A program made the position numbers and the translations under genes. This document shows positions 1-64,000 of a stretch of 64,000 nt of DNA, one piece after another; positions within the stretch are counted from its first letter, which is position 1; each line of letters starts with the position of its first letter. The notes under the pieces are model-generated. The model did no database searches and was not told the DNA's origin. It saw only the letters and a list, made by a program, of their open reading frames with translations. Source of the DNA: Dehalococcoidia bacterium (GTDB lineage: Bacteria > Chloroflexota > Dehalococcoidia > Lucifugimonadales > UBA1127); assembly GCA_965217675.1 (NCBI GenBank), contig OZ244559.1, positions 386,126 to 450,125 on the forward strand, in the 5' to 3' direction.

Positions 1-2
1 CA

Positions 3-1793
3 TCTGTGGGGCACGCGGTGACGGAGACGACGGTGAGGGCGACGGCGGTTGCTGGTGCGGCGTTTGAGGTGAAGCTCAACGGCGTTTTGAACCAAGACGG
101 CGTTGTGCCGCTGGGGGTGGGATCGGGCAACGTCATAGCTGTAGAGGTCACGGCGCAGGATGGTATGACCTCGCAAACGTACATCGTCACGGTGACGCGG
201 GCCGGGTCAGCGGACGCTACGCTGAGGGGGCTTTCGCTCACGAGGGATGGTGGGGAGGTTGTTGCGCTGTCGCCGACATTCGCGTCGGGGACGATGGCGT
301 ACACGGCGATAGTTGCCCATGACGTGAGTGCTGTGACGGTGACGGCGCAGCCTACTCACTCCCAGTCTTCCGTCAGCATTACTCCTCCGGACGCAGACAG
401 AGGCACGGAGGGAATTCAAGCCAATCTCGTCGTTGGGGTTAATGTCATCACGGTTGCTGTTGTGTCGCAAGACGGCAAAGCACGGGAAGAGTACATCGTC
501 GAGGTTACCCGGCAATCCGAGCCCAATGTTCGGCTCAAGAGCTTGAACATTAGCCAGGCCCCGCTTTCGCCGGCCTTCAACCCCACGATCTTCCACTACA
601 CGGCAACGGTGGAACATGATGTGCATATCGTGATGGTCGAAGCCTTGCCGGACGACCCAGACGCCACTGTCGACCTGCTGTTGGACGGCGAAGTTGATCG
701 GGATGGCGTACTGGCCCTGCCGGTGGGCGCGTCCGTTATCGAGGCGGTGGTGACCGCAAAGGATGTGGCCGCCCAGCGGCCGTACAAAGTTGAGGTGACC
801 CGCAAGGACCAGCAGCTTGTGCCGCTTCCTACCCCCGTCAGGCCGCTGGAGCGGGAAATTCCGCGGCCGGCGCCCTCAACACCGACGCCAACGCCGACTC
901 CCACGGCCACTCCCCGAGGCATTGGACTTTCCACTTCCGCGGTCGAGTTGGAGGTCTCGAGCCGGGAGCAGAGCCACCCCGAGGTGACCCTGACGGCGTG
1001 GAACCGGGGCTCCGACCGCATGATCCTCAACTTCTCAGACGACGCCGGATGGCTAAGAGCGTCGCCTGCCTTCGTCGTGAGCACCGGACCGCGGGACAAG
1101 CAGACGGTCACGCTCGTTGCTGACGCGTGGCTACTAGGCGCCGGAACTCATACGGCTACACTCTACGTTAGTGTTAACGAGCTTGCGGGCCCGCCGGAAA
1201 GGGTCGCGGTTACGCTGTCTATTGCGCCCGGCACCAGGCCCACACCGACACCAACTCTCACAGCGACGGCAACGCCCTCACTGACGCCCACTCCCACGGC
1301 GACGCCCTTCCCGGCAGCGGCTCCATCGCCGACGGTTGCGCCTCAACCCACGCCCAGCGCCGCCCCAGCATCAATCGCCACAGTTGCTCCGAGTCGTGCG
1401 AGCCCTTCACCGACGCCCCAGATGTCGCCACCGGCTGCTGAGTCGCTTCCGTTACCTACCCCTGCGCCAACGTCGATGCCACCAGAACCTCCAGCGGCTG
1501 GGCTCTCGGACAGTGTGTCGGTTTTGGTCGGGAGTGTGGATGCAGCGGCGCACGCCGACGATCACGTCTCTACGCTGGATCGCCTTGGGAACGGTGATAA
1601 CGACGCTCCGTCCCAGTCCTCGGAACGGCGGAACGCAACGGAGTCTTTCGCCGTGCGGACCACTCCGATAACGGTCATGTACACATCGACAGGCACGATA
1701 GATAACGGTGGTCCGTTGTGGTTGATCCTTGGGTTCTTTGCCATGGACATCATCACCACGATGCGGCGCAAGAGGAACAGCTTCTTGGACTGA
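3..1793 (+). CDS. Surface protein, 5'-truncated by the window edge: cadherin-like beta-sandwich repeats, Pro/Thr-rich linkers, C-terminal TM anchor
   Basis: The frame of ORF 6..1793 stays open back to nt 3. There are three ~90-aa repeats ending in TYIVTVTR / EYIVEVTR / PYKVEVTR, each preceded by an L..L.l....L.P.F....Y.a.V pattern typical of Cadherin-like beta sandwich domains. Long PTPTPT linkers follow. The last 30 aa are a hydrophobic helix plus RRKR. Confidence 0.75.
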   Translation, partial: SVGHAVTETTVRATAVAGAAFEVKLNGVLNQDGVVPLGVGSGNVIAVEVTAQDGMTSQTYIVTVTRAGSADATLRGLSLTRDGGEVVALSPTFASGTMAYTAIVAHDVSAVTVTAQPTHSQSSVSITPPDADRGTEGIQANLVVGVNVITVAVVSQDGKAREEYIVEVTRQSEPNVRLKSLNISQAPLSPAFNPTIFHYTATVEHDVHIVMVEALPDDPDATVDLLLDGEVDRDGVLALPVGASVIEAVVTAKDVAAQRPYKVEVTRKDQQLVPLPTPVRPLEREIPRPAPSTPTPTPTPTATPRGIGLSTSAVELEVSSREQSHPEVTLTAWNRGSDRMILNFSDDAGWLRASPAFVVSTGPRDKQTVTLVADAWLLGAGTHTATLYVSVNELAGPPERVAVTLSIAPGTRPTPTPTLTATATPSLTPTPTATPFPAAAPSPTVAPQPTPSAAPASIATVAPSRASPSPTPQMSPPAAESLPLPTPAPTSMPPEPPAAGLSDSVSVLVGSVDAAAHADDHVSTLDRLGNGDNDAPSQSSERRNATESFAVRTTPITVMYTSTGTIDNGGPLWLILGFFAMDIITTMRRKRNSFLD

Positions 1794-1828
1794 TGGAAGT
1801 AGCGGTTCGGTGAGGTAGGACTGGGGTG

Positions 1829-1901
1829 CCCGCCCGGAGGGATTCGAACCCCCGACACCTGGGTCCGAAGCCCAGTGCTCTGTCCCCTGAGCTACGGGCG
1901 G
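1829..1901 (-). tRNA. tRNA-Arg (anticodon TCG)
   Basis: The reverse complement folds as a 73-nt cloverleaf. Acceptor CCGCCCG/CGGGCGG; D arm GCTC..GAGC; anticodon stem CTGGG/CCCAG with loop CTTCGGA; T arm GGGGG-TTCGAAT-CCCTC. CCA is not encoded. Confidence 0.85.
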
Positions 1902-1954
1902 ATGGAGGCGGGACCTCTCCAGTATCCGCTGCGCGGCGGGGTCGGGTCAATCGG

Positions 1955-2854
1955 CTAGACGGGGCGCTGACGCGGGTCGAGGATGTCTCGGAGCGCGTCG
2001 CCGAGCAGGTTGAAGCCGTAGACGGCGAGGGAGATGGCGAGGCCCGGCCAAAGGGCCATCCATGGGGCTGCGCTGAAGTAGTCGCGGCCGGGGCCGGCGA
2101 GCATGCCGCCCCACGATGGAGCTGGCGCCGGGACGCCGAGCCCCAGGAAACTCAGGGACGCTTCCAGCACAACCGCTGCGCCCAAGGCGCTGGTGGAGAT
2201 CACCAGGAACGGCGCGACGCAATGCGGCAGGACGTGGCGAAGCACGATCCGGGGGCTGCCGGCGCCAACAATGCGCGCCGCGGCCACGAACTCCGCGCTC
2301 GACACGGCCAGCGCTTGGCTTCGCACCACACGGGCGGCTCGTGGGGCCTGCACTAGCGCGATGGCCAGGATGACGTTGGCTGTGGACGTGCCCAGCACAG
2401 CCATGATGCCAAGCGCCAGCACTAGGGTGGGGAAGGCCAACAGGGCGTCGGCCGCCTGCTGGAGGACTGCGTCGGCGAGGCGGCCGTAGTAGCCACCGAC
2501 GACGCCGGCAAGGGCGCCAGCGGCGGAACCCAGCACGACGGAGAGGATCCCGACGCTCAGCGATACGCGTGCGCCGAACGCAATGCGGCTCCAGATGTCG
2601 CGGCCCAGGTTGTCGGCGCCCAGCCAGTGCAGTGCGCCCGGAGGGTGGAGAACGCGTTCGGCGTCCTGCGCGACAGGGTCGTAGGGCGAGAGCACGGGGG
2701 CGAAGACGGCCATCGCCACGAGCAGCAACACGACGGCGCCGCCGGTCATCCCAAGCGGCCGCGTCCTGACCAGTCGTACGAACCTTCGCCCGAGGCCGAG
2801 TGCTGCATCGGAGGTCGACGGAGCTGTTGGGTGCGTCGGCGTCGCGCTACCCAT
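1955..2854 (-). CDS. ABC transporter permease, peptide/nickel type (DppC/OppC-like)
   Basis: 299 aa and multi-TM. Carries the LGADNLGRDIWSRIAFGARVSL motif characteristic of DppC/OppC permeases. Overlaps the upstream permease by 8 nt. Confidence 0.9.
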   Translation of the reverse strand: MGSATPTHPTAPSTSDAALGLGRRFVRLVRTRPLGMTGGAVVLLLVAMAVFAPVLSPYDPVAQDAERVLHPPGALHWLGADNLGRDIWSRIAFGARVSLSVGILSVVLGSAAGALAGVVGGYYGRLADAVLQQAADALLAFPTLVLALGIMAVLGTSTANVILAIALVQAPRAARVVRSQALAVSSAEFVAAARIVGAGSPRIVLRHVLPHCVAPFLVISTSALGAAVVLEASLSFLGLGVPAPAPSWGGMLAGPGRDYFSAAPWMALWPGLAISLAVYGFNLLGDALRDILDPRQRPV

Positions 2855-3824
2855 AGCGCACCTGGGGGTTGAGCCACGTGTAGAGCATGTCGACGATCAG
2901 GTTTACCAGGACCACCCACGCGGCGAAGAAGACGATGACCGGCTGCACGACGGCGTAGTCCCGAAGTTTGACTGCGTCGAGAAGGTAAAGGCCCGTTCCC
3001 GGCAGCGCAAAGACCTGTTCCAGCACCACGGAGCCGCTGATGAGCGTCGCGAAGGCGATGCCGGCCACGGTGATGACGGGCAGCAGGGCGTTGCGCAGGA
3101 TGTGACGGCGCACGACGTCGCCGGGGTGGATGCCCTTGGCGTGCGCGGTGCGGACGTACTCCTGTCGCATGACCTCCAGGACGCTGTAGCGGGCCATGCG
3201 GGTGAGCAGCCCCGCGCCGGAGTACCCCAGCACCAAGGCAGGCCACACGAACTGCGTCAGATTGCCCCAAGGCTCGGTCAGGAGCGGCTGATAGCCGGGA
3301 GGCGGGCTCCACGTGAAATAGCGCACGCCGGCCAGCAGCACGAGGGTTGCGAGCCAGAAGTGCGGGAGAGAGACGCCGCCCAGGGAGAAGACGCGCACAG
3401 CGTAGTCCACCCAGGTGTCCTGCCGCAGAGCCGCCGCGACGCCCAGGGGCACCCCGAGCAGCACCGCAACGGCGATGCCCATGAGGCTCAGTTGCAGGGT
3501 CACGGGTAACCGGTTGAGGAACTCCTGCCAGACGCTGCGGCCAGTGACGAAGGAGTCGCCCCAATCGAGGGTGACCATGTCGGAGAGCCAGACGGCGTAT
3601 TGGCGCCACAGGGGCCGGTTGAGGCCGAGTTCCTCGCGCAGGGCCGCTCGCTGTTCCTCGGAGCCCGCTTGCGCCGCCGCTTCGGCGCCCGCGCCGCCCG
3701 CCGCGATGAGGTCGGCAGCGTCGCCGGGAGCGGCCCTGAGCGCGGCAAAGATGGCGATGGAGACGAGCAGCAGGGTGAGGGCGCCCTGTAACAGGCGTCG
3801 AAGCACGTAGACGCGCATGTCCAT
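2847..3824 (-). CDS. ABC transporter permease, peptide/nickel type (DppB/OppB-like)
   Basis: The N-terminus MDMRVYVLRRLLQGALTLLLVSIAIFAALRAAPGD is typical of DppB/OppB. The start was moved to the internal ATG at 3824, because the upstream part of ORF 2847..3896 does not look like protein. Confidence 0.88.
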   Translation of the reverse strand: MDMRVYVLRRLLQGALTLLLVSIAIFAALRAAPGDAADLIAAGGAGAEAAAQAGSEEQRAALREELGLNRPLWRQYAVWLSDMVTLDWGDSFVTGRSVWQEFLNRLPVTLQLSLMGIAVAVLLGVPLGVAAALRQDTWVDYAVRVFSLGGVSLPHFWLATLVLLAGVRYFTWSPPPGYQPLLTEPWGNLTQFVWPALVLGYSGAGLLTRMARYSVLEVMRQEYVRTAHAKGIHPGDVVRRHILRNALLPVITVAGIAFATLISGSVVLEQVFALPGTGLYLLDAVKLRDYAVVQPVIVFFAAWVVLVNLIVDMLYTWLNPQVRYG

Positions 3825-3930
3825 GGGGAGAGGGTACTTGTGGGATTGGGCGGGCGCAATGACGGGGGGCCGCCCTGACGTGCTTATACTCCGCATGCTA
3901 CAATTGCATAACGACCAAAGGAGGGCGGCT

Positions 3931-4167
3931 ATGCCGCCGATCGACTACACGAAGATCATCACCATCGAGGCGGGCAAGCGCAGCGGGCAACCGTGCATCC
4001 GAGGTATGCGCATGACCGTCTACGATGTCTTGGACTACCTGGCTGCGGGCATGTCTGAGCAGGAAATCCTGAATGACTTTCCCTACCTGACTCTCGAGGA
4101 CATTCGGGCCTGCCTGGCCTTCGCCGCGGACATGGGACGGCGGCTTGTCTACTCGCCGCCCAGATGA
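3931..4167 (+). CDS. DUF433-family small HTH protein (putative antitoxin)
   Basis: The sequence GKRSGQPCIRGMRMTVYDVLDYLAAGMSEQEILNDFPYLTLEDIRACLAFAA matches the DUF433 pattern. An AAGGAGG RBS lies 6 nt upstream of ATG 3931. Confidence 0.8.
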   Translation: MPPIDYTKIITIEAGKRSGQPCIRGMRMTVYDVLDYLAAGMSEQEILNDFPYLTLEDIRACLAFAADMGRRLVYSPPR

Positions 4168-4496
4168 GGCTTCTATTTGACCAGAACCTCTCACCGCAGC
4201 TTGTTTCGCGACTACGTGACCTCCATCCCGGGTCGATGCATGTCTTCGACATCGGGCTGGACACACGGGACGACGCGTACATTGGGGAGTATGCGCGGGA
4301 CCAGGACCTGACCATCGTCAGCAAAGACACGGATTTCCGTCACCGCAGCGTAAGTTACGGGCAGCCACCGAAGGTAATCTGGATTGGTCTGGGCAACTGC
4401 ACTACTGATGATGTCGCAGCTTTGTTTCGGCAGCGCCATACTGAGGTGCTCGAATTCTCCGTTGATGTTGATGGCGCCCTTCTAACATTCACCTAG
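4164..4496 (+). CDS. DUF5615-family PIN-like/Mut7-C-like protein (putative toxin)
   Basis: MRLLFDQNLSPQLVSRL...IVSKDTDF is typical of DUF5615. ATGA start/stop overlap with the DUF433 gene. Confidence 0.75.
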   Translation: MRLLFDQNLSPQLVSRLRDLHPGSMHVFDIGLDTRDDAYIGEYARDQDLTIVSKDTDFRHRSVSYGQPPKVIWIGLGNCTTDDVAALFRQRHTEVLEFSVDVDGALLTFT

Positions 4497-4521
4497 GGAG
4501 CGCCAAGAGTGAGGGAACAAA

Positions 4522-4554
4522 AGAGGGCGGGAGGCTCAATGCCTCCCGCCCTCT
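4522..4554 (-). terminator. Intrinsic terminator-like hairpin downstream of the NIPSNAP gene
   Basis: 14-bp perfect stem AGAGGGCGGGAGGC/GCCTCCCGCCCTCT with a 5-nt loop. On the minus strand it is followed by TTTTGTT. Confidence 0.5.
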
Positions 4555-4577
4555 GGCGTTCAGTGGGCTTTCCGAGC

Positions 4578-5207
4578 CTAGTGCAGCGTGGAGCAGGCTG
4601 CTGGGAGCATGTGGCGGACGAGCTGCTGTACCGGGCGAGCGTCGGAGTGGGGGGGCCAGGCGCCGGACTCGAAGTAGACCTTGCGGACCTCGTCCCGGTG
4701 GGTCCAGTCCTTGTAGGGGAAGAGCTGGTAGAGGCGGTTCAGGTTGCCCAACTGGGAGGTGAAGATGCCTGCGACCGGGTAGATCTCGTTGCGGCCGGGC
4801 AGCGCCTCGCTGAAGGCCTTGGCGACGTTACGGATGTCGCCCGGAGCGTAGGTGTACTGGCGCAGCTCGTACATGCCGCCCCACTCCTGGGGGGTGCCGT
4901 CCCAGTCAGCCACGCCAGGGATGGGGTCCAGGATGTCGGTTTCCTGGGTGACGATCAGGTGGGAGGCGGAGGACGGCGGCCACTTGCCGCTGGTGTCCTT
5001 GGACGCTGTCGCACGAGTGTCCGCGCGGTGCTGAAGGTTCTCATAGGGCCAGATGTGGATGACCTCGTTCAGGGGGCCGATCTCCGTCTGGAACAGGGCG
5101 CCGAGCGGCGAGTACTGGGCGCGGACCTCGTAGGCCTCGCAGAAGGCCCTGACCCACTCACCCGTCTTGCCCGGCTGCAGGATGTACCGTCGCATCTCAT
5201 AAATCAT
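4578..5207 (-). CDS. NIPSNAP family protein (two NIPSNAP domains)
   Basis: MIYEMRRYILQPGK... and a second YELRQYTYAPG... repeat, the classic NIPSNAP N-terminal strand motif. Confidence 0.8.
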   Translation of the reverse strand: MIYEMRRYILQPGKTGEWVRAFCEAYEVRAQYSPLGALFQTEIGPLNEVIHIWPYENLQHRADTRATASKDTSGKWPPSSASHLIVTQETDILDPIPGVADWDGTPQEWGGMYELRQYTYAPGDIRNVAKAFSEALPGRNEIYPVAGIFTSQLGNLNRLYQLFPYKDWTHRDEVRKVYFESGAWPPHSDARPVQQLVRHMLPAACSTLH

Positions 5208-5287
5208 GTGTCATTCCTCCTATGCGGAAGTGTTTCCCTTTCGGCGCGGGCAGTGTACCAGAGGCGAACGTTGCAAGCAAACGGCGC

Positions 5288-5974
5288 CTATGCCCGCTGC
5301 TCGCCGGTGGCGGCGAAGGTCTGCAGGCGCTGGAGCGCGGCGACTCGCTTCTCCACAGGGATATCCTTCGGCCCGCCGAGGTTGTAGGAATACATGATGA
5401 TCTCCGCGCACTCCTCCATGACCAGGTTGGCGTCGACCGCGGCGGGCACGTCGGGGCCGAACGTGAGGACGCCGTGGTTCTCCAGCAAGATGCCGCGCAG
5501 GTTGTCGACGCCGTTGAGCGCCAATTCGATGTTGTCCACGGACTCCTGTGAGCCGCGGGGGCCGTATTCGGCCACGGGAACTCCCTCGGCCATCCCGAAA
5601 CGCACCATGGGCTCGTAGGCGACGGGGAGCGCCCTGCTGGCAACGGCAAAGGCCGTCGCGTAGGGCGAGTGGGTGTGGAGCGCGCCGCCAGCGTCCGGGC
5701 GCGTCTTGTATACGATGCCGTGCATGGGGATGATCTCCGCGCTGATGGGCATGACGGAGCCGTCCAGCAGGTTGTTGTCCAGGTCAAAGAGGCCGATGTT
5801 GTCCATGGTGATCTGCGCAAGGTTGCTCACGGAGGTCAGCAGGAAGGTGTCGGAATCGGGAATTCGGGCGCTAATGTTACCGTGGTTGCTCTTGGTCAGG
5901 ATGCCGGAGTGCACCAGCCGCGCCGCAGCATCCGCGATGTGCTTCCGGTACTCTGAGAGCTTGGCCGTCGCCAT
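5288..5974 (-). CDS. Class II aldolase/adducin family protein
   Basis: Motifs HGNISAR, HTHSPYATAF and LENHGVLTFG of the fuculose-phosphate-aldolase-like fold. Confidence 0.85.
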   Translation of the reverse strand: MATAKLSEYRKHIADAAARLVHSGILTKSNHGNISARIPDSDTFLLTSVSNLAQITMDNIGLFDLDNNLLDGSVMPISAEIIPMHGIVYKTRPDAGGALHTHSPYATAFAVASRALPVAYEPMVRFGMAEGVPVAEYGPRGSQESVDNIELALNGVDNLRGILLENHGVLTFGPDVPAAVDANLVMEECAEIIMYSYNLGGPKDIPVEKRVAALQRLQTFAATGEQRA

Positions 5975-6123
5975 GAAAGGACCTCCTTGTGTCTGTTAGC
6001 TGCGGGGATTATGGAGGCTGGGGAGCGCGTGGGCAAGGGCAGGGGGCATCTGCGTATCGACGATGGGGTGCGGATTTCGTAAAATGGAGATATAGGAAAC
6101 GCGAAACACTGGAGAGCATCGCC

Positions 6124-7407
6124 ATGACACAAACAAACGTCAGCACCAAGGCCGCCATTGCCGCCAAGCACTGGGAGGGGCAGGATGTCACCGAGCTGCT
6201 ATCGAAGTCCGCCGCCGTTCTGCCGGCAATCAGCGCGACGGAGGCAGGGACACAGGGCCGCTCCATCGCCTTCACGGCCACCGTACACAAGTCGCCCATC
6301 AACCTGGGCGGCGGCATTCCGGACCCGGACTCGCTGCCGGCGGACGGGCTGCAGGCGGCCATCAACCGCGTGTTTGAGACGACGTCCGAGCCAGCGCTGC
6401 GCTACGGCGGCATCTTTGGGTTCGAGGACCTGCGGCAGGTGTTGGCCGAACGGCAGGGGCGCATCCAGGGAGTGCAACTGCGCCCTGAGAACTTCCTGTT
6501 GACCCATGGCGGCTCAGGCGGCATCGACGCGGTGTGCGACACCTTCCTCAACCCCGGCGACGTGGTCATCGTCGAGCGTCCGCACTTCTCCGGCTCGCTG
6601 CGGACCATTCGCGGCCACCTTTGCGAGGTGGTCGAGGTGGACCTGGGCGAGGACGACGCCTTCGCCGATCGAGTGGAAGAGACGCTGCAGGGGCTGGCGG
6701 CGCGGGGAAAGCACCCCAAGCTGCTTTACACCGTGCCGGACCACCACAACCCCACCGGGGCAACGATGTCGCTGGCCGTGCGGGAGAAGCTGGCGGAGGT
6801 CTGCGCCCGCCACCGGGTCTTCATCATGGAGGACATGGCGTACACCGAGCTCTACTTCGACGAGCCGCCACCGCCGTCGCTGTACGCGGTTGCGGACGGG
6901 CACGGGGTCATCCAGGTGGGGAGTTTCAGCAAGGTCATCGCGACGGGGCTGCGGGTGGGGTGGATCCAGGCGCGGCTGCCGGTCATCGAGTCCGTGGGGC
7001 GGGTGCGCTTCGACATGGGCGGCAGCCCGCTGTTGCACCGGGCCCTGGCGCACTACGTCGGCAACGGCGAGCTGGAGCCGCACGTGGACACCCTACGCGA
7101 CATCTACCGCCGCAAGTGCGAGACGCTGGTTGCATCACTGCGGGAGCACTGCGAGCCGTACCTGCGCTTCACCGAACCGGAGGGTGGGTTCTTCCTGTGG
7201 GCGGAGTGCATCGGCGCGAGCGCTCAGGACGTGGCGCGGGAGGCAGCAATCGAGGGCGTCACCTTCGCCACGGGATCCAACTTCCACGCGCAGCGGGAGG
7301 CGGCGGACACGTCGCACATCCGGCTGGCGCTGAGCTACGCGGCGATTGCAGAGCTGGAGGACGTGGGTCCGCGGCTGCTTCGGGCCTTCCAGCGCGTGGT
7401 GGACTAG
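6124..7407 (+). CDS. PLP-dependent aminotransferase (class I/II, aminoadipate/MocR-type catalytic domain)
   Basis: NPTGATMS, SFSKVIATGLRVGW (PLP lysine) and the C-terminal IRLALSY motif. The start was set at ATG 6124, because the upstream part of ORF 5989.. is Gly/Arg/Trp-rich junk. Confidence 0.85.
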   Translation: MTQTNVSTKAAIAAKHWEGQDVTELLSKSAAVLPAISATEAGTQGRSIAFTATVHKSPINLGGGIPDPDSLPADGLQAAINRVFETTSEPALRYGGIFGFEDLRQVLAERQGRIQGVQLRPENFLLTHGGSGGIDAVCDTFLNPGDVVIVERPHFSGSLRTIRGHLCEVVEVDLGEDDAFADRVEETLQGLAARGKHPKLLYTVPDHHNPTGATMSLAVREKLAEVCARHRVFIMEDMAYTELYFDEPPPPSLYAVADGHGVIQVGSFSKVIATGLRVGWIQARLPVIESVGRVRFDMGGSPLLHRALAHYVGNGELEPHVDTLRDIYRRKCETLVASLREHCEPYLRFTEPEGGFFLWAECIGASAQDVAREAAIEGVTFATGSNFHAQREAADTSHIRLALSYAAIAELEDVGPRLLRAFQRVVD

Positions 7408-7444
7408 CCCCGCTTCACGTCAAACACCCTACTCTGAAGAATTT

Positions 7445-7484
7445 GCGCCGCCCTCCCATTGAGTGACGGGAGGGCGGCGCTTTT
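7445..7484. terminator. Hairpin terminator between convergent genes
   Basis: 13-bp stem GCGCCGCCCTCCC/GGGAGGGCGGCGC with a 10-nt loop, followed by TTTT on the plus strand. Confidence 0.6.
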
Positions 7485-7504
7485 CCCTTAAGACGAGAAC
7501 CGAT

Positions 7505-9265
7505 CTACTGAGGCGTGGCTGCGATGTACTCCGGGTGGGTGTAGGTGCCGGTGATGGAGCCGGGGAACTGCCAGCCGGACACAATGTTCGGGTCGGCCGT
7601 GGCGAAGGACGGGATCCAGAAGAGCGGCATGCTCATGTAGTTGTCGTAGGCGTAGTTGCCCAGCTTGAGCCACGCCGCGTTCAGGGCGTTGGGTTCCACG
7701 GTCACGCGGACCTCGTTGTCAAAGATGTTGGAGGGCTCGACCAACTCCAGGCCCGCGCGGGCACCGATGTTGCTGGCGGAGTTGAAGACGGCGAAGCCCA
7801 GGTACTGCCGAACGCTGGTGACGTAGATGTATGAGTCGTTCATGAAGCCCAGGACGCGGCTTCTGGCGCCTCGCGTTGCGCCGTCAAGGGTCTCCAGGTT
7901 GACGTCAATCCCCACGTCCCGGTAGAAGCCGAACAGGGCGTCCTGCATGTCGCCGCCGGCGGGGAAGTAGGGGTACGTGCGCGACTGCACCGTGTGCTTC
8001 AAGGGGTTGTCGGGGCCGTAGCCGGCTTCCGCCAGCAAGTCTCTTGCCTTCTGCGGGTCGAAGCCATAGGCCTCCGGGAAGCGGGTCACCCAGTCAGGGT
8101 TCCACCCGGGGCGGGTGGGGTGCATGTAGGTGTTGTACATAGGGAGGCCCTCGCCGCCAATGAACGACTGGTTCAGGGCGTCACGGTCGATGGCGTGGTT
8201 GATAGCCGCGCGCACCTTCGCATCCAGCAGAGGCGTGTCCGGGTGCACGTATATCTGACTGTCGGGCGGCAGGTTCTCCTCGCCAAACAGCACCTTATTC
8301 ACGTACGGGCCCAGCATGATGCCGAAGGTGTTCTGCCCCGGCGCAGTGCTCTGGAGGCCGACCATACCGTGGTCGGCCACGGCCTGCGCCCGCAGGTCCG
8401 CCTGCAGGTCGGCAAGTTGTATCTCGCCAGTGATTAGCGCGGCCAGACGAGTGGAGGCCTCGTTCATGAGGCGGTACTCAAACTCCGGGAAGTCCGGATT
8501 GACGCGCCAGTGGTCGAAGGGCACCCGCTCAAAGATGATGGCCTCGCTGGTGCGCCACTCCTTGAGCTGGTAGGGGCCCGTGCCGGCCATGGACTTGTCA
8601 TCCACGCCCTTGGGCCACGCACCGCCCCGGGACTTCAGGTCTGCGGTGCTGAAGACCTCTATGCCCGCCTCCGGCTGGCCGAGGGCGGTGAGGAAGTTGG
8701 AGTCCGGCTTGGCGTTCCGGATCACCACCTCATAGTCGTTGACGACCTCCACGGCCTCGATGAGGTCGACGAAGAAGAGGCGCTGGCGGTGGGTGGACTC
8801 CTCCCGGACCATGTGCTCCACGGCGGACACCACGTCCTTGGCGGTGAACTCGCCAAAGTCGTTGTGGAAATTCACTCCCTCACGAAGCTGGAAGCGGTAG
8901 GACTTGCCGTCCGGCTCCAGGCTCCAGGACGTGGCGAGTTGGGGTGTGCCTTCCTCGCCCGTCGGGTCGATGCCCAACAGGTACTCATAAGGCGGACGGA
9001 TGGGCCAGTTGACGCTGCTCATCTCACTGATTTCCAGCGTTTCCGAAGGCGGAGCGCCGATGCCCATGACCACACGGTCCACCTTGGGCTTGACCATCAT
9101 GGTCTCTTCCATCGCCGGTGATTCCGTGGGCGTTACCGCGGCGGTGGAGTCCGTGGGCGCCGCGGCGGCGTCATCGTCGTCGGACCCGCAGGCGGCGACA
9201 AGGGCCAAGAGCGCTACAGCGATGAGGACCCAAATCAGGGTCTTAGATAGAGCACTATTAGCCAT
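7505..9265 (-). CDS. ABC transporter substrate-binding lipoprotein, family 5 (peptide/nickel type)
   Basis: Lipobox LALVAACGS. 586 aa. Paralogous to the two SBPs at 48.4 and 51.1 kb, sharing for example the FEYRLMNEASTRLAAL and PGWNPDW motifs. Confidence 0.9.
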   Translation of the reverse strand: MANSALSKTLIWVLIAVALLALVAACGSDDDDAAAAPTDSTAAVTPTESPAMEETMMVKPKVDRVVMGIGAPPSETLEISEMSSVNWPIRPPYEYLLGIDPTGEEGTPQLATSWSLEPDGKSYRFQLREGVNFHNDFGEFTAKDVVSAVEHMVREESTHRQRLFFVDLIEAVEVVNDYEVVIRNAKPDSNFLTALGQPEAGIEVFSTADLKSRGGAWPKGVDDKSMAGTGPYQLKEWRTSEAIIFERVPFDHWRVNPDFPEFEYRLMNEASTRLAALITGEIQLADLQADLRAQAVADHGMVGLQSTAPGQNTFGIMLGPYVNKVLFGEENLPPDSQIYVHPDTPLLDAKVRAAINHAIDRDALNQSFIGGEGLPMYNTYMHPTRPGWNPDWVTRFPEAYGFDPQKARDLLAEAGYGPDNPLKHTVQSRTYPYFPAGGDMQDALFGFYRDVGIDVNLETLDGATRGARSRVLGFMNDSYIYVTSVRQYLGFAVFNSASNIGARAGLELVEPSNIFDNEVRVTVEPNALNAAWLKLGNYAYDNYMSMPLFWIPSFATADPNIVSGWQFPGSITGTYTHPEYIAATPQ

Positions 9266-9305
9266 TACACTCCTCCGATTGCCTAGTTTCTTCTTTCTTC
9301 CTGGG

Positions 9306-10544
9306 CTATTCCCATGCCGGGCACTGGTGGGTCATGGTGATCTCCCGGCGCTCTCGTCCGGACTGCATCATGGCAAGCACGCACTCCAGCGTGGCCATGC
9401 CCCAACGGCCGTCGTGGTGGACGGGGCGTCCCTCTGTGATGGCGTTGTACATCTCGTCCAGCTCCGCCATGCGCTCGTCGTGGACGCCCTCCACGGGCAT
9501 CTCGTGCTGGCCGTCATCGTCGTAGATGGTCAGGCCGTTGGCGGACTGGCGAACGTCGCCCGCCTCACAACTGACGATGACGAGGCCGGCGTCGGGCTGG
9601 AAGCCGGAGCGCAGGACGTTCTCTCGCGGGCCCAACAGGGTGTTGGTGTCGCTGCCGCCGAAGCGCTGGGCCTCCTTGCCGCTGGCCTCGTCGAAGGGCT
9701 GGCCGTTGCGGAGGGCTCGACGCAGGTCGCGGTTGCGCTGGCGCTCGGGCACGTCGTGGGCCCAGGGCACCAACTCTGTGGTCATAAAGTAGCCGTAGCC
9801 GTTCTTGACGATGGTCGCCGGGGTGTCGTCCTCAAACTCGAGGTATGCGACGTAGTACCCGGGCGAGGAGCGGGCGTCCATCCACCTGGAGACGCTGCCG
9901 CGCACGCTGCGCACCATGCCGCCGCCCATCATTCGGACGACGTCGAACTGGTGCGGGCCGTTGTTGTAAGGAAGCGCCCCGCCGATTTCCATATCGAGCT
10001 CATGGGGCATTCGGGGCCGGAACATGAAGTCCACGTAGGACCAGCAGTTGATGGCGGTGACCCGCCCCAACCGGCCCGAGGAGATCACCCTGCGCATGGC
10101 GCGGAACCCTGCCATGAGGCTGGCGGTGTGGCCGCAGAGGAGGTTGACGCCGTTTCGCTCGGCGGCCTCCACCATGCGCTCGGCTTCCTCCATGCTGACG
10201 GCCATGGGCTTCTCGACGACGACGTGCTTGCCGTTCTCCGCCGCGGCGATGGTGTTCTCACAGTGGTAGATGTTGGGCGTGGAGACCCAGACCACGTCCA
10301 CGTCCGGGTCCTTGCAGAGGGCCTCGACGTTGTCGTAGGTGCGGCCCTCGTAGCGTTCGCGGAAGGCGGCCAGGGCCTGCGGGCGGGTATCAGCGGCGGC
10401 CACGATGTCCAGGTAGGGCGCGGCCTCCATGGCCCGGATCACCTGAACGGCGCCGGCGCCCAGGCCGGCGATGGCCACGTTGAGCTTCTTCTGGGGCGCA
10501 CCGTTCCCGGCTGCGCCTTCAGACCCTGATGGTTCCGCTATCAC
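9306..10544 (-). CDS. Gfo/Idh/MocA family oxidoreductase
   Basis: N-terminal Rossmann motif LNVAIAGLGAGAVQ, and EKPMA in the family-typical position. Confidence 0.85.
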   Translation of the reverse strand: MIAEPSGSEGAAGNGAPQKKLNVAIAGLGAGAVQVIRAMEAAPYLDIVAAADTRPQALAAFRERYEGRTYDNVEALCKDPDVDVVWVSTPNIYHCENTIAAAENGKHVVVEKPMAVSMEEAERMVEAAERNGVNLLCGHTASLMAGFRAMRRVISSGRLGRVTAINCWSYVDFMFRPRMPHELDMEIGGALPYNNGPHQFDVVRMMGGGMVRSVRGSVSRWMDARSSPGYYVAYLEFEDDTPATIVKNGYGYFMTTELVPWAHDVPERQRNRDLRRALRNGQPFDEASGKEAQRFGGSDTNTLLGPRENVLRSGFQPDAGLVIVSCEAGDVRQSANGLTIYDDDGQHEMPVEGVHDERMAELDEMYNAITEGRPVHHDGRWGMATLECVLAMMQSGRERREITMTHQCPAWE

Positions 10545-10577
10545 GCGCTGCTCCGATCCGCGGCATGCCGCTTGTGG

Positions 10578-11846
10578 TTACACCATCGTCTCCATCAGAC
10601 CCTTGACCTGCTCGTCCTGGAGGAACTCTATGTCCCGGTTGAGCTCGTAGGACCATGCCCGCACGCGGTAGAGGTCGCCGTTGTAGGGTTCCTGGGGCTC
10701 CTTGCCCTCGAGGAAGGACTTGGCTGAGTTCACGAGGTAGCGGCGCATGGCGATGATGGCGCTGTCGCTGGTGCCGAGGTGCTCCTTGGTGCGGTTGGCG
10801 ATGGCGCCCATGCCCTCGACGACGGCGGTGTCCTGCTCTCGCGTCCCGAGGATGCCGGTGAAGGTCTCGGTGCGCTGGTTGTGGCGGTCCTGCAGGAAGT
10901 GGTTGGCCTTGGTGGCCCGCAGCTTGCCGGTGGCGGGGTCCAGGCTGGAGATGTGCGGGTTGGGTCCGCCCAGAATGCCGTCCCGCTCCTTCTGTGTCAG
11001 CGCTTCCACGGGGGACCAGATGACGCACCACACGTCCGTGTGTTCGTCGTCGACGGGGACCCACATGTGGCCGTGGCCGCGGCGCTGTTCAAGGTCGCTG
11101 GCGATCATCGTGTAGTAGGGCATGAGCCACTGGTTAATGCGCCAGTAGTGGGTATCCTGCTCGGCGTCGCGCTGGGCGGCCAGCATGATGCCGTAGTCCG
11201 TGGGCTGGACGATCCAGCGAGGGGCCGTGTCGTTGACGCGCCAGAGCATCTCCCTGCTCGACGGGGCCTTCTTCTGGTCCAACCGTGTGTGGAGGAAGCC
11301 GATGTGGCTGGAGTCGATGTCGCCCTCAGTGGCCTGCACAAAGTTGCACTCCTGGTTGTATTTCGCCAGGTTGCGGTGCTCGGCGGGGACGCGGCACCAC
11401 TCGAGTTGCGGAAGCTCCGGAATCCTGTCTTGGGGCCCGATGTAGGCCCAAATGATGCCGCCCCACTCGCGGGTGGGGAAGCCGATGGGCCGCACCTTCT
11501 TGGCGAACTCGTACTGGGCCGGCTCGGAGGGCATGTCGACGCAGTTGCCCGCCACGTCGAACTTCCAGCCGTGGTAGATGCAGCGCAGACCCTCGTGCTC
11601 AATGCGGCCGTAGAAGAGGGGCGCGCGCCGGTGGGGGCACAGGGCCTCCACGAAGCCGATCTCGCCGTTGGTGTCCCGGAAGGCGACAAAGTCCTCGCCC
11701 AGCAGTCGCACCTCCTTCGGGTCGCAGTCGGGCGCCGGCAGATCCTCGGAGATCAGGATGGGCGCCCAAAAGCGCCGCAGGACCTCGCCCATGGGGGTTC
11801 CGGGACCCACCCGGCACATCAGTTCATTGTCTTGCGCGTTGAGCAT
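10578..11846 (-). CDS. Rieske [2Fe-2S] aromatic-ring-hydroxylating oxygenase, alpha subunit
   Basis: Rieske motif CPHRRAPLFYG...GLRCIYHGWKF. The start was set at ATG 11846, which is preceded by a GAAAGGAG RBS. Confidence 0.85.
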   Translation of the reverse strand: MLNAQDNELMCRVGPGTPMGEVLRRFWAPILISEDLPAPDCDPKEVRLLGEDFVAFRDTNGEIGFVEALCPHRRAPLFYGRIEHEGLRCIYHGWKFDVAGNCVDMPSEPAQYEFAKKVRPIGFPTREWGGIIWAYIGPQDRIPELPQLEWCRVPAEHRNLAKYNQECNFVQATEGDIDSSHIGFLHTRLDQKKAPSSREMLWRVNDTAPRWIVQPTDYGIMLAAQRDAEQDTHYWRINQWLMPYYTMIASDLEQRRGHGHMWVPVDDEHTDVWCVIWSPVEALTQKERDGILGGPNPHISSLDPATGKLRATKANHFLQDRHNQRTETFTGILGTREQDTAVVEGMGAIANRTKEHLGTSDSAIIAMRRYLVNSAKSFLEGKEPQEPYNGDLYRVRAWSYELNRDIEFLQDEQVKGLMETMV

Positions 11847-11901
11847 GGGGCTCTCCTTTCTGTTTACGCGTCCAGGGTGAAACTCCTCGACGCACGGGGC
11901 G

Positions 11902-12207
11902 CTACGCCTGGGCCCGGATGCCGGCCTGAAGCTGCGCCATTGCCTCGTCCTTCTTGCTGACGGAAACCAGGTCGTGGGCCGCCACCACGCACTCCAAGAG
12001 GACGCGGAGCCGGTCGATGTCTTTGTGCTCGGGGCCCTGGGACTGCGCGTGGACCAGGGCGTGCTCGACCTGGCGCCACAGGTCATCGAGCTCCGCTTCA
12101 CGGAAGATGAAGTGCTGGAAGCCAGAGGAACTCTCGATGCGCTCCACGAGGCTGAGGAGGGTGTCAGGAGAGAAGTCGTGGATGGGCAACGGCCTATTAA
12201 GGTCCAT
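11902..12207 (-). CDS. Hypothetical protein (101 aa), first gene of the Rieske oxygenase transcription unit
   Basis: AAGGAG RBS 5 nt upstream of ATG 12207. Non-repetitive, acidic, helical-looking sequence. No family recognised. Confidence 0.5.
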   Translation of the reverse strand: MDLNRPLPIHDFSPDTLLSLVERIESSSGFQHFIFREAELDDLWRQVEHALVHAQSQGPEHKDIDRLRVLLECVVAAHDLVSVSKKDEAMAQLQAGIRAQA

Positions 12208-12360
12208 TCTCACTCCTTGCCGGCGACGTCCCCGCCGGTGGAGACTCGTATGACCCTATGGGAGCAGCCCGGCGTTGGTGCGCCGCCTGCGCGCTCCGCC
12301 AAGAATACATGGGCAAACATACACCCGCGAGTGTGCGCGGTCAACGGGCAGGCGTAGGCG

Positions 12361-12540
12361 AGTTGGGGGCGGGGAAGGGGTGGGCAATGGGGATTGTTGG
12401 CTCACCCCGTCGTAGCTGCGGCTGGAACTGTGGGGTATTCGTATTTGTAGCTGTTGTGTCGCATTGCAACTACAAATCGAAAAATTTATGCCGGAGTGAA
12501 AGTAATCCTCCCTGCAGCGGGCCGAAACGCACACGGCCGC
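12361..12540 (-). repeat. Third (inverted) copy of the ~180-bp repeat family also present at 40.1-40.5 kb
   Basis: The reverse complement aligns with 40095-40276. Shared blocks are the CTGCAGGGA/CAGCAGGGA block, the hairpin TTTGTAGTTG-CAATGCG..-CAGCTACAAA (12444-12476), then AGCTAC...GTTCC...AGCTACG. Confidence 0.6.
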
Positions 12541-12752
12541 CGTCGTGGAGTGTGCGGGCGACGCGGCAATTGGCGGGCGCGGTGGGGCCTATGGCATGGG
12601 TGAGTGAGGCGCTGTGGTCTTGCGTGGGGGGAAGGTAAAGGATGGCGCGGCGTGCGGGCAATGGGGCGGTGTCAGAGTGGCGGCGCCGGCGCGGGGGGCC
12701 TTCGAGGGGCTCTGGGTGATCGGAGTGGCGAACCGGCCCGACGGCGTGGGAG

Positions 12753-14108
12753 CTAGTCGTCGGCGGGCGGGAGGGCGCTTCGCGCCTTGCGGAGCACGTT
12801 CAGCAGAAGGCCGCCTACGAGCAATGCGGCGAGGGCCAGGGCTACCGGCAGCAGCCACGGCAAGCGCTCCGTGAGGGGCGGACGGGGCGTGACGGGGGCC
12901 ACGTACATGGGGTTGTCCGTTTGCGCCCCCAATTCGGCCACGGGCAGGTCCTCTGTGTCCAGGAAGCTCAACAGCCGGTCTATGTCGTAGGTGGGCCGCT
13001 GGGCGTCAGCGTTTCCGTAGAATGCCTTGTACTCCTCGTCAGGCTGGGCGAAGAAGAGCACTCTGCGCTGAGCGCCCCAGACCTGCACGCCGGTCACCGT
13101 CAGCGGGGGATTGTCGGCGTCGTGGATGACGATTCTGAGGTAGCGCTGCGTGGTCTCCGGGTAGGTGACGCTCAGTTGCTCACCAGTGAACCGGGGCGTC
13201 TCGTAGGCGAAGATGCCGGCCTGTGATTGCACTGTGCGCCAGGACTCGCCGTCGGCGCTGGCCTGAAGCGTGACTTCACGGTTGAAGTTCACGTCATCCA
13301 CTGTGACGGCGATCCGGTCTGCCGGGATGCCCTGCACATTCCTGTCAACGTCTACGTGCGTGGTTTTCTGGTCCTCATCCCGGCTGACGTCCGTGATGGC
13401 GGCTGGCCATGAGACCTCGCGCCTCGGCTCCGCCTGCGTGGCGGATACCCTGGCGCCGGTGATGGTCAGCGGGCCATCGCCGTCATCCAGGATGCGGACG
13501 CGGATGAAGCGCACGGTGGAGTCCGGGTAACGGACAGTCGTGTTGCGGCTCGTCACTTCGGTGTCCGTGAGGCGAAAGTCGTGCACCACACCCTCAACCA
13601 CCTCGGCCCACACCTCTTCGTCGTTGCTGGTCTCAACCAGGACGGTGCGTTGGAAGTTGATGGAGTCGGTCTGAATGCTCACGCGGTTGTGGAGCACACC
13701 TTCCTCCAAGGTCAGGGCCGCCGTGAACGTGTTGTACCGGCCCTGCACGTAACCCTGGTCACGGATGGTGACGGGCACGTCCCGCTGCTCGGTCGAACCG
13801 CGGTGCACCTCGAGCTTGTAGGGGGCCTCGCGGGTGTCCCCGGCTATGAGGCGGAGGTCGGTCAGGTCCCGGGCCGAGCCATCGTAGAGCTGGGCGTCGG
13901 GGTGCAGTTCGACCAGGGTTTCCTGCGTCGCCGGCGGCGTCCGGACCTCCTTCGCGTACTGCCAGTCGGCCAGCGCGAACTCGACGAGGGCGATGGCGGG
14001 GAGGGCGGTCGACACAATCGTCAACACGGCAGCGACAACGACGAAGCGGCGCACGCTAGTCCTCAACGAGGTATCCCCTGAGGGTCTTTCAGAAGCGTTG
14101 GTAGACAT
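12753..14108 (-). CDS. Membrane-anchored protein with repeated beta-sandwich-like modules (DUF3999-like)
   Basis: N-terminal TM (VVVAAVLTIVSTALPAIALV) and C-terminal TM (LPWLLPVALALAALLVGGLLL). Repeated segments VRFIRVRILDDGDGPLTITGARV and QRYLRIVIHDADNPPLTVTGVQV. Lies directly downstream of, and overlapping, a DUF2339 gene, which is the usual DUF3999 partner as I recall. Confidence 0.55.
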   Translation of the reverse strand: MSTNASERPSGDTSLRTSVRRFVVVAAVLTIVSTALPAIALVEFALADWQYAKEVRTPPATQETLVELHPDAQLYDGSARDLTDLRLIAGDTREAPYKLEVHRGSTEQRDVPVTIRDQGYVQGRYNTFTAALTLEEGVLHNRVSIQTDSINFQRTVLVETSNDEEVWAEVVEGVVHDFRLTDTEVTSRNTTVRYPDSTVRFIRVRILDDGDGPLTITGARVSATQAEPRREVSWPAAITDVSRDEDQKTTHVDVDRNVQGIPADRIAVTVDDVNFNREVTLQASADGESWRTVQSQAGIFAYETPRFTGEQLSVTYPETTQRYLRIVIHDADNPPLTVTGVQVWGAQRRVLFFAQPDEEYKAFYGNADAQRPTYDIDRLLSFLDTEDLPVAELGAQTDNPMYVAPVTPRPPLTERLPWLLPVALALAALLVGGLLLNVLRKARSALPPADD

Positions 14109-16218
14109 AACCGCCAAGCACAAGCAGCGCGCCCAGACCGATGAAGGCCAAGATGCGGTACACGCGCTCCAGGGTGAAGACGTCATAGACGAATACCTTG
14201 GCTATGGGAACCAGCAGCAGGGCGAGGGCAGCAATGCGCACGATTCGCCACTTTCCGACGATGCCCACCGCCAGCATAGCGGCGGCGTAGAAGGCCAGGA
14301 GCGCGGTGATGGAGAGGTTCTGGGCGTTGCGCAGCCCGGTAGCCATGCGGCCAAACTCACTGTTGGAGAGGCCGGCAATCTGCTTGTCGAAGGCTGAGGT
14401 GATCTCCCATCCCAGCACCCATAGGGTGAAGACGCCGGCAGCCACCAGGAAGACCGGGTAGACCGACCACAGAACCAACTCCCATTCGACAAGATTCGCG
14501 CGGTTGCGCCAATACAGGTACGCGGTCACATACATGGCGGCGATGCTGAGAGTGAAGGCAAGCATCCTCTCGTTGAGGACTACGTCGTAGGTGCGCAGGT
14601 CAACGCCGGTGTCGAACAGATAGAGGCGGATGGCCACAAGGCCAAAGACGGCCATGGCGGCGATGCGCGCGTTGGGCATGCGAAGCTGGAAAGCCACATA
14701 AGTGATCGCGGCGCCCTCGGCTGCCCACGCGATGGTGGTCCAGGCGGAGTCCCCGAGCTGCACGGGGATGGTGACCGTCAGGAACACAAGGGCGATGCCC
14801 AGGCTGAAGAAGCTGAGCTGGGCGTTCTCCTCGCTGCGGCGCAGGGCCAGGTAGGCCAGACCGCCGTAGAAGAGGGACATTTTCAGTGAGAACGCGCCCA
14901 TCCAGAGGTCGAGGTCGTCCGACAGGATGCCGAGGCTGATGGCGAAGTAGGACAGGCCGTTGATCGTCATCAACGCAAGGTCGGTCTGCTTTGGGGTGCG
15001 ACGCCAAATGACGTGGTACAGAGTCGTGGCGCCCACGAAGGTCAGGAAGATGAGCGTGAGGCTGAGCTGCGCCGTCAGGAGGCCGGCGTCCCCGCCAAAC
15101 TGCGCGTACCAACCGCCATAGGCCAACAGAGAACCGGCCCAGCCAAGCAGGATCATCCACCGCCAGTTGCGGAAGGTTGAGAGGGCCAGCACGCCAATAT
15201 CCACCACGATGATGTAGGCGAGCAGGTCCAGTCCTGAGTTGACACCGGCGGCGGTCGTTGATGAGGATGCGCCCAGGATGAAGGGTGCGGTGAACGCGCC
15301 AAGGATACCGATGATTGCCAGTGCCATGGACTCATAGCGTACGGCGACAGCCGCCGATGTCACGCTGATGAGGAGCAATAGGCCCGTGGCAAAGTACACG
15401 TCAATGAGACCAAAGGTGGAGTGGGCCGCGAATATGGACACATAGAGGATGCCAATGCCGCCGCCGCTGAGGGCGTGGGCAAAGATGGCGTACTTTCGCT
15501 GCCAGTACTCGCCCGCCGCCAACAGGGCCGCCCCGGCGATTATTCCCAGGACAACCTGCCCCGTGGGGCCGATCCAGTCGTTGTCAATGGCCAGGTTGAG
15601 GAAGAAGGCGGCGCCAATGATGAGGGCGAGGACACCAATGCGGGCGAGCCAGTTCCCCCCTACAAACTGCTCCCAATTCCACGCTTGCATCGTGGCCAAG
15701 AGGTTGTCGGAGGGCGGCGGCGCATAGTCGTCGGAATAGGGCGCCGCTGGGGCAACTGGGGGCGTCGCCGGGGCATATGCGGGCGGCGCCATCGGCGCTG
15801 CGGTGGCAGGCCGTGCGAGTTCCGGGCGGGGAGCCGGCGATCCCGCCATACCCTCAATGGACGTCAAACGGCCCAACAGGCGCGCAATGGTCTGGCTATG
15901 CTGCTCCTGAATTGAGTGGATCTCTTCCCGCAAGGAGCGTAGTTGCTCCTCCACGGGTGCGCCGGACTGGGGTCCGTCGGCTGTCCGGGGCGACTGCTGG
16001 GGGAGGCGCGTCCCGCAGTTGGCGCAGAAGAGGCTGTCCGCCTCATTGGCGTGATGGCAATTCGGGCACTCTATGGCCGTCTCCTGGGTTGAGGTGCATG
16101 GGGGCCGGCCCCTTAGCCATGTTAGCTGATTCAATTGCGCTTTGCGAATTGGCTCAGGCCACCCAGTCTCGGTGTCCCTAACGCCAGCCCCAAGGACACC
16201 CTCGCGATGGAGTACCAA
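14089..16218 (-). CDS. DUF2339-family polytopic membrane protein with N-terminal zinc ribbon
   Basis: CPNCHHANEADSLFCANCGTRL zinc ribbon, a coiled-coil segment, a Pro/Ala-rich linker, then >15 predicted TM helices. The start (TTG 16218) is uncertain. Confidence 0.7.
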   Translation of the reverse strand: MVLHREGVLGAGVRDTETGWPEPIRKAQLNQLTWLRGRPPCTSTQETAIECPNCHHANEADSLFCANCGTRLPQQSPRTADGPQSGAPVEEQLRSLREEIHSIQEQHSQTIARLLGRLTSIEGMAGSPAPRPELARPATAAPMAPPAYAPATPPVAPAAPYSDDYAPPPSDNLLATMQAWNWEQFVGGNWLARIGVLALIIGAAFFLNLAIDNDWIGPTGQVVLGIIAGAALLAAGEYWQRKYAIFAHALSGGGIGILYVSIFAAHSTFGLIDVYFATGLLLLISVTSAAVAVRYESMALAIIGILGAFTAPFILGASSSTTAAGVNSGLDLLAYIIVVDIGVLALSTFRNWRWMILLGWAGSLLAYGGWYAQFGGDAGLLTAQLSLTLIFLTFVGATTLYHVIWRRTPKQTDLALMTINGLSYFAISLGILSDDLDLWMGAFSLKMSLFYGGLAYLALRRSEENAQLSFFSLGIALVFLTVTIPVQLGDSAWTTIAWAAEGAAITYVAFQLRMPNARIAAMAVFGLVAIRLYLFDTGVDLRTYDVVLNERMLAFTLSIAAMYVTAYLYWRNRANLVEWELVLWSVYPVFLVAAGVFTLWVLGWEITSAFDKQIAGLSNSEFGRMATGLRNAQNLSITALLAFYAAAMLAVGIVGKWRIVRIAALALLLVPIAKVFVYDVFTLERVYRILAFIGLGALLVLGGYVYQRF

Positions 16219-16446
16219 GGGGTGAATTACGTGGACTCCAATATATGTTGGGGCACACTATGGTGCAGTGCATGGTCTCTTGTCTGCATCGCAAACTAAA
16301 GCGAAATAACCCATGAGTACCTGAAAAGTCCGTTCAATTTGTGTCCCGTTCTTGAAAAGGGAGTGGGCGGGTTCCCGCCTGCGCGGGGGTGACGACGTTG
16401 ACAGGGCAAGGCCCTGCCCCGCAATCTTGTCTGCAGGGGCATATCT

Positions 16447-17355
16447 GTGGCAGCCACGTTGAAGGAGGTCGCTACGGGAGCGCGGAGCCTGGCGAGAATT
16501 GTGCCGGTGGTGTCGTATCCGGCGGTGCTGGGGACTGGCTTCGCGGTGTATGCGTCGCTCCTGTGGCTTGGGTGGGCGGTGACGCTGGCGTCGTACGCGG
16601 CGGTGTTGACGGGCGCGGCGCTGGTGACGCTGCACGAGTCCCTGCTGCCCTACCGGCGCGAGTGGCGGCCGACTGCCGGCGTTGTGACGGCGGATGCGGT
16701 GTTCATGGGCACCGTGCAGGGCGTGTTGCCGCTGCTGCTCTCGTTCACGGTCGTCATCGGGCTGACGGGTCTGCTCGACACGACAGGCCTGGCGGTCGAC
16801 GGGCTGTGGCCGGCCGGCATCCCGCTGGCGGCACAGGTCGGCCTCATGCTGCTGGCGGCGGACTTCCCGAGATACTGGCTGCATCGGGCGTTTCACGGCG
16901 TTCCGACGATGTGGCGGCTGCATGCCGTGCATCACTCGCCGCACCAGCTCTACTGGCTGAACGTGGGGCGCTTCCATCCGATAGAGAAGTCGATCCAGTA
17001 CGCGGTGGACTCGCTGCCCTTCGCGCTGCTGGGGGCGCCGCAGGAGACGCTGGCGGCGTACTTCGTCTTCTACGCCATCAACGGGTTCTTCCAACACTCC
17101 AACTGCCTGGTGCGCCTCGGGCCGCTCAACTACGTGGTCAGTGGGCCGGAGCTGCACCGCTGGCACCACTCGGAGCTGTCGGAGGAGTCCAACAACAACT
17201 ACGGGAACAACCTCATCGTGTGGGACGTGCTGTTCGGCACGCGGTGGCTGCCAAAGGGGCGCGAGGTTGGCCCGCTGGGGTTGCGCAACCGCGCATACCC
17301 ATTGGGCTTTCTCGCGCAGATGCGGACGCCCTTTGTGAAGGGGCTGGAGCAATGA
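16447..17355 (+). CDS. Fatty acid hydroxylase / sterol desaturase family membrane protein
   Basis: Three His boxes (HRAFH, HAVHH, HRWHH) and 4 TM helices. Confidence 0.85.
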   Translation: MAATLKEVATGARSLARIVPVVSYPAVLGTGFAVYASLLWLGWAVTLASYAAVLTGAALVTLHESLLPYRREWRPTAGVVTADAVFMGTVQGVLPLLLSFTVVIGLTGLLDTTGLAVDGLWPAGIPLAAQVGLMLLAADFPRYWLHRAFHGVPTMWRLHAVHHSPHQLYWLNVGRFHPIEKSIQYAVDSLPFALLGAPQETLAAYFVFYAINGFFQHSNCLVRLGPLNYVVSGPELHRWHHSELSEESNNNYGNNLIVWDVLFGTRWLPKGREVGPLGLRNRAYPLGFLAQMRTPFVKGLEQ

Positions 17356-18986
17356 GCGGCTTGGGATACAGAGCGTTCAAGGCTGCGCTGGAGCTGACGC
17401 AAGGACGTCGCTACCGAGGCATGATGATGGCCGCGCGCGATCCCCGAGCCGCGCAGGAAGCAGTGTTGGCGCGCATTCTGACGGCCAATGCGGAGACGGA
17501 GTTCGGGCGTGAGCATGGGTTCTCGCGGATTGCGGGCATGCGCGAGTACCGTCGGGCTGTGCCGGTGCACACGTACGAGGACCTGCGGGACGCCATCGAG
17601 CGGCAGGAGTTGACGGGCGATCGGTGCCTCACAAAGGAGCCGCCCGTGTACTACCACCGGACGAGCGGGACCGTGGGCGCGCCGAAGAACATACCGGTGA
17701 CGGCAAGTGGTCTGGCGCAGATGAAGCGGGACCAGCGGCTTTCGGCCTACGTGTGGGCGCGGCACTCGGGCGTCATGGAAAGCAAGGTCGTTGGGATTGG
17801 CGGCGCGGCGGTCGAGGGGTGGATGCCCGGAGGGACGCCGTACGGCTCGGCGTCCGGGGTGCTGTACCGCAGCCAATCGCGATTCGTGCGGTCGCGGTAC
17901 GTGCTGCCGCCGGAGGTGTCGGAGATCGAGGACTACGACGCTCGGTACCTCACGATGGCGGTCTACGGACTGTCCGAGCGCGGCGTGACGGGCATCGCCA
18001 CGGCGAACCCGTCGACGTTCCTGCGGCTGCTGGGGGTAGTGCATGACAACGCCGGCGCCGTCCTGGACGCCATCGCGACGGGGCGGCTGCCGGACGCGTC
18101 CGGGGGGCTCTCGCTGACGGCGCGGCCAGAGCGCGCAAGGGAGGTGTCGCGGCGGTTGGAGGCAGCGGGGCGGCTGACGTACGCGGACATCTGGCCCGAC
18201 CTGCGGGGCATCGTCACGTGGACGGGGGGCAGTTGCGGCATCGCGCTGGGCAACCTCGCGCCGCTGCTGCCGGAGGGCGTGCGCATCATCGAGTGGGGGT
18301 ACTCGTCGAGCGAGTTTCGTGGGACGCTCAACGTGGACATTCGCCGGAACGCGTGCCTGCCCACATTTCTGAATACGGTCTTCGAGTTTGTCGAGCGGGA
18401 GGAGTGGGAGGCCGACGGCGGCGAGTTCCTCGGCCTGGATGAGCTGGAAGAGGGTCGCGAGTATTACGTATTCGTGACGACGTGGGATGGCCTGTACCGC
18501 TACGACATCAACGACATCGTGCGGGTCAACGGTTGGGTGGAGGCGACGCCCACGCTGGCGTTTGTGCAGAAGGGAAAGGGCGTAACGAACATCACGGGCG
18601 AGAAGGTGACGGAATCGCAGGTGCTGGAGGCGGTGACGTCGGTCTTTACGGCCTCCGGTACGACGCCGCAGTTCTTCATCATGCTGGCCGATGAGGAGGC
18701 CGCGGGCTACAGGCTGTACGTGGAGACCGGCTCGGCGACGAACGACGGCGCGGTGGCCGCCGACATCGACCGGCGGCTGAGCGCGCTGAACATCGAGTAC
18801 GAGAGCAAACGGCAGAGCGGGCGACTGGCGATGCTGGGCGTGCGTCTGCTCCCACCCGGCTCCGGCGACCTCTACCGCGAAAGCTGCGTCGCTTCCGGGC
18901 AGCGGGACGCGCAGTTCAAATACCTGCACCTGCAGTACGCGCGGGACTGTTCGTTCGACTTCGACGCAATCCCGGGTGTGGTGTAA
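17352..18986 (+). CDS. GH3 family adenylate-forming acyl-acid amido synthetase-like protein
   Basis: QEAVLARILTANAETEFGREHGF...VPVHTYEDL...YYHRTSGTVGAPKNIPVT is the N-terminal GH3 (PF03321-type) signature. ATGA overlap with the hydroxylase stop. The 865-aa ORF 16389..18986 is an upstream extension of this gene's frame running over the hydroxylase gene. Confidence 0.85.
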   Translation: MSGLGYRAFKAALELTQGRRYRGMMMAARDPRAAQEAVLARILTANAETEFGREHGFSRIAGMREYRRAVPVHTYEDLRDAIERQELTGDRCLTKEPPVYYHRTSGTVGAPKNIPVTASGLAQMKRDQRLSAYVWARHSGVMESKVVGIGGAAVEGWMPGGTPYGSASGVLYRSQSRFVRSRYVLPPEVSEIEDYDARYLTMAVYGLSERGVTGIATANPSTFLRLLGVVHDNAGAVLDAIATGRLPDASGGLSLTARPERAREVSRRLEAAGRLTYADIWPDLRGIVTWTGGSCGIALGNLAPLLPEGVRIIEWGYSSSEFRGTLNVDIRRNACLPTFLNTVFEFVEREEWEADGGEFLGLDELEEGREYYVFVTTWDGLYRYDINDIVRVNGWVEATPTLAFVQKGKGVTNITGEKVTESQVLEAVTSVFTASGTTPQFFIMLADEEAAGYRLYVETGSATNDGAVAADIDRRLSALNIEYESKRQSGRLAMLGVRLLPPGSGDLYRESCVASGQRDAQFKYLHLQYARDCSFDFDAIPGVV

Positions 18987-18990
18987 GCCG

Positions 18991-20100
18991 GTGCGCATCG
19001 ACCATTTGGAGGTCCACAGCTTCCCGGTGCCGTTCAAGACGGTCTTCCGCCACGCTTCGGCGAGCCGCTCGCAGGCTGAGAACCTCATTGTGGCGGCACG
19101 CTCGGACGGGGGGATGACGGGGTACGGCGAGGGCTGCCCGCGCGCCTACGTGACGGGGGAGACCGTCGAGGGTGGCGCGGCGTTCATTCGCCGGCACGTC
19201 CCTGGCATATCGAGCGAGGTGAGCGACGCGGAGGGGCTTCGGGCGTGGGCCGAGGCGCACCGGCGGGAGATAGACGAGAATCCGGCGGCGTTCTGCGCGG
19301 TGGAGTTGGCGCTCCTCGACCTGTTTGGCAAGGCTGCGGGCGCGCCGGTCGAGGACGTGCTTGGCGTGCCGCGCCTGGACGGACCGTTCACCTACTCCGC
19401 CGTGCTGGGGGACTCTCCGTATCTCGTGTACCGGCTGCAGCTCTGGCGTTACGGCAGCAAGGGGTTCACGGACTTCAAGGTGAAGGTCTCGGGCGACCTG
19501 GGGCGCGACCGGCGGAGGCTGCGGGTGTTGCGGGGCGGCCGCGGTTCGCAGCGGCGCGTCCGGCTGGACGCCAACAACCTGTGGGCGTCGGCGGACGACT
19601 GCATCCGGCAACTGCGAGGCATCGGCGGCGGCGTGTTCGCGGTGGAGGAGCCGCTGCGGGCCGGCGACCTCGCGGGGTTCGAGCAGGTGAGCGATGCGTG
19701 CGGCATGCGGATCATCCTCGACGAGAGCCTGCTGCGGGCCTCACAGCTGGAGGAGCTGGGGAGCCCGGAGCGGTGGATGGTGAACGTGCGGGTCTCGAAG
19801 ATGGGCGGCATCGGCAGGTCGCTGGAGGTGGTCGAGGAGGCCGCTCGCCTCGGCGTGGGGGTGATCGTCGGGGCGCAGGTCGGCGAGACGAGCATCCTGA
19901 CTCGAGCGGGGCTGACAGTGATGCAGGCGGCGCGGCAGTCGCTGGTGGCCGCCGAGGGGGCGTTCGGCACGCACCTGCTGCGCGAGGATCTGACGGAGGA
20001 GTGCCTGATGTTCGGCGACGGCGGTGTGCTCACGCTGCCGGACAATGCCGCGCCGGGGCTGGGGCTGGCGGTGCGGGAGGGCATGCTGGCGCCGGTGTAG
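18991..20100 (+). CDS. Enolase-superfamily enzyme (mandelate racemase/muconate lactonizing; dipeptide epimerase / N-acylamino-acid racemase-like)
   Basis: FKVKVSG (catalytic Lys region), RLDANNLW, EEPL and ILDES metal-ligand motifs. A GTG start lies 5 nt after the GH3 stop. Confidence 0.85.
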   Translation: MRIDHLEVHSFPVPFKTVFRHASASRSQAENLIVAARSDGGMTGYGEGCPRAYVTGETVEGGAAFIRRHVPGISSEVSDAEGLRAWAEAHRREIDENPAAFCAVELALLDLFGKAAGAPVEDVLGVPRLDGPFTYSAVLGDSPYLVYRLQLWRYGSKGFTDFKVKVSGDLGRDRRRLRVLRGGRGSQRRVRLDANNLWASADDCIRQLRGIGGGVFAVEEPLRAGDLAGFEQVSDACGMRIILDESLLRASQLEELGSPERWMVNVRVSKMGGIGRSLEVVEEAARLGVGVIVGAQVGETSILTRAGLTVMQAARQSLVAAEGAFGTHLLREDLTEECLMFGDGGVLTLPDNAAPGLGLAVREGMLAPV

Positions 20101-20152
20101 CGATGGGGGCGGCCCCCGTTTCAGCGAGCATGACGTTTGACGGTGCGGGAAA

Positions 20153-20701
20153 CTACTTGACCTCTTCTGAGTAGGTGACCTTCCACTCGCCGTCGATCTC
20201 CTTGAAAACCATTTGGATGATGCGCGTGCCCAGAGGCTCCTTCATGGTGACGTACATTTCCCACTCGTCAGGGGCGACCATTGTGGGCGGAGATTCTTCG
20301 CTGACGCCGAGCTTCACGCCAAAGAGTTTGAGCGTGCCAATGTCGGCGCGGAGAAACTCCTCGCGCTCTTGGCGATAGCTCGTCTCGAAAAAGCCCAACA
20401 CGGTGTCGGCGTCATAGGCGTTGAAGGCGTCCCAATAGTCAAAGGTGAGTCCCCGGATGAAGGAGTCCATCTCCACGTCTGCGGCCTTGCCCTCAGGAGT
20501 TGAGGCCGTCGCGGTAGGCTCGGGGGTTTTCGTGGGCGCCGGAGTTGAGGTGGGACTGGGCGTAAGTGTGGGGTCCGGGGCGCTCTGAGGCGCGGCGTCG
20601 CTGGGGGCCGGGGACGAGTCGGATGAGGGCGAGCCTCCGCAAGCGGCGCACATGAGAACGACCGCCGCGAGGAGGTATGGGGTTGTTCGCCGGTTCAGCA
20701 T
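20153..20701 (-). CDS. Hypothetical lipoprotein with Pro/Thr/Ser-rich linker
   Basis: Signal peptide plus lipobox LLAAVVLMCAACGG. AAGGTG RBS before ATG 20701. The C-terminal ~110 aa form a globular domain. Confidence 0.6.
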   Translation of the reverse strand: MLNRRTTPYLLAAVVLMCAACGGSPSSDSSPAPSDAAPQSAPDPTLTPSPTSTPAPTKTPEPTATASTPEGKAADVEMDSFIRGLTFDYWDAFNAYDADTVLGFFETSYRQEREEFLRADIGTLKLFGVKLGVSEESPPTMVAPDEWEMYVTMKEPLGTRIIQMVFKEIDGEWKVTYSEEVK

Positions 20702-21176
20702 CGCCGTACACCTTTGGGTCACGATTGGTTGCCGGCAAAGGTTACCGATGTCGGCTGGAACACAGGGGAGGACAGCGCAGGCGACGATGGCAGACCAACC
20801 TCTCGTGGCGGGCTGGAAACGGCGTCGACGTGCATACGCTTTTGTTGCGCCTTAGCTTTCGGCATAGGTCAGCAGCCACTCTCTCCCGACGCCGCTTTGG
20901 CGGTCGCTTCCTCGCTTGAGCCGCCGCACGCAGCTATGACGAGGGACAGCGCCACGATGACCGCCAATGCCGTTCGCCTCTGCAACATGCTCTCCCCCCC
21001 ACCTCATGTAGCGACTCTTGGCGCGTTGCACAGGGCCCCGCTGGTGGGAAACGATAGTTGAGGGCTGTCTGAGCGTCAACAAATGTGGGGCCTTGTTGAC
21101 TGGCGCGCCCTTGCGCCGCATCCTTCCGACACGCAGGGCCTCAAAGGGATGCGACGACTGCGATTGGGAGAGGCCA

Positions 21177-21575
21177 ATGGCTGAGCGGGAAGAGGCGTTG
21201 GCGCTGCTGGACGCCTCGTACAACGGGATACTGACGACGCTGTCGGCAAGCGGGCGGCCAATAGGCACGCCGGTGTGGTCAGCGCTGATCGACGGCTACG
21301 TGTACATTCGCACGATGACGTCGAGCGCAAAGGTGCGCCGGTTGCGGGCTGACCTGCGGTGCTCGTTTGTCGTCGAGGCGGGGGATGCGCTGGACGAACT
21401 GCACTATGCGCACGTGTCGGGGGACGCGGAGTTCGTCGAGGACGTCGAGGAACGGTGGAAGGCCATCGAGGCGCTCACGGACAAGTACGGGCCGGAGCCG
21501 CTGGGCCGCGAGGACCCCGGGCAGGACAGCGTAACGGTGCTGCGGCTGAGCACGGAGCGGGTCCTCTTCCGGTAG
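21177..21575 (+). CDS. Pyridoxamine 5'-phosphate oxidase (PPOX)-family / F420-binding split-barrel protein
   Basis: ALALLDASYNGILTTLSASGRPIGTPVW...VYIRT....KVRRLR pattern. GGGAGAGG RBS before ATG 21177. Confidence 0.7.
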   Translation: MAEREEALALLDASYNGILTTLSASGRPIGTPVWSALIDGYVYIRTMTSSAKVRRLRADLRCSFVVEAGDALDELHYAHVSGDAEFVEDVEERWKAIEALTDKYGPEPLGREDPGQDSVTVLRLSTERVLFR

Positions 21576-21593
21576 CCGCCAATACTTCAGTGT

Positions 21594-23063
21594 CTAGTCC
21601 TTGGCCTTCTCCTCTTCCTCGATTCCCTCAATGTCGTCGTAGTCGTCGGGGTCCGGCATGAGGATGAACTCCGGGTAGGACTCCATATGGAGCTCGCCGG
21701 CGTCCTGGCCCAACTGTTCCACCTGTCTGCTTACCCGCGCCCCAAGCGTCATGTCCAAGACCTTCCACGCGGACCATGAGATGCCGAAGACGGTCGCACC
21801 GACGACGGCGACGCCCAAGAGCTGGATGTGGAGCTGCGCGCCGCCGGCGATGGTCGCCGCCAGCGTTCCCCAGATGCCCGCGAAAAGGTGGGCGGGCACC
21901 GCGCCGACGACGTCGTCGATCTTCAGGCGCTCTAGCAATCTCAGGCCCGCCACGACGATCAAACCGCCAATGGCGCCGATGACGATGGCCCAATAGTGGT
22001 CGACGAAGTTGGGCGCCGCTGTGATGGAGACGAGGCCCGCTATGGCGCCGTTCAACACGGCGAAGAGGTCCGTGCGCCCGAGGATGGGCCGCGACACCAG
22101 AATCGCGACCACGACGCCGGAGGCCGCCGCCAGGTTGGTGTTCACGAGCACAATGCTCATCCAGACGGCGTCGACGGCGCTTCCCAAGGCGAGCTGCGAC
22201 CCGCCGTTGAAGCCAAACCAGCCGAACCAGAGGATGAAGACGCCAAGGGTAACTACGAGGATGTTGGAGGGCGGCGTCGCCCGCACGCTGCCGTCGCGGC
22301 GAAACTTGCCGAGGCGCGGGCCAATGACGACGAGGCCTGCCAGCGCGGCCCAGCCGCCGGTGCTGTGGACGATGGTGGAGCCGGCAAAGTCGATGAAGCC
22401 GAGGTCGTCCAGCCAGCCGCCGCCCCAGGTCCACGCTCCGATGAGCGGGTAGGTGAATGCCGTGAGGAAGAGGGTGAAGAGGAAGAAGGACCACATCTTC
22501 ACCCGCTCGGCCAGCGCGCCGGAGACGATGGAGGCCGTGGTGGCGACGAAGACCATCTGGAAGAACCAGTCGGACATCGAGGAGTAGGTGGACTCCTCAA
22601 GGACGCCCGCGGCGGACGCGCCGGCCTCGGCTTCGAGCAGGGCAGCCTCGGCGGCGGAAGAGCCGTAGGTGAGGGTGAACGTGCCGATGAGCTCGCCGAA
22701 GTTCAGGCCAAGCAGGGTAAGGTCTCGGCCCACGCCGACGTACATGAGGTTGTAGCCGATGGTGAAGTAGGCGAGCCCGGCGATGGAGTAGAGGCCGATG
22801 TTCTTCATGCAGATCATGGAGGCGTTCTTGGTGCGTACGGAGCCGGCCTCAAGCATGGTGAATCCGGCGCACATCCACATGACGAGGGCGCCCCACACGA
22901 GGAAGGAAAAGGTGTTGAAGACGAAGGCGGTCTCGTCCTCGACACCCATGGCGTGCGCGACGCCGGGGCGGAGGAGCATCAGCAGAACGGTGGCAGTGCT
23001 GGTCGCGGCGAGGATGACGGGGATGCGGTGACGGGTCACGAACCACTGTAGTGGCTTCATCAC
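21594..23063 (-). CDS. amt: Ammonium transporter (Amt family)
   Basis: AGFTMLEAGSVRTKN, DFAGSTIVHSTGGWAALAG and the FGWFGFNGGS signature motifs. 11-12 TM helices. Confidence 0.95.
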   Translation of the reverse strand: MMKPLQWFVTRHRIPVILAATSTATVLLMLLRPGVAHAMGVEDETAFVFNTFSFLVWGALVMWMCAGFTMLEAGSVRTKNASMICMKNIGLYSIAGLAYFTIGYNLMYVGVGRDLTLLGLNFGELIGTFTLTYGSSAAEAALLEAEAGASAAGVLEESTYSSMSDWFFQMVFVATTASIVSGALAERVKMWSFFLFTLFLTAFTYPLIGAWTWGGGWLDDLGFIDFAGSTIVHSTGGWAALAGLVVIGPRLGKFRRDGSVRATPPSNILVVTLGVFILWFGWFGFNGGSQLALGSAVDAVWMSIVLVNTNLAAASGVVVAILVSRPILGRTDLFAVLNGAIAGLVSITAAPNFVDHYWAIVIGAIGGLIVVAGLRLLERLKIDDVVGAVPAHLFAGIWGTLAATIAGGAQLHIQLLGVAVVGATVFGISWSAWKVLDMTLGARVSRQVEQLGQDAGELHMESYPEFILMPDPDDYDDIEGIEEEEKAKD

Positions 23064-23265
23064 GCTTCACCTCCGCTACAACGCCCGGCCATGCAAACGG
23101 AATCTACCATTGCAGTTGTACTGGGCGCCAGTGGGCTTGCCTGCGCCTTGATAGGCAAATGGCCAGCGGCTACTATCCCTGAGGCCGCCGGGCAATGGGT
23201 TGCTGCCGACGTCGCGTACGGTTCTCGGCGACGTTTCGGCGCCATTGCCTGTGGGTGAGGGGAGG

Positions 23266-25029
23266 ATGATGGCTGCGTCGATCGTGAACGAAAACGTCCG
23301 TTATGAGCCGGACGAGAACCCGCCGCCGCTGGTCGCACTTGGCGCGGGGGCGCAGGCGACGATGCTCATCATCGCGCCTATCGTGCTGACGGTCGTCATC
23401 GTAGTGCGCATCGCGGAGGCGTCGGACAGCTACTTGGCGTGGGGCGTGTTTGTGGCGATGGTGGTGAGCGGGCTGACCACGGTGCTGCAGGCGGCGCGGT
23501 GGGGACGGCTCGGCTCCGGGCACCTGTTGATCATGGGGACGTCGGGGGCGTTCATCGCCGTGTGCGTGGCTGCCCTGGTCGTGGCCGGGCCTTCGACGCT
23601 TGCGAGCCTTGTTGTCATCTCCTCACTGTTCCAGTTCCTGCTGGCGGCGCGGCTGTCGCTGTTGCGCCGCATCTTCACACCGGTCGTGACGGGCACGGTG
23701 ATCATGCTGATTGCCGCCACGGTGGCGCCCGTGATCTTTGGGTCGCTGACGAGCGTGCCGGAGGGGACGGACGACATAGCGGCGCCCCTTGCGGCGGGAG
23801 TGACGCTGCTGGTGGTTGTGGGCATGGTTGTGCGGGCGCCGCCGTCGCTGCGGCTGTGGTCGCCGGTCATCGGCATTGCCTCGGGGTGCGCGGTAGGGGC
23901 TCCCTTCGGGCTGTACGACGTCGCGACGGTCGCGGATGCGGCGTGGTTCGGGGCGCCGTTCGGCGACTGGCCGGGCTTCGACCTGACGCCCGGCCGCGAG
24001 TTTTGGGCTTTGCTGCCGGCGTTCATCGTCGTGACGCTGGTGGGGGCCATCGAGACCATCGGCGACGGGGTGGCCATCCAACGAGTGTCGCGTCGACAGC
24101 CACAGGCGACGGACTTCCGCGTGGTGCAGGGCGCGCTCAACGCGGATGGCGTGGGCAACCTGCTGTCCGGTCTGGGCGCGACGCTGCCCAACACCACCTA
24201 CTCGACCAGCATCTCGCTGGCGGAGGTCACGGGCATCGGCGCGCGGCGGGTGGGCGTCATCATCGGCGTCATCATCTTCGCGCTGGCCTTCTTCCCCAAG
24301 TTTGCGGCGCTGCTCATCGCCATACCGGCGCCGATAGCTGCCTCGTACATCATGTTCCTCATGGCGCTGCTCTTTGTGCAGGGCATGAGGATTGTCGTCA
24401 AGGACGGCCTGGACCACCGCAAGGCATCCGTGGCGGGCACGGCCTTCTGGATCGGCGTGGGCTTCCAGAACGAGTGGATCTTCCCCGACCTGCTGGGCGA
24501 TGGCTTTCTGGGCATCCTGCTGGGGAACGGCATGACCTCCGGCGCGATAGTCGCAGTTGCGATGATGGTGTTCCTGGAGGTGACGGGCCCGCGCCGCAGG
24601 CAGTTGCGGGTCGACGTGGACCAATACACACTGCAAAAGCTAGGGGTGTTCCTGCGCGTGTTTGCTGCCAATGCCGGATGGTCCCTGGCGTCGGCGGAGC
24701 GGCTGGTGCTGGTGGGGGAGGAGACGCTGGCCAGCATGTCGGCCGAAGACGAGGGCCCGGACGATACGAATGGCCGCCGCCTCGTTGTGACGGCGCGCTC
24801 CGTCGGCCGAGACGCTGAGCTCGAGTTCATCTCGGCGACGGAAGGCGAGAACCTCGAAGACCGGCTGGCCTACCTCGGCGAGCACCCAGAGATCACCGAC
24901 GACAGGGAGATCTCCTACCGCCTCCTGCGCCACCTCTCGTCGTCCGTCAGCCACCACAAGTACCACGGCGTGGACGTGGTGTCGGTGAGCGTGACGAACG
25001 CGCCCCCTCGCGGCGATGCGGAGGGGTAG
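23266..25029 (+). CDS. NCS2 (xanthine/uracil/vitamin C) family permease with an extra ~140-aa C-terminal cytoplasmic domain
   Basis: Polytopic core with NCS2-like segments (GTSGAFIAV, TYSTSISLAEVTG). GGGGAGG RBS before ATG 23266. The tail 24604..25029 is soluble. Confidence 0.75.
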   Translation: MMAASIVNENVRYEPDENPPPLVALGAGAQATMLIIAPIVLTVVIVVRIAEASDSYLAWGVFVAMVVSGLTTVLQAARWGRLGSGHLLIMGTSGAFIAVCVAALVVAGPSTLASLVVISSLFQFLLAARLSLLRRIFTPVVTGTVIMLIAATVAPVIFGSLTSVPEGTDDIAAPLAAGVTLLVVVGMVVRAPPSLRLWSPVIGIASGCAVGAPFGLYDVATVADAAWFGAPFGDWPGFDLTPGREFWALLPAFIVVTLVGAIETIGDGVAIQRVSRRQPQATDFRVVQGALNADGVGNLLSGLGATLPNTTYSTSISLAEVTGIGARRVGVIIGVIIFALAFFPKFAALLIAIPAPIAASYIMFLMALLFVQGMRIVVKDGLDHRKASVAGTAFWIGVGFQNEWIFPDLLGDGFLGILLGNGMTSGAIVAVAMMVFLEVTGPRRRQLRVDVDQYTLQKLGVFLRVFAANAGWSLASAERLVLVGEETLASMSAEDEGPDDTNGRRLVVTARSVGRDAELEFISATEGENLEDRLAYLGEHPEITDDREISYRLLRHLSSSVSHHKYHGVDVVSVSVTNAPPRGDAEG

Positions 25030-25045
25030 GGGTAGGGGTAGGGGG
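25023..25045 (+). repeat. (GGGGTA)3-GGGGG G-quadruplex-forming motif
   Basis: GGGGTAGGGGTAGGGGTAGGGGG read directly from the sequence. It overlaps the permease stop codon (TAG 25027-25029) and marks the high-GC to low-GC transition. Confidence 0.8.
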
Positions 25046-25203
25046 TACTAAGAAATGCTGATTTCGCTGACAAAAATAACGCTATAAGCGACGCTGAAGG
25101 GCATTGCTTCTGGGGAACGCATGTCCTATTCTAGTTAGAGTGTCCAAACTGCACCACGTTAAATGATGACGGGTTCCTTATTGCTGTTGCAAGGAGTGGG
25201 TGG

Positions 25204-26043
25204 ATGACGGAGCAAGAGTCTACATTTCCTACAGGTGAACGGGAGACGCGTCGAGGACGTGGGCCAACGAGGCCGTTCCCGGTCACACCACTCTCTCATG
25301 CAATGCGTTTGCCTAGTAGCATTATGGAACACGGTGTTGATGGCAGAATTGTGAGGCTAACCCTTTTGGCAAAGTTAGATCAGACAGGTGAGTACAATCT
25401 AACGCGAGACGTAATGACTAGTTCATTCAAGTATGGATTGACTATTGGAAGCTACGCATCCTCAACCCTTGAAATAACGGATCAAGGTCGAGAGGTGTTA
25501 ACTCTTGGCAACTTTTCAAGCCAAGCAAAGGAGAAGTTGTTTGAAATTGCAATAGGCCGAATTGATCCGTTTAACAAGGTCTATCTGAAACTGAGGGGTA
25601 GGCCGCTACCTGACGCAGATGTACTCAAGGATGAATTTAGTGCCCTAGGTATATCGGGAACGGACGGCCAGAAAGCTGCCGACGTCTTTGTTGACAACAT
25701 AAGGTACCTAGGAATGGTCGTGCAGATTAAAGGACGGGATCACGTTAGCACAATCGAGTCTGTACTTGAGCAATTACCTTCGGTTGAGGAAGTCACGGTT
25801 GACGTGGAAGACGACGTTCCCGAGTACGACAACGCCGAGGAGACGACGGTTGTTGAGCCACCCGCGCGAGAAACTGCCAATTCTACGCGCTCCGTAGTGG
25901 GAGTAGCCCGCCCAAGTGGTCCATCCAATGAACCTAGTGTCCACATAAATATTCAGATTCACATCGACCCTAGTTCAACTCCAGATCAAGTTGACCAGAT
26001 CTTTTCAAGCATGGCCCGTCACCTCTATGGACGCGAAGGTTAA
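25204..26043 (+). CDS. Hypothetical protein (279 aa) in the low-GC island
   Basis: AAGGAG RBS upstream of ATG 25204. About 45% GC. N-terminal basic RRGRGPTRPFP segment, two ~70-aa helical-looking modules, an acidic linker and a conserved-looking tail HINIQIHIDPSSTPDQVDQIFSSMARHLYG. No family recognised with confidence. Confidence 0.6.
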   Translation: MTEQESTFPTGERETRRGRGPTRPFPVTPLSHAMRLPSSIMEHGVDGRIVRLTLLAKLDQTGEYNLTRDVMTSSFKYGLTIGSYASSTLEITDQGREVLTLGNFSSQAKEKLFEIAIGRIDPFNKVYLKLRGRPLPDADVLKDEFSALGISGTDGQKAADVFVDNIRYLGMVVQIKGRDHVSTIESVLEQLPSVEEVTVDVEDDVPEYDNAEETTVVEPPARETANSTRSVVGVARPSGPSNEPSVHINIQIHIDPSSTPDQVDQIFSSMARHLYGREG

Positions 26044-26050
26044 TTGACCC

Positions 26051-26599
26051 TTGAATAGCTTAGGAAGTAGTAGGGATTGGCTTGCAATCGCCCAAGACCT
26101 GCAAAGTGAAGTGGATCAATTGGGCATGGGTAGGCCAAGCCTGACTTCAGACAAAGTGGACTTGCATGTACAGACTCTAATGAACCAGTTTGATGAAAGA
26201 GTAAATAATCCGAAACTGTATTCTGCTACTCGAAAGTTGTTTGAGGATGGTCACTATCCCCAGGCCGTAGAGGCTGCATTCAAGAGGCTCAACAATGAGG
26301 TAAAGAAGAGGTCGGGTCTTAGCGAGTTGACGGGTGAAAGCTTGATGCGAAAAGCATTTAGTGCAAGTAATCCAAGACTTCGCCTTAATTCCCTTCGTAC
26401 AATCTCGGATAAAGATGAACAACGCGGATATATGGATCTCTATGCAGGTGCGATGTCTGCCATAAGGAACCCGAGGTCACATGAGCACGACCTAGAAGAC
26501 GACCCTCAAGTAGCGCTGGAACTATTAACTGTCGCAAATCACCTGATGAACAAACTTGAAGCAAGTCAAAGGACGAGGCAACGCAAGACGAAATCATAA
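26051..26599 (+). CDS. TIGR02391 (Hypoth_Ymh)-family protein
   Basis: HYPQAVEAAFKRLNNEVKKRSGL...TGESLMRKAF......EQRGYMDLYAGAMSAIRNPRSHE...DPQVALELLTVANHLMNKL matches my memory of the TIGR02391/PF09509 consensus. It starts 8 nt after the upstream gene. The start is TTG 26051 or ATG 26126. Confidence 0.7.
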   Translation: MNSLGSSRDWLAIAQDLQSEVDQLGMGRPSLTSDKVDLHVQTLMNQFDERVNNPKLYSATRKLFEDGHYPQAVEAAFKRLNNEVKKRSGLSELTGESLMRKAFSASNPRLRLNSLRTISDKDEQRGYMDLYAGAMSAIRNPRSHEHDLEDDPQVALELLTVANHLMNKLEASQRTRQRKTKS

Positions 26600-26764
26600 C
26601 GTCCTCTGCTAAGCCGCCCAGTACTCTCGTCGGTACACTAGACGCTGCGTCATGGCGAATTCCCACTTCGCATCTCCATCCTCCCTTGGCGTATGCTTTC
26701 CGTGGAGCGGACGCGTCCCGCTGTGGACACTGCTCCCACTTGAACCTAAAGGGCATGACGCTGC

Positions 26765-27406
26765 ATGACGCATCTCCTGGAGCAGGTTGGCGGATGGATT
26801 GAGGAGTTGATCCTTGCCATTGGGTATCCGGGCATTGTGCTGGTCATGGCGATTGAGAACGTGTTTCCGCCGATACCCTCGGAGGCGGTGCTGCCTTTTG
26901 CCGGGGCGTTGGCTGCCAAGGGCGAGTTGAACTTCTGGGGCGCCGTCGCGGCGGGGACGGCGGGGTCTGTGCTGGGGGCCGTCGTGCTGTACGGCGTCGG
27001 CTACGTTGCGCGTGAGGCCGGGGTGCGACGGCTGGTCGCGGCGTACGGCAGGTACGTCTTCATCTCCGAGCACGACCTGGACCGTGGCGCGGAGTGGTTC
27101 CGGCGCTACGGTGAGGCGGTCATCTTCTTCGGGCGGCTCATTCCCATCATCCGGAGCATCGTCTCCGTGCCGGCGGGCTACACACGGATGAACCCGGTGC
27201 GTTTCCTGCTATACACGACGCTGGGCACGGCGCTCTGGAGCGTGCTGCTGACCTATGCGGGCTGGGTCCTGGGGGAGAACTGGGAGACCATTCGGGGGTA
27301 TACGCGGCCGTACGAGAACGCGGCACTCGTCGCGATCGTGCTCGCAGTGGTGGCGTTCGTCGGGTGGCGCGCGGTGCGTCGATGGCGGCCTCCTCGAGAG
27401 GGGTAG
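26765..27406 (+). CDS. DedA family membrane protein
   Basis: The IENVFPPIPSEAVLPFAGALA and RLIPIIRSIVSVPAG motifs are typical of the DedA/SNARE-associated family. Confidence 0.9.
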   Translation: MTHLLEQVGGWIEELILAIGYPGIVLVMAIENVFPPIPSEAVLPFAGALAAKGELNFWGAVAAGTAGSVLGAVVLYGVGYVAREAGVRRLVAAYGRYVFISEHDLDRGAEWFRRYGEAVIFFGRLIPIIRSIVSVPAGYTRMNPVRFLLYTTLGTALWSVLLTYAGWVLGENWETIRGYTRPYENAALVAIVLAVVAFVGWRAVRRWRPPREG

Positions 27407-27615
27407 GCGGGTCGGCGGGTGCGACTATCGAATCGACATAAGGCCAACTCACGAGCGAATCCCCTCGCGGCGTCAAGACCGCGACTAAAAGCAATGGACG
27501 AGGGGCGCGGAGGGCGGTAGAATCGCGCTGTCCCGGCCGCCTCGCCGGACGATGCGGGGCATCGGCATGGGAATCGCGCTCCGGCATCGGAGCATGGAGG
27601 ACAAAGGAGGGACGC

Positions 27616-28413
27616 ATGACACAGGTATTCAACGCGTACGCGGTTGGCGCCGCCAAGGGCATCGAGGAGCACGTGGCGTTTCTCGAGCCCACGCCCAAGC
27701 GCATCCGGGGGATGTTCGCCGGCGAGACGATTGTCGACTCGAGAAACGCGGTCATCATGTACGAGACGCGGCACCAGCCCGTCTACTACTTCCCACTCAC
27801 CGACGTGCGGATGGATCTGCTGAAGGAGACGGCCCACGACACCCACTGACCGATCAAGGGAGACGCTCAGTACTGGAGCGTCAAGGTTGGCGAGCGCGAA
27901 GTGGAGAACGCCGTGTGGGCGTACCCCGACCCGCTGCCGGACTGCGTGGACGCGCGCGACTACGTGGCCTTTTATTGGAACAAGATGGACAGCTGGTTCG
28001 AGGAGGACGAAGAGGTCTTCGTCGGGCCGAAGGACCCGTACACGCGGGTGGACTGCCTGGCGAGCTCTCGGCACGTCCGCGTCGAGGTGAACGGCGTGAC
28101 CGTTGCGGAGACGACCCGGTCCGTGATGATGCTGGAGACGGGGCTGCCGCACCGCTACTACATCCCCCGCGAAGACGTGAACGAGGACGTGCTGCGACCC
28201 AGCGAGCGCGTGGCGGGTTCGCCGTACAAGGGGGAGGCGAGCTTCTACCACGTCGAGGCGAGCGGCGAGGTGCTCGAGAACATCGCGTGGTCGTACGCCG
28301 AGCCGTGGGCGGAGTCGAGCAAGGTGGCGGGCTACATCTGCTTCCCGCAGGGCAAGGCCGACACCTACGTGGACGGCGAGCTGGAGCCGAAGCCGAAGAG
28401 CCGCTGGGACTAG
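27616..28413 (+). CDS. Tandem DUF427-domain protein read through one in-frame TGA (27847-27849): candidate selenocysteine codon or recent nonsense mutation
   Basis: ORFs 27616..27849 and 27901..28413 share a frame, and TGA is the only stop between them. The motif continues across it: DTH-[TGA]-PIKGDAQYWSV...NAVWAYPDP, compared with the second domain GSPYKGEASFYHV...NIAWSYAEP. AAAGGAGG RBS before ATG 27616. Confidence 0.6.
27862..27882 (+). promoter_or_regulatory. Hairpin 12 nt downstream of the in-frame TGA (SECIS-like candidate)
   Basis: Perfect 7-bp stem GACGCTC/GAGCGTC with loop AGTACTG. Confidence 0.35.
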
Positions 28414-28569
28414 GCGGCCAGCTATCCAACGCAAGGAAAAACCGTCGGGCTGTCCGCTCGGGCCATTAGACCGGTCCGGGCGGACGGCACCGGCACAGGG
28501 ATTGCCAAAGTCTTCGTCGCAAATCGTGATGAGGTTGGGCCGAGGCGCGAGAGTTGAGGGACGAGGCTT

Positions 28570-29229
28570 ATGGATATCAACGACCTTTTTACCACCGGAC
28601 TGAACTTGGATGATGCCCTGAGCCTATTGTATGACGTGGGGATCTACGTCGTGGGCATGGGCGTTTACGCGATCTTCGTCTTCAAGTTCTACCGCTTCCT
28701 GGCCTCCAAGGACATGTTTGGGCTTGACTTGAGCAGGTTTGAGGAGTCGCGCTTGCGCTGGGCCCGGTCCTCTCTCCACGTGGCCATGTACATCGTGAAG
28801 TACATCATCGTGTTTCCGATATTCGCCTTCTTCTGGTTCGGGGTGCTCACGTTGATATTGGCCTTCCTCTCCAAGGGGCAGACCTTCTCGGAAACGCTGC
28901 TGATCGCGCTCGCCACGGTCAGCGCGGTGCGTGTGACGGCTTACTACAACGAGGACCTGTCGCGGGACCTGGCCAAGATCCTGCCGTTTGCGGTGCTGGC
29001 CGTCTTCCTCATTGACACGTCGTTCTTCTCGGTGTCGCAGTCGCTGGACATCCTGCGGGAGGCCGGGGACTACACGGAGCACATCGTGTACTACCTGGCG
29101 TTCTTGGTGCTGCTGGAGTTCGTGTTGCGGCTCCTGAACGGCATCATCACGGCCTTCTCCCGTATGGCCAAACGGGTGGAGCGAGGAGGCGAGGACGTGG
29201 TGGAGCGGGACCCCACACCATACCAATAG
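28570..29229 (+). CDS. Hypothetical integral membrane protein (219 aa, ~5 TM)
   Basis: Hydrophobic segments, for example IYVVGMGVYAIFVFKFY and IIVFPIFAFFWFGVLTLILAF. GC is somewhat lower than in the neighbours. No family recognised. Confidence 0.6.
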   Translation: MDINDLFTTGLNLDDALSLLYDVGIYVVGMGVYAIFVFKFYRFLASKDMFGLDLSRFEESRLRWARSSLHVAMYIVKYIIVFPIFAFFWFGVLTLILAFLSKGQTFSETLLIALATVSAVRVTAYYNEDLSRDLAKILPFAVLAVFLIDTSFFSVSQSLDILREAGDYTEHIVYYLAFLVLLEFVLRLLNGIITAFSRMAKRVERGGEDVVERDPTPYQ

Positions 29230-29302
29230 GCTGAAGGGAGTGGGCTCCCCATATCGTCCGTTGGACCCTGACGCAAAGCCCGCGATGCATCTCGCCCGTA
29301 CG

Positions 29303-30076
29303 TCAGTGCTGACCGATGAACTCCAGCACCACGCCGTTCCAAACCTGCGGCCTTTCCCAGAATCCGGCGTGTCCCACATCTGGTAAGGAGCTGAATCGGG
29401 ACGTTGGAATGTGGGCCGCTAACAACCGCATGAGCGCTGGGGGCGCCAGGAGATCAGCATCTCCCGACAGCACCAACGTGGGAACCCGCATGCCTTGCAG
29501 CCGGGCATAGGTGATAGGCTCGCCGACCGGCGGAAAGGGACGCGTCCCGTCGGGCCTCGCGGCATGGTCGATTTCCAGCCATCGCTTCACACCCTCGGGG
29601 TTAGTGGCGCGGTAGGACGGGCCGAGTTCTCGCAGCTCCACCGGGAGGTTCTGGATCTCGGGAGGGCGGGCCCTTCGCTGGACCTCCAAGTAGGACTCAT
29701 CCTGCACGCCACCAATGGTATTGGCGGCAACCAGGCTGCGGACTCTCTCCGGGTGGGCAAGGACGTAGTCGAGAGCGATCAGTCCTCCCGCGGCCGTCGC
29801 GACCAGCTGCACCGGCGCCAGGGAGAGGCTTTCCAGCAGGGCGTGTAGGTCGTCGCTGGCGGTCTCAGGATGGAGCTCGGGGTCGGTGGCCTTGGAACGG
29901 CCCCATCCGCGCCGTTCGTAGGTGATGCAGCGGTAGCCGGCGGCGGTGAAGGCGGGCACCTGGTAGACCCAAGAGTCGGCGGTCCCCGTAAGCGCGTGAA
30001 GGAAGACCACCGAGATCCCGGGGCCACCGGTGTCCTCGTAGTACAAGTCAACGCCGGGTAGGGTCAGGTAGGGCAT
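29303..30076 (-). CDS. Alpha/beta-hydrolase-fold protein lacking the nucleophile serine
   Basis: VVFLHALTGTADSW, nucleophile elbow LVATAAGGLIAL (Ala where Ser is expected), SGDADLL and the DVGHAGFWERP His motif. Confidence 0.8.
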   Translation of the reverse strand: MPYLTLPGVDLYYEDTGGPGISVVFLHALTGTADSWVYQVPAFTAAGYRCITYERRGWGRSKATDPELHPETASDDLHALLESLSLAPVQLVATAAGGLIALDYVLAHPERVRSLVAANTIGGVQDESYLEVQRRARPPEIQNLPVELRELGPSYRATNPEGVKRWLEIDHAARPDGTRPFPPVGEPITYARLQGMRVPTLVLSGDADLLAPPALMRLLAAHIPTSRFSSLPDVGHAGFWERPQVWNGVVLEFIGQH

Positions 30077-30402
30077 GGGTCACCATCCTCCCGCAGGGCT
30101 GGCATGGATGCGCTCTTGATGAGGCTCAGGCGCCGAGGATAGGGGTTTCAGGCGTCGGGGGCAACGGTGTCGGCGGGCGTGGGCCGTAAGACGTATGCTT
30201 GTCGGTTTCGGTCGACGAAATCGAGCTGACGGGCGAACCGAGCCACTCGCTGCGTGACTTGGCGCTACTCACTTGCGACGCGGCCGACCCCTCACTGAGG
30301 CAATGGGCGTTCCCGTGGCCTTCACCGCAATAGGACGTGCTCAACACCGCGACGCCGGCGTCGTTGGCGGAGAGTCGGTCTGTGGCACCGCCGGCTTCAT
30401 GC

Positions 30403-30440
30403 GTAACAAGAAATTCACGCTGACGAAACACGGGCGAAAC
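30403..30440 (+). promoter_or_regulatory. Four pentamers with 11-nt periodicity (GlnR-box-like) upstream of the nitrate-assimilation cluster
   Basis: GTAAC-n6-TTCAC-n6-GAAAC-n6-GAAAC, ending 57 nt before ATG 30498. It resembles the actinobacterial GlnR consensus gTnAc-n6-GaAAc repeated twice. Confidence 0.3.
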
Positions 30441-30497
30441 TACCCTAGCCCATGCTTGTAGGGTATCGGTGCCGCATTCACTCAAGCGAGGTGTTCC

Positions 30498-30824
30498 ATG
30501 AAAGAGATCATTGCCATGCTGCGTCCGGAGAGGTGGCAGGCCACGCGGGTAGCCCTGAGGGCTGAGGGCGTGGAAGAGTCCTTCCAACAACGGGTCCTGG
30601 GTCGCGGACGCCAACGGGGGCTCCGCTACCTCCGGCCCGCTTCGGGAGGCAAGGAGACGGGCATGGAGTTCCTTCCCAAGCGGATGGGCGTGTGGCTTGT
30701 CCCCGACTACAAGATCGACCTGGTGATTGCCACCATCGTCCAAGCCAACGCCGGCGGGAACTACGGCGACGGCAAGATCTTCATATGCCCCATGGGCGAC
30801 GACATAGACATAACGGAGTCCTAG
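30498..30824 (+). CDS. P-II (GlnB)-like nitrogen regulatory protein, divergent
   Basis: 108 aa. GRGRQRG T-loop base and the C-terminal GDGKIFICP motif. Confidence 0.8.
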   Translation: MKEIIAMLRPERWQATRVALRAEGVEESFQQRVLGRGRQRGLRYLRPASGGKETGMEFLPKRMGVWLVPDYKIDLVIATIVQANAGGNYGDGKIFICPMGDDIDITES

Positions 30825-30853
30825 AGAAAACGGCAGGACGTGCGGAGAATTTC

Positions 30854-31502
30854 ATGCATCGTGAAGGCATCAACTACCCCAAGTTCAAGGACCAATTCGC
30901 CGCGATGGACTTCGAGGCGGAGACCATGCCGGTGCTCTCCCTCTTTCCCATGCCGGATATTCACGCCCCTCGACGACTGGGAGGTCCTGCTGACGGGCGC
31001 CGGGGGGCAGCGGCGGCTGGTCTGCGGGCGTGAGCTGCGCGACCTTCCGGTGCAGCGGCTGCGCGTCCCCATGGTGTGCCAGATCTTCAACTGGGTGGAG
31101 CGCCCGGAGGTCGAGGGCGTCCGGCTGGTGGACCTGCTGGCGGCAACGGGCATAGACACCGGGGAAAGCGGCTTCTTCGCCTTCTGCTCCAAGGACGGCC
31201 TCTACTTCGAGGGCTTGCCCCTGAGCATCGCGCGGGATCCGCGGGTGCTGCTGGTGTTCGGCCTGAACGGCGAGCCGCTGCCCAAGGAATACGGCGGCCC
31301 GCTGCGCCTGTGGGTGCCATTCCTGCAGGGGTACAAGAGCGTGAAGTGGGTGCACCAGATCCGCGTCTTCCAGAAGGACCCGGTGGGCATCAAGCGCCTG
31401 CTGGGGCAGAGCAAGACGGCGATCCTGGGCCCCGAGGGGCAGGAGCTGGCGGGAATTGTGGTCGCGAGGGTTCGCAACGGAGGCGGCGCAGTTGACGTCT
31501 AA
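30854..31502 (+). pseudogene. Sulfite-oxidase-fold molybdopterin-binding oxidoreductase (YedY/MsrP-like domain), apparently frameshifted near 30955-30966
   Basis: The plausible N-terminus MHREGINYPKFKDQFAAMDFEAETMPVLSLFPMPDIH (GGAG RBS) is in frame 2. The Mo-domain part, LDDWEVLLTGAGGQRRL..LPVQRLRVPMVCQIFNWVERPEVEGVRLVDLL...GGPLRLWVPFLQGYKSVKWV, is in frame 0, where it has no credible start of its own. Confidence 0.6.
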
Positions 31503-32911
31503 ACCCGGCGGCGCCAAGTACACCCCGCGCAAGCCGTCGCAGCAGGAGTTGGGCGCGCCTATCGACGCGAACACCGGCAAGGCCACCGGCATCCGCCTGT
31601 TCAGCGTGGCCCCGCCCCACATGCGGACCTTTCACATGACGTGGATGGCCTTCTTCCTGGCCTTCTTCGGGTGGTTCGGCATTGCCCCCATGATGGCCAT
31701 CGTTCGCGACGACCTCGGCCTCACCAAGACGCAGGTGGGCAACACCGTCATCGCCTCCGTGCTGATGACCATCGTAGCGCGGCTCTCATTGGGTGGCTGT
31801 GCGACCGCATCGGGCCGCGGCGGGCGTATGCGGGGCTGCTGATCGCCGGGTCGATTCCGGTCATGACCATCGGACTGGCCAACAGCTACGGGACCTTCCT
31901 CCTGTCCGCCTCGGCATCGGCGTCATTGGAGCGGCCTTTGTCATTACGCAGTACCACACGTCGATGATGTTCGCCCCCAACGTGGTGGGGACGGCCAACG
32001 CCACGACGGCCGGGTGGGGCAACCTGGGCGGCGGCGTGACGCAGATGGTCATGCCCCTGGTCCTGGCGGTCATGGTCGCTCTGGGAGCGAGCGAGTTTCT
32101 GGGGTGGAGACTGGCGATGGTCGTGTCCGGCGTGGCCCTGCTCTTCATGGGCCTGGCTTACTGGCGGCTGACGCAGGACGCCCCCCTGCAGCAGGGGCAG
32201 AAGGCGCTTGCGAACGTGCCCCGCGCCTCCGGGGAAGAGGGCGAAAACCCCTTCATCTCCGCCGTCAAGGACCACCGCGTGTGGGCGCTGTTCCTGATCT
32301 ACGGCGCCTGCTTCGGCATCGAGTTGACGATGCACAACATCGCCGCGCTCTACTTCCACGACCGCTTCGGCCTTGGCGTTGCCATGGCCGGACTCATGGC
32401 CGGGATGTTTGGGCTGATGAACCTCTTCGCCCGGACCCTGGGCGGGGCGTTCGGCGACAAGGCCGGGCAGACCTTCGGCCTCAAGGGCCGCACCATGTTC
32501 CTGGGCGGCGTACTCCTGCTGGAGGGGATCGCCCTCATCACCTTCTCGCAGATGGCGGTCCTGCCGCTGGCCGTTCTTTCGATGCTGGTGTTCAGCCTCT
32601 TCGTGCAGATGTCGGAAGGGGCCACCTACTCGATCGTGCCCTTCATCAACAAGCGCGCGCTCGGCACGGTGGCGGGCATCGTGGGCGCGGGCGGCAACGC
32701 CGGAGCGGTGGGCGCCGGTTTCCTGTTCAGGATGGAGTCCGTGCAGACGGAGCAGGCCCTGTTGCTCTTGGGCGTCTGCGTCCTCGCGGTGTCCACCGCC
32801 GTCTTCCTCGTCCGCTTCTCGCCCAAGACCGAGGAGGCAGAGCGGCGGGAAATGGACAGAGCGCTCGGCAAGGGCGTCCCACAACGCGTGGTCATGGTCC
32901 CATATCTTTAG
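31492..32911 (+). pseudogene. narK: MFS nitrate/nitrite transporter (NarK/NasA type) with two frameshifts
   Basis: The protein is readable only by joining three frames: ...FHMTWMAFFLAFFGWFGIAPMMAIVRDDLGLTKTQVGNTVIASVLMTIVARL | LIGWLCDRIGPRRAYAGLLIAGSIPVMTIGLANSYGTFLL | RLGIGVIGAAFVITQYHTSMMF... The shifts lie near 31783-31788 and 31903-31905. Each is consistent with a 1-nt deletion. Confidence 0.75.
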
Positions 32912-32929
32912 CCCCGGTAGGAGGCGGCA

Positions 32930-34471
32930 ATGAGACCCGGCAACAATCCCGTAGAAAAGGTCAAGGCGGAAAAGGACGGCCTCGACATCCTTGAGGAGAT
33001 CGAGGAGCTTGCCGCGAACCACGGGGGCTGGGAGACGCTCGACCCCGGCGACCGGGACCGGCTGAAGTGGATAGGCGCCTTCTTCCGCAAGCCGACGCGG
33101 GGCCAGTTCATGATGCCCATACGCGTCACCAACGGTCAGACGACCTCCGGCCAACTGCGCGCCCTGGCGGAGATCGCGCGGCGGCTGGGCAACGGCGTCC
33201 TGGACACCACCACACGCCAGCAGGTCCAGATCCGGGCCATCAAGATCGGCGCGGTGCCGGAAATCCTGGAGGCGTTGCAGGGAGTGGACCTCAACTCCTT
33301 CCAGACGGGCATGGACAACATTCGAGGGGTGAACTGCTGCCCATTGTAGGGCTTTACCGCCGCGGAGCTCTTTGACGCCGCGCCCGTCGGGGCCGAGTAC
33401 ACCGGCATCTTCCTGAAGAACAAGGAATTCACGAACCTCTCCCGCAAGTTCAACGTGACCATAACCGGCTGCTTGGAGAACTGCACTCACGGCGAGACCC
33501 AGGACCTGGGGATGTTCCCCGCGGTCCGCGAGTCCGACGGCGCGTTGGGCTTCAACGTGTCGGTTGGCGGCAAGATGGGCTCCGGCGGCATGGTGGCGGC
33601 GACTCATCTCGACATCTTCGTCGAGCCCCACGAGGCGGCCCGGCTGGCCGCGGAGATAACCCTCCTCTTCCGCGACGAAGGCGCCCGCGAACGACGCACC
33701 AAGACCCGCCTTGCCTTCATGATTGAAGAGTGGGGCGCGCAAAAATTCCGCGCCGCCTTGGAAGACCGGTAGGGTAAGCCCCTGTCGCACGCCGGACGGG
33801 ACGCCCGTAGCGCCACCAAGACCGACCACCTGGGCGTCAACGCGCAGAGCGCCCCGGGCCTGTCTTCCGTGGGCCTGTGCGTCCCCACCGGCAGGACCAG
33901 CGCCGACCAGATTGCCGGGCTGGCATTTCTGGCGGAGACTTACGGCTCCGGAGAGGTGCGCCTGACCACCAGCCAGAACGCCATCATCGTGAACGTGCCC
34001 GACGACAAACTCTCGACGCTCCTGCGCGAGCTGTCGCCCAATCCGCACCCCTTCGCGAGGGGGCTGGTAACCTGCACGGGCACGGACTACTGCAACCTCG
34101 CGCTGTTTGAGACGAAGGGCGCCGGCAAGCGGATCGCCGACATACTCGCCGCGCGTTACCCCAAGGGAATGCCGTTGACCATGCACTGGTCGGGATGCCC
34201 CTCGGGGTGCGGCAACCACCAGGCGGCGGACATCGGGTTCCAGGGCGCGAAGGCGCGGGTGGACGGCGAGGTGGTGGACGCCGTGAGCATCTATGTCGGA
34301 GGCCGCACTGGCGCTGACCCGAGGCCCGGCCAAAAGGTCATGGAACTGGTGCCGGTGGACATGCTGGAAGAAGTCCTCCCGATTGTCCTGAGCAACTTTG
34401 AGGTGCTGAAGAACATCAGGAGAGACCACGAAGCTGAAGACCAGGTGTTGATGGTCCCCGCCTTAACGTAG
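32930..34471 (+). pseudogene. nirA: Ferredoxin-dependent nitrite/sulfite reductase (NirA type) with two in-frame TAG codons
   Basis: A single frame runs from ATG 32930 (GGAGG RBS) to 34471, interrupted only by TAG 33347-33349 (..RGVNCCPL*GFTAAELFD..) and TAG 33770-33772 (..FRAALEDR*GKPLSHAG..). Siroheme/4Fe-4S Cys motifs CTGTDYCNLA and SGCPSGCGNH are present. Confidence 0.8.
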
Positions 34472-34498
34472 GTCTAACAAATTCAAGGAGGAGCCCCG

Positions 34499-34816
34499 AT
34501 GAAGATGGTCCGCGCAGTCATACGCCCGGAGAAGGAAGGCGAGGTTGCGGTTGCCTTGGCCGCCGCCAACCTGCCCGCACTGACCAAGTGGGACGTGCTG
34601 GGACACGGCAAACAACAGGGTATTCAGGTGGGCAGCCAACTGTATGAGGACCTGTCCAAGTCCATGATGCTCGTTGTCGTTGAGGACGATATGGTGGACT
34701 CGACGGTCCAGGTCATCCATGAGGCCGCTTACACCGGGTATCCCGGCGACGGCAAGATCTTCGTCACGCCGGTGGAATCCGCCTTCACGGTTCGCACCGG
34801 CAAGTCGGAACTGTAA
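34499..34816 (+). CDS. P-II (GlnB)-like nitrogen regulatory protein, second divergent paralog
   Basis: 105 aa. MKMVRAVIRPEK... and GDGKIFVTPVESAFTVRTG. AAGGAGG RBS. Confidence 0.8.
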   Translation: MKMVRAVIRPEKEGEVAVALAAANLPALTKWDVLGHGKQQGIQVGSQLYEDLSKSMMLVVVEDDMVDSTVQVIHEAAYTGYPGDGKIFVTPVESAFTVRTGKSEL

Positions 34817-34840
34817 AGTTGGGGCAGGCGGAGACTGTCG

Positions 34841-36511
34841 CTACCGGGCGGGCGCCGGCTGGCGGTCCGCAGCCCACGGCTTGCGGGTGAAGCGGCGGCC
34901 GAGGCCGCGCTCGATCTCACGCCACTTGGTCTCTTCTTCCGCGGTGATGAACGTGATGGCCTCGCCCGCGCGGCCCATGCGGCCTGTGCGTCCGACGCGG
35001 TGAGTGAAGAGCAGCTCGGAGTCCGGCAGGTCGTAGTTGATGACCTGGCCGATACCGTCAAAGTCCAAGCCCCTGGCAGCCACGTTTGTCGCCACCAAGA
35101 TCGGCGTGGCGCCGGTACGGAAGTCGATCATGACTCGCTCGCGGGCGTTCTGGCTGAGGTTGCCCTGGAGCGCGCCCACGGGGTAGCCCATCGAATCGAG
35201 TTGCTGCGCCAGCTTCTTGACGCCGTGCTTGGTCTTGCCAAAGACAATGACCGGGGCATCGTCGCGCCGGTCGAGCAATGTTCGCAGCGCATTAATCTTT
35301 TCGCTCTTCTGGATGGAATAGACAAGGTGCTCCACGGAGGGCGGGGCTTGCAGGCCCGCGTCGACTTCCACCCTCGCCGGCTGACGCAGGTGCTTGGCGG
35401 CGGTCTGGGCGACCCACGCGGGCATCGTCGCCGAGAGGAGCGCCGTCTGCCGGTCCTTGGGCGTTCCGGCCATGATGGCCTCGACGTCGTGGGCGAAGCC
35501 CCTGTCGAGCATCTCGTCGGCTTCGTCCAGCACGAAGAACCGCACTGCGCTCAGGTCAAGGGTCTCTTGCCGCAGGTGGTCGAGCGTCCGGCCCGGCGTG
35601 CCGATCACGACTTGGGCGCCCTTTCGCAGCGCGATGTACTCCGGCCCCAGTGAACGTCCGCCGTAGAGGAGCGTCACGCGCAGCCCATGTGCGGCGGCCA
35701 GGGCCTCGACGACGCCGGCCACCTGGATGGCTAGCTCGCGGGTGGGCACCAGCACGAGCGCTTGAACGCCCCGGACCGAGGCGTCGCAGCGCTCCGCGAT
35801 AGGGGCTGCGAAGGCCAGCGTCTTTCCCGACCCGGTGCGCGCCTGACCAATCAGGTCACGCCCGGCCATGAGGTGTGGTATGGCCTTCTCCTGGATGGGA
35901 GTTGGCTCAGAAATGTTCATTTTGGCAATGGCCACCCTGGTGGCCGGCATCAGGGGAATCCCGGGAAACACGTGACTGGCGGCATCGGCCGCGACGGGAT
36001 CAACTGCTCTCGCGGGCTCCGGGCGAGCCGGGCGCGGGCTTGGCCTCTGGGACGTGTTGGGGCGAACTGCCCCGTTCACGTTGTTCCGTGAAGGCGTGGT
36101 GTGGTTGGGGCGAACTGCGCCGTTCACATTCGGGCGCGACGTCATGGTGTGGTTGGGGCGAACCGCCCCGTTCGCGTTGGGGCGCGACGTCATGGCGTGG
36201 TTGGGGCGAACCGCCCCGTTCGCGTTCGGGCGCGACTGCATGGTGTGGTTGGGGCGAACAGCGCCGTTCACGTTGCTTCGCGATGTCATGGTGTGGTCGG
36301 GTCGAACTTTGCCGTTCACATTGCCGCGGTCCGGCGTGTTCTGTTGGCGTGCTCGGAAGCATGTTTGGCAGTATACGGGCTTGCCTTGGGTGGGCCGGAA
36401 TGGGAGGGTGGTGGACATGCCGCATTGACTGCAGTTGGCCTGGTGTTGGGTACGATTGGTCTGATTACGGTTGCTGGGACGTGCGAGGATGGATGTAAAC
36501 GTGGATGACAT
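34841..36511 (-). CDS. DEAD-box RNA helicase with N-terminal CxxC..CxxC zinc ribbon and a 6x16-aa repeat linker
   Basis: Q-motif/motif I region GQARTGSGKT, DEAD (VLDEADEM), SAT and HRVGRTGRMG motifs. N-terminal CSQCGMSTTLPFRPTQGKPVYCQTCF. Confidence 0.9.
   Translation of the reverse strand: MSSTFTSILARPSNRNQTNRTQHQANCSQCGMSTTLPFRPTQGKPVYCQTCFRARQQNTPDRGNVNGKVRPDHTMTSRSNVNGAVRPNHTMQSRPNANGAVRPNHAMTSRPNANGAVRPNHTMTSRPNVNGAVRPNHTTPSRNNVNGAVRPNTSQRPSPRPARPEPARAVDPVAADAASHVFPGIPLMPATRVAIAKMNISEPTPIQEKAIPHLMAGRDLIGQARTGSGKTLAFAAPIAERCDASVRGVQALVLVPTRELAIQVAGVVEALAAAHGLRVTLLYGGRSLGPEYIALRKGAQVVIGTPGRTLDHLRQETLDLSAVRFFVLDEADEMLDRGFAHDVEAIMAGTPKDRQTALLSATMPAWVAQTAAKHLRQPARVEVDAGLQAPPSVEHLVYSIQKSEKINALRTLLDRRDDAPVIVFGKTKHGVKKLAQQLDSMGYPVGALQGNLSQNARERVMIDFRTGATPILVATNVAARGLDFDGIGQVINYDLPDSELLFTHRVGRTGRMGRAGEAITFITAEEETKWREIERGLGRRFTRKPWAADRQPAPAR
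36035..36322 (-). repeat. In-frame 48-bp tandem repeat x6 inside the helicase gene
   Basis: Units begin (minus strand) at 36322, 36274, 36226, 36178, 36130 and 36082. They encode NVNGAVRPNHTMTSRP variants. Confidence 0.85.
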
Positions 36512-36992
36512 AAAAGAAGGGACTCCCTACTCTACAAATTGCAACACAGGTGAATCAGCGGAGGGTGAACAAGAAGAGAGTGGGGCTAGTCCGTTCTTGT
36601 GTCAGGCCTTGACGCGCTAACCATGCGTTGGTGGCATTATACGCCACCGCGACGAAAAACGAAACGTCCAAGGGTTTTCGCCCCTTGGCGCATCGGACAT
36701 CCCCGTTTCGCCATGTCCCTCGATCACGAAGTGTGAGCCCGACGTTCCATTCAGGCAGCGCCAATCTTCTGGCGTCGATCCGCCTCGATTTCGAATTTCG
36801 ACGGACTCGCCGATGCCAATGGTCCGACGAGTTCCCTGCCAACTATGGGTCAATTCGACTGTTTCGGTGCTCTTGCAGTCTGGTTGGGACGGTAAAGGGA
36901 GTGAAACGCGTCGTGGGAGGTGGAATGTTCGTTAAGGCCAAGGCCACGATACGCTCTCGCTGCTGCTATGATGGTAGCCGAGGTGATGAGAC

Positions 36993-38810
36993 TTGATTGA
37001 AAGCCGGAACAACGGCATTCGCAACCTGGCCATCATAGCGCACGTCGACCATGGCAAGACCACACTGGTAGACGCGCTGCTGAAGCAGGGTCAGGTCTTT
37101 CGTGCGCATCAGCAGGTGGGTGCGCTGATCATGGACACCAACCCGTTGGAGCGGGAGCGCGGCATCACGATCCTGGCCAAGAATGCCTCGGTCTCCTACG
37201 GCGGCGTCCGCATCAACATCATCGACACACCGGGCCACGCCGATTTCAGCGGCGAGGTCGAACGCGTCATGAACATGGCCGACGGCTGCCTGCTGCTGGT
37301 GGACGCCGTGGACGGCCCCATGCCCCAGACCACCTACGTGCTGCGCCAGGCCCTCCAGCAGAACGTCACGCCGATGGTCGTCATCAACAAGATCGACCGC
37401 CCCGAAGCCCGCGTGGCTGAGGTCGAAAAGCTGGTGCAGGACCTGTTCCTGGAGTTGGCCACCCGGGACGACCATCTGGACTTTCCCGTGCTGTACACCT
37501 CTGCGCGCCAGGGGTATGCCATTACGGACTGGGAGGCGCCGGGGGCGGACATGAAGCCGCTGTTCGAGGCCATTCTGCGGTCGGTGCCGCCGCCGACGGG
37601 CGACCCCAACGCCCCGCTGCAGATGCTGGTGGCGGCACTGGACTACGACAACTACGTTGGCCAGGTGTCCATAGGCCGGATTTCCAACGGCACGCTTCGG
37701 CCTCGGGATGAGGTGGTCCTGCTGGGCCACGACGGCGTCGCCACGACGCATCCCGTGGAGTTTGTCTTCGTCTTCCACGGCATGGAGCGCGTCGAGGTTG
37801 CCGAGGCCTACGCCGGGGACATCGTCGCCGTGACCGGTCCGGAAGGCGTGTCAATCGGCGACACCCTTGCGTCGCGGGAGAACCCGCAGGCCCTGCCGAC
37901 AATCGACATCAATGAACCCACGGTGCGCATGACGTTCGGCGTGAGCACCTCGCCGTTCATGGGACATGATGGTGTCCACTGCTCCTCGCGCACGCTGCAC
38001 GAGCGGCTCATGCGTGAATTGCGGACCAACGTCAGCCTTCGCGTGGATGACACGCCCAACGTCGGCGAGTTTGTCGTCGCCGGCCGGGGCGAGCTGCATC
38101 TGTCCATTCTGGTGGAGACCATGCGCCGAGAGGGCTGGGAGTTCCAGGTCTCGCGTCCCACGCCCGTCAACAAGGAGATAGACGGCAAGGTCTACGAGCC
38201 CTACGAGATCCTGAACATCAGCACACAGGAAGAGTACGTTGGGACGCTGACCGAGTACCTTTCCGCCCACATGGCCCAGCTCCGGGACATGCGGTACGAC
38301 GAGAACGGTCTCGTGCACATGGAGTTCAAGATCCCCACCCGCGGGCTCATCGGCTTCAACGCCTACTTCCTTCGGACGACTCGCGGCGACGGAGTGAAGA
38401 ACAGCGCCTTCACCTCCTACGAGCCGTTGGAAGGCGAGATACGCTCCTACCGAGGCGGCGTGCTGGTGGCGTCGGAGGCGGGTACGGCGGTGACCTATGG
38501 ACTGCTCAACGCCCAGGGCAGGGGCGACACGTTCATCGACCCGGGCGCCAAGGTCTACGAGGGGATGATCATCGGCTCCCAACGCCGCGGGGGCGACATT
38601 CCGATCAACGTCTGCAAGGAAAAGAAACAGACCAACATACGGTCGTCGACGGCCGACATTGCCAAGCGCCTCAACGCAACAGTGCGGATGAGCCTTGAGG
38701 AGGCGCTGGCGTTTATCGACGACGACGAACTGCTTGAGGTAACGCCCCTGAACCTGCGACTCCGCAAGGCGGAACTGTCCGCGCAAAGCAGCAAGCGGAC
38801 AAAGCACTAG
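36993..38810 (+). CDS. typA: Translational GTPase TypA/BipA
   Basis: [31 protein letters not shown], and overall EF-G-like length (605 aa). TTG start with a GAGGTGA RBS. Confidence 0.95.
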
Positions 38811-38845
38811 GGGAGCCCGCAGCAGGGACCAATCGGTCTGGGGCG

Positions 38846-39568
38846 CTATCGGGCGCGTCGGGCGGACACGTCGGCAGCGACTCCGAAATGGTCTGACAGC
38901 CTTGTATTGTCGTGGACGTTGCTGATCACCTCAGGGGGCTTCGCCGCCAAGTCCGAGCTCAGCACAATGTGGTCGATGCTCCCGCGACCCTCGAAGGCAA
39001 GCCCCGCAGTGGCGATGGTCATGCTCGACGGGAAGGCTTCCTGAAGCTTCAATTGCAGTTCACGTGGTGCGCGGCATCCCTTGCCGACAATCTGATTGAA
39101 GTCGCCCATCACTATCAGACGCTCCGCAGCATAGCCTTTGAGCACTTCAGTGAGACCGGTCAGATACTCCTCATGGTCTTCCCACCGCCTCTTGCGCTCC
39201 GGTCCTCGCCTTGTCTCAATACGCGACCCGAACCAGGGAATGCAGACCCCCACGACGGTGACCGCTCCAAGGGGTGTCTGCGTGACTCCGGACACGAACC
39301 GTCCGGGCGGAAGGGACTCCAATCCTACGTCGCTGACCTGCTCCCAAGGTTCCCTTGACCAGAGCATGACTTTCCGACGGTATTCCGTGGTCTTGTACCC
39401 ATAGTCAGCCTGCGAGCAGATCGAGTGACCGTGCCGAGAAAGCAGCCCGTTGTGCGTCTCAGTGAGGCACACGATGTCCGGGGCGTGTTCACCGATGCGG
39501 CGCAGGACCTCAGCGTTGCGCGTCGACTTGGGTGTAGCCCACTCGACATTCCAGTTGACCAGTTTCAA
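38846..39568 (-). CDS. Endonuclease/exonuclease/phosphatase (EEP) family protein
   Basis: MKLVNWNVEW, IVCLTE, MGDFN and the terminal SDHFGV motifs. Confidence 0.85.
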   Translation of the reverse strand: MKLVNWNVEWATPKSTRNAEVLRRIGEHAPDIVCLTETHNGLLSRHGHSICSQADYGYKTTEYRRKVMLWSREPWEQVSDVGLESLPPGRFVSGVTQTPLGAVTVVGVCIPWFGSRIETRRGPERKRRWEDHEEYLTGLTEVLKGYAAERLIVMGDFNQIVGKGCRAPRELQLKLQEAFPSSMTIATAGLAFEGRGSIDHIVLSSDLAAKPPEVISNVHDNTRLSDHFGVAADVSARRAR

Positions 39569-40094
39569 TTGCGTGGCTCCAATTCTCCGTCGTCAGTTGG
39601 GAACGGTGAGCGCATTTCCACAGTCGTCGCCCTGAGGACTGTTGTAACACAGATGATGTGTCGCGGTGCGGGACTTGCTGGGTTAGAGGAAACCTCAGGG
39701 TGAAGGCACTTGAGTTTGAATGGTCTGTTGGGCCGCGCGGGACTTGAACTTGGGCGCACTCCAGGGCTATTGGCGCAACATCAAAGTTGCCCCACCTCCT
39801 CTCGTCATTCCTGCGCAGGCAGGAATCCAGAGGGGCAGGGCGAAGGCGGGGCGTCCTCACCACCGGCCACTGTCGCGTAACCCCGAACGCCAGCCCCACC
39901 GCGAGGGCCATTCGCAATTCCGATCACCCTGAGGCTCTCGAAGGGCCGTCCCACTCTGCCCCCGCACGCCCTGACACCGCCCCCTTGCCCCGGCGCCACA
40001 GCCCACGCTACTGTGCCCGCATGCCACACGCACGCAACCTCCTTGAACAGACCCTCGCCCGCACGGTCCGCATCGATGGCCGCATGCGGTTCGG

Positions 40095-40505
40095 CTCCCA
40101 ACAGCAGGGAATTGTTTCAACACCGCGGAGCGTTCTTGCATTTGCTTTGTAGCTGCAATGCGTCATGACAGCTACAAAAGGATTGCCGAATCAAGGTTCC
40201 CTCAGCTACAAAAGGATTGCCGAAGCAAAGTTCCCCCAGCTACGCCGGCCCGTGAAAACAAACGCCCGAAACGCCGTCCTGCACCCGCGACGGCGGCGAG
40301 ACGCCGTGCCTGCACGTCTCCCAACAGCAGGGATTTGTTTCAGCGGGCGTTTGGCTTTCGCATTTGGATTTGTAGCTGCAATGCGTCATGACAGCTACAA
40401 AAGGATTGCCGAATCAAGGTTCCCTTAGCTACAAAAGGATTGCCGAATCAAAGTTCCCCCAGCTACGCCGGCCCGTGAAAACAAACGCCCAAAATGCAGC
40501 AGGGA
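40095..40505 (+). repeat. Tandem array (2 full units plus the start of a third, period 223 bp) of a ~180-bp element with a 10-bp hairpin and nested 34-bp subrepeats
   Basis: Unit starts CTCCCAACAGCAGGGA at 40095 and 40318, and CAGCAGGGA again at ~40497. Hairpins TTTGTAGCTG-N13-CAGCTACAAA at 40146-40178 and 40369-40401. The subrepeat CAGCTACAAAAGGATTGCCGAAkCAArGTTCCCy occurs twice per unit. Confidence 0.8.
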
Positions 40506-40530
40506 CCCTATCGCAAAGACTGACACTGAG

Positions 40531-40686
40531 ATGGCTGACGCCTCGGTCCGCATCAGGGAGCGCCGTGAGCTCAAAGAGCGGATGGAGGTCCCAGAAGATG
40601 AGTTGCGGCAGCTGTTGGCTGAGCGGCGGCAGTTCCTGGGCAGCGCCGCCACCATCGCCACCTTTGCAGCTACCCTTAACACCTAG
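40531..40686 (+). CDS. Possible small ORF (51 aa, coiled-coil-like)
   Basis: MADASVRIRERRELKERMEVPEDELRQLLAERRQFLGSAATIATFAATLNT. Translated by hand; it is below the ORF-track length cutoff. Weak RBS. Confidence 0.25.
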   Translation: MADASVRIRERRELKERMEVPEDELRQLLAERRQFLGSAATIATFAATLNT

Positions 40687-40767
40687 CCGCCCTCACTTCG
40701 TAGCACCAACCCGCCCGGCTTTCTACTAGGGATGGAGTGTTAGAATCGACGGGCAAGGAGGCGGATC

Positions 40768-41193
40768 TTGGCGCAAACGTTTGCAGTGGAAGAGGCAATT
40801 CAACGGCCCGCCCCTCAGGTGTGGGAGGCCCTCACCGATTGGACGAACGCCCACAGGTGGATGCCCGGAATCGACGGGATCACGGCCGAGGGAGAAACTG
40901 CCAAAGGGACGACGCTGACATTCCGCGCTCGCGGCGCAGACCGCTCAAGCACCATCGTCCACTGTGACGCCGGTCGATCGATAGTCCTGCGTCCGGTCCA
41001 GGGCGGTGTGACCGCCGACTACAGGTACGAAGTCCACGAGCTGGACGAGCGCTCGGCTCGCGTCATACTGGTCGCCGACTGTCAGATCACGGGGCTGTGG
41101 TGGAGCGTGGTGTCGCCCCTACTTCGCCTCGCAATCCGATTCTCCGACGGCAAGCAGTTAAGACTGCTGAAGGCCATGGTTGAGGGAGGCTAG
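40768..41193 (+). CDS. SRPBCC (START/polyketide-cyclase-like) family protein
   Basis: EEAIQRPAPQVWEALTDWTNAHRWMPGI is typical of SRPBCC proteins. TTG start 6 nt after an AAGGAGG RBS. Confidence 0.8.
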   Translation: MAQTFAVEEAIQRPAPQVWEALTDWTNAHRWMPGIDGITAEGETAKGTTLTFRARGADRSSTIVHCDAGRSIVLRPVQGGVTADYRYEVHELDERSARVILVADCQITGLWWSVVSPLLRLAIRFSDGKQLRLLKAMVEGG

Positions 41194-41215
41194 TGCCGTC
41201 GTCGGGGTCTCACAC

Positions 41216-41974
41216 TTAGCCGCTGGCGCTGACGGGCTGATGCGCCTGAAGGAAGCTGCGCACCTGCTTGATGGTGTCGGCCTTGATGTCCGGCGACTCC
41301 TTCCATGGATACACCGTCACTTGTGCCATGGGCGCCAACGCCGCCAGGTCCATGGCGGCCTCGTATGAGTGCGAGGGGGTGTCGTCGGGCATGACGAGCA
41401 TCGGCGTCTGGCACGAGCGCGCGAAGTCCCTCGACACGCAGTACACGAAGTCCGGCTGTATCCGGTAAAGGTTGTGCAGGTACTGGTCGACGACCTCCAT
41501 CGTTACCTCAGGCCGCTGGGAACACAACGCAGGGCCCCAGTTGTCGTGGCCCGAGTTGTACATGGAGTCCGCGGTCTTTTGCGCGTGCCCAACCGGCTGG
41601 CAGAGCACGGCGGCCAGGAGCCGTTCGGGGGCCCTTTCCATGAGCTTCATAGCAAAGGGGCCGCCGATGCAATAGCCAATGAAGAAGAACTCTTGTATTC
41701 CGAGATGGTCCATCAACCCCAGTTGGTCATCTGCGAAGGCGCCCCAGGGGTCGTCGACTTGCACGGGCCCACTGGACTCACCGCCAATCGCGTTGCGCTG
41801 GTCCATGGTAATGCAACGGAAGTCGTTCTTGAACTCCTCCATTGCGTTGAACACCTGTCGAGGCCAACCGTCGAGGATGGAATTCAAGCCCCCGCCGGGG
41901 ACCGCTAGAAGGGGGAACCCGGAGCCAACCTCCTCATACCGAATGCGGACATCGCCCTTCTCGAAAAACGGCAT
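41216..41974 (-). CDS. Alpha/beta hydrolase with Cys in the nucleophile elbow (GYCIGG)
   Basis: MPFFEKGDVRIRYEEVGSGFPLLAVPGGG..., FFFIGYCIGGPFAM. AGAGGAGAA RBS before ATG 41974. Confidence 0.85.
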   Translation of the reverse strand: MPFFEKGDVRIRYEEVGSGFPLLAVPGGGLNSILDGWPRQVFNAMEEFKNDFRCITMDQRNAIGGESSGPVQVDDPWGAFADDQLGLMDHLGIQEFFFIGYCIGGPFAMKLMERAPERLLAAVLCQPVGHAQKTADSMYNSGHDNWGPALCSQRPEVTMEVVDQYLHNLYRIQPDFVYCVSRDFARSCQTPMLVMPDDTPSHSYEAAMDLAALAPMAQVTVYPWKESPDIKADTIKQVRSFLQAHQPVSASG

Positions 41975-42312
41975 AGCAGCTTCTCCTCTTTGAGCCAAAT
42001 ATTGGCTTTCAAGGCAATTCTCACTTGGTAGCCCGGGATGTCAAGGCAACGGCACCCGGTAGAGTTTGGGAAGAAGCAGCCCTTTACCTGTCGGGAGGGA
42101 CGAGGCGCCATCAATGAGGCGACGGCTTCTAGCGCACCGGGTCGTCGCCTTGACCGCTTGAGTCATCTTGGGTTAGGTTCCACGCCAGAACGGGCAGACG
42201 GAGCATATGTCCGTACAGCACGCCGCATCCGGGTGTTGTGCTGCAGGTTCCGGCCCGCCTGCTCGTTGGATATCAAGATAGCTTTGCAACTCGCTGATGG
42301 AGGGAAATCGCC

Positions 42313-43074
42313 ATGCCGTTCTACGAAAGAGGCACCAACCGTATCTACTACGAAGAGGTAGGGTCCGGTTTCCCCCTGCTGATCATTCCGGGTGGCGGAC
42401 TCAATTCCACCGTGGCGTCCTTGCAGACGTCGGTGCCCTTCAACCCGATGGAGACCTACAAGGACGACTTCCGCGTCATTTCGGCCGACCTGCGCAATGC
42501 CCCACCGGGCCAGTCGAGCGGCCCGCTGGAGATCGACCGTCCCTGGGACGCCTACTCGGAGGACCAACTCGGGCTGATGGACCATCTCGGCATCAAGGAG
42601 TTCCTGGTCATGGGCTTCTGCATCGGCGGGCCGATGATCCACAACCTGCTCCGGTTGGCCCCGGAGCGCATTGTGGCGGCGGCTATGATGCAACCCAGCG
42701 GGTTCAGGCCGGAAATCCCGGATATCTTCTACCAGAACAACATTGCGGGCTGGGGTCCGCCCCTTTGCGAGAAGCGTCCTGAAATCACAATGGATATGGT
42801 CCACGACTTTCTGACCAATATGTACACCAACCGCGCCGACTTCGTTTTCACGGTTTCCCGCGACTTCGTGCGTGCCCTGCAGACACCGCTGCTGATAGCC
42901 CCCGACGACGTGCCGGCGCACCCGTACAAGTGCGCGATGGAGGTCGCCAGCCTCGCCCCGAACTCAGAGGTGACCATCTATCCCTGGAAAGACTCGCAGG
43001 AGCACATCGACGAGGTCGTGGAACACGCCCGGCGCTTCCTGAAGACCCATGAACCAGCAGTCGCGACAGCCTGA
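42313..43074 (+). CDS. Alpha/beta hydrolase paralog (GFCIGG nucleophile elbow), divergent from 41216..41974
   Basis: MPFYERGTNRIYYEEVGSGFPLLIIPGGG..., FLVMGFCIGGPMIH. Roughly half the residues are identical to the neighbour by eye. Confidence 0.85.
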   Translation: MPFYERGTNRIYYEEVGSGFPLLIIPGGGLNSTVASLQTSVPFNPMETYKDDFRVISADLRNAPPGQSSGPLEIDRPWDAYSEDQLGLMDHLGIKEFLVMGFCIGGPMIHNLLRLAPERIVAAAMMQPSGFRPEIPDIFYQNNIAGWGPPLCEKRPEITMDMVHDFLTNMYTNRADFVFTVSRDFVRALQTPLLIAPDDVPAHPYKCAMEVASLAPNSEVTIYPWKDSQEHIDEVVEHARRFLKTHEPAVATA

Positions 43075-43313
43075 CAACTCCGTCTTGCTAACACGAGTAA
43101 GGCCCCGCTACCTTCCTATCACACCGAGTGATGAATGAGAGTTGCGGGGCCTTCGAGTTTCGGCTGCCAAGGTCAGCTGCTAGTTCAGGTCACGGGTCCT
43201 GGGCAGAAATGTAGCATGAACCAGGACGGCGGCATGGTAGGGGTGTAACACAAGCTCCAGGTCGCCATGGTTATTGTTGCTGGCGTAATTCTGGCTACTG
43301 AGAAAATGTCGAT

Positions 43314-44411
43314 TCAGGCAACCGGCAACTCCCGGCCCGTGTCCGACGCTAGGGCGATGGTGTCGATGAAGCGATGCAGGCCAACCGCTACATCGAACGT
43401 CGGCAGGCGGTTCTGTCCGGTTCGGACCGCCTCGGCGAACAGGGCATACATCTGCCCGACGTTGAAGGGATCGCCCTGGGGGAAGTCGGACGGCACATAC
43501 ACGAAACGCTCAGGTATATCCAGGTCCTGCAGCTCATGGCTTCGCTGTGCCCCCTGCACCCGTAGCGTCTCACCGCGCTGCGACGAGACGCTCCCCGTGA
43601 TGATAAACGTGCCTTCCCGCCCGTAGATCTCCATTCGAAAGCCGCTGCCGGCCCAGGGGACAGCGCCAACATGGACTGACACTGCCGCGCCGCTCGCCAA
43701 CTGTCCGCTGACCCGCACGTTGTCCGGGGAGGTGACTTCCACAAATTGCTGGGTATCGGTCTCGTACCATTGCTTTGCCTGGGTGCTGACCATGCACGCC
43801 ACCCGGGTGAAGTTGCCAGCCACGAAGCGCAGGGCGTCAATGACGTGGCCGTTGGCGATGGTCAGAGTGTTTGCGCCCAGGCTGGCATCGCGCTGCCAAG
43901 TGCGGCTGGAAGGGCGCGCCAACCCACCATCGCGCATGGTGGTCACGTGGCACGAGAGCACCTCGCCCACATAGCCTGCTTCAATTTGTTCCTTGACATA
44001 CATCAATGCGGGACTAACTCGCGATTGCAGACCTACTGCGGTTTGCAAGCCTTTGTCACGGGCCAGAGCTGCAAGTTCCTCAGCTTCGGCAGTGTTTCGA
44101 CCCAAGGGCCACTCGGTGTAGACGTGCTTGCCGGCGTTGATGGCGGCCTTCGTTGCCTCATAGTGCAATGGCACCCGCACAACCACGGCCACTGCGTCGA
44201 TCTCTGGCGACACTACCATTGCCCGGAAATCATGGAAGGCGAGTTTCGCTCCAAAGGCTTGGCGAGCCTCTTCTGCGCTCTCGGGACGGGTGGTGCAAAC
44301 TGCCGTTAGCTCGACATCGGGACTGGCCAGGAGCGCCGGGAAGTGCGACTGAGAGGCCCAGGTCGAGTTTACGTTGGCACCCACAAACCCCAGACGGACC
44401 TTGTTTGCCAT
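43314..44411 (-). CDS. Gfo/Idh/MocA family oxidoreductase
   Basis: N-terminal Rossmann motif VRLGFVGANVNSTWA, and the EWPLG motif. Confidence 0.85.
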   Translation of the reverse strand: MANKVRLGFVGANVNSTWASQSHFPALLASPDVELTAVCTTRPESAEEARQAFGAKLAFHDFRAMVVSPEIDAVAVVVRVPLHYEATKAAINAGKHVYTEWPLGRNTAEAEELAALARDKGLQTAVGLQSRVSPALMYVKEQIEAGYVGEVLSCHVTTMRDGGLARPSSRTWQRDASLGANTLTIANGHVIDALRFVAGNFTRVACMVSTQAKQWYETDTQQFVEVTSPDNVRVSGQLASGAAVSVHVGAVPWAGSGFRMEIYGREGTFIITGSVSSQRGETLRVQGAQRSHELQDLDIPERFVYVPSDFPQGDPFNVGQMYALFAEAVRTGQNRLPTFDVAVGLHRFIDTIALASDTGRELPVA

Positions 44412-44667
44412 GACGCGTGCTCCTTTTATATATTGCTGGCATCCTGCACTCTTCTGGGAGTAGTCAGCTAGCAGCGCAACTGACCTTTCGACTGCTTCCC
44501 AATAGGAGGGCTGATACCCTCCGGAGAATCTAAGGCTCTTGAGAAAAGCCCTCCCGACCTCGCGAAGAAAGTGGTCAGAAACCTGCTTGGCAACAATTCA
44601 TCGGTAGGCGCCAAGGTGCTAGAGTCGTCAATGTCCTATCTAAAATGGGGCTTTGGTGGCGTCCGGG

Positions 44668-45582
44668 CTAGTGGCCGGACAGCCACTCCCTGAGTGCCCG
44701 GATATGGTCGGGTCTCGTGCCGCAGCACCCTCCAATTATCCGCGCACCCTGCTCACTCCACCCCTTGGCGTATTCCAGGTACTGCTGTGGGTCCAGGGCG
44801 TTTGCCATAGGGGTTGAGCCTTCGTGGCCGGGGAAGTGGGCGTAGGCGCCGAAGGTTCCCGACCAATTCTTCTTGACTATCTCCAGCCCGGGCCCCGTGT
44901 CGTCCACCGGCGTGTGCATTATGAATACCGATGCGATGTCCTTGTCCTTGATGGCGTCCATGGCGTCTTGAAGGTTCTCGTTTCCATGCCTGCCTTGGAT
45001 GCCCAGATAAAGCCCGTCTCCATCCCTGACCACGGAGAGCCCGACCCACACCGGGAGACCCAACTCCGCTGCCGCTTCAATCACCGCCAGCGCGTCTGAT
45101 ATCCGGACCAACATCTCGCCCACCGCCACGTCCGGGCCGCCTTTGGCCAGCTCTCCCAGCTGCTCCCGGTAGGTCACCAGAGCTTTCTCATAGGGCACCG
45201 GAACTTCCGGGTGTTCCTTGGGAGCCATAGTAGATACAGAGGCTGCGATGACCACCAAGTCCTCTGTCCCGGCGTTTCTCCTTGCCTCTACCGCCGCTTC
45301 TATTCCCAGCTTGTTAGCCTCGGCTACCTTGTACTCGAGGCCGCCCTCTTCCAGCATGTCACGCCCTGTGGCAAAGGTGTTTGTGATGATAATCTCGGCG
45401 CCCGCTTCTATGTATTCCTGATGAATATCCCTCACCAACTCGGGATGGGTGAGCATCGGACCGCCCGACCACGTGGTAGGGCTTGCCAGCCCTCGAATTT
45501 CGAACTCCGAGCCCATACCCCCGTCCATCAGGATCGTCTCCCCCGCTGCCAGGCGGCCCTGCAATTTCTCAAAGTTGCTCAT
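44668..45582 (-). CDS. Homocysteine S-methyltransferase family protein
   Basis: ILMDGGMGSEF, IITNTF, and the C-terminal zinc-site motif GGCCGTRPDHIRAL. Confidence 0.85.
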   Translation of the reverse strand: MSNFEKLQGRLAAGETILMDGGMGSEFEIRGLASPTTWSGGPMLTHPELVRDIHQEYIEAGAEIIITNTFATGRDMLEEGGLEYKVAEANKLGIEAAVEARRNAGTEDLVVIAASVSTMAPKEHPEVPVPYEKALVTYREQLGELAKGGPDVAVGEMLVRISDALAVIEAAAELGLPVWVGLSVVRDGDGLYLGIQGRHGNENLQDAMDAIKDKDIASVFIMHTPVDDTGPGLEIVKKNWSGTFGAYAHFPGHEGSTPMANALDPQQYLEYAKGWSEQGARIIGGCCGTRPDHIRALREWLSGH

Positions 45583-45692
45583 CTTTCTCTCCTGGTGAAA
45601 TCCGAATTTGCCGTTCCATCCGGGCGCCAGACATTCATCTCAGAGGCTTGGGGCGCGGGCCTGTGTAATTCCGACTCCCGGTGCGGCTGAGA

Positions 45693-45930
45693 CTCGCCAG
45701 GAAAGATCTTGACGGGGTTGAATCCCGCATCGGGCAGAAGGCTGCCCGCAGCCGCTTCGTCGCAGCCATGTCCTGCTCGGTGAATGCCCAGTGCATGTAT
45801 ATTTGCTTCTCCCCCCGATGCCGTGCTCCTCGGTAAGAGCTACCCCTGGGTCGATGTACACCCGCATCACCTCACGCCCTGCCTCGATGACCCGACCCTT
45901 CATCTGACCTGCCTCCTGGATTGGATCCAC
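45693..45930 (-). pseudogene. C-terminal relic of an FAD-linked oxidase (GlcD family), truncated and frameshifted
   Basis: Readable only across three frames: GRVIEAGREVMRVYIDPGVALTEEHGIG | EKQIYMHWAFTEQDMAATKRLRAAF | DAGFNPVKIFPGE. This matches the ..GEHGIG..K..YM...F.......M..lK.aFDP.gilNPGKIFP tail of GlcD-like enzymes. About 400 N-terminal aa are absent. Confidence 0.55.
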
Positions 45931-45952
45931 GAAAACCTAGAATCCGACCAGC

Positions 45953-46181
45953 CTATTCCTTCTTCTCCAGTATGGGAACTCCCGGGGCGCTCGGTTACCC
46001 AAAGCACAGTGGGGACGGACGGCATTGCAGTCATTACGCCAAGTTTCCACGATGCGACGAGCTGCAGGCAAGCGCGTGGACAGTGTCCGCTGAGACACTC
46101 GTTTCGGAAGCGTCAGTTGAAGCTCTCAATGAATTGGGAATCGATGAACGGCAAGCCGCCTTGGGTACCATCTACCGTCAA
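45953..46181 (-). mobile_element. Relic of an IS3-family transposase (C-terminal rve region), degraded
   Basis: Hand translation gives ..GGLPFIDSQFIESFN*RFRNECLSGH.. then, after a frameshift, ARRIVETWRNDCNAVRPHCALGNRAPREF. This matches the IS3 OrfB tail (FIESFNGRLRDECLN...A...IE.WR.DYN..RPHSALGY.TP.EF). It contains an internal TGA and a frameshift. No inverted repeats were identified. Confidence 0.6.
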
Positions 46182-46194
46182 TAATTGTCCTATC

Positions 46195-46269
46195 TGGTGG
46201 GCCCGGATGGATTCGAACCATCAACCCAACGATTATGAGTCGTTTGCTCTGCCCTTGAGCTACGGGCCC
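46195..46269 (-). tRNA. tRNA-Met (anticodon CAT), elongator type (tRNA-Ile2 not excluded)
   Basis: Cloverleaf on the reverse complement. Acceptor GGGCCCG/CGGGCCC; D arm GCTC..GAGC; anticodon stem AACGA/TCGTT with loop CTCATAA; T arm GATGG-TTCGAAT-CCATC. CCA is encoded. 75 nt. Confidence 0.9.
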
Positions 46270-46306
46270 TGGATTCGATGATAGCATAGGCACATCTTCT
46301 CGGGGG

Positions 46307-46504
46307 GTGACTTGGGTGCAGTTGGGCGACGTGGTGTTCTGGCTGGGCATAGGCATACTGGCGGGAGGGCTGCTGTGGCGGGTGAGCCTGCGCCGCGCCA
46401 GCGGGCCCGCCGCTCCGAGGTCTGTGGCGGCCGTGCCGATGGCGCTCATGCTGAGCGGTGTCGTCCTGGCTATCGCGGGCCTCGTGCTCACCGGCGCATT
46501 GTAG
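46307..46504 (+). CDS. Possible small membrane protein (65 aa, 2 TM)
   Basis: Two hydrophobic helices (VVFWLGIGILAGGLLW; MALMLSGVVLAIAGLVLTGAL). GTG start. No homology recognised. Confidence 0.35.
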   Translation: MTWVQLGDVVFWLGIGILAGGLLWRVSLRRASGPAAPRSVAAVPMALMLSGVVLAIAGLVLTGAL

Positions 46505-46660
46505 GCGTCGCCCTCCTCGCTTCGCAGCCCTGTTTATCGCTACGGACAGCGGGCTATCATGGAAGTAGAGAGAAAGCGCACATAAGGCGCGGTGAGGTCA
46601 TCGGCCGGGCACCCAACGGGCGAACCGGCCGAGTGAAGACCCCCGCGAAAGGAGGCGGTT

Positions 46661-48046
46661 ATGGCGGAAGAGTTTGATGTTGTAATCATTGGCGGCGGGG
46701 CGGCCGGGGAGAACGTGGCCGGGCGCGTGTCAGCCGGCGGGCTTACGGCGGCCGTCGTGGAGTCGGAGCTGGTTGGCGGCGAGTGCTCGTACTGGGCGTG
46801 CATGCCCAGCAAGGCGCTGCTGCGGCCGGAGGAGGCGCTGGCCGTGGCGCAGCGGGTGCCTTCGCTGCGGGGCGCGATCACCGGCGGCATCGACGTTGAG
46901 CGGGCGCTGCATGCCCGCAACGCCTTCGCCAGCAATTGGAATGACGAGGGGCAGGTGCAGTGGTTGGCGTCGGTAAACGCCGCGCTGGTGCGGGGGCACG
47001 GACGCATCACCGGCGAGCGCGCCGTGTCCGTGACGATGCCAGACGGCGAGGTGCGAGAGCTGACGGCGCGCAAGGCCGTGGTGGTGGCGACGGGCAGCTC
47101 AGCCACCATACCGCCCATCGAGGGGCTTGCGGACTCAGAGCCGTGGGATTCGCGTAAGATCGTCTCGGCGCAGGAGGTGCCGGAGCGGCTCATCATCCTG
47201 GGCGGCGGCGTCATCGGCGTGGAGATGGCGCAGGCGTGGCGCTCGCTGGGGTCCGAGGTGACGGTCGTCGAGTTGCAAGAGCGGCTGCTCCCCGTTGAGG
47301 AACCGGCGGCCGGGGAGTTCGTCGGCAAGGCCTTCGAGCGCAAGGGCATCGAAGTGCGCACGGGGCAGGGCGTCACGAAGGTGTCGCGCGACGGCGGCAC
47401 GGTGACGGCAACGCTGGCCGACGGGAGCACGGTCGAGGGCACGGAGATCGTCGTCGCCGTGGGGCGCTCGGCCAATACGCGGGACATCGGGCTGGACGTC
47501 GTGGGGCTGACGCCGGGGCGGTACCTAGACGTCGATGACGGCCTCGTTGCGACGGGGGTGCCCGGCGGGTGGCTTTACGCAGTGGGCGACGTTAACCGGC
47601 GCAGTCTGCTGACGCACATGGGCAAGTACCAGGCGCGCATCGCCGGCGACCACATCCTGGGGCTGGACGCCGCGTCGTGGGGCGACACCATAGGCAGCCC
47701 GCGCGTGGTGTTCACGGATCCGCAGGTGGCAGCGACCGGGCTGACGGAGCAGCAGGCGCGTGACAAGGGGCTGAACGTGCGCGTGGTCAAATATCCCTAC
47801 GGCGCCAGCGGCGGCGCGGCCGCCATGGGCGAGGGCATCGAGGGAGAGTGCATCTGGGTTGTGGACGAGGACCGCCGCACGCTCGTGGGGGCGACGTTCG
47901 TGGGCCCGGGCGCCGGCGAACTCATCCACGCCGCGACGATCGCAATCGTCGGCGAGGTGACGCTGGACCGGCTCTGGCATGCCGTGCCGTCCTTCCCCAC
48001 CGTCAGCGAGTTCTGGTTGCGCTTCCTGGAGATATATGGGTTGTAG
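46661..48046 (+). CDS. FAD-dependent pyridine nucleotide-disulfide oxidoreductase (dihydrolipoyl dehydrogenase / mycothione-reductase-like class I)
   Basis: VVIIGGGAAGE FAD motif, redox-active GGECSYWACMPSK, a second Rossmann motif LIILGGGVIGVE, and a C-terminal HAVPSFPTVSE dimer-interface His-Glu motif. Confidence 0.85.
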   Translation: MAEEFDVVIIGGGAAGENVAGRVSAGGLTAAVVESELVGGECSYWACMPSKALLRPEEALAVAQRVPSLRGAITGGIDVERALHARNAFASNWNDEGQVQWLASVNAALVRGHGRITGERAVSVTMPDGEVRELTARKAVVVATGSSATIPPIEGLADSEPWDSRKIVSAQEVPERLIILGGGVIGVEMAQAWRSLGSEVTVVELQERLLPVEEPAAGEFVGKAFERKGIEVRTGQGVTKVSRDGGTVTATLADGSTVEGTEIVVAVGRSANTRDIGLDVVGLTPGRYLDVDDGLVATGVPGGWLYAVGDVNRRSLLTHMGKYQARIAGDHILGLDAASWGDTIGSPRVVFTDPQVAATGLTEQQARDKGLNVRVVKYPYGASGGAAAMGEGIEGECIWVVDEDRRTLVGATFVGPGAGELIHAATIAIVGEVTLDRLWHAVPSFPTVSEFWLRFLEIYGL

Positions 48047-48352
48047 CCAGCGGTTGGGGAGGGGAAGGCAATCGCTTCCCCGTCCGATTCTCGGCGCAAT
48101 TGCTTCTTGATCTACAGAATTGCCCGTTCGCCAGAAGTGCCGGTTCGCCGTACTTGAAGAGTAGGCGGACGGGCCCTTCCTTTGGCTTCAGCCTAGTTTT
48201 CCTCCGGAGGGAGATACGCTGATGCTCTCCTACCGGGACATGCTCGCCCACAAGCTGGATTACAACTTCCAAGAAATGGATCCGTGATTACGGAACCCAA
48301 ATGCTGGACAACGCGTCTATGTATCGTATAGGAGGAACTGTTAGAGAGGAGG

Positions 48353-48381
48353 TTGACTTTTAGCTAGCGCTTTGATAGTGT
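48353..48381 (+). promoter_or_regulatory. Putative sigma-70-type promoter of SBP copy 1
   Basis: TTGACT-N17-TAGTGT. Conserved in copy 2, while the flanks are diverged. Confidence 0.35.
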
Positions 48382-48431
48382 TCCATGACCTACTGCCCAT
48401 GGGTTAGCCAACTTGTGACTAGGAGGGAGCC

Positions 48432-50270
48432 ATGAGGGCAATTCCGGTCGGTGTGAAGCCGATTGTGCTTGTTACGATGGTGATGGTGCTTGCGTTTGCT
48501 GTCGCCTGCGGCGGGAGCAGCAGCGATACCTCGACCACTGCGACAACGACCACCACCACCACGACGCAGACCCAACAGCAGCCCGCGGCCCCAGCGGCAG
48601 CTCCGACGGCCGCGGGCATCTTTGCCGCGCCGGCTCAGCCATCTGCGGCTGCGATGCCGATAGGCGAGCTTCCCACCGCTCCTTCCACAGGTCCGGTGCA
48701 AGCAAAGATCGAGCGCGTGGTCTTCGCCCTGAAGGCGCCGTCCACCGAGCACAACACCCCGGGCAAGAGTGGCCCGACCACCAACGTTCAAAACAACCCG
48801 ATGTACGAGTATCTCATCGGCATGGACCCGGTCTCAGGCTTATGGGTGCCTGAGTTGGCTACCGAGTGGAGCATCGAGCCCGACAACGCCTCCATCCGAT
48901 TCAAGCTTCGGAAGGGCGTCCCCTTCCACAAGGGATGGGGCGAGATGACCGGCAAGGACGTCAGGCACACCTGGCAGGACATCTCCGCCGACGATGCTAG
49001 CCACGGTAACAGCGGTCCCCTTCGCAGTAACGTCGAGGACGTGGAGATCGTCAACGACTACGAGGTGATTTTCCGGTCGCCTGCCCCCAACGCCGGCCTC
49101 CTCTGGATCCTGACCCGCCAGGAGCAGAGCCTCCTGGTGCAGAGCAAGGACCACTATGATGAGGTGGGCGTGCCGGACCTCACCAAGCCCGCCATCGTTG
49201 GCACCGGCGTCTACCAGGAAGTGGAGCGGCGCCAGGGCTCCTACGCCCGGTACGAGCGCCCGCCCTACACGCACTGGAAGATGACCCCGGACTTCCAGGA
49301 GTTGGAGATCCGCTTCGTCCCGGAGGCCTCCACCCGCCTCGCCAGCCTGTTGGCCGAAGAGGTCCACGTGACGGAGCTCCCGGACGACCTCAAGCCGCAG
49401 GCAGAGAGCGGCGGCATGGCCCTTTCCCCGGGCAACGCCGCTGGCCTGCGCTCCTTCATGGGCCTGCGCTACGGCGCTCGCTGCCCGTGCAGCAGCGACA
49501 CCCGAACAACCATCCCGGCCCTGGACGCGGCCTACAAGTACCCCGACGCCCCCATGCACGACATCCGCGTCCGGCGGGCCCTCAACCAGGCCATCGACCG
49601 CAACGCCATCAACGAGGCCTTCTTTGGCGGTAAGGGCGACTTGATGGTGCGCAACCACCACCACCCCACGCGCCCCGGCTGGGACCCTACTTGGGAGACG
49701 CGGTTTGAGGAGCACTACGGCTATGATCCGGTGAAGGCCAGGCAGCTCTTGGCCGAGGCCGGGTACGGCCCGGACAACCCCTTTGAGCTCAACGTTCACT
49801 TGCGCGAGTCCTTTGCCTATCCCGGCGCTCCCGACGTTGCTGAGGGCATTGCCGGTTTCTGGCGCGACGTCGGCATCAAGACAGTCTACAACAGCGAGGA
49901 CACCGCCACCTACCGGGCGCGGGGCCGCAACTTTGAATACAGCAATGACGCCATCATCAGCGGCACGAGCTCTCACATCCTGATGGGCACGCGAGTGTAC
50001 GACATTGCCGCCAACCCCAGGACCGGCGCCCCGGAGATCCCGAAGCGGGACGAGATTTACTACGAGATTGCCAGGACCTTGGATTCCGACAAGCAGAACG
50101 AGCTCTTCCGCCAGTTGGGTGAGATCTCGTTCCTCGGCTACTACGACATCCCGCTGTTCTGGCTGGCGCCGGAGGCCGCCTACAACCCCAAGTACGTCAG
50201 CGGCTACGCCTACCCCGGCTCCGTGTCGGGCACGTGGACCCACATGGAGTTCATCCGCGCCGCCCAGTAG
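48432..50270 (+). CDS. ABC transporter substrate-binding lipoprotein, family 5 (copy 1)
   Basis: Lipobox LAFAVACGGS, a Thr-rich linker, 612 aa. AGGAGGGAG RBS. Confidence 0.9.
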   Translation: MRAIPVGVKPIVLVTMVMVLAFAVACGGSSSDTSTTATTTTTTTTQTQQQPAAPAAAPTAAGIFAAPAQPSAAAMPIGELPTAPSTGPVQAKIERVVFALKAPSTEHNTPGKSGPTTNVQNNPMYEYLIGMDPVSGLWVPELATEWSIEPDNASIRFKLRKGVPFHKGWGEMTGKDVRHTWQDISADDASHGNSGPLRSNVEDVEIVNDYEVIFRSPAPNAGLLWILTRQEQSLLVQSKDHYDEVGVPDLTKPAIVGTGVYQEVERRQGSYARYERPPYTHWKMTPDFQELEIRFVPEASTRLASLLAEEVHVTELPDDLKPQAESGGMALSPGNAAGLRSFMGLRYGARCPCSSDTRTTIPALDAAYKYPDAPMHDIRVRRALNQAIDRNAINEAFFGGKGDLMVRNHHHPTRPGWDPTWETRFEEHYGYDPVKARQLLAEAGYGPDNPFELNVHLRESFAYPGAPDVAEGIAGFWRDVGIKTVYNSEDTATYRARGRNFEYSNDAIISGTSSHILMGTRVYDIAANPRTGAPEIPKRDEIYYEIARTLDSDKQNELFRQLGEISFLGYYDIPLFWLAPEAAYNPKYVSGYAYPGSVSGTWTHMEFIRAAQ

Positions 50271-50300
50271 CTGACGCTCACTGTAGATAGGGCAAAAGAA

Positions 50301-50328
50301 GCGCCCCCGCCGGCAACGGCGGGGGCGC
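50301..50328 (+). terminator. Intrinsic terminator-like hairpin after SBP copy 1
   Basis: 12-bp stem GCGCCCCCGCCG/CGGCGGGGGCGC with loop GCAA, followed by TTGGTGTT. Confidence 0.6.
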
Positions 50329-50431
50329 TTGGTGTTGCGGAGTGTCAGTGCTCGCCTTGAGCCCGTCGCAGCCCCCCCACGCTGACACGAGCCCCTTTCC
50401 CCCACGCCCCGATCCTCGCTATCTTGGACGC

Positions 50432-50767
50432 ATGGACGAACAAGAGAAAACCACCAACGCAGACCTGAAGACGGAACTCAACGCCATCCTCACCACCGTC
50501 GCAGAGGGCCGAAAGAAGCAGGGCGGCCAGCCCGACAACCAGAACGCCCGCAAGCACGGCTTTTACGCCAACGCCCTCACCCCGGAGCAGGATGAAGCCT
50601 TTGCGGAAGCCCTGGAGCTCCGCGACTTCGGACAGGAAGTCGCCCTCGTCCGCGTCAGGCTCCTCACCCTGCTCCAGGACCCGGACACCCCGCCGGAGCT
50701 CATCTCCCGCACCTTCAACCACCTCTGCAGGGTGATGGAGATCAAGCGACGGTACCGGTTCGGCTGA
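50432..50767 (+). CDS. Hypothetical protein (111 aa) in the unique spacer between the two duplicated units
   Basis: MDEQEKTT...GGQPDNQNARKHGFYANALTPEQDEAF... I have seen the G.P.N.NA.KHG.Y motif in small uncharacterised, often mobile-element-associated, proteins, but cannot name a family. Confidence 0.5.
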   Translation: MDEQEKTTNADLKTELNAILTTVAEGRKKQGGQPDNQNARKHGFYANALTPEQDEAFAEALELRDFGQEVALVRVRLLTLLQDPDTPPELISRTFNHLCRVMEIKRRYRFG

Positions 50768-51021
50768 TAAACGGGGATTCGTTCCTCATATTTTTCAATT
50801 CGAATCCCCCGCCCTTCCCGCGCCCCCTCGTCGGCGGACGGGCTCTTCTGTGGCTTCGCTTGCAGAGGTTCTTCCGGTTAGAGATTCGCTGCCGCCAACC
50901 TCAGCAACATGCTCACTCACCTGCTGGATTGGAACAGCAAGAAGATGTTGCCAATTGCCCGGAACCTAAACGCCGGCAATAGCGTCTATGTTCTTTATAG
51001 TAGGCATCCAGAGAAGGGAGG

Positions 51022-51050
51022 TTGACTTTCATCTAGCGCTTTGATAGTGT
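51022..51050 (+). promoter_or_regulatory. Putative sigma-70-type promoter of SBP copy 2
   Basis: TTGACT-N17-TAGTGT, the same as in copy 1. Confidence 0.35.
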
Positions 51051-51100
51051 TTTCGCACCTACTGCCCATAGGTTAGCCAACTTGTGACTAGGAGGGAGCC

Positions 51101-52939
51101 ATGAGGGCAATTCCGGCCGGTGTAAAGCCGATCGTGCTTGTAACGATGGTGATGGTGCTTGCGTTTGCGGTCGCCTGCGGCGGGAGCGGCAGCGAAACCT
51201 CGACCACTGCGACAACGACCACCACCACCACGACGCAGACCCAACAGCAGCCCGCGGCCCCGGCGGCAGCTCCGACGGCCGCGGGCATCTTTGCCGCGCC
51301 GGCGCAGCCCTCCGCGGCTGCGATGCCGTTAGGCGAGCTTCCCACCGCTCCTTCCACGGCTGCGGTGCAGGCAAAGATCGAGCGTGTGGTCTTCGCCATG
51401 AAGGCGCAATCTACGGAGCACAATACCCCGGGCAAGAGTGGCCCGCCCAACAACGTTCAAAACAACCCCATGTATGAATACCTCATCGGCATGGACCCGG
51501 TCTCCGGCGCATGGGTGCCTGAGTTGGCTACCGAGTGGAGCATCGAGCCCGACAACGCGTCCATCCGCTTCAAGCTTCGGAAGGGCGTCCCCTTCCACAA
51601 GGGGTGGGGCGAGATGACAGGCAAGGATGTCCGCCACACCTGGCAGGACATAACGGCGCAGGACGCTGCCCACGGCAACAGCGGAAACCTCCGCCGTGAC
51701 GTCGAGGACGTGGAGATCGTCAACGACTACGAAGTTATCTTCCGTTCTCCCTCCCCCAACGCGGGTCTTCTGTGGATCCTGACGCGGCAGGAGCAGAGTA
51801 TCCTAGTGCAGAGCAAGGACCACTATGATGAGGTGGGCGTGCCGGACCTCACCAAGCCCGCCATCGTTGGCACCGGCGTCTACCAGGAAGTGGAGCGGCG
51901 CCAGGGTTCCTACGCCCGCTACGAGCTCCCGCCCTACACGCACTGGAAGATGACCCCGGACTTCCAGGAGTTGGAGATCCGCTTCGTACCGGAGGCCTCC
52001 ACCCGCCTCGCCAGCCTGCTGGCCGAAGAGGTCCACGTGACGGAGCTCCCGGATGACCTTAAGCCGCAAGCGGAGAGCGCGGGCATGGGCCTTGCCGCGG
52101 GCAACGCCGCCGGTCTGCGTTCCTTCATGGGCCTGCGCTACGGCGCCCGCTGCCCATGCGACACTGACGGCCGCCAAACGATCCCGACTCTTGACGCGCC
52201 CTACAAGTACCCGGACGCCCCCCTCCACGACATTCGTGTCCGCCGGGCCCTCAACCAGGCCATCGACCGCAACGCCATCAACGAGGCCTTCTTTGGCGGC
52301 AAGGGTGACTTGATGGTGCGTAACCACCACCACCCCACCCGCCCCGGCTGGAACCCGAGTTGGGAGACGCGGTTTGAGGAGCACTACGGCTATGACCCGG
52401 TGGAGGCCAGGCAGCTCTTGGCCGAGGCCGGGTACGGCCCGGACAACCCCTTTGAGCTCAACGTTCACTTGCGCGAGTCCTTTGCCTATCCCGGCGCTCC
52501 CGACGTTGCTGAGGGCATTGCCGGTTTCTGGCGCGACGTCGGCATCAAGACAGTCTACAACAGCGAGGACACCGCCACCTACCGGGCGCGGGGCCGCAAC
52601 TTTGAATACAGCAATGACGCCATCATCAGCGGCACGAGCTCTCACATCCTGATGGGCACGCGAGTGTACGACATTGCCGCCAACCCCAGGACCGGCGCCC
52701 CGGAGATCCCGAAGCGGGACGAGATTTACTACGAGATTGCCAGGACCTTGGATTCCGACAAGCAGAACGAGCTCTTCCGCCAGTTGGGTGAGATCTCGTT
52801 CCTCGGCTACTACGACATCCCGCTGTTCTGGCTGGCGCCGGAGGCCGCCTACAACCCCAAGTACGTCAGCGGCTACGCCTACCCCGGCTCCGTGTCGGGC
52901 ACGTGGACCCACATGGAGTTCATCCGCGCCGCCCAGTAG
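51101..52939 (+). CDS. ABC transporter substrate-binding lipoprotein, family 5 (copy 2)
   Basis: 612 aa, collinear with copy 1. Differences are concentrated in the N-terminal 430 aa. The C-terminal ~185 aa are identical. Confidence 0.9.
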   Translation: MRAIPAGVKPIVLVTMVMVLAFAVACGGSGSETSTTATTTTTTTTQTQQQPAAPAAAPTAAGIFAAPAQPSAAAMPLGELPTAPSTAAVQAKIERVVFAMKAQSTEHNTPGKSGPPNNVQNNPMYEYLIGMDPVSGAWVPELATEWSIEPDNASIRFKLRKGVPFHKGWGEMTGKDVRHTWQDITAQDAAHGNSGNLRRDVEDVEIVNDYEVIFRSPSPNAGLLWILTRQEQSILVQSKDHYDEVGVPDLTKPAIVGTGVYQEVERRQGSYARYELPPYTHWKMTPDFQELEIRFVPEASTRLASLLAEEVHVTELPDDLKPQAESAGMGLAAGNAAGLRSFMGLRYGARCPCDTDGRQTIPTLDAPYKYPDAPLHDIRVRRALNQAIDRNAINEAFFGGKGDLMVRNHHHPTRPGWNPSWETRFEEHYGYDPVEARQLLAEAGYGPDNPFELNVHLRESFAYPGAPDVAEGIAGFWRDVGIKTVYNSEDTATYRARGRNFEYSNDAIISGTSSHILMGTRVYDIAANPRTGAPEIPKRDEIYYEIARTLDSDKQNELFRQLGEISFLGYYDIPLFWLAPEAAYNPKYVSGYAYPGSVSGTWTHMEFIRAAQ

Positions 52940-52969
52940 CTGACGCTCACTGTAGATAGGACAAAAGAA

Positions 52970-52997
52970 GCGCCCCCGCCGGCAACGGCGGGGGCGC
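52970..52997 (+). terminator. Intrinsic terminator-like hairpin after SBP copy 2
   Basis: Same hairpin as 50301-50328. Confidence 0.6.
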
Positions 52998-53058
52998 TGG
53001 GTGTTCCGGGGCTCCAGTCACCATCCATCGCCCTCAAGGCAACAGCGTGACTCGGCGA

Positions 53059-54120
53059 CTACGGCGCGGCGTCCTCCCAGATCTCCAGCTCCCGCCGGAC
53101 GATGGCCGCACCTTTCGAGAGCGCCTGCAGCTTACCGAAGGCCGCGGGCCTCGGCAGGTACTTCATGCCGCAGTCCGGCGCGAGAACGAGCCGCTCCGGC
53201 GGAAGGTGGCGCAGGGCTGCGCGGATGCGCGAGGCGACGGTCTCCGGCGTCTCCACCTCCGGGCTGCCGAGGTCCAGCACTCCTAGCACCACCGTCTTGG
53301 ACGGCAGCAGCCGTAGCGAATGCAAGTCCAGGTTGGGCTGTGCCGCCTCCACGGAGACCTGTTGCACGCTGCAGGCGTCCAGCTCGCCGAGGAAGTCGTA
53401 GGCGTTGGGCTTGGACCCGGGGACCTTGGCCGCGTAACCGAAGCACAGGTGCAGCGCGCTGACGCCATCGGCGCCATGCAGCGCGGTGTTGATGGCCTCC
53501 ACGCCAAACTCCCGAGCTGCCTCGGCGCGAGCCTGCAGCCACGGCTCGTCCAGTTGCACGACGTCGACGCCGGCTGCGAAGAGGTCGCGCACCTCGACGT
53601 TCACCGCTTCGGCAAAGGCCAGCGCCAGTGCGCGGGGGTCGCCGTAGTGCTCGTCGACGCACTGCTGTGAGAGGGTGAAGGGCCCGGGTACAGTCACCTT
53701 GACGGCGCGGTCCGTGCTGCGGCGCAGGTAGCGGGCATCGTCCAGCAATACGGGCGCCGCGCGGGCGATGGGGCCCACGACGCGGGGCACCTCCACCGTC
53801 GTGCCGGCGCGGCGTCCGGGCACGATGCCCGGTCGCTCGGTGTCGACGCCGCTGAGCGCCGTCGCGAAGGCGCTGGAGTAGCTCTGGCGGCGCACCTCGC
53901 CGTCGGTGATGACGTCGATGCCGGCGCGCTCCATGTCGCGAATGGCTATGGTGACGGCGTCGTCCAGCGCCTCGCGCAGCGCCTCGTCAGGGACGCGCCA
54001 GAAGCCTTGCTGCAGGACACGAGGAACCGTGCCGCGCGTCAGGACATCGCGGTCGATGAGCCAGTCCGGCTGCGGATAGCTACCCACTACCGTGGTGGGC
54101 AGGAGCTTCTCGGCGGGCAT
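53059..54120 (-). CDS. Cobalamin-independent methionine synthase (MetE C-terminal domain)-like methyltransferase
   Basis: TTVVGSYPQPDWL N-terminus and CFGY / PDCG zinc-ligand-type motifs. GGAGGAG RBS. Confidence 0.8.
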   Translation of the reverse strand: MPAEKLLPTTVVGSYPQPDWLIDRDVLTRGTVPRVLQQGFWRVPDEALREALDDAVTIAIRDMERAGIDVITDGEVRRQSYSSAFATALSGVDTERPGIVPGRRAGTTVEVPRVVGPIARAAPVLLDDARYLRRSTDRAVKVTVPGPFTLSQQCVDEHYGDPRALALAFAEAVNVEVRDLFAAGVDVVQLDEPWLQARAEAAREFGVEAINTALHGADGVSALHLCFGYAAKVPGSKPNAYDFLGELDACSVQQVSVEAAQPNLDLHSLRLLPSKTVVLGVLDLGSPEVETPETVASRIRAALRHLPPERLVLAPDCGMKYLPRPAAFGKLQALSKGAAIVRRELEIWEDAAP

Positions 54121-54139
54121 GGCGCTCCTCCTGCGGGCG

Positions 54140-55312
54140 CTAGCCCCAGAGCTCGCTTGTCGCCAGGTCCGCGCCCTCCTTGAGGGCCTTGAACTTGGCC
54201 CACGCTATCTGCTGGTGGACGCGCCCGCCGAGGCCGCAGTCCGTGCCCGCGATGACGTTCTCGCGCCCCACGAGGCTCGCGTACTTCACGATGCGGTCGG
54301 CGACGAGGCGCGGGTGCTCGACGACGTTGGTGGCGTGGCTGACGACACCGGGCACGAGCACCTTCCCGTCCGGCAGCTTGGTGGTTTCCCACACGCGCCA
54401 CTCGTGGTCATGGCGGACGTTTCCGGCCTCTATGGAGAAGGCGTCGGCGTTGACCTTCAGCATGATGTCGACGATGTCCTCCAGGGGGATGTCGTAGGTG
54501 TGGGGGCCGTGCCAACTGCCCCAGCAGATGTGGTAACGCACCAGCGACGCGGGGACGTTGGACAGGGCGTGGTTGAGGGCATCGATGCGCAAGTCCGCAT
54601 AGCGGCGGTACTCGGCGAGGTCCGGGCGGGACACCAGCATGTCCCAGGTGTCCGGCAGGCCTGGGTCATCGATCTGCACGACGAAGCCGGCGTTGGCGAT
54701 GGCCTCGTACTCCGGCCGCATCATCTCGGCAATGGCGTAGACGAACTCCTCCTCTGTCTTGTAGAACTCGTTGTAGAGGCGGTGGTCAATTGTGCCCGGC
54801 GCGAGGGTGGGGATGAAGGCCTCCGCGTGGGAGACGCCTTCCAGGGCGGCCTGGAGGTTGGCGACGTCCGTGTCAACGATGTCGTGGCCGATATAGGCGA
54901 GGGGGCCGCTGCAGATCTGTCTCTCCCGGGTCTGATAGGCACTGCTAACCAATCTCAAGCCAAAGCCCACTTCCTCGGAGTAGAACTCCCGAAAGTCCGT
55001 GCGGTCGCGGCCGTCCTGGCTCATGGCCGGGACCTGGCCGGGGCCGGGTTCCTTCATCTCAAAGCCGCTGATGCGCTCGTCCAAGTAGAGGTTGAAGCTC
55101 GGCTTGGACTCCTCGCCGTCACCGACGACATCGATTCCGTACGCCACCTGCTGGTCGACGACCTCTTTGACGGCCGTCTTCACGCGCTCTGCAAGGGCCG
55201 CCGGGTCATAGGACTCGCCACGAACCTTGGCGTCGAGCATCGCCCGCAGGTCCGAGGGACGAGGCAGGCTGCCCGCGTGGGTGGTGAGAATGTGGTCTTC
55301 ACTGCGCTTCAT
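54140..55312 (-). CDS. Cobalamin-independent methionine synthase II family protein (MetE-like)
   Basis: ILTTHAGSLPRP N-terminus, ICWGSWHGPH, and a C-terminal GTDCGLGGR motif. GGAGGAGG RBS before ATG 55312. Confidence 0.8.
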   Translation of the reverse strand: MKRSEDHILTTHAGSLPRPSDLRAMLDAKVRGESYDPAALAERVKTAVKEVVDQQVAYGIDVVGDGEESKPSFNLYLDERISGFEMKEPGPGQVPAMSQDGRDRTDFREFYSEEVGFGLRLVSSAYQTRERQICSGPLAYIGHDIVDTDVANLQAALEGVSHAEAFIPTLAPGTIDHRLYNEFYKTEEEFVYAIAEMMRPEYEAIANAGFVVQIDDPGLPDTWDMLVSRPDLAEYRRYADLRIDALNHALSNVPASLVRYHICWGSWHGPHTYDIPLEDIVDIMLKVNADAFSIEAGNVRHDHEWRVWETTKLPDGKVLVPGVVSHATNVVEHPRLVADRIVKYASLVGRENVIAGTDCGLGGRVHQQIAWAKFKALKEGADLATSELWG

Positions 55313-55406
55313 GGGTGTGACTCTCCTCCTCCGCGTAGGTGAAATTTGCTGTTCCTTGCAGCACGCGGGGCGCAAGATCTGGCTAGCAGCGCCCTGCGGC
55401 GCCCGA

Positions 55407-55435
55407 ATGCTATGGGCACGGTGGGAGGGTGTCAA
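55407..55435 (-). promoter_or_regulatory. Putative sigma-70-type promoter for the MetE-like gene pair
   Basis: On the minus strand: TTGACA-N17-TAGCAT, about 95 nt upstream of ATG 55312. Confidence 0.4.
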
Positions 55436-55464
55436 GGGCGGCGGCGGGCGAAGCCCTACACAGG

Positions 55465-55501
55465 GAAGGCCCCTCGGCTGATCTCAAGCCGAGGGGCCTT
55501 C
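55465..55501 (-). terminator. Terminator-like hairpin downstream of the Cache-like gene
   Basis: 14-bp stem GAAGGCCCCTCGGC/GCCGAGGGGCCTTC with a 9-nt loop. No clear U-tract. Confidence 0.45.
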
Positions 55502-55534
55502 CTCGCTGCACTATCGCGAGGTCTAGGGCACATG

Positions 55535-56044
55535 TTACCGCTGGTACCAGCCGGACCCGAAGAAGAGGCCGTCATGCTGCACGACCCATGAATGCTTCTG
55601 CTCCTCCCGGTCGTCGTTGTTGGGGTTGATGTAGTAGTAGCTGACCCAGTCGCCGTTCTCGGAGACGTTCAGGATAGCCTTGCCGAAGTGGAAGCCGTTG
55701 ATGTCGGTGTACTGAGCATCATTCACGTTCTGGCCCACGTTCTCCGGCACCGCGGCGTGGGCGATGATCCTGTCATCTTCGTCAACGATGAAGACGTACC
55801 AATCGCCATTCACGCTTGCTGTCGAGTTGTAGTAGTCGAGGGCCGCGTCGAGCCCATCGTCCTCGTACCGCTCAATGGCCTCTTCCACGAAGGCCTTGGT
55901 GTATGCGCCGGGCTCCGTCACCGGGGACGGGTCGTCGCTATTGGAGACAGATACGCTTACGCAGGCCATCCCCAGCAATAGAAGCGCCAACGCAGTCGAG
56001 CCGAGAATGCCCGACCTTGCGTATCCGATGTGGTTGCCCTTCAT
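55535..56044 (-). CDS. Secreted/lipoprotein Cache-like (PDC-fold) domain protein
   Basis: Signal peptide LALLLLGMACVS. ...AIERYEDDGLDAALDYYNSTASVNGDWYVFIVDEDDRIIAHAAVPENVGQ...GDWVSYYYINP...KHSWVVQHDGLFFGSGWY matches the single-Cache periplasmic domain pattern. Confidence 0.6.
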   Translation of the reverse strand: MKGNHIGYARSGILGSTALALLLLGMACVSVSVSNSDDPSPVTEPGAYTKAFVEEAIERYEDDGLDAALDYYNSTASVNGDWYVFIVDEDDRIIAHAAVPENVGQNVNDAQYTDINGFHFGKAILNVSENGDWVSYYYINPNNDDREEQKHSWVVQHDGLFFGSGWYQR

Positions 56045-56208
56045 CTTGAGCGTGCTTTCGCTGGTGGGACCTCGGCTCACCCCCCTTCTTCCAGCATAGG
56101 GTGAGCGATCCACCTCATACAAGAGGAATGCGAAAAGACCCTAACACGACAATAGTCCATAGTGTAGCATGGACGGACTGACCCATAGAACTCACGAAAG
56201 AGGTAGCA

Positions 56209-56829
56209 GTGAAGACGATGCGGACGACCCTCATGGTCCTGGTGGCGCTTGTTGCCCTGCTGGCCATCGCGTGCGGCGATTCCGAGGAGGCTGCAGTGGT
56301 GGAGCCCACACCCGAGCCCACCGTGGCCCCGACCCCTGAGTCGACGCCGGTCCCCCCGACGCCTACTCCCGAACCCGTCACGGCGCCCGTCCCATCGACG
56401 GATGCGATGGGATCGTCGGGCGATATGACGTTCACGGTGCCGGACTTCGGGCCGGAGACGACGGGCATGGACGTCGCCGAGGCGCTGCTCAGCGAGGAGG
56501 AAATTGGCTGCATCCAAAGCACCTTGGGCCCCGAGGCATCCGCAACGCTACTCACGGCGAACGTGCTTGACCCGGCTGCAGCCGGCTCGACTGCGGTCTT
56601 TGGCGAGTGCCTGACTCAAGAGAATTCTGTGACGCTCTTCCTGGCCGGGTTCCAGGGCGCGACAGGTGGAGCGCTCAGTGAAGAAACTCTGAATTGCATT
56701 GGGAATGCCGTGGCGCCTCACCACACCATTCTCTTTGCTGAGGAGTTGGATCCCGCGGTAGTGTTCGGCCTCCTGCCGTGTCTCTCGCCGGATGAGATGG
56801 CGGCGCTGCAATCCTTGGCCCCGCAGTAG
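56209..56829 (+). CDS. Hypothetical lipoprotein with Pro/Thr/Glu-rich linker and Cys-containing repeats
   Basis: Lipobox LLAIACGD. AAGAGG RBS before GTG 56209. Repeated E(E/T)(I/L).CI motifs. Confidence 0.6.
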   Translation: MKTMRTTLMVLVALVALLAIACGDSEEAAVVEPTPEPTVAPTPESTPVPPTPTPEPVTAPVPSTDAMGSSGDMTFTVPDFGPETTGMDVAEALLSEEEIGCIQSTLGPEASATLLTANVLDPAAAGSTAVFGECLTQENSVTLFLAGFQGATGGALSEETLNCIGNAVAPHHTILFAEELDPAVVFGLLPCLSPDEMAALQSLAPQ

Positions 56830-57031
56830 GTAGCTCTCGAAAGATGGGATAACCGGTCCCTGCAATAAGGGCACTGCGGTAAAGGCGGATTGGGAACCAC
56901 CCCCGCCCGCCTTTACGCTACCCATTGGGCCAAGAGTTCTTCATTCTTGGTTGCTTCACGATGGCTGGATTGGTAGGCTGCTCTACATCTAACTTCTACC
57001 TTCAACGGCTTCTGAGAGAGGGAAACGCATA

Positions 57032-60000
57032 GTGCAGGTGTATTTGGAGTCATATGGCAGGCCCGCTCGAGAGCGGCTGCAGGCGTTGGTGGCCGAGGCC
57101 AAGGCTGGCAACCCGCTTGCGCCGGTCACCGTCGTGCCGCCGAACGCTTACGCGGGAATCGGCCTCCGCCGAGTCCTAGCGGGTGACGGCGGGCTCCTCA
57201 ACGTGGGCTTCATGGCGCTGGCACGCCTTGCCGAACAACTGGGGGCGCCAACCATGGCGGCGCAGCATCGGCGGCCGCTGTCCGGAGCGGCGGAGATGGC
57301 TTTTATCCGCACGGTGGCGATGGAGTTGGTCGGGCAGGAACCGCTCGGCAGTGTGGCGGCGCACTCCACGTTGCATCAATCGATGCAGGTTGCGTTCAAA
57401 GAGATGGTGCGACTGACGGAGAGCGAACTCGACATGCTGGCGCGGGAAGGTCCGTTGCGAAAAGCCACAGTCGAGCTGTACCGCCGCTTCCGGGAGCGGA
57501 CCACAGAGTACTACGGGCCTGAAGACGAGGCCTGGGCCGCGACGGAAGCGGTGCGCTCGGGTCGAGGGCAGCCGGCGCTGCAGGACGTGGGCGCGCTCGT
57601 GTTCTTTCTCCTGACGCGCCCATCGCCTGGGGAGATGGAGCTGTTGACGGCGCTGTCGAACGCTGTCCCGTGCAGCTTGGTGGTTGGACGGACGGGCGAG
57701 GACGGCATCGCCGCCGCCGAGGGCGCCTGGTGGGACCGGCTCGGGAAAGCGAGCGCTGAAGGCTCACCCCAGAGTTCGCTTCACCTGGACGCGAGACCGG
57801 AGTCCATCGTGTCGGCCCCGGACGCGCGCGAAGAGGTGCGGCAGGCTGTGCGCGAAATGCTCCAGAAGGCGGAAGAAGGCGTGCCGTTTCACCGCATGGC
57901 GGCCCTCTACCGGCGGCAGGACCCCTATGCCTTTCAGCTTCGGATGGAGCTGGGCTTTGCCGGCATACCGGTGGCGGGCCCGGACCCCTCGCCACTGCGG
58001 GACTCCGTTGCCGGGCGGCTGCTTACGGGCCTGCTCGGCGTCATCAGGGAGGACTTCAGCCGGGCCGCCCTGATGCAGTGGCTGGCGGACGCGCCGGTCT
58101 GGAACGCCGCGAGCAACCTTTCAGCGTCCGGCGATCTGCAGCGCTGGGAGGGCCTCTCGCGGGAAGCGGGAGTCGTGCGCGGATTGGAGCAGTGGAAGGA
58201 ACGGCTCCAGGGAGTGATCGCAAACTCGGTGCGGCGTCGACAGGGGGCAGAGGCACGGGGAGACCTGACGGAAGCCCAGGCGCGAGGCTATGGCGAGGCA
58301 ATTTCCAGCGCAGAGCGGTTGGTGGCATTTGTCGAGCGGTTGTCGCAGGGCAAGCCGCCTAACGACGGCAGCCGCTGGAGCGCGTTTACTAAGTGGGCCA
58401 AGGACGCCATCGAGCGGTACGGCCAGGGGAAGAACGACTGGCCACCGCAACAGCAGGACGCGCTCGTGCGTGTGGAGTCGGCGTTGGAGGAGCTTGGCAA
58501 GCTTGACGCCGTCGAACCGGACACGGCCTTAGGCGAGTTTCAGCAAGCGCTTACTCACGCGCTGTCGGCCTACGGGGCCCGCAGTGGGGCTACCGGAACG
58601 GGCGTGTTTGTAGCAGGGCTTGGCTCCGCAACGGGGATGGAATTCGACACCGTATGGCTCCTCGGGATGTCAGAGGGGGACTATCCGGGCCGGAGCGGCG
58701 AGGACCCGCTGCTGCCCGAGTATGTGCGCGCCAATGTGCGGATAGGCTCCCTTCCCCTTCGGCGAGAGGCCCAAGTGGGCGAGCGGCGCGACTATCTGGC
58801 CGCCCTCGCAGCCGGGCAGCGGCGACGGCTCTCGTATTCACGGGTGGACCCGGTGGAACGGCGGGCGCAATACCCCTCACCCTGGCTGCTCGAAGCCGCC
58901 ATGACACTCGCCGGTGAACGTGTTTCATCGGAGCGGCTGCATACCTACGATGCTCCATGGCTGACGGTTATCGAATCGATGGAGGACGCGCTGCGGCTGG
59001 CCGAGGGAGGGCGTGCTGCGGACGGTCATGATTACGACGTACAGGCCCTCGCGGGGTGGCAAAGGACGGGATCGCACCTGCGCTTCCACGCGCTTGCCAT
59101 GCAAGGTGGGCCGCTGGGCCGGGCGCTCGCGATGGAGAGGGCGCGCGCGACGAATCAGTTGACGGAGTGGGACGGCTTCGTGGGCGGTATTGCGGGCAGC
59201 AGCAGGCGGCTCGGCGGATCGCTCTGGCAGGTCATGTCGCCAACACGGTTGGAGGCGTGGGCCACCTGCCCGTATCGCCACTTCCTCGGCAGCGTCCTCA
59301 ACCTGTCGGCATGGGAAACGCCTGAGGATGTGCTGACCATCTCCCCGCTGGACAGGGGCAGCCTGGTCCACTCCATCCTGGAGCGGTTTATCAAGGAGAT
59401 TCTTGCTGCCGGGCCCCTTTCGCCGCGAGAGGACTGGACGCCACAGCATCGCGCACGGCTGCGGCAGATCGCCCACGAGGAGTTTCGGGAGGCGGAGCGA
59501 AAGGGGGTGACGGGACGCCGTGTGCTGTGGGAGGTTGCGCAGGAAGACATTCTGCAGGACCTGGAGAGATTCCTGGATGACGACGCGCAGTACCGGTCGG
59601 CCGAGGGCATGCAACCCCATCACGTCGAGTACGCATTCGGCTTCGACGGGGCGCCTGTGGCTATGGCTCTGTCCGGCGGTGGTGAGGTCCGCTTCCGGGG
59701 TTTCATCGACCGGGTGGACGTGGCACAGGACGGCCTTAGCGCGGTTGTGATGGACTACAAGACGGGTTCCTCCCGGCAATACGCGAAGATGAAAGACGAC
59801 CCCCTGATGGCAGGTAAGCGGCTGCAGTTGCCCTTATACGCGCTGGCGGTCCGGGAGACCCTGCTGCCGGAAGCGGCCTTGCGGGGCGAGTACTGGTTCA
59901 TCTCTGCCAATGGCGGATACACCCGCGTTCCCGTGACCCTCGACGCAATTGAGGCGCAGTTCAAGGGTGTCGTGCAGGCCATTGCGGAGGGCGTCCGGGG

Positions 60001-60196
60001 CGGCGTCTTTCCGGCGAACCCCGGCCCGGCCGGCTTCGGCGGTCACGAGAATTGCCGCTATTGCGATTTCCAGCGCATCTGTCCTACCAACAAGTCTGCG
60101 TTGTGGGCGCGTAAGGGCGGTTCGACGCTGGCCGAGGCCTACACGAAGCTCAGTGGTGGCGCGCTCGACGCCGATGTAGAAGAGGACGCGGGATGA
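57032..60196 (+). CDS. AddB-like PD-(D/E)XK nuclease / inactive-helicase subunit with C-terminal Fe-S cluster motif
   Basis: 1054 aa. C-terminal nuclease FIDRVD...VMDYKTG plus CRYCDFQRICP. No N-terminal Walker A. Confidence 0.8.
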   Translation: MQVYLESYGRPARERLQALVAEAKAGNPLAPVTVVPPNAYAGIGLRRVLAGDGGLLNVGFMALARLAEQLGAPTMAAQHRRPLSGAAEMAFIRTVAMELVGQEPLGSVAAHSTLHQSMQVAFKEMVRLTESELDMLAREGPLRKATVELYRRFRERTTEYYGPEDEAWAATEAVRSGRGQPALQDVGALVFFLLTRPSPGEMELLTALSNAVPCSLVVGRTGEDGIAAAEGAWWDRLGKASAEGSPQSSLHLDARPESIVSAPDAREEVRQAVREMLQKAEEGVPFHRMAALYRRQDPYAFQLRMELGFAGIPVAGPDPSPLRDSVAGRLLTGLLGVIREDFSRAALMQWLADAPVWNAASNLSASGDLQRWEGLSREAGVVRGLEQWKERLQGVIANSVRRRQGAEARGDLTEAQARGYGEAISSAERLVAFVERLSQGKPPNDGSRWSAFTKWAKDAIERYGQGKNDWPPQQQDALVRVESALEELGKLDAVEPDTALGEFQQALTHALSAYGARSGATGTGVFVAGLGSATGMEFDTVWLLGMSEGDYPGRSGEDPLLPEYVRANVRIGSLPLRREAQVGERRDYLAALAAGQRRRLSYSRVDPVERRAQYPSPWLLEAAMTLAGERVSSERLHTYDAPWLTVIESMEDALRLAEGGRAADGHDYDVQALAGWQRTGSHLRFHALAMQGGPLGRALAMERARATNQLTEWDGFVGGIAGSSRRLGGSLWQVMSPTRLEAWATCPYRHFLGSVLNLSAWETPEDVLTISPLDRGSLVHSILERFIKEILAAGPLSPREDWTPQHRARLRQIAHEEFREAERKGVTGRRVLWEVAQEDILQDLERFLDDDAQYRSAEGMQPHHVEYAFGFDGAPVAMALSGGGEVRFRGFIDRVDVAQDGLSAVVMDYKTGSSRQYAKMKDDPLMAGKRLQLPLYALAVRETLLPEAALRGEYWFISANGGYTRVPVTLDAIEAQFKGVVQAIAEGVRGGVFPANPGPAGFGGHENCRYCDFQRICPTNKSALWARKGGSTLAEAYTKLSGGALDADVEEDAG

Positions 60197-63100
60197 TGCA
60201 ACAAGACCAACCGGCGGACCAGCAGCACCGCGACCGCATCCAACAGAGCTTGGACGAAAACCTCTTTGTTGAGGCTGGAGCAGGGACGGGGAAGACCACC
60301 GCGCTGGTGGGCCGCATAGTAACGCTGATCGCCTCGGGCGCTGCGGAGATGGCGGGACTGGCCGCGATCACCTTCACTGAGGCCGCCGCCGCGGAACTGC
60401 GGGACCGGGTCCGCCGCGACCTCGAGATCGCGGCGGAGGACGAGAGCCGCGATGCTGACTCGCGCGAGCGATGCCGGCGGGCCGTGTCGGAGATGGACGC
60501 CGCGTCGTTCCAGACGCTGCATAGCTTCGCGCAGTCGCTGTTGCGCGAGCTCCCGCTGGAGGCGGGCCTGCCGCCAGGCTTCGAGATGCTTGACCCCATC
60601 GAGGCGGACCTGCGCTTCCAACAAGCTTGGGACCAGTGGTTGGACGACTCGCTTGAGTCGGTGGAGCTTGGTCCAAAGCTGGCGCGGGCACTGCATTTGG
60701 GCCTGAATCTGGACCAGCTACACCGGGTGGCCGTCGCGCTCAGCGGCGACTATGACCTGGTGGCCGACGCATCCATCGCAGAGGCGCCCGAGCCCGGGCT
60801 GACCATAGGGACGAAGCTGTCGGATGCGGTCCCGGAGATCGAGCGGTTGCTGGGGCTGTCGAAGATTGGCGGCGGCGACCCCCTGTATGACCACGCCGCG
60901 GAGGTCGTGGCCCTGGCGCAGAAACTGCCCGCAGCGGACAGCAACGACCGCGCTGACGAGCGGGCCCTCGTCCGGCTGCTGGGTTGGAAGCGGCTCTCAA
61001 CCGGAAGGGGCAGCCAGAATAATTGGGACAGGGACGAGGTCACGGGGACCAATGGCTGCAAACTTCTGAAGGAAACGCTCCAAGATCTTGAGGAAGTGCG
61101 CGTGAAGGAGATCGCCGCGCTGCGAATCGCCGCTTTCGCGCCTGCGTTGGAAGCGGTTCGGACGTTCGTGGTCGACCGGGCGAGGCAACGCAAGGAGGCA
61201 GGACACGCGGAGTTCCATGACCTTCTTGTCTGGGCCCGGGATATGCTGCGCGACAACCCGGACACGCGACGCAGGTTTCAGCGCCGCTTCCATCACCTGC
61301 TGGTGGACGAGTTCCAGGACACGGACCCCATTCAGGCGGAGATCGCCTTCTTCCTGGCCGGTGACCCGGCCGACCGTACAGGGAGTGAGTCGAAGGACTG
61401 GCAGGACATCATACCGGCGCCCGGCAAGCTCTTCATGGTGGGTGACCCAAAGCAGTCCATCTACCGCTTCCGGCGTGCGGATATCGTGACGATGGTGCAC
61501 GTGCGCGGCCACCTGGTGCGCGAGAGCACGCCGTTGCAGCAGAACTTCCGGTCGCAGCAGAGCATCATCTCTTGGGTGAACAACGTCTTTGGGCAGTGGA
61601 TGCGGAACGAGGACGGCAGCGAGTTGCAGGCCGAGTACCGGGACCTCATCGCGACACACGGCGTGTCGAAAGAGGGGGAGGCGGCGCTGCCGCCCGCAGT
61701 CTACTACGTGGGCGAGAGCGTCAACGGGAACTCGGACTTCGCCCGACGGCTGGAAGGGCAGGCGGTGGCCGCTTTTGCCCGGCGAATCAAGGAGGGGCGG
61801 TGGCAGGTCCGTAGCCAAGAACCCGGAGAGTGGCGGGACGCCACCTACCGAGACATCTGCCTTTTGTTGCCAAGCCGCACGAACCTGCAAGCGCTGGAGC
61901 AGGCGCTGGAGGCTGCGGACGTGCCGTACCGCATCGAGAGCGAGTCCATCGTGCTGGGCACGGAAGACGTTCGGCAACTGCTGAACTGCCTGCGGGCTAT
62001 CGATAGCCCTGGCGACCAGGTAGCGCTCGTGGCGGCGCTCCGCTCGGCAGCCTTCTCCTGCAGCGATGTGGAGCTGCTGCAGTTCGTCGACGACGGGGGG
62101 CGGTTCGACTACCTCTGTCCTGGCAGCGCCACGGGCACGGTGGCTGAGGCACTGGCCGTGCTGCGCGAGTCCAACAAGAAGTGTGGGCTGAAGCCACCGG
62201 ACGAGCTGATTGAGGAGTTCATCCGGGAGAGACGTCTGGTGGAACTCTCCTTTGACCGCCGACGGCCCCGGGAGCGGTGGCGGCGGTTGCGCTACGTGGT
62301 GGAACAAGCGCGGGCGTACCAACGGGCCGGCGGCATCTCACTGCGCGGATTCCTCGACTGGATTGAGCGGCAGGTAGCAGAGCGGGCGCGTGCGGTGGAG
62401 TCGCCCGCGCCGGAGTCAGACGAGGACTGTGTGCGCATCATGACGATTCACACTGCCAAGGGACTGGAGTTCCCGGTGGTGTTGCTCACGGGTTTTGGTA
62501 GTACGCGCAATCGCTCAGCCGACAACGTGATAGTGGACCGTGCTTCCGGGCAGGCTGAGATCAACCTCACCTTGCCCGGTGGCACGCACGTCCCAACGCC
62601 GGGGTATGAAACCGCAAACAAGAGAGAGTCCGCGGCGGCGGATGCGGAGGACGTCAGGCTGGCCTACGTGGCATGCACGCGTGCTAGGGACCATCTTCTT
62701 GTGAGCCTATTCCGCCGCAAGGTGCAGAAGGACGCAACGCGCGCCGCCAAGCTGGAGAAGTTCTGCGCGGACAGAATGGAGCTGTTCCAACAACTCGACT
62801 GGGAGTCGTTGGTGGAAGCAGCAGGCGTTTACACACCTCAGTCGGAGGAGGGGAAGCCTTCGTCTGCAGGCGATTATGCCTCCATGCGGGCGCAGTGGAA
62901 GGTGCAACGTGAATCCACCATCGAGAACGCGTCGAGGCCGCAAGCGCAGGCGGTTACGGCCATCGCTCAACGGGTGAAGGGGCAGCCGCCGAGTGTGCCC
63001 TCGGAAGGTGGCGTGACTTTGGAGAAGGAGGAGGCCGAGGAAGGCGAAATCTCGTATCGGCGCGGGCGAGGCGGGACAAACCTCGGGCGCGCGGTCCACG

Positions 63101-63591
63101 CCGTACTGCAGAGCATCGATCTGCTGACCGGCGTGGGGCTGGAGGACATCTGTCGTGCCCAAGCCGAGGCGGAGGGCATCGGCGACGAAGCGAAGAATGT
63201 GCTGATGCTGTCACGCAACGCGCTGGCCTCAAAGACCGTGAAGGACCTGGCCGAACAGGTGCGGCAGGGCTCGGCGAACTATTACCGGGAGGTCTTTGTC
63301 AGCGCGCCGCTTGGTGAAAGGCTGGTAGAGGGCTTCATTGACCTGCTCATCGATGGGCCGGACGGGATAGCCATAGTCGACTACAAAACGGACAGCCTCA
63401 CCGCCAAGCAAGTGCGGGAGCTGGGGCCGGAGTATGAGGTGCAGCTGGGCCTCTATGCTTGGGCAGTTGGGGAGACCACGGGGAAGCCTGTGCGGAAGGC
63501 GACACTCCTTTTCCTGCGTCCGCAGGAGGAACGCCAGTTTTCGGACCCGCAGGCACTCATTCAGAAGGCGTTGGATGCGGCAAAGCTGTAG
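60193..63591 (+). CDS. AddA/RecB-like UvrD-family helicase with C-terminal PD-(D/E)XK nuclease
   Basis: Walker A AGAGTGKTT, DEFQDTDP, VGDPKQSIYRFRRAD, TIHTAKGLEFPVV, a YVACTRAR-like motif, and C-terminal GFIDLLIDG...VDYKTD. ATGA overlap with the upstream gene. Confidence 0.85.
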   Translation: MMQQDQPADQQHRDRIQQSLDENLFVEAGAGTGKTTALVGRIVTLIASGAAEMAGLAAITFTEAAAAELRDRVRRDLEIAAEDESRDADSRERCRRAVSEMDAASFQTLHSFAQSLLRELPLEAGLPPGFEMLDPIEADLRFQQAWDQWLDDSLESVELGPKLARALHLGLNLDQLHRVAVALSGDYDLVADASIAEAPEPGLTIGTKLSDAVPEIERLLGLSKIGGGDPLYDHAAEVVALAQKLPAADSNDRADERALVRLLGWKRLSTGRGSQNNWDRDEVTGTNGCKLLKETLQDLEEVRVKEIAALRIAAFAPALEAVRTFVVDRARQRKEAGHAEFHDLLVWARDMLRDNPDTRRRFQRRFHHLLVDEFQDTDPIQAEIAFFLAGDPADRTGSESKDWQDIIPAPGKLFMVGDPKQSIYRFRRADIVTMVHVRGHLVRESTPLQQNFRSQQSIISWVNNVFGQWMRNEDGSELQAEYRDLIATHGVSKEGEAALPPAVYYVGESVNGNSDFARRLEGQAVAAFARRIKEGRWQVRSQEPGEWRDATYRDICLLLPSRTNLQALEQALEAADVPYRIESESIVLGTEDVRQLLNCLRAIDSPGDQVALVAALRSAAFSCSDVELLQFVDDGGRFDYLCPGSATGTVAEALAVLRESNKKCGLKPPDELIEEFIRERRLVELSFDRRRPRERWRRLRYVVEQARAYQRAGGISLRGFLDWIERQVAERARAVESPAPESDEDCVRIMTIHTAKGLEFPVVLLTGFGSTRNRSADNVIVDRASGQAEINLTLPGGTHVPTPGYETANKRESAAADAEDVRLAYVACTRARDHLLVSLFRRKVQKDATRAAKLEKFCADRMELFQQLDWESLVEAAGVYTPQSEEGKPSSAGDYASMRAQWKVQRESTIENASRPQAQAVTAIAQRVKGQPPSVPSEGGVTLEKEEAEEGEISYRRGRGGTNLGRAVHAVLQSIDLLTGVGLEDICRAQAEAEGIGDEAKNVLMLSRNALASKTVKDLAEQVRQGSANYYREVFVSAPLGERLVEGFIDLLIDGPDGIAIVDYKTDSLTAKQVRELGPEYEVQLGLYAWAVGETTGKPVRKATLLFLRPQEERQFSDPQALIQKALDAAKL

Positions 63592-63618
63592 TTGGCGGTA
63601 AGAAAGTCTGGGGAAAGG

Positions 63619-63646
63619 CAGTGGGGGCCGCTAGCGGCCCCCACTG
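63619..63646. terminator. Hairpin terminator between convergent genes
   Basis: 12-bp stem CAGTGGGGGCCG/CGGCCCCCACTG with loop CTAG, followed by TGTCATTTGCGTTTC. Confidence 0.55.
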
Positions 63647-63666
63647 TGTCATTTGCGTTTCTACGG

Positions 63667-64000
63667 CTAGCTGAGCTTGCGCAGAAGAACCATTTGGCCG
63701 CCCTCAACCAGTTCTCTTTTGGCGTTGTTGCCGCCAAATAGGTCGCCCTTCATGCTGTGGGCCTGTACGTTGATGAGCAGGATGGTGCTACTGCTGTTGA
63801 AAAGGGAGGTCAAGTCTACCACGCCGCTGGTCTCCCAGTTGCCAAAGTCGTCGGGGGCAGTGTCCACCGTGCCTGTGAGGTGGGCGCTGCGGTTGACTTC
63901 AGCGATGCGTACAAGCTGGCCCGTCCGAGGGTTCACCTGCCAGACTGAGGCCTCGCGGCCGCTTGAGCGCCCGAAGACCGCATTGTCCGTAGCCCGGTCT
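63667..64000 (-). CDS. 3' end of a gene running off the window (secreted beta-propeller/PhoX- or phytase-like C-terminus, weak call)
   Basis: The frame is open from 64000 down to stop 63667 (...DNAVFGRSSGREASVWQVNPRTGQLVRIAEV...NWETSGVVDLTSLF...LLINVQAHS...). The function guess is from motif resemblance only. Confidence 0.5.
   Translation of the reverse strand, partial: DRATDNAVFGRSSGREASVWQVNPRTGQLVRIAEVNRSAHLTGTVDTAPDDFGNWETSGVVDLTSLFNSSSTILLINVQAHSMKGDLFGGNNAKRELVEGGQMVLLRKLS

Follow-up and report, generated by a model that had tools for sequence, protein, structure and literature searches.

A foreign-looking insert of 1.7 kb, which contains two coupled genes that we term geneA and geneB, lies between a permease gene and a DedA gene in the window (the whole 64,000-nt stretch of DNA that was analysed). 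On balance, we lean towards the view that this insert is a self-contained, horizontally moving module of the toxin-antitoxin or abortive-infection type that sits in a defence hotspot, with a sensor docked to an RNase. The module joins components of known kinds (a HEPN effector and a two-gene cassette) with a portable tail, interchangeable effectors, and a hotspot, none of which had been seen in an earlier interpretation of this DNA that was made without database searches (the sequence-only reading). The features that we discuss are as follows:

25021-25046, no strand: G-run repeat GGAGGGGTAGGGGTAGGGGTAGGGGGTA (repeat family D13), which spans the permease stop codon and is the left edge of the variable slot
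25030-25203, plus strand: AT-rich leader of geneA; AGGAG at 25192-25196 is the ribosome-binding site (from the sequence)
25204-26043, plus strand: geneA, 279 aa, ATG start, unnamed family, proposed sensor or regulator subunit (open reading frame)
25249-25281, plus strand: basic arm of geneA, RRGRGPTRPFP (residues 16-26), conserved as RRGRGPxKPFP (alignments)
25288-25773, plus strand: two winged-helix-like domains of geneA (residues ~29-101 and 106-190; AlphaFold2 model)
25774-25932, plus strand: disordered linker of geneA, acidic in this copy (pLDDT of 46-66; gappy, unconserved alignment columns)
25933-26040, plus strand: conserved tail of geneA, PSVHINIQIHIDPSSTPDQVDQIFSSMARHLYGREG (residues 244-279, 36 aa), proposed docking module (alignment, hhalign)
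26051-26599, plus strand: geneB, 182 aa, TTG start, Ymh/TIGR02391 HEPN protein, proposed RNase effector or toxin (open reading frame, profiles)
26066-26119, plus strand: amphipathic helix near the N-terminus of geneB (residues 6-23, SSRDWLAIAQDLQSEVDQ) with GMGRP after it, putative docking site of the tail (AlphaFold2 model)
26465-26482, plus strand: HEPN catalytic motif R-N-P-R-S-H of geneB (R139 to H144; Rx4H; alignment)
26600-26697, plus strand: 3' spacer that ends in the box CGTATGCT (26690-26697), right edge of the slot

Composition and Limits of the Insert

The GC content of positions 25030-26690 is 0.485, as compared to a mean of 0.645 (standard deviation 0.024, z = −6.8) for 295 other windows of the same size, the lowest of which has a GC content of 0.588. 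This is the sole strong GC dip of the 64 kb. The abrupt drop between the permease stop codon and DedA that was reported in the sequence-only reading is real: GC goes from 0.63-0.70 to 0.44-0.51 from about 25030 to 26690. GC at third codon positions (GC3) is 0.461 in geneA and 0.448 in geneB, versus 0.84-0.95 in the permease, DedA, AmtB, and DUF427 genes. (Elsewhere in the window, a stretch of lower GC at 39-46 kb, beside a tRNA-Met, holds ordinary metabolic ORFs.)

The left limit of the insert is the permease stop codon (25027-25029), and G-runs are also present at the left edge of the slot in the relatives L025, L085, and L091. The right limit is ~70 nt 5' of the DedA ATG (26765), at a conserved box (26690-26697) that is invariant in 7 related genomes, independent of the cargo, and that is probably the −10 element of DedA. 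Rfam gave no match in or around the insert, nor in this box. For the module itself, including the geneA leader, we found no sigma-70-type promoter, inverted-repeat operator, or intrinsic terminator. Our search for an integrase, a tRNA, or flanking direct repeats found none, as had already been noted for integrases and direct repeats. Both genes do have the good ribosome-binding sites that had been ascribed to them (AGGAG 7 nt before the geneA ATG and GAAGG upstream of the geneB TTG), but the gap between the genes is 7 nt, rather than 8 nt as previously counted.

A Defence Hotspot Between the Permease and DedA Genes

Related genomes hold different defence-type cargo of atypical composition in the permease-DedA slot, which makes it a defence hotspot. 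The geneA-geneB pair is found there in the window and in L081, and L025 has the pair with a swapped geneA body. In L084 and L086 the slot holds a PD-T4-2-like cassette (NsnA/PD-T4-2_A-like GmrSD_N with HEPN_RiboL-PSP), in L091 it holds PycTM, and in L085 it holds nothing recognisable. (None of the other slot proteins in the comparison is homologous to a 208-aa ORF that was called in L085, and this ORF seems to be spurious.) In the window, L081, L025, L084, L086, and L091, the slot always has a GC content of 0.48-0.52, versus 0.65-0.67 for the flanks. No remnants of geneA or geneB were found in the slots of relatives with other cargo.

The presence of the pair at this locus thus varies among close relatives, instead of being syntenic in all of them. 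Together with the foreign composition of the insert and the unrelated chromosomal sites of the pair elsewhere, this variable slot upholds the earlier suggestion that the cassette was acquired.

These data also bear on a housekeeping explanation, in which geneA would be a transcription factor for the transport genes, geneB would be an RNA-processing factor, and the low GC would result from amino-acid composition. Although both genes are intact and at the same site in three related genomes, we find this explanation hardly credible. The GC3 of the pair is 0.45, versus 0.84-0.95 in host genes; other close relatives have defence cassettes in the slot instead of the pair; homologous pairs are at unrelated sites in other phyla; and the distribution is sporadic, with 182 relatives in a scan that covered 185,579 species by a single genome per species.

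As for the neighbourhoods, the pair in L082 is between prmA and a GTPase gene, and the pair in L083 is inside a type I restriction-modification (R-M) operon, between hsdS and hsdR. The idea that the pair might lie in defence islands did not hold in general: most occurrences are outside of classical ones and the neighbours are mostly housekeeping genes. Relatives of the module were absent from IMG/VR viral contigs, INPHARED phages, and PLSDB plasmids, and a query of the DUF5343 type (see below) found nothing in plasmid records.

geneB Is a HEPN Protein of the Ymh Family

The likeness of the second gene to TIGR02391/Hypoth_Ymh, which had been recognised in the sequence-only reading, is strong in profile searches: PF09509 matches with E = 4e-32 (110.9 bits, cut-off 25) and TIGR02391 with E = 5e-22 (78.4 bits, cut-off 39.45). 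The PF09509 match aligns residues 54-169 of geneB to profile positions 5-119 of 119. Among the PADLOC models, geneB matches PD-Lambda-3_B (E = 2e-15) and Aga_HEPN (E = 2e-14). Within the catalytic motif, R139, N140, P141, R142, and H144 are invariant in 33 homologues of geneB. The sections on Ymh in Anantharaman et al. (2013, PMC3710099) define the motif as Rx4-6H, treat Ymh as a HEPN family with a predicted RNase site, and describe it in R-M and Abi contexts as well as in a 'solo' form. The AlphaFold2 model of geneB is all-alpha (pLDDT of 88), and its top Foldseek matches include HEPN proteins, yet all have E > 1. Judging from its sequence, geneB is a putative RNase and would be toxic.

The N-terminal helix of geneB, which precedes the Ymh domain, has the motif W-L-x-x-A-x-x-I-Q-x-E-V-D-x-x-G-L-G-R-P in homologues. 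Many DUF4145, SEFIR, and nuclease effectors also begin with a helix of this kind, and Ymh proteins that are fused to another N-terminal domain lack it. With a profile of the helix that was built from Ymh effectors, 9 of the 24 effectors of other kinds are matched, in every case at residues 4-25, but these matches are weak (E of 0.009 to 5, with ~15 background hits in 9,600 ORFs).

geneA Has a Body That Is Predicted to Resemble Winged Helices

As the sequence-only reading suspected, the first protein has no family that can be named: geneA matches nothing in Pfam, NCBIfam, or PHROGs. It belongs to a real conserved family, with 153 homologues in one search and 2525 cluster representatives at E ≤ 1e-3. 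The alignment and the AlphaFold2 model (mean pLDDT of 81) agree with the layout that had been described, namely a basic N-terminus, two modules, an acidic linker, and a conserved tail. In two alignments of the basic arm, P26 never varies and R19 has a conservation of 90% or more; the arm, which we take to resemble an AT-hook, is also found in proteins in which the body is fused to a TIR domain. The two winged-helix-like domains have pLDDT above 90 and the order of helices and strands that is typical of a winged helix. Their Foldseek matches are weak and not significant (E ≥ 0.1), but all are to winged-helix proteins (SelB, the FokI recognition domain, PadR, and F93). The model suggests that the body of geneA may bind nucleic acid. 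The linker varies in length and composition across the family.

We considered whether the body might be a divergent DUF5343 (PF17278) and rejected this, as there was no Pfam hit at E ≤ 0.1 and hhalign of the two bodies gave a probability of just 8%, over 39 columns around the winged-helix 'LRxLGL' segment. When geneA, geneB, the DUF5343 set, the tail peptide, and the TIR-like fusion domain were searched by sequence against solved structures, none of them had a significant match. In other proteins, the double winged-helix body is fused directly to a TIR-like effector domain.

The comparison of the window to L025 shows how the body can change. The geneA bodies are 34% identical and the geneB cores are 76% identical, and among 33 loci this combination stands out as an outlier. 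From the start of the tail onwards, the two loci are again homologous at the DNA level. L025 has kept the tail and geneB but has a different body.

Such a variable body, beside an effector that is kept, is expected of a specificity subunit, and one possibility is that geneA guides the HEPN RNase to nucleic acid of foreign origin, or to phage DNA that is being transcribed, so that phage transcripts are cut and the cell survives. The predicted nucleic-acid-binding architecture (a basic arm and two winged helices) and the R-M operon context would also fit. However, direct immunity of this kind seems decidedly unlikely to us. The HEPN effectors of characterised systems are usually indiscriminate RNases that lead to growth arrest, the alternative effectors described below (SEFIR/TIR-like) are typical suicide effectors, and PD-lambda-3, which has a Ymh domain in its second protein, behaves as abortive infection.

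A Conserved Tail Precedes Interchangeable Effectors

The C-terminal tail of geneA has a mean identity of 72% over 78 sequences, and P244, H247, H253, I254, F267, M270, L274, and Y275 are invariant in the alignment. Residues 260-275 are predicted to form a helix (pLDDT of 88 in the AlphaFold2 model). The identities at the three codon positions are 0.75, 0.89, and 0.40, which implies selection on the tail peptide and not on the DNA. We also asked if the last codons of geneA are kept as the ribosome-binding site of geneB, but found an SD-like 4-mer at only 30 of the 80 junctions and dropped this idea.

The same type of tail terminates unrelated upstream proteins, mostly DUF5343 proteins (80 genome loci in at least 8 phyla). 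When geneA is compared to the DUF5343 set, hhalign aligns only the tail (E = 4e-30). Proteins that share only the tail have DUF5343 in 31 of 36 cases and match the PADLOC model PDC-M34A in 35 of 36; the DUF5343-type proteins match it over its full length (down to E = 4e-49). geneA itself matches PDC-M34A weakly (residues 223-274 to profile positions 156-207 of 208, E = 0.012).

The 80 loci were found through geneA or its tail, and a recognisable effector follows the tail gene in 78 of them. A Ymh gene is immediately 3' on the same strand in 56 loci, and 22 of the 24 others have a different effector. By type, the effectors are Ymh-HEPN (56), DUF4145 (~20), which is a family of the HEPN clan, bSEFIR (3), and a pPIWI-associated nuclease (pP_pnuc_1; 1). 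The genes overlap or are within 10 nt of each other at 76 of the 80 junctions. In model searches, the effectors at these loci hit Aga_HEPN, pP_pnuc_1 / Aga_Nuclease, and bSEFIR. (Seemingly single ORFs that might have been natural fusions of tail and effector turned out to be in different reading frames.) Thus, the pair does co-occur in other genomes, with a Ymh gene at 56 of 80 loci and another effector in nearly all of the rest. The sequence-only reading had proposed a two-component defence or toxin-antitoxin-like module; the conserved pairing speaks for this, but by the PADLOC models the pair does not qualify as a complete system of any known type.

Proposed Function of the Module

We propose that geneB is the effector (toxin), a Ymh-family HEPN RNase, and that geneA is its nucleic-acid-binding subunit, with a basic arm, two winged-helix domains, a flexible linker, and the tail. 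By docking its tail on the helix at the N-terminus of geneB, geneA would hold the RNase and keep it under control. When the body of geneA senses a trigger, the HEPN domain would be freed or activated, and the active RNase would cut RNA and stop the growth of the infected cell. Candidates for the trigger are phage DNA, a phage protein, or a shutdown of host expression that depletes geneA. That the tail docks on the helix is suggested by the co-occurrence of the two sequences; the trigger and the defence phenotype are our conjectures. More generally, the tail and the helix may be a portable plug and socket that combines unrelated sensor bodies with unrelated effectors.

The conservation of the tail is far above that of the proposed partner helix, so simple docking is not a sufficient explanation for it. 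Also, tail variants do not correlate cleanly with variants of the effector helix. A broader proposal, which is tentative and which we would not bet on, is that the tail and the N-terminal helix of the effectors are a universal, portable docking pair across at least 8 phyla that wires unrelated sensors (double winged-helix, DUF5343, and others) to unrelated suicide effectors (Ymh-HEPN, DUF4145-HEPN, SEFIR/TIR-like, and pPIWI-associated nuclease). The sensors would be swapped by recombination at the tail boundary, as in the window versus L025. An extra function, such as metal-dependent self-assembly or the binding of a conserved host factor, would account for the near-invariance of the tail, with its three invariant histidines. 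If so, the module would stand for a family of split sensor-effector defence systems that has not been described before.

Alternatively, the pair could be an ordinary type II toxin-antitoxin module, i.e., a selfish addiction module without a role in phage defence. In this case, geneA would be a labile antitoxin that represses its own expression and neutralises the HEPN toxin through its tail. The pair is a small operon with a DNA-binding-like protein first and a toxin domain second, its junctions are tight or overlapping, its neighbourhoods are scattered and mostly housekeeping, and in a related genome there is a Panacea-type cassette upstream of DedA. Furthermore, one tail pairs with several types of toxin, which recalls promiscuous antitoxin domains. 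On the other hand, the covalent fusion of the body to a TIR-like domain is more in keeping with a sensor than with a neutraliser, relatives of validated defence systems occupy the slot in sister genomes, one homologous pair lies between hsdS and hsdR, and we did not find an operator-like repeat upstream. We view a purely selfish module as unlikely. The toxin-antitoxin and abortive-infection readings are not mutually exclusive.

If our preferred reading of a sensor docked to an RNase is correct, then this is a compact and widespread candidate anti-phage system in which a short, near-invariant peptide couples interchangeable sensors and effectors. The tail would then offer an easy way to search for further pairs of this sort, as well as a natural plug and socket for engineering. 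If it is an ordinary toxin-antitoxin module, then the finding is modest, and the conserved tail would still need an explanation. The pairing gives a first functional context for the unnamed geneA family (~2,500 cluster representatives), for DUF5343, and for the many stand-alone 'TIGR02391 family' proteins. Our analysis also documents the permease-DedA hotspot in uncultured Dehalococcoidia-type bacteria, in which defence systems have been little studied.

Relationship to Known Systems

geneB belongs to the Ymh family as covered in the relevant sections of PMC3710099: it scores above the cut-offs, its Rx4H motif is intact, it has the solo form, and one homologue is in an R-M operon. Those sections do not mention a partner protein that is always encoded upstream and ends in a conserved tail, nor a shared N-terminal helix.

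The tail proteins also resemble those of PDC-M34, a candidate system in PADLOC whose component A is a DUF5343 protein: PDC-M34A proteins share the tail and are followed by the same kinds of effectors. geneA differs in that it matches only the last 52 positions of PDC-M34A, and its body is not DUF5343. The PDC-M34B model did not match any of the 15 effectors that were scanned (geneB, six non-Ymh effectors, and eight further ones). Our literature search found no mention of PDC-M34 or DUF5343 in the papers that could be searched.

PD-lambda-3 is a two-gene system from E. coli that behaves as abortive infection (Vassallo et al., 2022), and a review table gives it a PD-(D/E)XK nuclease domain. Like our module, it has two genes, and geneB matches the C-terminal, Ymh-like domain of its second protein (profile positions 136-266). 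In contrast, geneA does not match PD-Lambda-3_A, and PD-Lambda-3_B has an N-terminal domain of ~135 residues where geneB has a helix region of 50 residues.

In AbiJ-type single chains, AbiJ-NTD modules are fused to HEPN, Ymh, DUF4145, TIR, or other effector domains (PMC3710099). These also combine a variable N-terminal module with Ymh, DUF4145, or TIR-like effectors, and the geneA body, too, occurs in fusion with TIR. Here, however, the sensor and the effector are on separate polypeptides, presumably joined via the tail and the helix, and geneA has no AbiJ match.

HEPN-MNT and other HEPN toxin-antitoxin pairs are likewise small two-gene modules with a HEPN RNase (predicted, in our case) as the toxic partner, but geneA is not a minimal nucleotidyltransferase. 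Neutralisation in HEPN-MNT works by AMPylation. This is not expected here because geneA lacks a nucleotidyltransferase domain; Pfam finds none in geneA or in the flanking genes that were scanned.

The effectors behind the tail match models that also cover the effector sets of short prokaryotic Argonautes, which include Aga_HEPN, Aga_Nuclease / pP_pnuc_1, and TIR-like kinds. The difference is that these loci have no Argonaute/APAZ gene; instead, the partner is a small winged-helix or DUF5343 protein.

Finally, in modular polyketide and non-ribosomal peptide synthases, a C-terminal element of one protein pairs with an N-terminal helix of the next, and these elements are exchangeable. The tail and the helix may be compared to such docking domains by analogy only, as there is no sequence relationship and the biology is different, and docking in our module is a proposal.

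Composition and borders of the island

The low-GC island between the permease and DedA genes holds two genes, geneA and geneB, and the reading that we lean towards, as the best supported, is that they form a toxin-antitoxin-like abortive-infection module. In this model, geneB would be a HEPN RNase effector with toxic activity, and geneA would be a nucleic-acid-binding sensor or regulator whose conserved C-terminus (the tail) docks on the N-terminal helix of the effector (the N-helix). A trigger and protection are predicted as well. The module lies in a defence hotspot and diversifies through exchange of parts. The features are:

25204–26043, geneA: 279 aa, ATG start, AGGAG 7 nt upstream
geneA, basic arm: conserved RRGRGPxKPFP (alignment)
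geneA, residues ~29–101 and 106–190: two winged-helix-like domains (confident AlphaFold2 model, pLDDT >90)
geneA, linker: disordered, of varying length (alignment and model)
geneA, tail: PSxHIDIQIHIDSxASxEQIDQIFASMARHLYGRE, very conserved, with a confident terminal helix in the model
26051–26599, geneB: 182 aa, TTG start

GC falls from 0.63–0.70 to 0.44–0.51 across about 25030–26690 (300-nt windows), the sole strong dip within the 64 kb. The GC of 25030–26690 is 0.485, versus a mean of 0.645 (sd 0.024, minimum 0.588) for 295 other windows of equal size (z = −6.8), and the GC3 values of geneA and geneB are 0.46 and 0.45, versus 0.84–0.95 for the ammonium transporter, permease, DedA, and DUF427 genes. 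So, the abrupt drop after the permease (xanthine/uracil-type) and before the DedA/VTT protein that a sequence-only reading had described is real. That reading saw no integrase or direct repeats; we found neither around the island, nor a tRNA. It also located both ORFs correctly and as tightly linked, but their gap is 7 nt, not 8.

On its left, the variable permease–DedA interval (the slot) is bounded by the permease gene, at its G-rich end. There, GGAGGGGTAGGGGTAGGGGTAGGGGGTA (25021–25046) spans the permease stop codon and has four runs of 4–5 G with TA between runs; G-runs are also found at this edge in three relatives (L025, L085, and L091). Repeats of this kind may fold into a G-quadruplex; as for what it does here, the repeat might be an edge prone to recombination, stand in for a terminator, or merely encode a Gly-rich C-terminus. 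The right edge is the box CGTATGCT (26690–26697, ~70 nt upstream of DedA), in which CGTAT is invariant and the sixth position has one variable base. It is present irrespective of cargo in seven related genomes (the window, L081, L025, L084, L085, L086, and L091) and probably acts as the −10 element in the DedA promoter. The box region has no Rfam match, and downstream of it there is only weak consensus structure.

geneB and the partner gene

We assign geneB to the Ymh HEPN family because it matches PF09509 (E = 4e-32) and TIGR02391 (E = 5e-22), as first suspected from its sequence, and because its R139-N-P-R-x-H144, invariant in 33 homologues, fits Rx4-6H. This motif is the HEPN RNase signature, and PMC3710099 classes Ymh as a HEPN family that bears it. 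AlphaFold2 predicts an all-alpha protein (pLDDT 88) whose N-terminal helix covers residues 6–23, and the best PDB fold matches, which are not significant, include HEPN proteins. In PADLOC, geneB matches two models, PD-Lambda-3_B and Aga_HEPN, each in its C-terminal domain.

We found no family for geneA in Pfam, NCBIfam, or PHROGs. Nonetheless, it is a member of a well-conserved family: one search gave 153 matches, and another gave 2525 representatives at E ≤ 1e-3 (233 at E ≤ 1e-30). The proposed layout of a basic N-terminus, two modules, a linker, and a conserved tail is borne out by the alignment and the model. Fold matches are weak and are all to winged-helix proteins. A direct-immunity targeting complex built from the pair seems improbable to us.

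Scanning one genome per species, we detected 182 relatives and kept the best 80 loci. Among these best 80 of 182, full-length geneA homologues are present in 34, mostly in Chloroflexota/Dehalococcoidia MAGs with some in Acidobacteriota and Latescibacterota; the other 46 share just the last 35–45 residues. The tail-only loci are from Actinomycetota, Bacillota, Pseudomonadota, Armatimonadota, Bacteroidota, and others, and 31 of 36 tail-only proteins are DUF5343 proteins (35 of 36 match the PADLOC candidate PDC-M34A). In a profile–profile comparison of geneA with the DUF5343 set, the tail alone aligns (E = 4e-30), and a relation between the geneA body (the part before linker and tail) and the DUF5343 bodies was not demonstrable. 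Judging from codon positions (identities of 0.75, 0.89, and 0.40), the tail is conserved at the peptide level; its mean pairwise identity is 72% across 78 distinct sequences, and its three histidines are invariant.

Interchangeable effectors

The pairing recurs elsewhere, a point that had been put forward for checking: among the best 80 of 182 loci, the gene downstream of the tail is a Ymh homologue in 56, and nearly all loci have an effector. The other 24 comprise about 20 DUF4145 proteins (HEPN clan), three bSEFIR, one pP_pnuc_1/Aga_Nuclease, and one without a known family. Genes overlap or lie ≤10 nt apart in 76 of the 80. The bSEFIR proteins (~290–325 aa; L041, L061, and L080, all Actinomycetota) and the nuclease (L059) follow DUF5343 plus tail, as does the 224-aa protein without a family match at L029, which lacks the shared N-helix. 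One DUF4145 locus (L065) looks degraded.

A similar amphipathic N-helix opens many effectors (WLAIAQDLQSEVDQLGMGRP in geneB, LFEAAKAIQEEVTRQTGPPEEG in the DUF4145 protein at L036, and FKNVLQAVQLIQTDLS in the SEFIR protein at L041). A profile built from Ymh N-helices detects 9 of the 24 effectors other than Ymh, in each case at residues 4–25, with ~15 background matches among 9,600 ORFs. The N-helix is absent from Ymh proteins that have a different domain fused at the N-terminus; in P0138 and P0154, a domain of ~130 aa (starting MPYYHVRITQKSNQWHDEVRLDL...) replaces this region. The main weakness of the abortive-infection reading is that the tail is much more conserved than the N-helix, its proposed partner.

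Of the best 150 of the 2525 representatives, 73 carry the tail and 19 instead carry a C-terminal extension of 175–198 aa. All three extended proteins scanned match PADLOC's model for TIR effectors (E = 5e-9 to 2e-6); the ~180-aa domain matched no Pfam family. Examples of 390–490 aa, with a geneA-type double winged-helix body and this domain (motif ADLSFxNPNVFYEL), are P0331, P0334, P0348, P0371, and P0379. These fusions are a single-chain counterpart of the two-gene module. As tail-bearing and extended homologues share the body, the body is wired to effectors either covalently or, presumably, through the tail, and it behaves like a sensor module. The same wiring logic and effector repertoire are described for AbiJ-NTD fusions in PMC3710099.

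Genomic contexts and the slot in relatives

Module GC is more than 5 points below the flanks in 44 of 56 loci (median difference −8 points). One homologous pair sits inside a type I R-M operon, between hsdS and hsdR, and another between prmA and a GTPase gene. As to whether such pairs lie in defence islands, R-M families are the most frequent among 124 neighbours (31 loci), but the majority of neighbours are housekeeping genes. That the pair itself has a housekeeping role is very unlikely. The module was not found in viral contigs, phage records, or plasmid records. A purely selfish toxin-antitoxin module is a possibility to which we give limited weight.

The permease–DedA slot is a defence hotspot, and the island is present in some relatives rather than all, which answers a question raised by the sequence-only reading. 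L081, a close relative (~89–91% nucleotide identity), has both genes intact at the same site. L025, also close, has the pair there too, with flanks 85–95% identical and diverged cargo: the DNA of its geneA body cannot be aligned (0.37–0.47 identity), whereas the tail and geneB are at ~0.66–0.75. At the protein level (body 34%, geneB core 76%) it clearly stands apart from the rest of 33 loci, and its body has been exchanged relative to tail and effector.

Further relatives share the AmtB–permease–[slot]–DedA–DUF427 synteny with other cargo. L084 and L086 encode a GmrSD_N/DUF262 protein (PADLOC NsnA, 1e-56; PD-T4-2_A, 3e-31) and a HEPN_RiboL-PSP protein:

L084, 3928–5738, minus strand: PD-T4-2-like pair
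L086, 3928–5745, minus strand: PD-T4-2-like pair

These two copies are just 65% and 48% identical, while their DedA proteins are 89–96% identical to the window's; therefore, cargo in this slot changes far more quickly than the flanks, by divergence or by replacement. L091 has a lone PycTM-like gene (4833–5306; a Pfam match, with weak PADLOC matches). PycTM is the Pycsar effector transmembrane domain; no cyclase gene was called, and ~700 nt after the gene are apparently non-coding. The L085 slot has no recognisable cargo. All slots have a GC of 0.48–0.52 versus 0.65–0.67 in the flanks.

Small HEPN-based toxin-antitoxin/Abi modules are a known kind, and geneB belongs to a known family. The new elements are a double winged-helix partner without a family name, a portable tail that DUF5343 proteins also bear, and interchangeable effectors. 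By the features tested, neither PD-lambda-3 nor HEPN-MNT nor PDC-M34 describes the pair. The literature searched yielded no mention of DUF5343 or PDC-M34, and named Ymh along with HEPN in just two papers, of 2012 and 2013.

Other observations

In L087 (also L088 and L089), where the left flank differs, the DedA orthologue is more distant (83%), and upstream of it a SocA_Panacea-domain gene lies beside a 233-aa gene (L087, 4007–5452); the two resemble a toxin-antitoxin pair of the Panacea type. There is no cassette in another distant relative. In the window, GC is mildly reduced (0.58–0.61) at 39000–46000, adjoining a tRNA-Met (46195–46269, minus strand); no integrase-like ORF was seen there, and the ORFs resemble ordinary metabolic genes. 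Finally, two adjacent DUF427 (PF04248) genes (27616–27849 and 27901–28413, 77 and 170 aa) keep their arrangement in all relatives examined.

Follow-up and report, generated by a model that had tools for sequence, protein, structure and literature searches.

In the E. coli gene fdhF for formate dehydrogenase H, an in-frame UGA takes the position of a catalytic Cys and is followed right away by a SECIS stem-loop, whose lower and upper stems are separated by an interruption and capped by an apical loop of four bases with G and U (GGUC at +22 to +25), and which carries a bulged U on its 5' side. Sec is almost always located at catalytic redox sites. Mammalian MsrB1, which belongs to the methionine-R-sulfoxide reductases MsrB / SelR, is a selenoprotein. 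The DUF427 domain (PF04248, NTP_transf_9) has had a crystal structure since 2008, yet to our knowledge no activity is known for it, and its Cys-type members include PDB 3DJM of Rhodobacter sphaeroides. Like MsrB, DUF427 has a single Cys or Sec and not a CxxC or UxxC pair. The two have been placed together in the beta-tent fold, although there is no detectable sequence similarity between them and DUF427 is without the zinc site (PMC4287342). As for the RNA signal, a bacterial SECIS element is taken to be a stable stem-loop that follows the UGA directly and has G in a small apical loop (PMC1088965). A 2026 review gives an inventory of 119 prokaryotic selenoprotein families with domain identifiers, and it restates the general rule that Sec replaces a catalytic Cys (PMC13188914), while BSepDB holds 111 selenoprotein families.

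The gene described here lies in a 64-kb stretch of Dehalococcoidia DNA, which as a whole is called the window below. On its plus strand, positions 27616 to 28413 make up a single frame from ATG 27616 to the final stop TAG 28411-28413, and TGA 27847-27849 (codon 78) is the sole in-frame stop ahead of that TAG. We consider it very probable from sequence comparison that this TGA is read as Sec, and that 27616-28413 is one intact and complete selenoprotein gene for a tandem DUF427 protein of 265 residues. Translation across the TGA gives ..LKETAHDTH*PIKGDAQYWSVKVGEREVENAVWAYPDP.., and the product around the UGA, if decoded as Sec, would read ...AHDTH-U-PIKGDAQYWSVK.... A Shine-Dalgarno sequence GGAGG is directly read at 27606-27610, 5 nt 5' of the ATG, and a weak sigma-70-like promoter (TGGACG, 17 nt spacer, TAGAAT) is predicted at 27495-27523 by a consensus scan only, with 1 site found against 0.2 expected. 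The read-through protein matches PF04248 with 216.9 bits (threshold 22.1, E = 2.3e-65) in two stretches. The best of them, profile positions 2-92 of 93, defines the Sec-bearing domain 1 at residues 31-121 (27706-27978); the second, together with the alignment of PDB 3DJM to residues 158-244 (E = 1.5e-11), defines domain 2 at about residues 158-244 (28087-28347). An earlier, sequence-only reading of this DNA had proposed a candidate selenoprotein here, and the positions it gave for the frame, the TGA and the stem all proved exact when the sequence was read again, as did the loop sequence and the Ser of domain 2.

That reading had also put the TGA in the place of the conserved Cys of DUF427, and alignment indeed places a Cys exactly there, in the motif T-x-C-P-x-K-G. 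A homologue search among 5.8 billion proteins returned DUF427 proteins by the thousand. In the full-length tandem homologues (53-58% identity) the TGA column holds Cys, e.g. HTTHCPFKGDASYW, within the motif [HR]-C-P-[FY]-K-G-[DE]-A-x-Y-W, whose first part [HR]-C-P-[FY]-K-G was read at this column in P0002, P0009, P0037, P0055, P0095, P0108 and P0118. When 32 full-length homologues are aligned, the near-invariant Cys78 of domain 1, with which the UGA aligns, is conserved at a level of at least 90%, and the Cys of domain 2 is invariant. Sec-type and Cys-type DUF427 proteins belong to the same domain family with the same motif T-x-C-P-x-K-G-[DE]-A-x-Y-W, and single-domain as well as tandem forms are found in both, while they differ by Sec for Cys in domain 1 and by the residue after U-P, which is mostly I or W in the Sec-type against F or Y in the Cys-type. 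Moreover Sec-type tandems often have Ser instead of Cys in domain 2: Ser is found at this position in 24 of 70 such proteins, as against Cys in 31 of 36 tandem proteins of the Cys-type. The present gene is such a case, with Ser202 (28219-28221) in GSPYKGEA confirmed in place of the domain-2 Cys.

The in-frame TGA is not confined to this genome. The four closest protein matches (166-175 residues; 96, 83, 81 and 78% identity) cover the C-terminal 63-66% of the query only, as is expected when a gene caller stops at a TGA; on their contigs a 77-aa ORF is followed by TGA and then by the remainder of the gene. Five metagenome loci keep the TGA, and the C-terminal products called in them share 78-96% identity with the query; the loci L001 and L002 have the same neighbourhood as in the window, with a xanthine/uracil permease and a DedA/VTT gene upstream and a hydrolase downstream. 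With one genome per GTDB species, a scan for TGACCNNNNAARGGNGANGCNNNNTAYTGG (as codons TGA-CCN-NNN-AAR-GGN-GAN-GCN-NNN-TAY-TGG) matched 112 GTDB species representatives, all of them DUF427 ORFs that stay open before and after the TGA, where by our own estimate roughly 4 chance matches are to be reckoned with. Altogether the TGA is present in all 117 other loci examined, 112 of them these species representatives; that it is TGA and never TAA or TAG at the Cys codon follows from the design of the scan, and it holds as well for all relatives found through protein similarity. The species representative nearest to the window is the Dehalococcoidia MAG chromosome OZ252245.1, with 92-95% nucleotide identity. 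UGA also works as an ordinary stop, ending 7 of the 39 confident ORFs of the window and serving as terminal stop in 31 of the 112 Sec-type DUF427 genes. A scan of the 64-kb window gave no convincing candidate for a second gene with an in-frame TGA; the high-GC3 matches of this kind elsewhere in it are antisense to long plus-strand genes.

Immediately 3' of the UGA, a SECIS-like element at 27850-27890 of the plus strand is indicated by the MFE structure, covariation and constrained synonymous sites, in DNA of 64% GC. Its lower stem in the MFE structure pairs 27850-27855 with 27885-27890 (CCGAUC with GGUUGG), is 92% paired among orthologues and shows two pairs that change on both sides. The upper stem can be drawn in two ways, with 7-8 bp and a loop that starts 19-20 nt after the UGA. 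One is the perfect 7-bp stem GACGCTC/GAGCGTC (27862-27868 with 27876-27882), beginning 12 nt after the TGA and closing a loop AGTACTG (AGUACUG in the mRNA), every coordinate of which had been given correctly before. The other is a helix in which a bulged A (27877) separates 5 bp from 3 bp, with the apical loop GUAC at 27870-27873. The simple stem is disrupted by GCU -> GCC in 11 of 32 distinct sequences, whereas the bulged helix with its GUAY tetraloop pairs in all 32, with 100% of cells paired; its variable positions go from U-G to C-G and from A-U to G-U, and a compensatory C-G to U-A double change turns GAC...GUC into GAU...AUC. Compared with fdhF, the window shows the same succession of lower stem, interruption, upper stem and four-base GU-containing loop, with GUAC at +24 to +27, and a similar 48-nt MFE (-15.8 kcal/mol against -14.9 for fdhF). 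The protein family differs, and the bulged A of the best-supported variant is on the 3' side, unlike the bulged U of fdhF. The window hairpin also has the immediate stem-loop and the G-containing apical loop by which bacterial SECIS elements are recognised, and Rfam gives zero matches in the hairpin region, both at the gathering threshold and at E <= 10.

The folding energy by itself is unremarkable for a GC-rich sequence (z = -1.04 against dinucleotide shuffles, 28 of 200 of which fold equally well), and the hairpin is significant because it is conserved. We measured synonymous variation as the fraction of same-amino-acid pairs with different codons in 43 distinct tandem orthologues of 0.76 mean nucleotide identity. 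Its value for the gene as a whole is 0.35, but codons +4 to +12 (G-D-A-Q-Y-W-S-V-K) have 0.107, the minimum among 240 nine-codon windows, and the ten lowest all overlap or adjoin the UGA-hairpin region. For example a four-fold Gly codon is invariant GGA in the hairpin, while its counterpart in the second-domain motif varies (0.64). Such a comparison of orthologues, in which pairing is kept, as the sequence-only reading would have it for a genuine element, and synonymous sites are constrained, shows the hairpin to be under selection at the RNA level. In four other subfamilies different hairpins are found at about the same location, namely GCGUCC-UAYU-GGACGC in Nitrospinota/Tectomicrobia (loop starting 21 nt after the UGA), GGCCAG-GUA-CUGGUC in the PWKGEAR group (20 nt), GGACGCC-(9 nt)-GGCGUCC in the PFKGDAS group (18 nt) and GCUACU-GGUC-AGUAGC in Acidimicrobiia (about 24 nt), the last of which comes from single-sequence folds, the consensus fold having chosen another structure. 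The UAYU loops of Nitrospinota/Tectomicrobia are without G, which counts against the SECIS reading. Several hairpin solutions to one coding constraint should be useful for improving bacterial SECIS models.

As a control, the matching scan with TGY instead of TGA gave 120 metagenome loci, all of them DUF427 with the same motif. MFE values taken over 54 nt are alike in Sec and Cys forms (p = 0.71), and the two are told apart only by the recoding z-scores and by a targeted region of 36 nt, codons +3 to +14. In that region 90% of Sec forms and 50% of Cys forms reach an MFE of -10 kcal/mol or lower (p = 7e-4 for the MFE values in a rank test), with a GC content of 0.60 in Sec and 0.66 in Cys forms; measured against synonymous recoding, the z-score is -1.44 for Sec and -0.44 for Cys forms (p = 1e-7). 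Half of the Cys forms already fold fairly well at the hairpin site by the same measure, and the A-S-Y-W codons have a tendency to self-complementarity, which may have eased a repeated conversion of Cys to Sec. A rough neighbour-joining tree of 80-residue fragments has a Cys root and at least 6 switches, from which we tentatively suppose that Sec forms arose from Cys forms several times, with at least as many switches.

Against orthologues of rising distance, dN/dS is 0.04-0.61 in the 60 codons 5' of the TGA; against orthologues it is 0-0.22 in codons +1 to +17, i.e. the stretch ahead of any ATG or GTG able to restart translation, and 0.09-0.45 in the 170 codons that follow. Where codons +1 to +17 vary among 43 orthologues, the changes mostly concern third positions and leave the amino acid as it is (Pro CCA/CCG/CCC, Ile AUC/AUA/AUU, Lys AAG/AAA), and the five closest orthologues compared have solely synonymous changes there. 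This pattern of substitution shows the region beyond the UGA to be translated and under purifying selection. A dead gene or a 77-residue fragment, made by a recent TGC/TGT-to-TGA mutation next to a chance hairpin, needs only one substitution and can appeal to the unexceptional hairpin energy and to gene callers that annotate 77-aa and 166-aa fragments. However, the same TGA stands in 112 species-level genomes of several phyla, and therefore there has been no recent nonsense mutation: orthologues both close and distant keep TGA and not TGC/TGT, so that on this point the selenoprotein proposed by the sequence-only reading prevails over the mutation which it had named as the main alternative. With an ORF that is open and selected after the TGA, with synonymous sites constrained over the hairpin, and with pairwise nucleotide identities of 52-100% among the carriers, which exclude one contaminating sequence as the common source, such a pseudogene is hardly credible. 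A split gene, whose N-terminal polypeptide of 77 aa and C-terminal one of 166-170 aa would be assembled after translation, is very unlikely too. It finds support in the starts GTG 27901 and GTG 27913 called by gene callers, but inspection of the sequence ahead of both revealed no GGAGG-type Shine-Dalgarno, and the 17 codons before the first possible start are conserved as protein. The break would moreover interrupt the most conserved motif where a strand of the domain core passes into a turn, and would lie exactly at the Cys codon, always as TGA (by design in the scan, and also in the relatives found by protein similarity). Given the dN/dS pattern and the lack of GGAGG before the GTGs, pseudogene and split gene can thus be excluded for practical purposes. 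To a sequencing or assembly error at the single TGA position we give practically no weight, as the identical TGA-plus-hairpin sequence occurs in many independent assemblies and a 2,863,534-bp NCBI/ENA contig is also recorded with precisely this N-terminal product of 77 aa.

There is still the case of a programmed read-through of the UGA without Sec, in which the hairpin stimulates the insertion of Trp, Cys, Arg or Gly by a suppressor tRNA or a near-cognate one. Sequence data cannot name the inserted residue, and in the part of its own genome covered by the 64-kb window the Sec machinery was not seen: tblastn with E. coli SelA, SelB and SelD found no selA, selB or selD in the window, and ARAGORN gave no tRNA-Sec either there or in any of the loci. 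The sole SelB-like match, ORF 36993-38810, is a 605-aa translational GTPase with similarity in the GTPase domain only, which is not SelB and which we take to be TypA/BipA-like. However, the UGA takes the place of a conserved Cys, a hallmark of Sec, the hairpin position and the GU-containing loop match the fdhF SECIS, and the carriers checked either possess selA or are already known to use Sec. On L049, a Dehalococcoidia contig of 6.3 kb, some 1.2 kb separate the Sec-DUF427 gene from a SelA of 456 aa that is 44% identical to its E. coli counterpart; the SelA P0193 is on an ENA/NCBI contig of 2,443,739 bp, exactly equal in size to OZ242025.1, the chromosome carrying L114; and the carrier L081 is FO_M_Nitrospinota_01, with 54 selenoprotein genes in BSepDB (PMC13326102). 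Sec machinery was accordingly scored as present for L049, L114/L120 and L081, and two Dehalococcoidia MAGs share the BSepDB top-ten selenoprotein list with FO_M_Nitrospinota_01 (PMC13326102). The machinery looked for in support of the sequence-only reading is therefore seen with carriers of the gene and not within the window, and we regard read-through without Sec as unlikely. For Sec insertion by the known bacterial mechanism, the ribosome would meet the UGA at 27847-27849 while the mRNA just 3' of it folds into a SECIS-type stem-loop, with a lower stem right after the UGA, an internal loop, an upper stem of 7-8 bp, and G and U at +24/+25. The stem-loop would recruit SelB with Sec-tRNA(Sec), Sec would be inserted, and translation would go on to TAG 28411, presumably yielding a 265-residue tandem DUF427 (beta-tent) protein with Sec78 in place of the conserved Cys and a domain 2 that has lost its own Cys (Ser202).

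The AlphaFold model of the Cys-type homologue P0009 has the same length and motif numbering as the query and a mean pLDDT of 86.6. In this model, residue 78 ends the strand 69-78, directly before the P-x-K-G turn. Foldseek with the model gave PDB 3DJM as the only confident match (TM 0.9), followed by Mis18/yippee and the RIG-I C-terminal domain as the nearest folds outside DUF427, a result consistent with the published beta-tent assignment (PMC4287342). MsrB was absent from its top 50 matches. Sec78 is without a partner residue of the CxxU or UxxC type. A clustering of 677 flanking ORFs found no conserved neighbour gene across lineages, and therefore the gene context gives no functional clue. 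By the general rule that Sec replaces a catalytic Cys, we infer that Sec78 acts as a single-selenol catalytic nucleophile, probably in a redox role. Given the preference of Sec for catalytic redox sites, its position would be the first concrete functional lead for DUF427, and it settles which residue should be mutated and what kind of chemistry should be assayed.

The sequence-only reading did not count DUF427 among the known bacterial selenoprotein families, and the inventories and papers searched agree with it. The 2026 review nowhere names PF04248 in its text, and the portion of its Table 1 considered here has no DUF427 entry (PMC13188914); DUF427 is not mentioned in the main texts of deep-Sep and the GOS study; and no NCBIfam model matches the protein at E <= 1. 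In the open full-text literature, nothing relevant was found for DUF427, PF04248 or COG2343 with selenium, or for SAR202 with selenoproteins. By these comparisons Sec-DUF427 appears to match no already described selenoprotein family, and it may have been recognised before. With the families already listed it has in common the Sec/Cys pair, the UGA orthologues, the SECIS-like hairpin and a Sec-using host. On balance we lean to a wider picture, held with clearly less confidence than the reading of the gene itself. In it Sec-DUF427 would be an unrecognised and widespread family, missed even in a genome with 54 selenoproteins, which has arisen several times, perhaps by way of the hairpin-prone A-S-Y-W codons, and which marks the catalytic residue of the beta-tent domain in a single-selenol enzyme like MsrB1 in its logic. 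If this is true, the prokaryotic selenoproteome gains a family present in more than 100 species. Moreover the products now on record, which are N-terminal fragments of 69-77 aa and C-terminal ones of about 166 aa, are split gene calls whose annotation could be corrected.

As for its distribution, the 112 Sec-type genes comprise 70 with the tandem architecture and 42 with a single domain. Judged from record titles, the main hosts are Dehalococcoidia, several of them labelled SAR202, and Acidimicrobiia, many of which are Candidatus Poriferisodalis; next come Nitrospinota, a few Tectomicrobia, Gemmatimonadetes and proteobacterial genomes, and one Latescibacterota MAG. Sponge-associated names are found among several of the carrier MAGs.

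Among the tandem DUF427 proteins, the two domains seem to be linked in that loss of the domain-2 Cys accompanies the gain of Sec in domain 1. The domain-2 Cys position is occupied by Ser in 24 of the 70 Sec-type tandem proteins (UGA codon at the domain-1 motif), the corresponding site in the window being 28219-28221, and the Cys is kept there in 31 of the 36 Cys-type ones (Cys codon at that motif). A rough tree suggests at least six switches between Cys and Sec. As for the mRNA folding, in half of the Cys-type genes (control loci L121-L240) the stretch from codon +3 to codon +14 after the Cys codon, which is the region that holds the SECIS hairpin in the Sec forms, has a minimum free energy of -10 kcal/mol or lower, and a UACU loop across the Tyr-Trp codons is frequent in such folds.

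The 39 confident ORFs of the whole window end with 27 TAG, 7 TGA and 5 TAA, so that TAG is strongly favoured, which is unusual for a genome of 64% GC. Among the DUF427 genes themselves, terminal TAG is commoner in the Sec-type than in the Cys-type (TAG/TGA/TAA ends of 65/31/16 versus 43/60/10). A possible cause of the TAG preference is that lineages rich in selenoproteins avoid UGA as a stop.

When the window was searched by tblastn with E. coli SelB, the Sec-specific elongation factor, the sole SelB-like match was a translational GTPase of 605 aa (36993-38810, plus strand) with 36% identity in the G domain. The ORF is taken to be TypA/BipA-like, and as a SelB candidate it is a false lead.

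The surrounding genes were compared with L001 and L002, two metagenome contigs sharing the gene neighbourhood. Between the permease and DedA/VTT genes, two ORFs of 279 and 182 aa (25204-26599) are left out of the alignment to L001, and this segment looks like an insertion. By eye, the GC content of both ORFs seems below that of their surroundings. Two further ORFs, each of 612 aa (48432-50270 and 51101-52939), match one and the same SBP_bac_5 solute-binding gene of L001 at about 80% each; on this similarity the pair is a predicted tandem duplication in the window's lineage. In L002, the P-II gene (PF00543, 17243-17810) is called in fragments, one of 105 aa and the other of 50 aa, and the split could reflect a frameshift, a stop or a further recoding site. 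The positional counterpart of the L002 DEAD/Helicase_C gene is a 556-aa ORF in the window (34841-36511, minus strand), where a Cys-rich segment precedes several tandem copies of a motif of about 16 residues, NVNGAVRPNHTMTSRP-like, in the N-terminal third.
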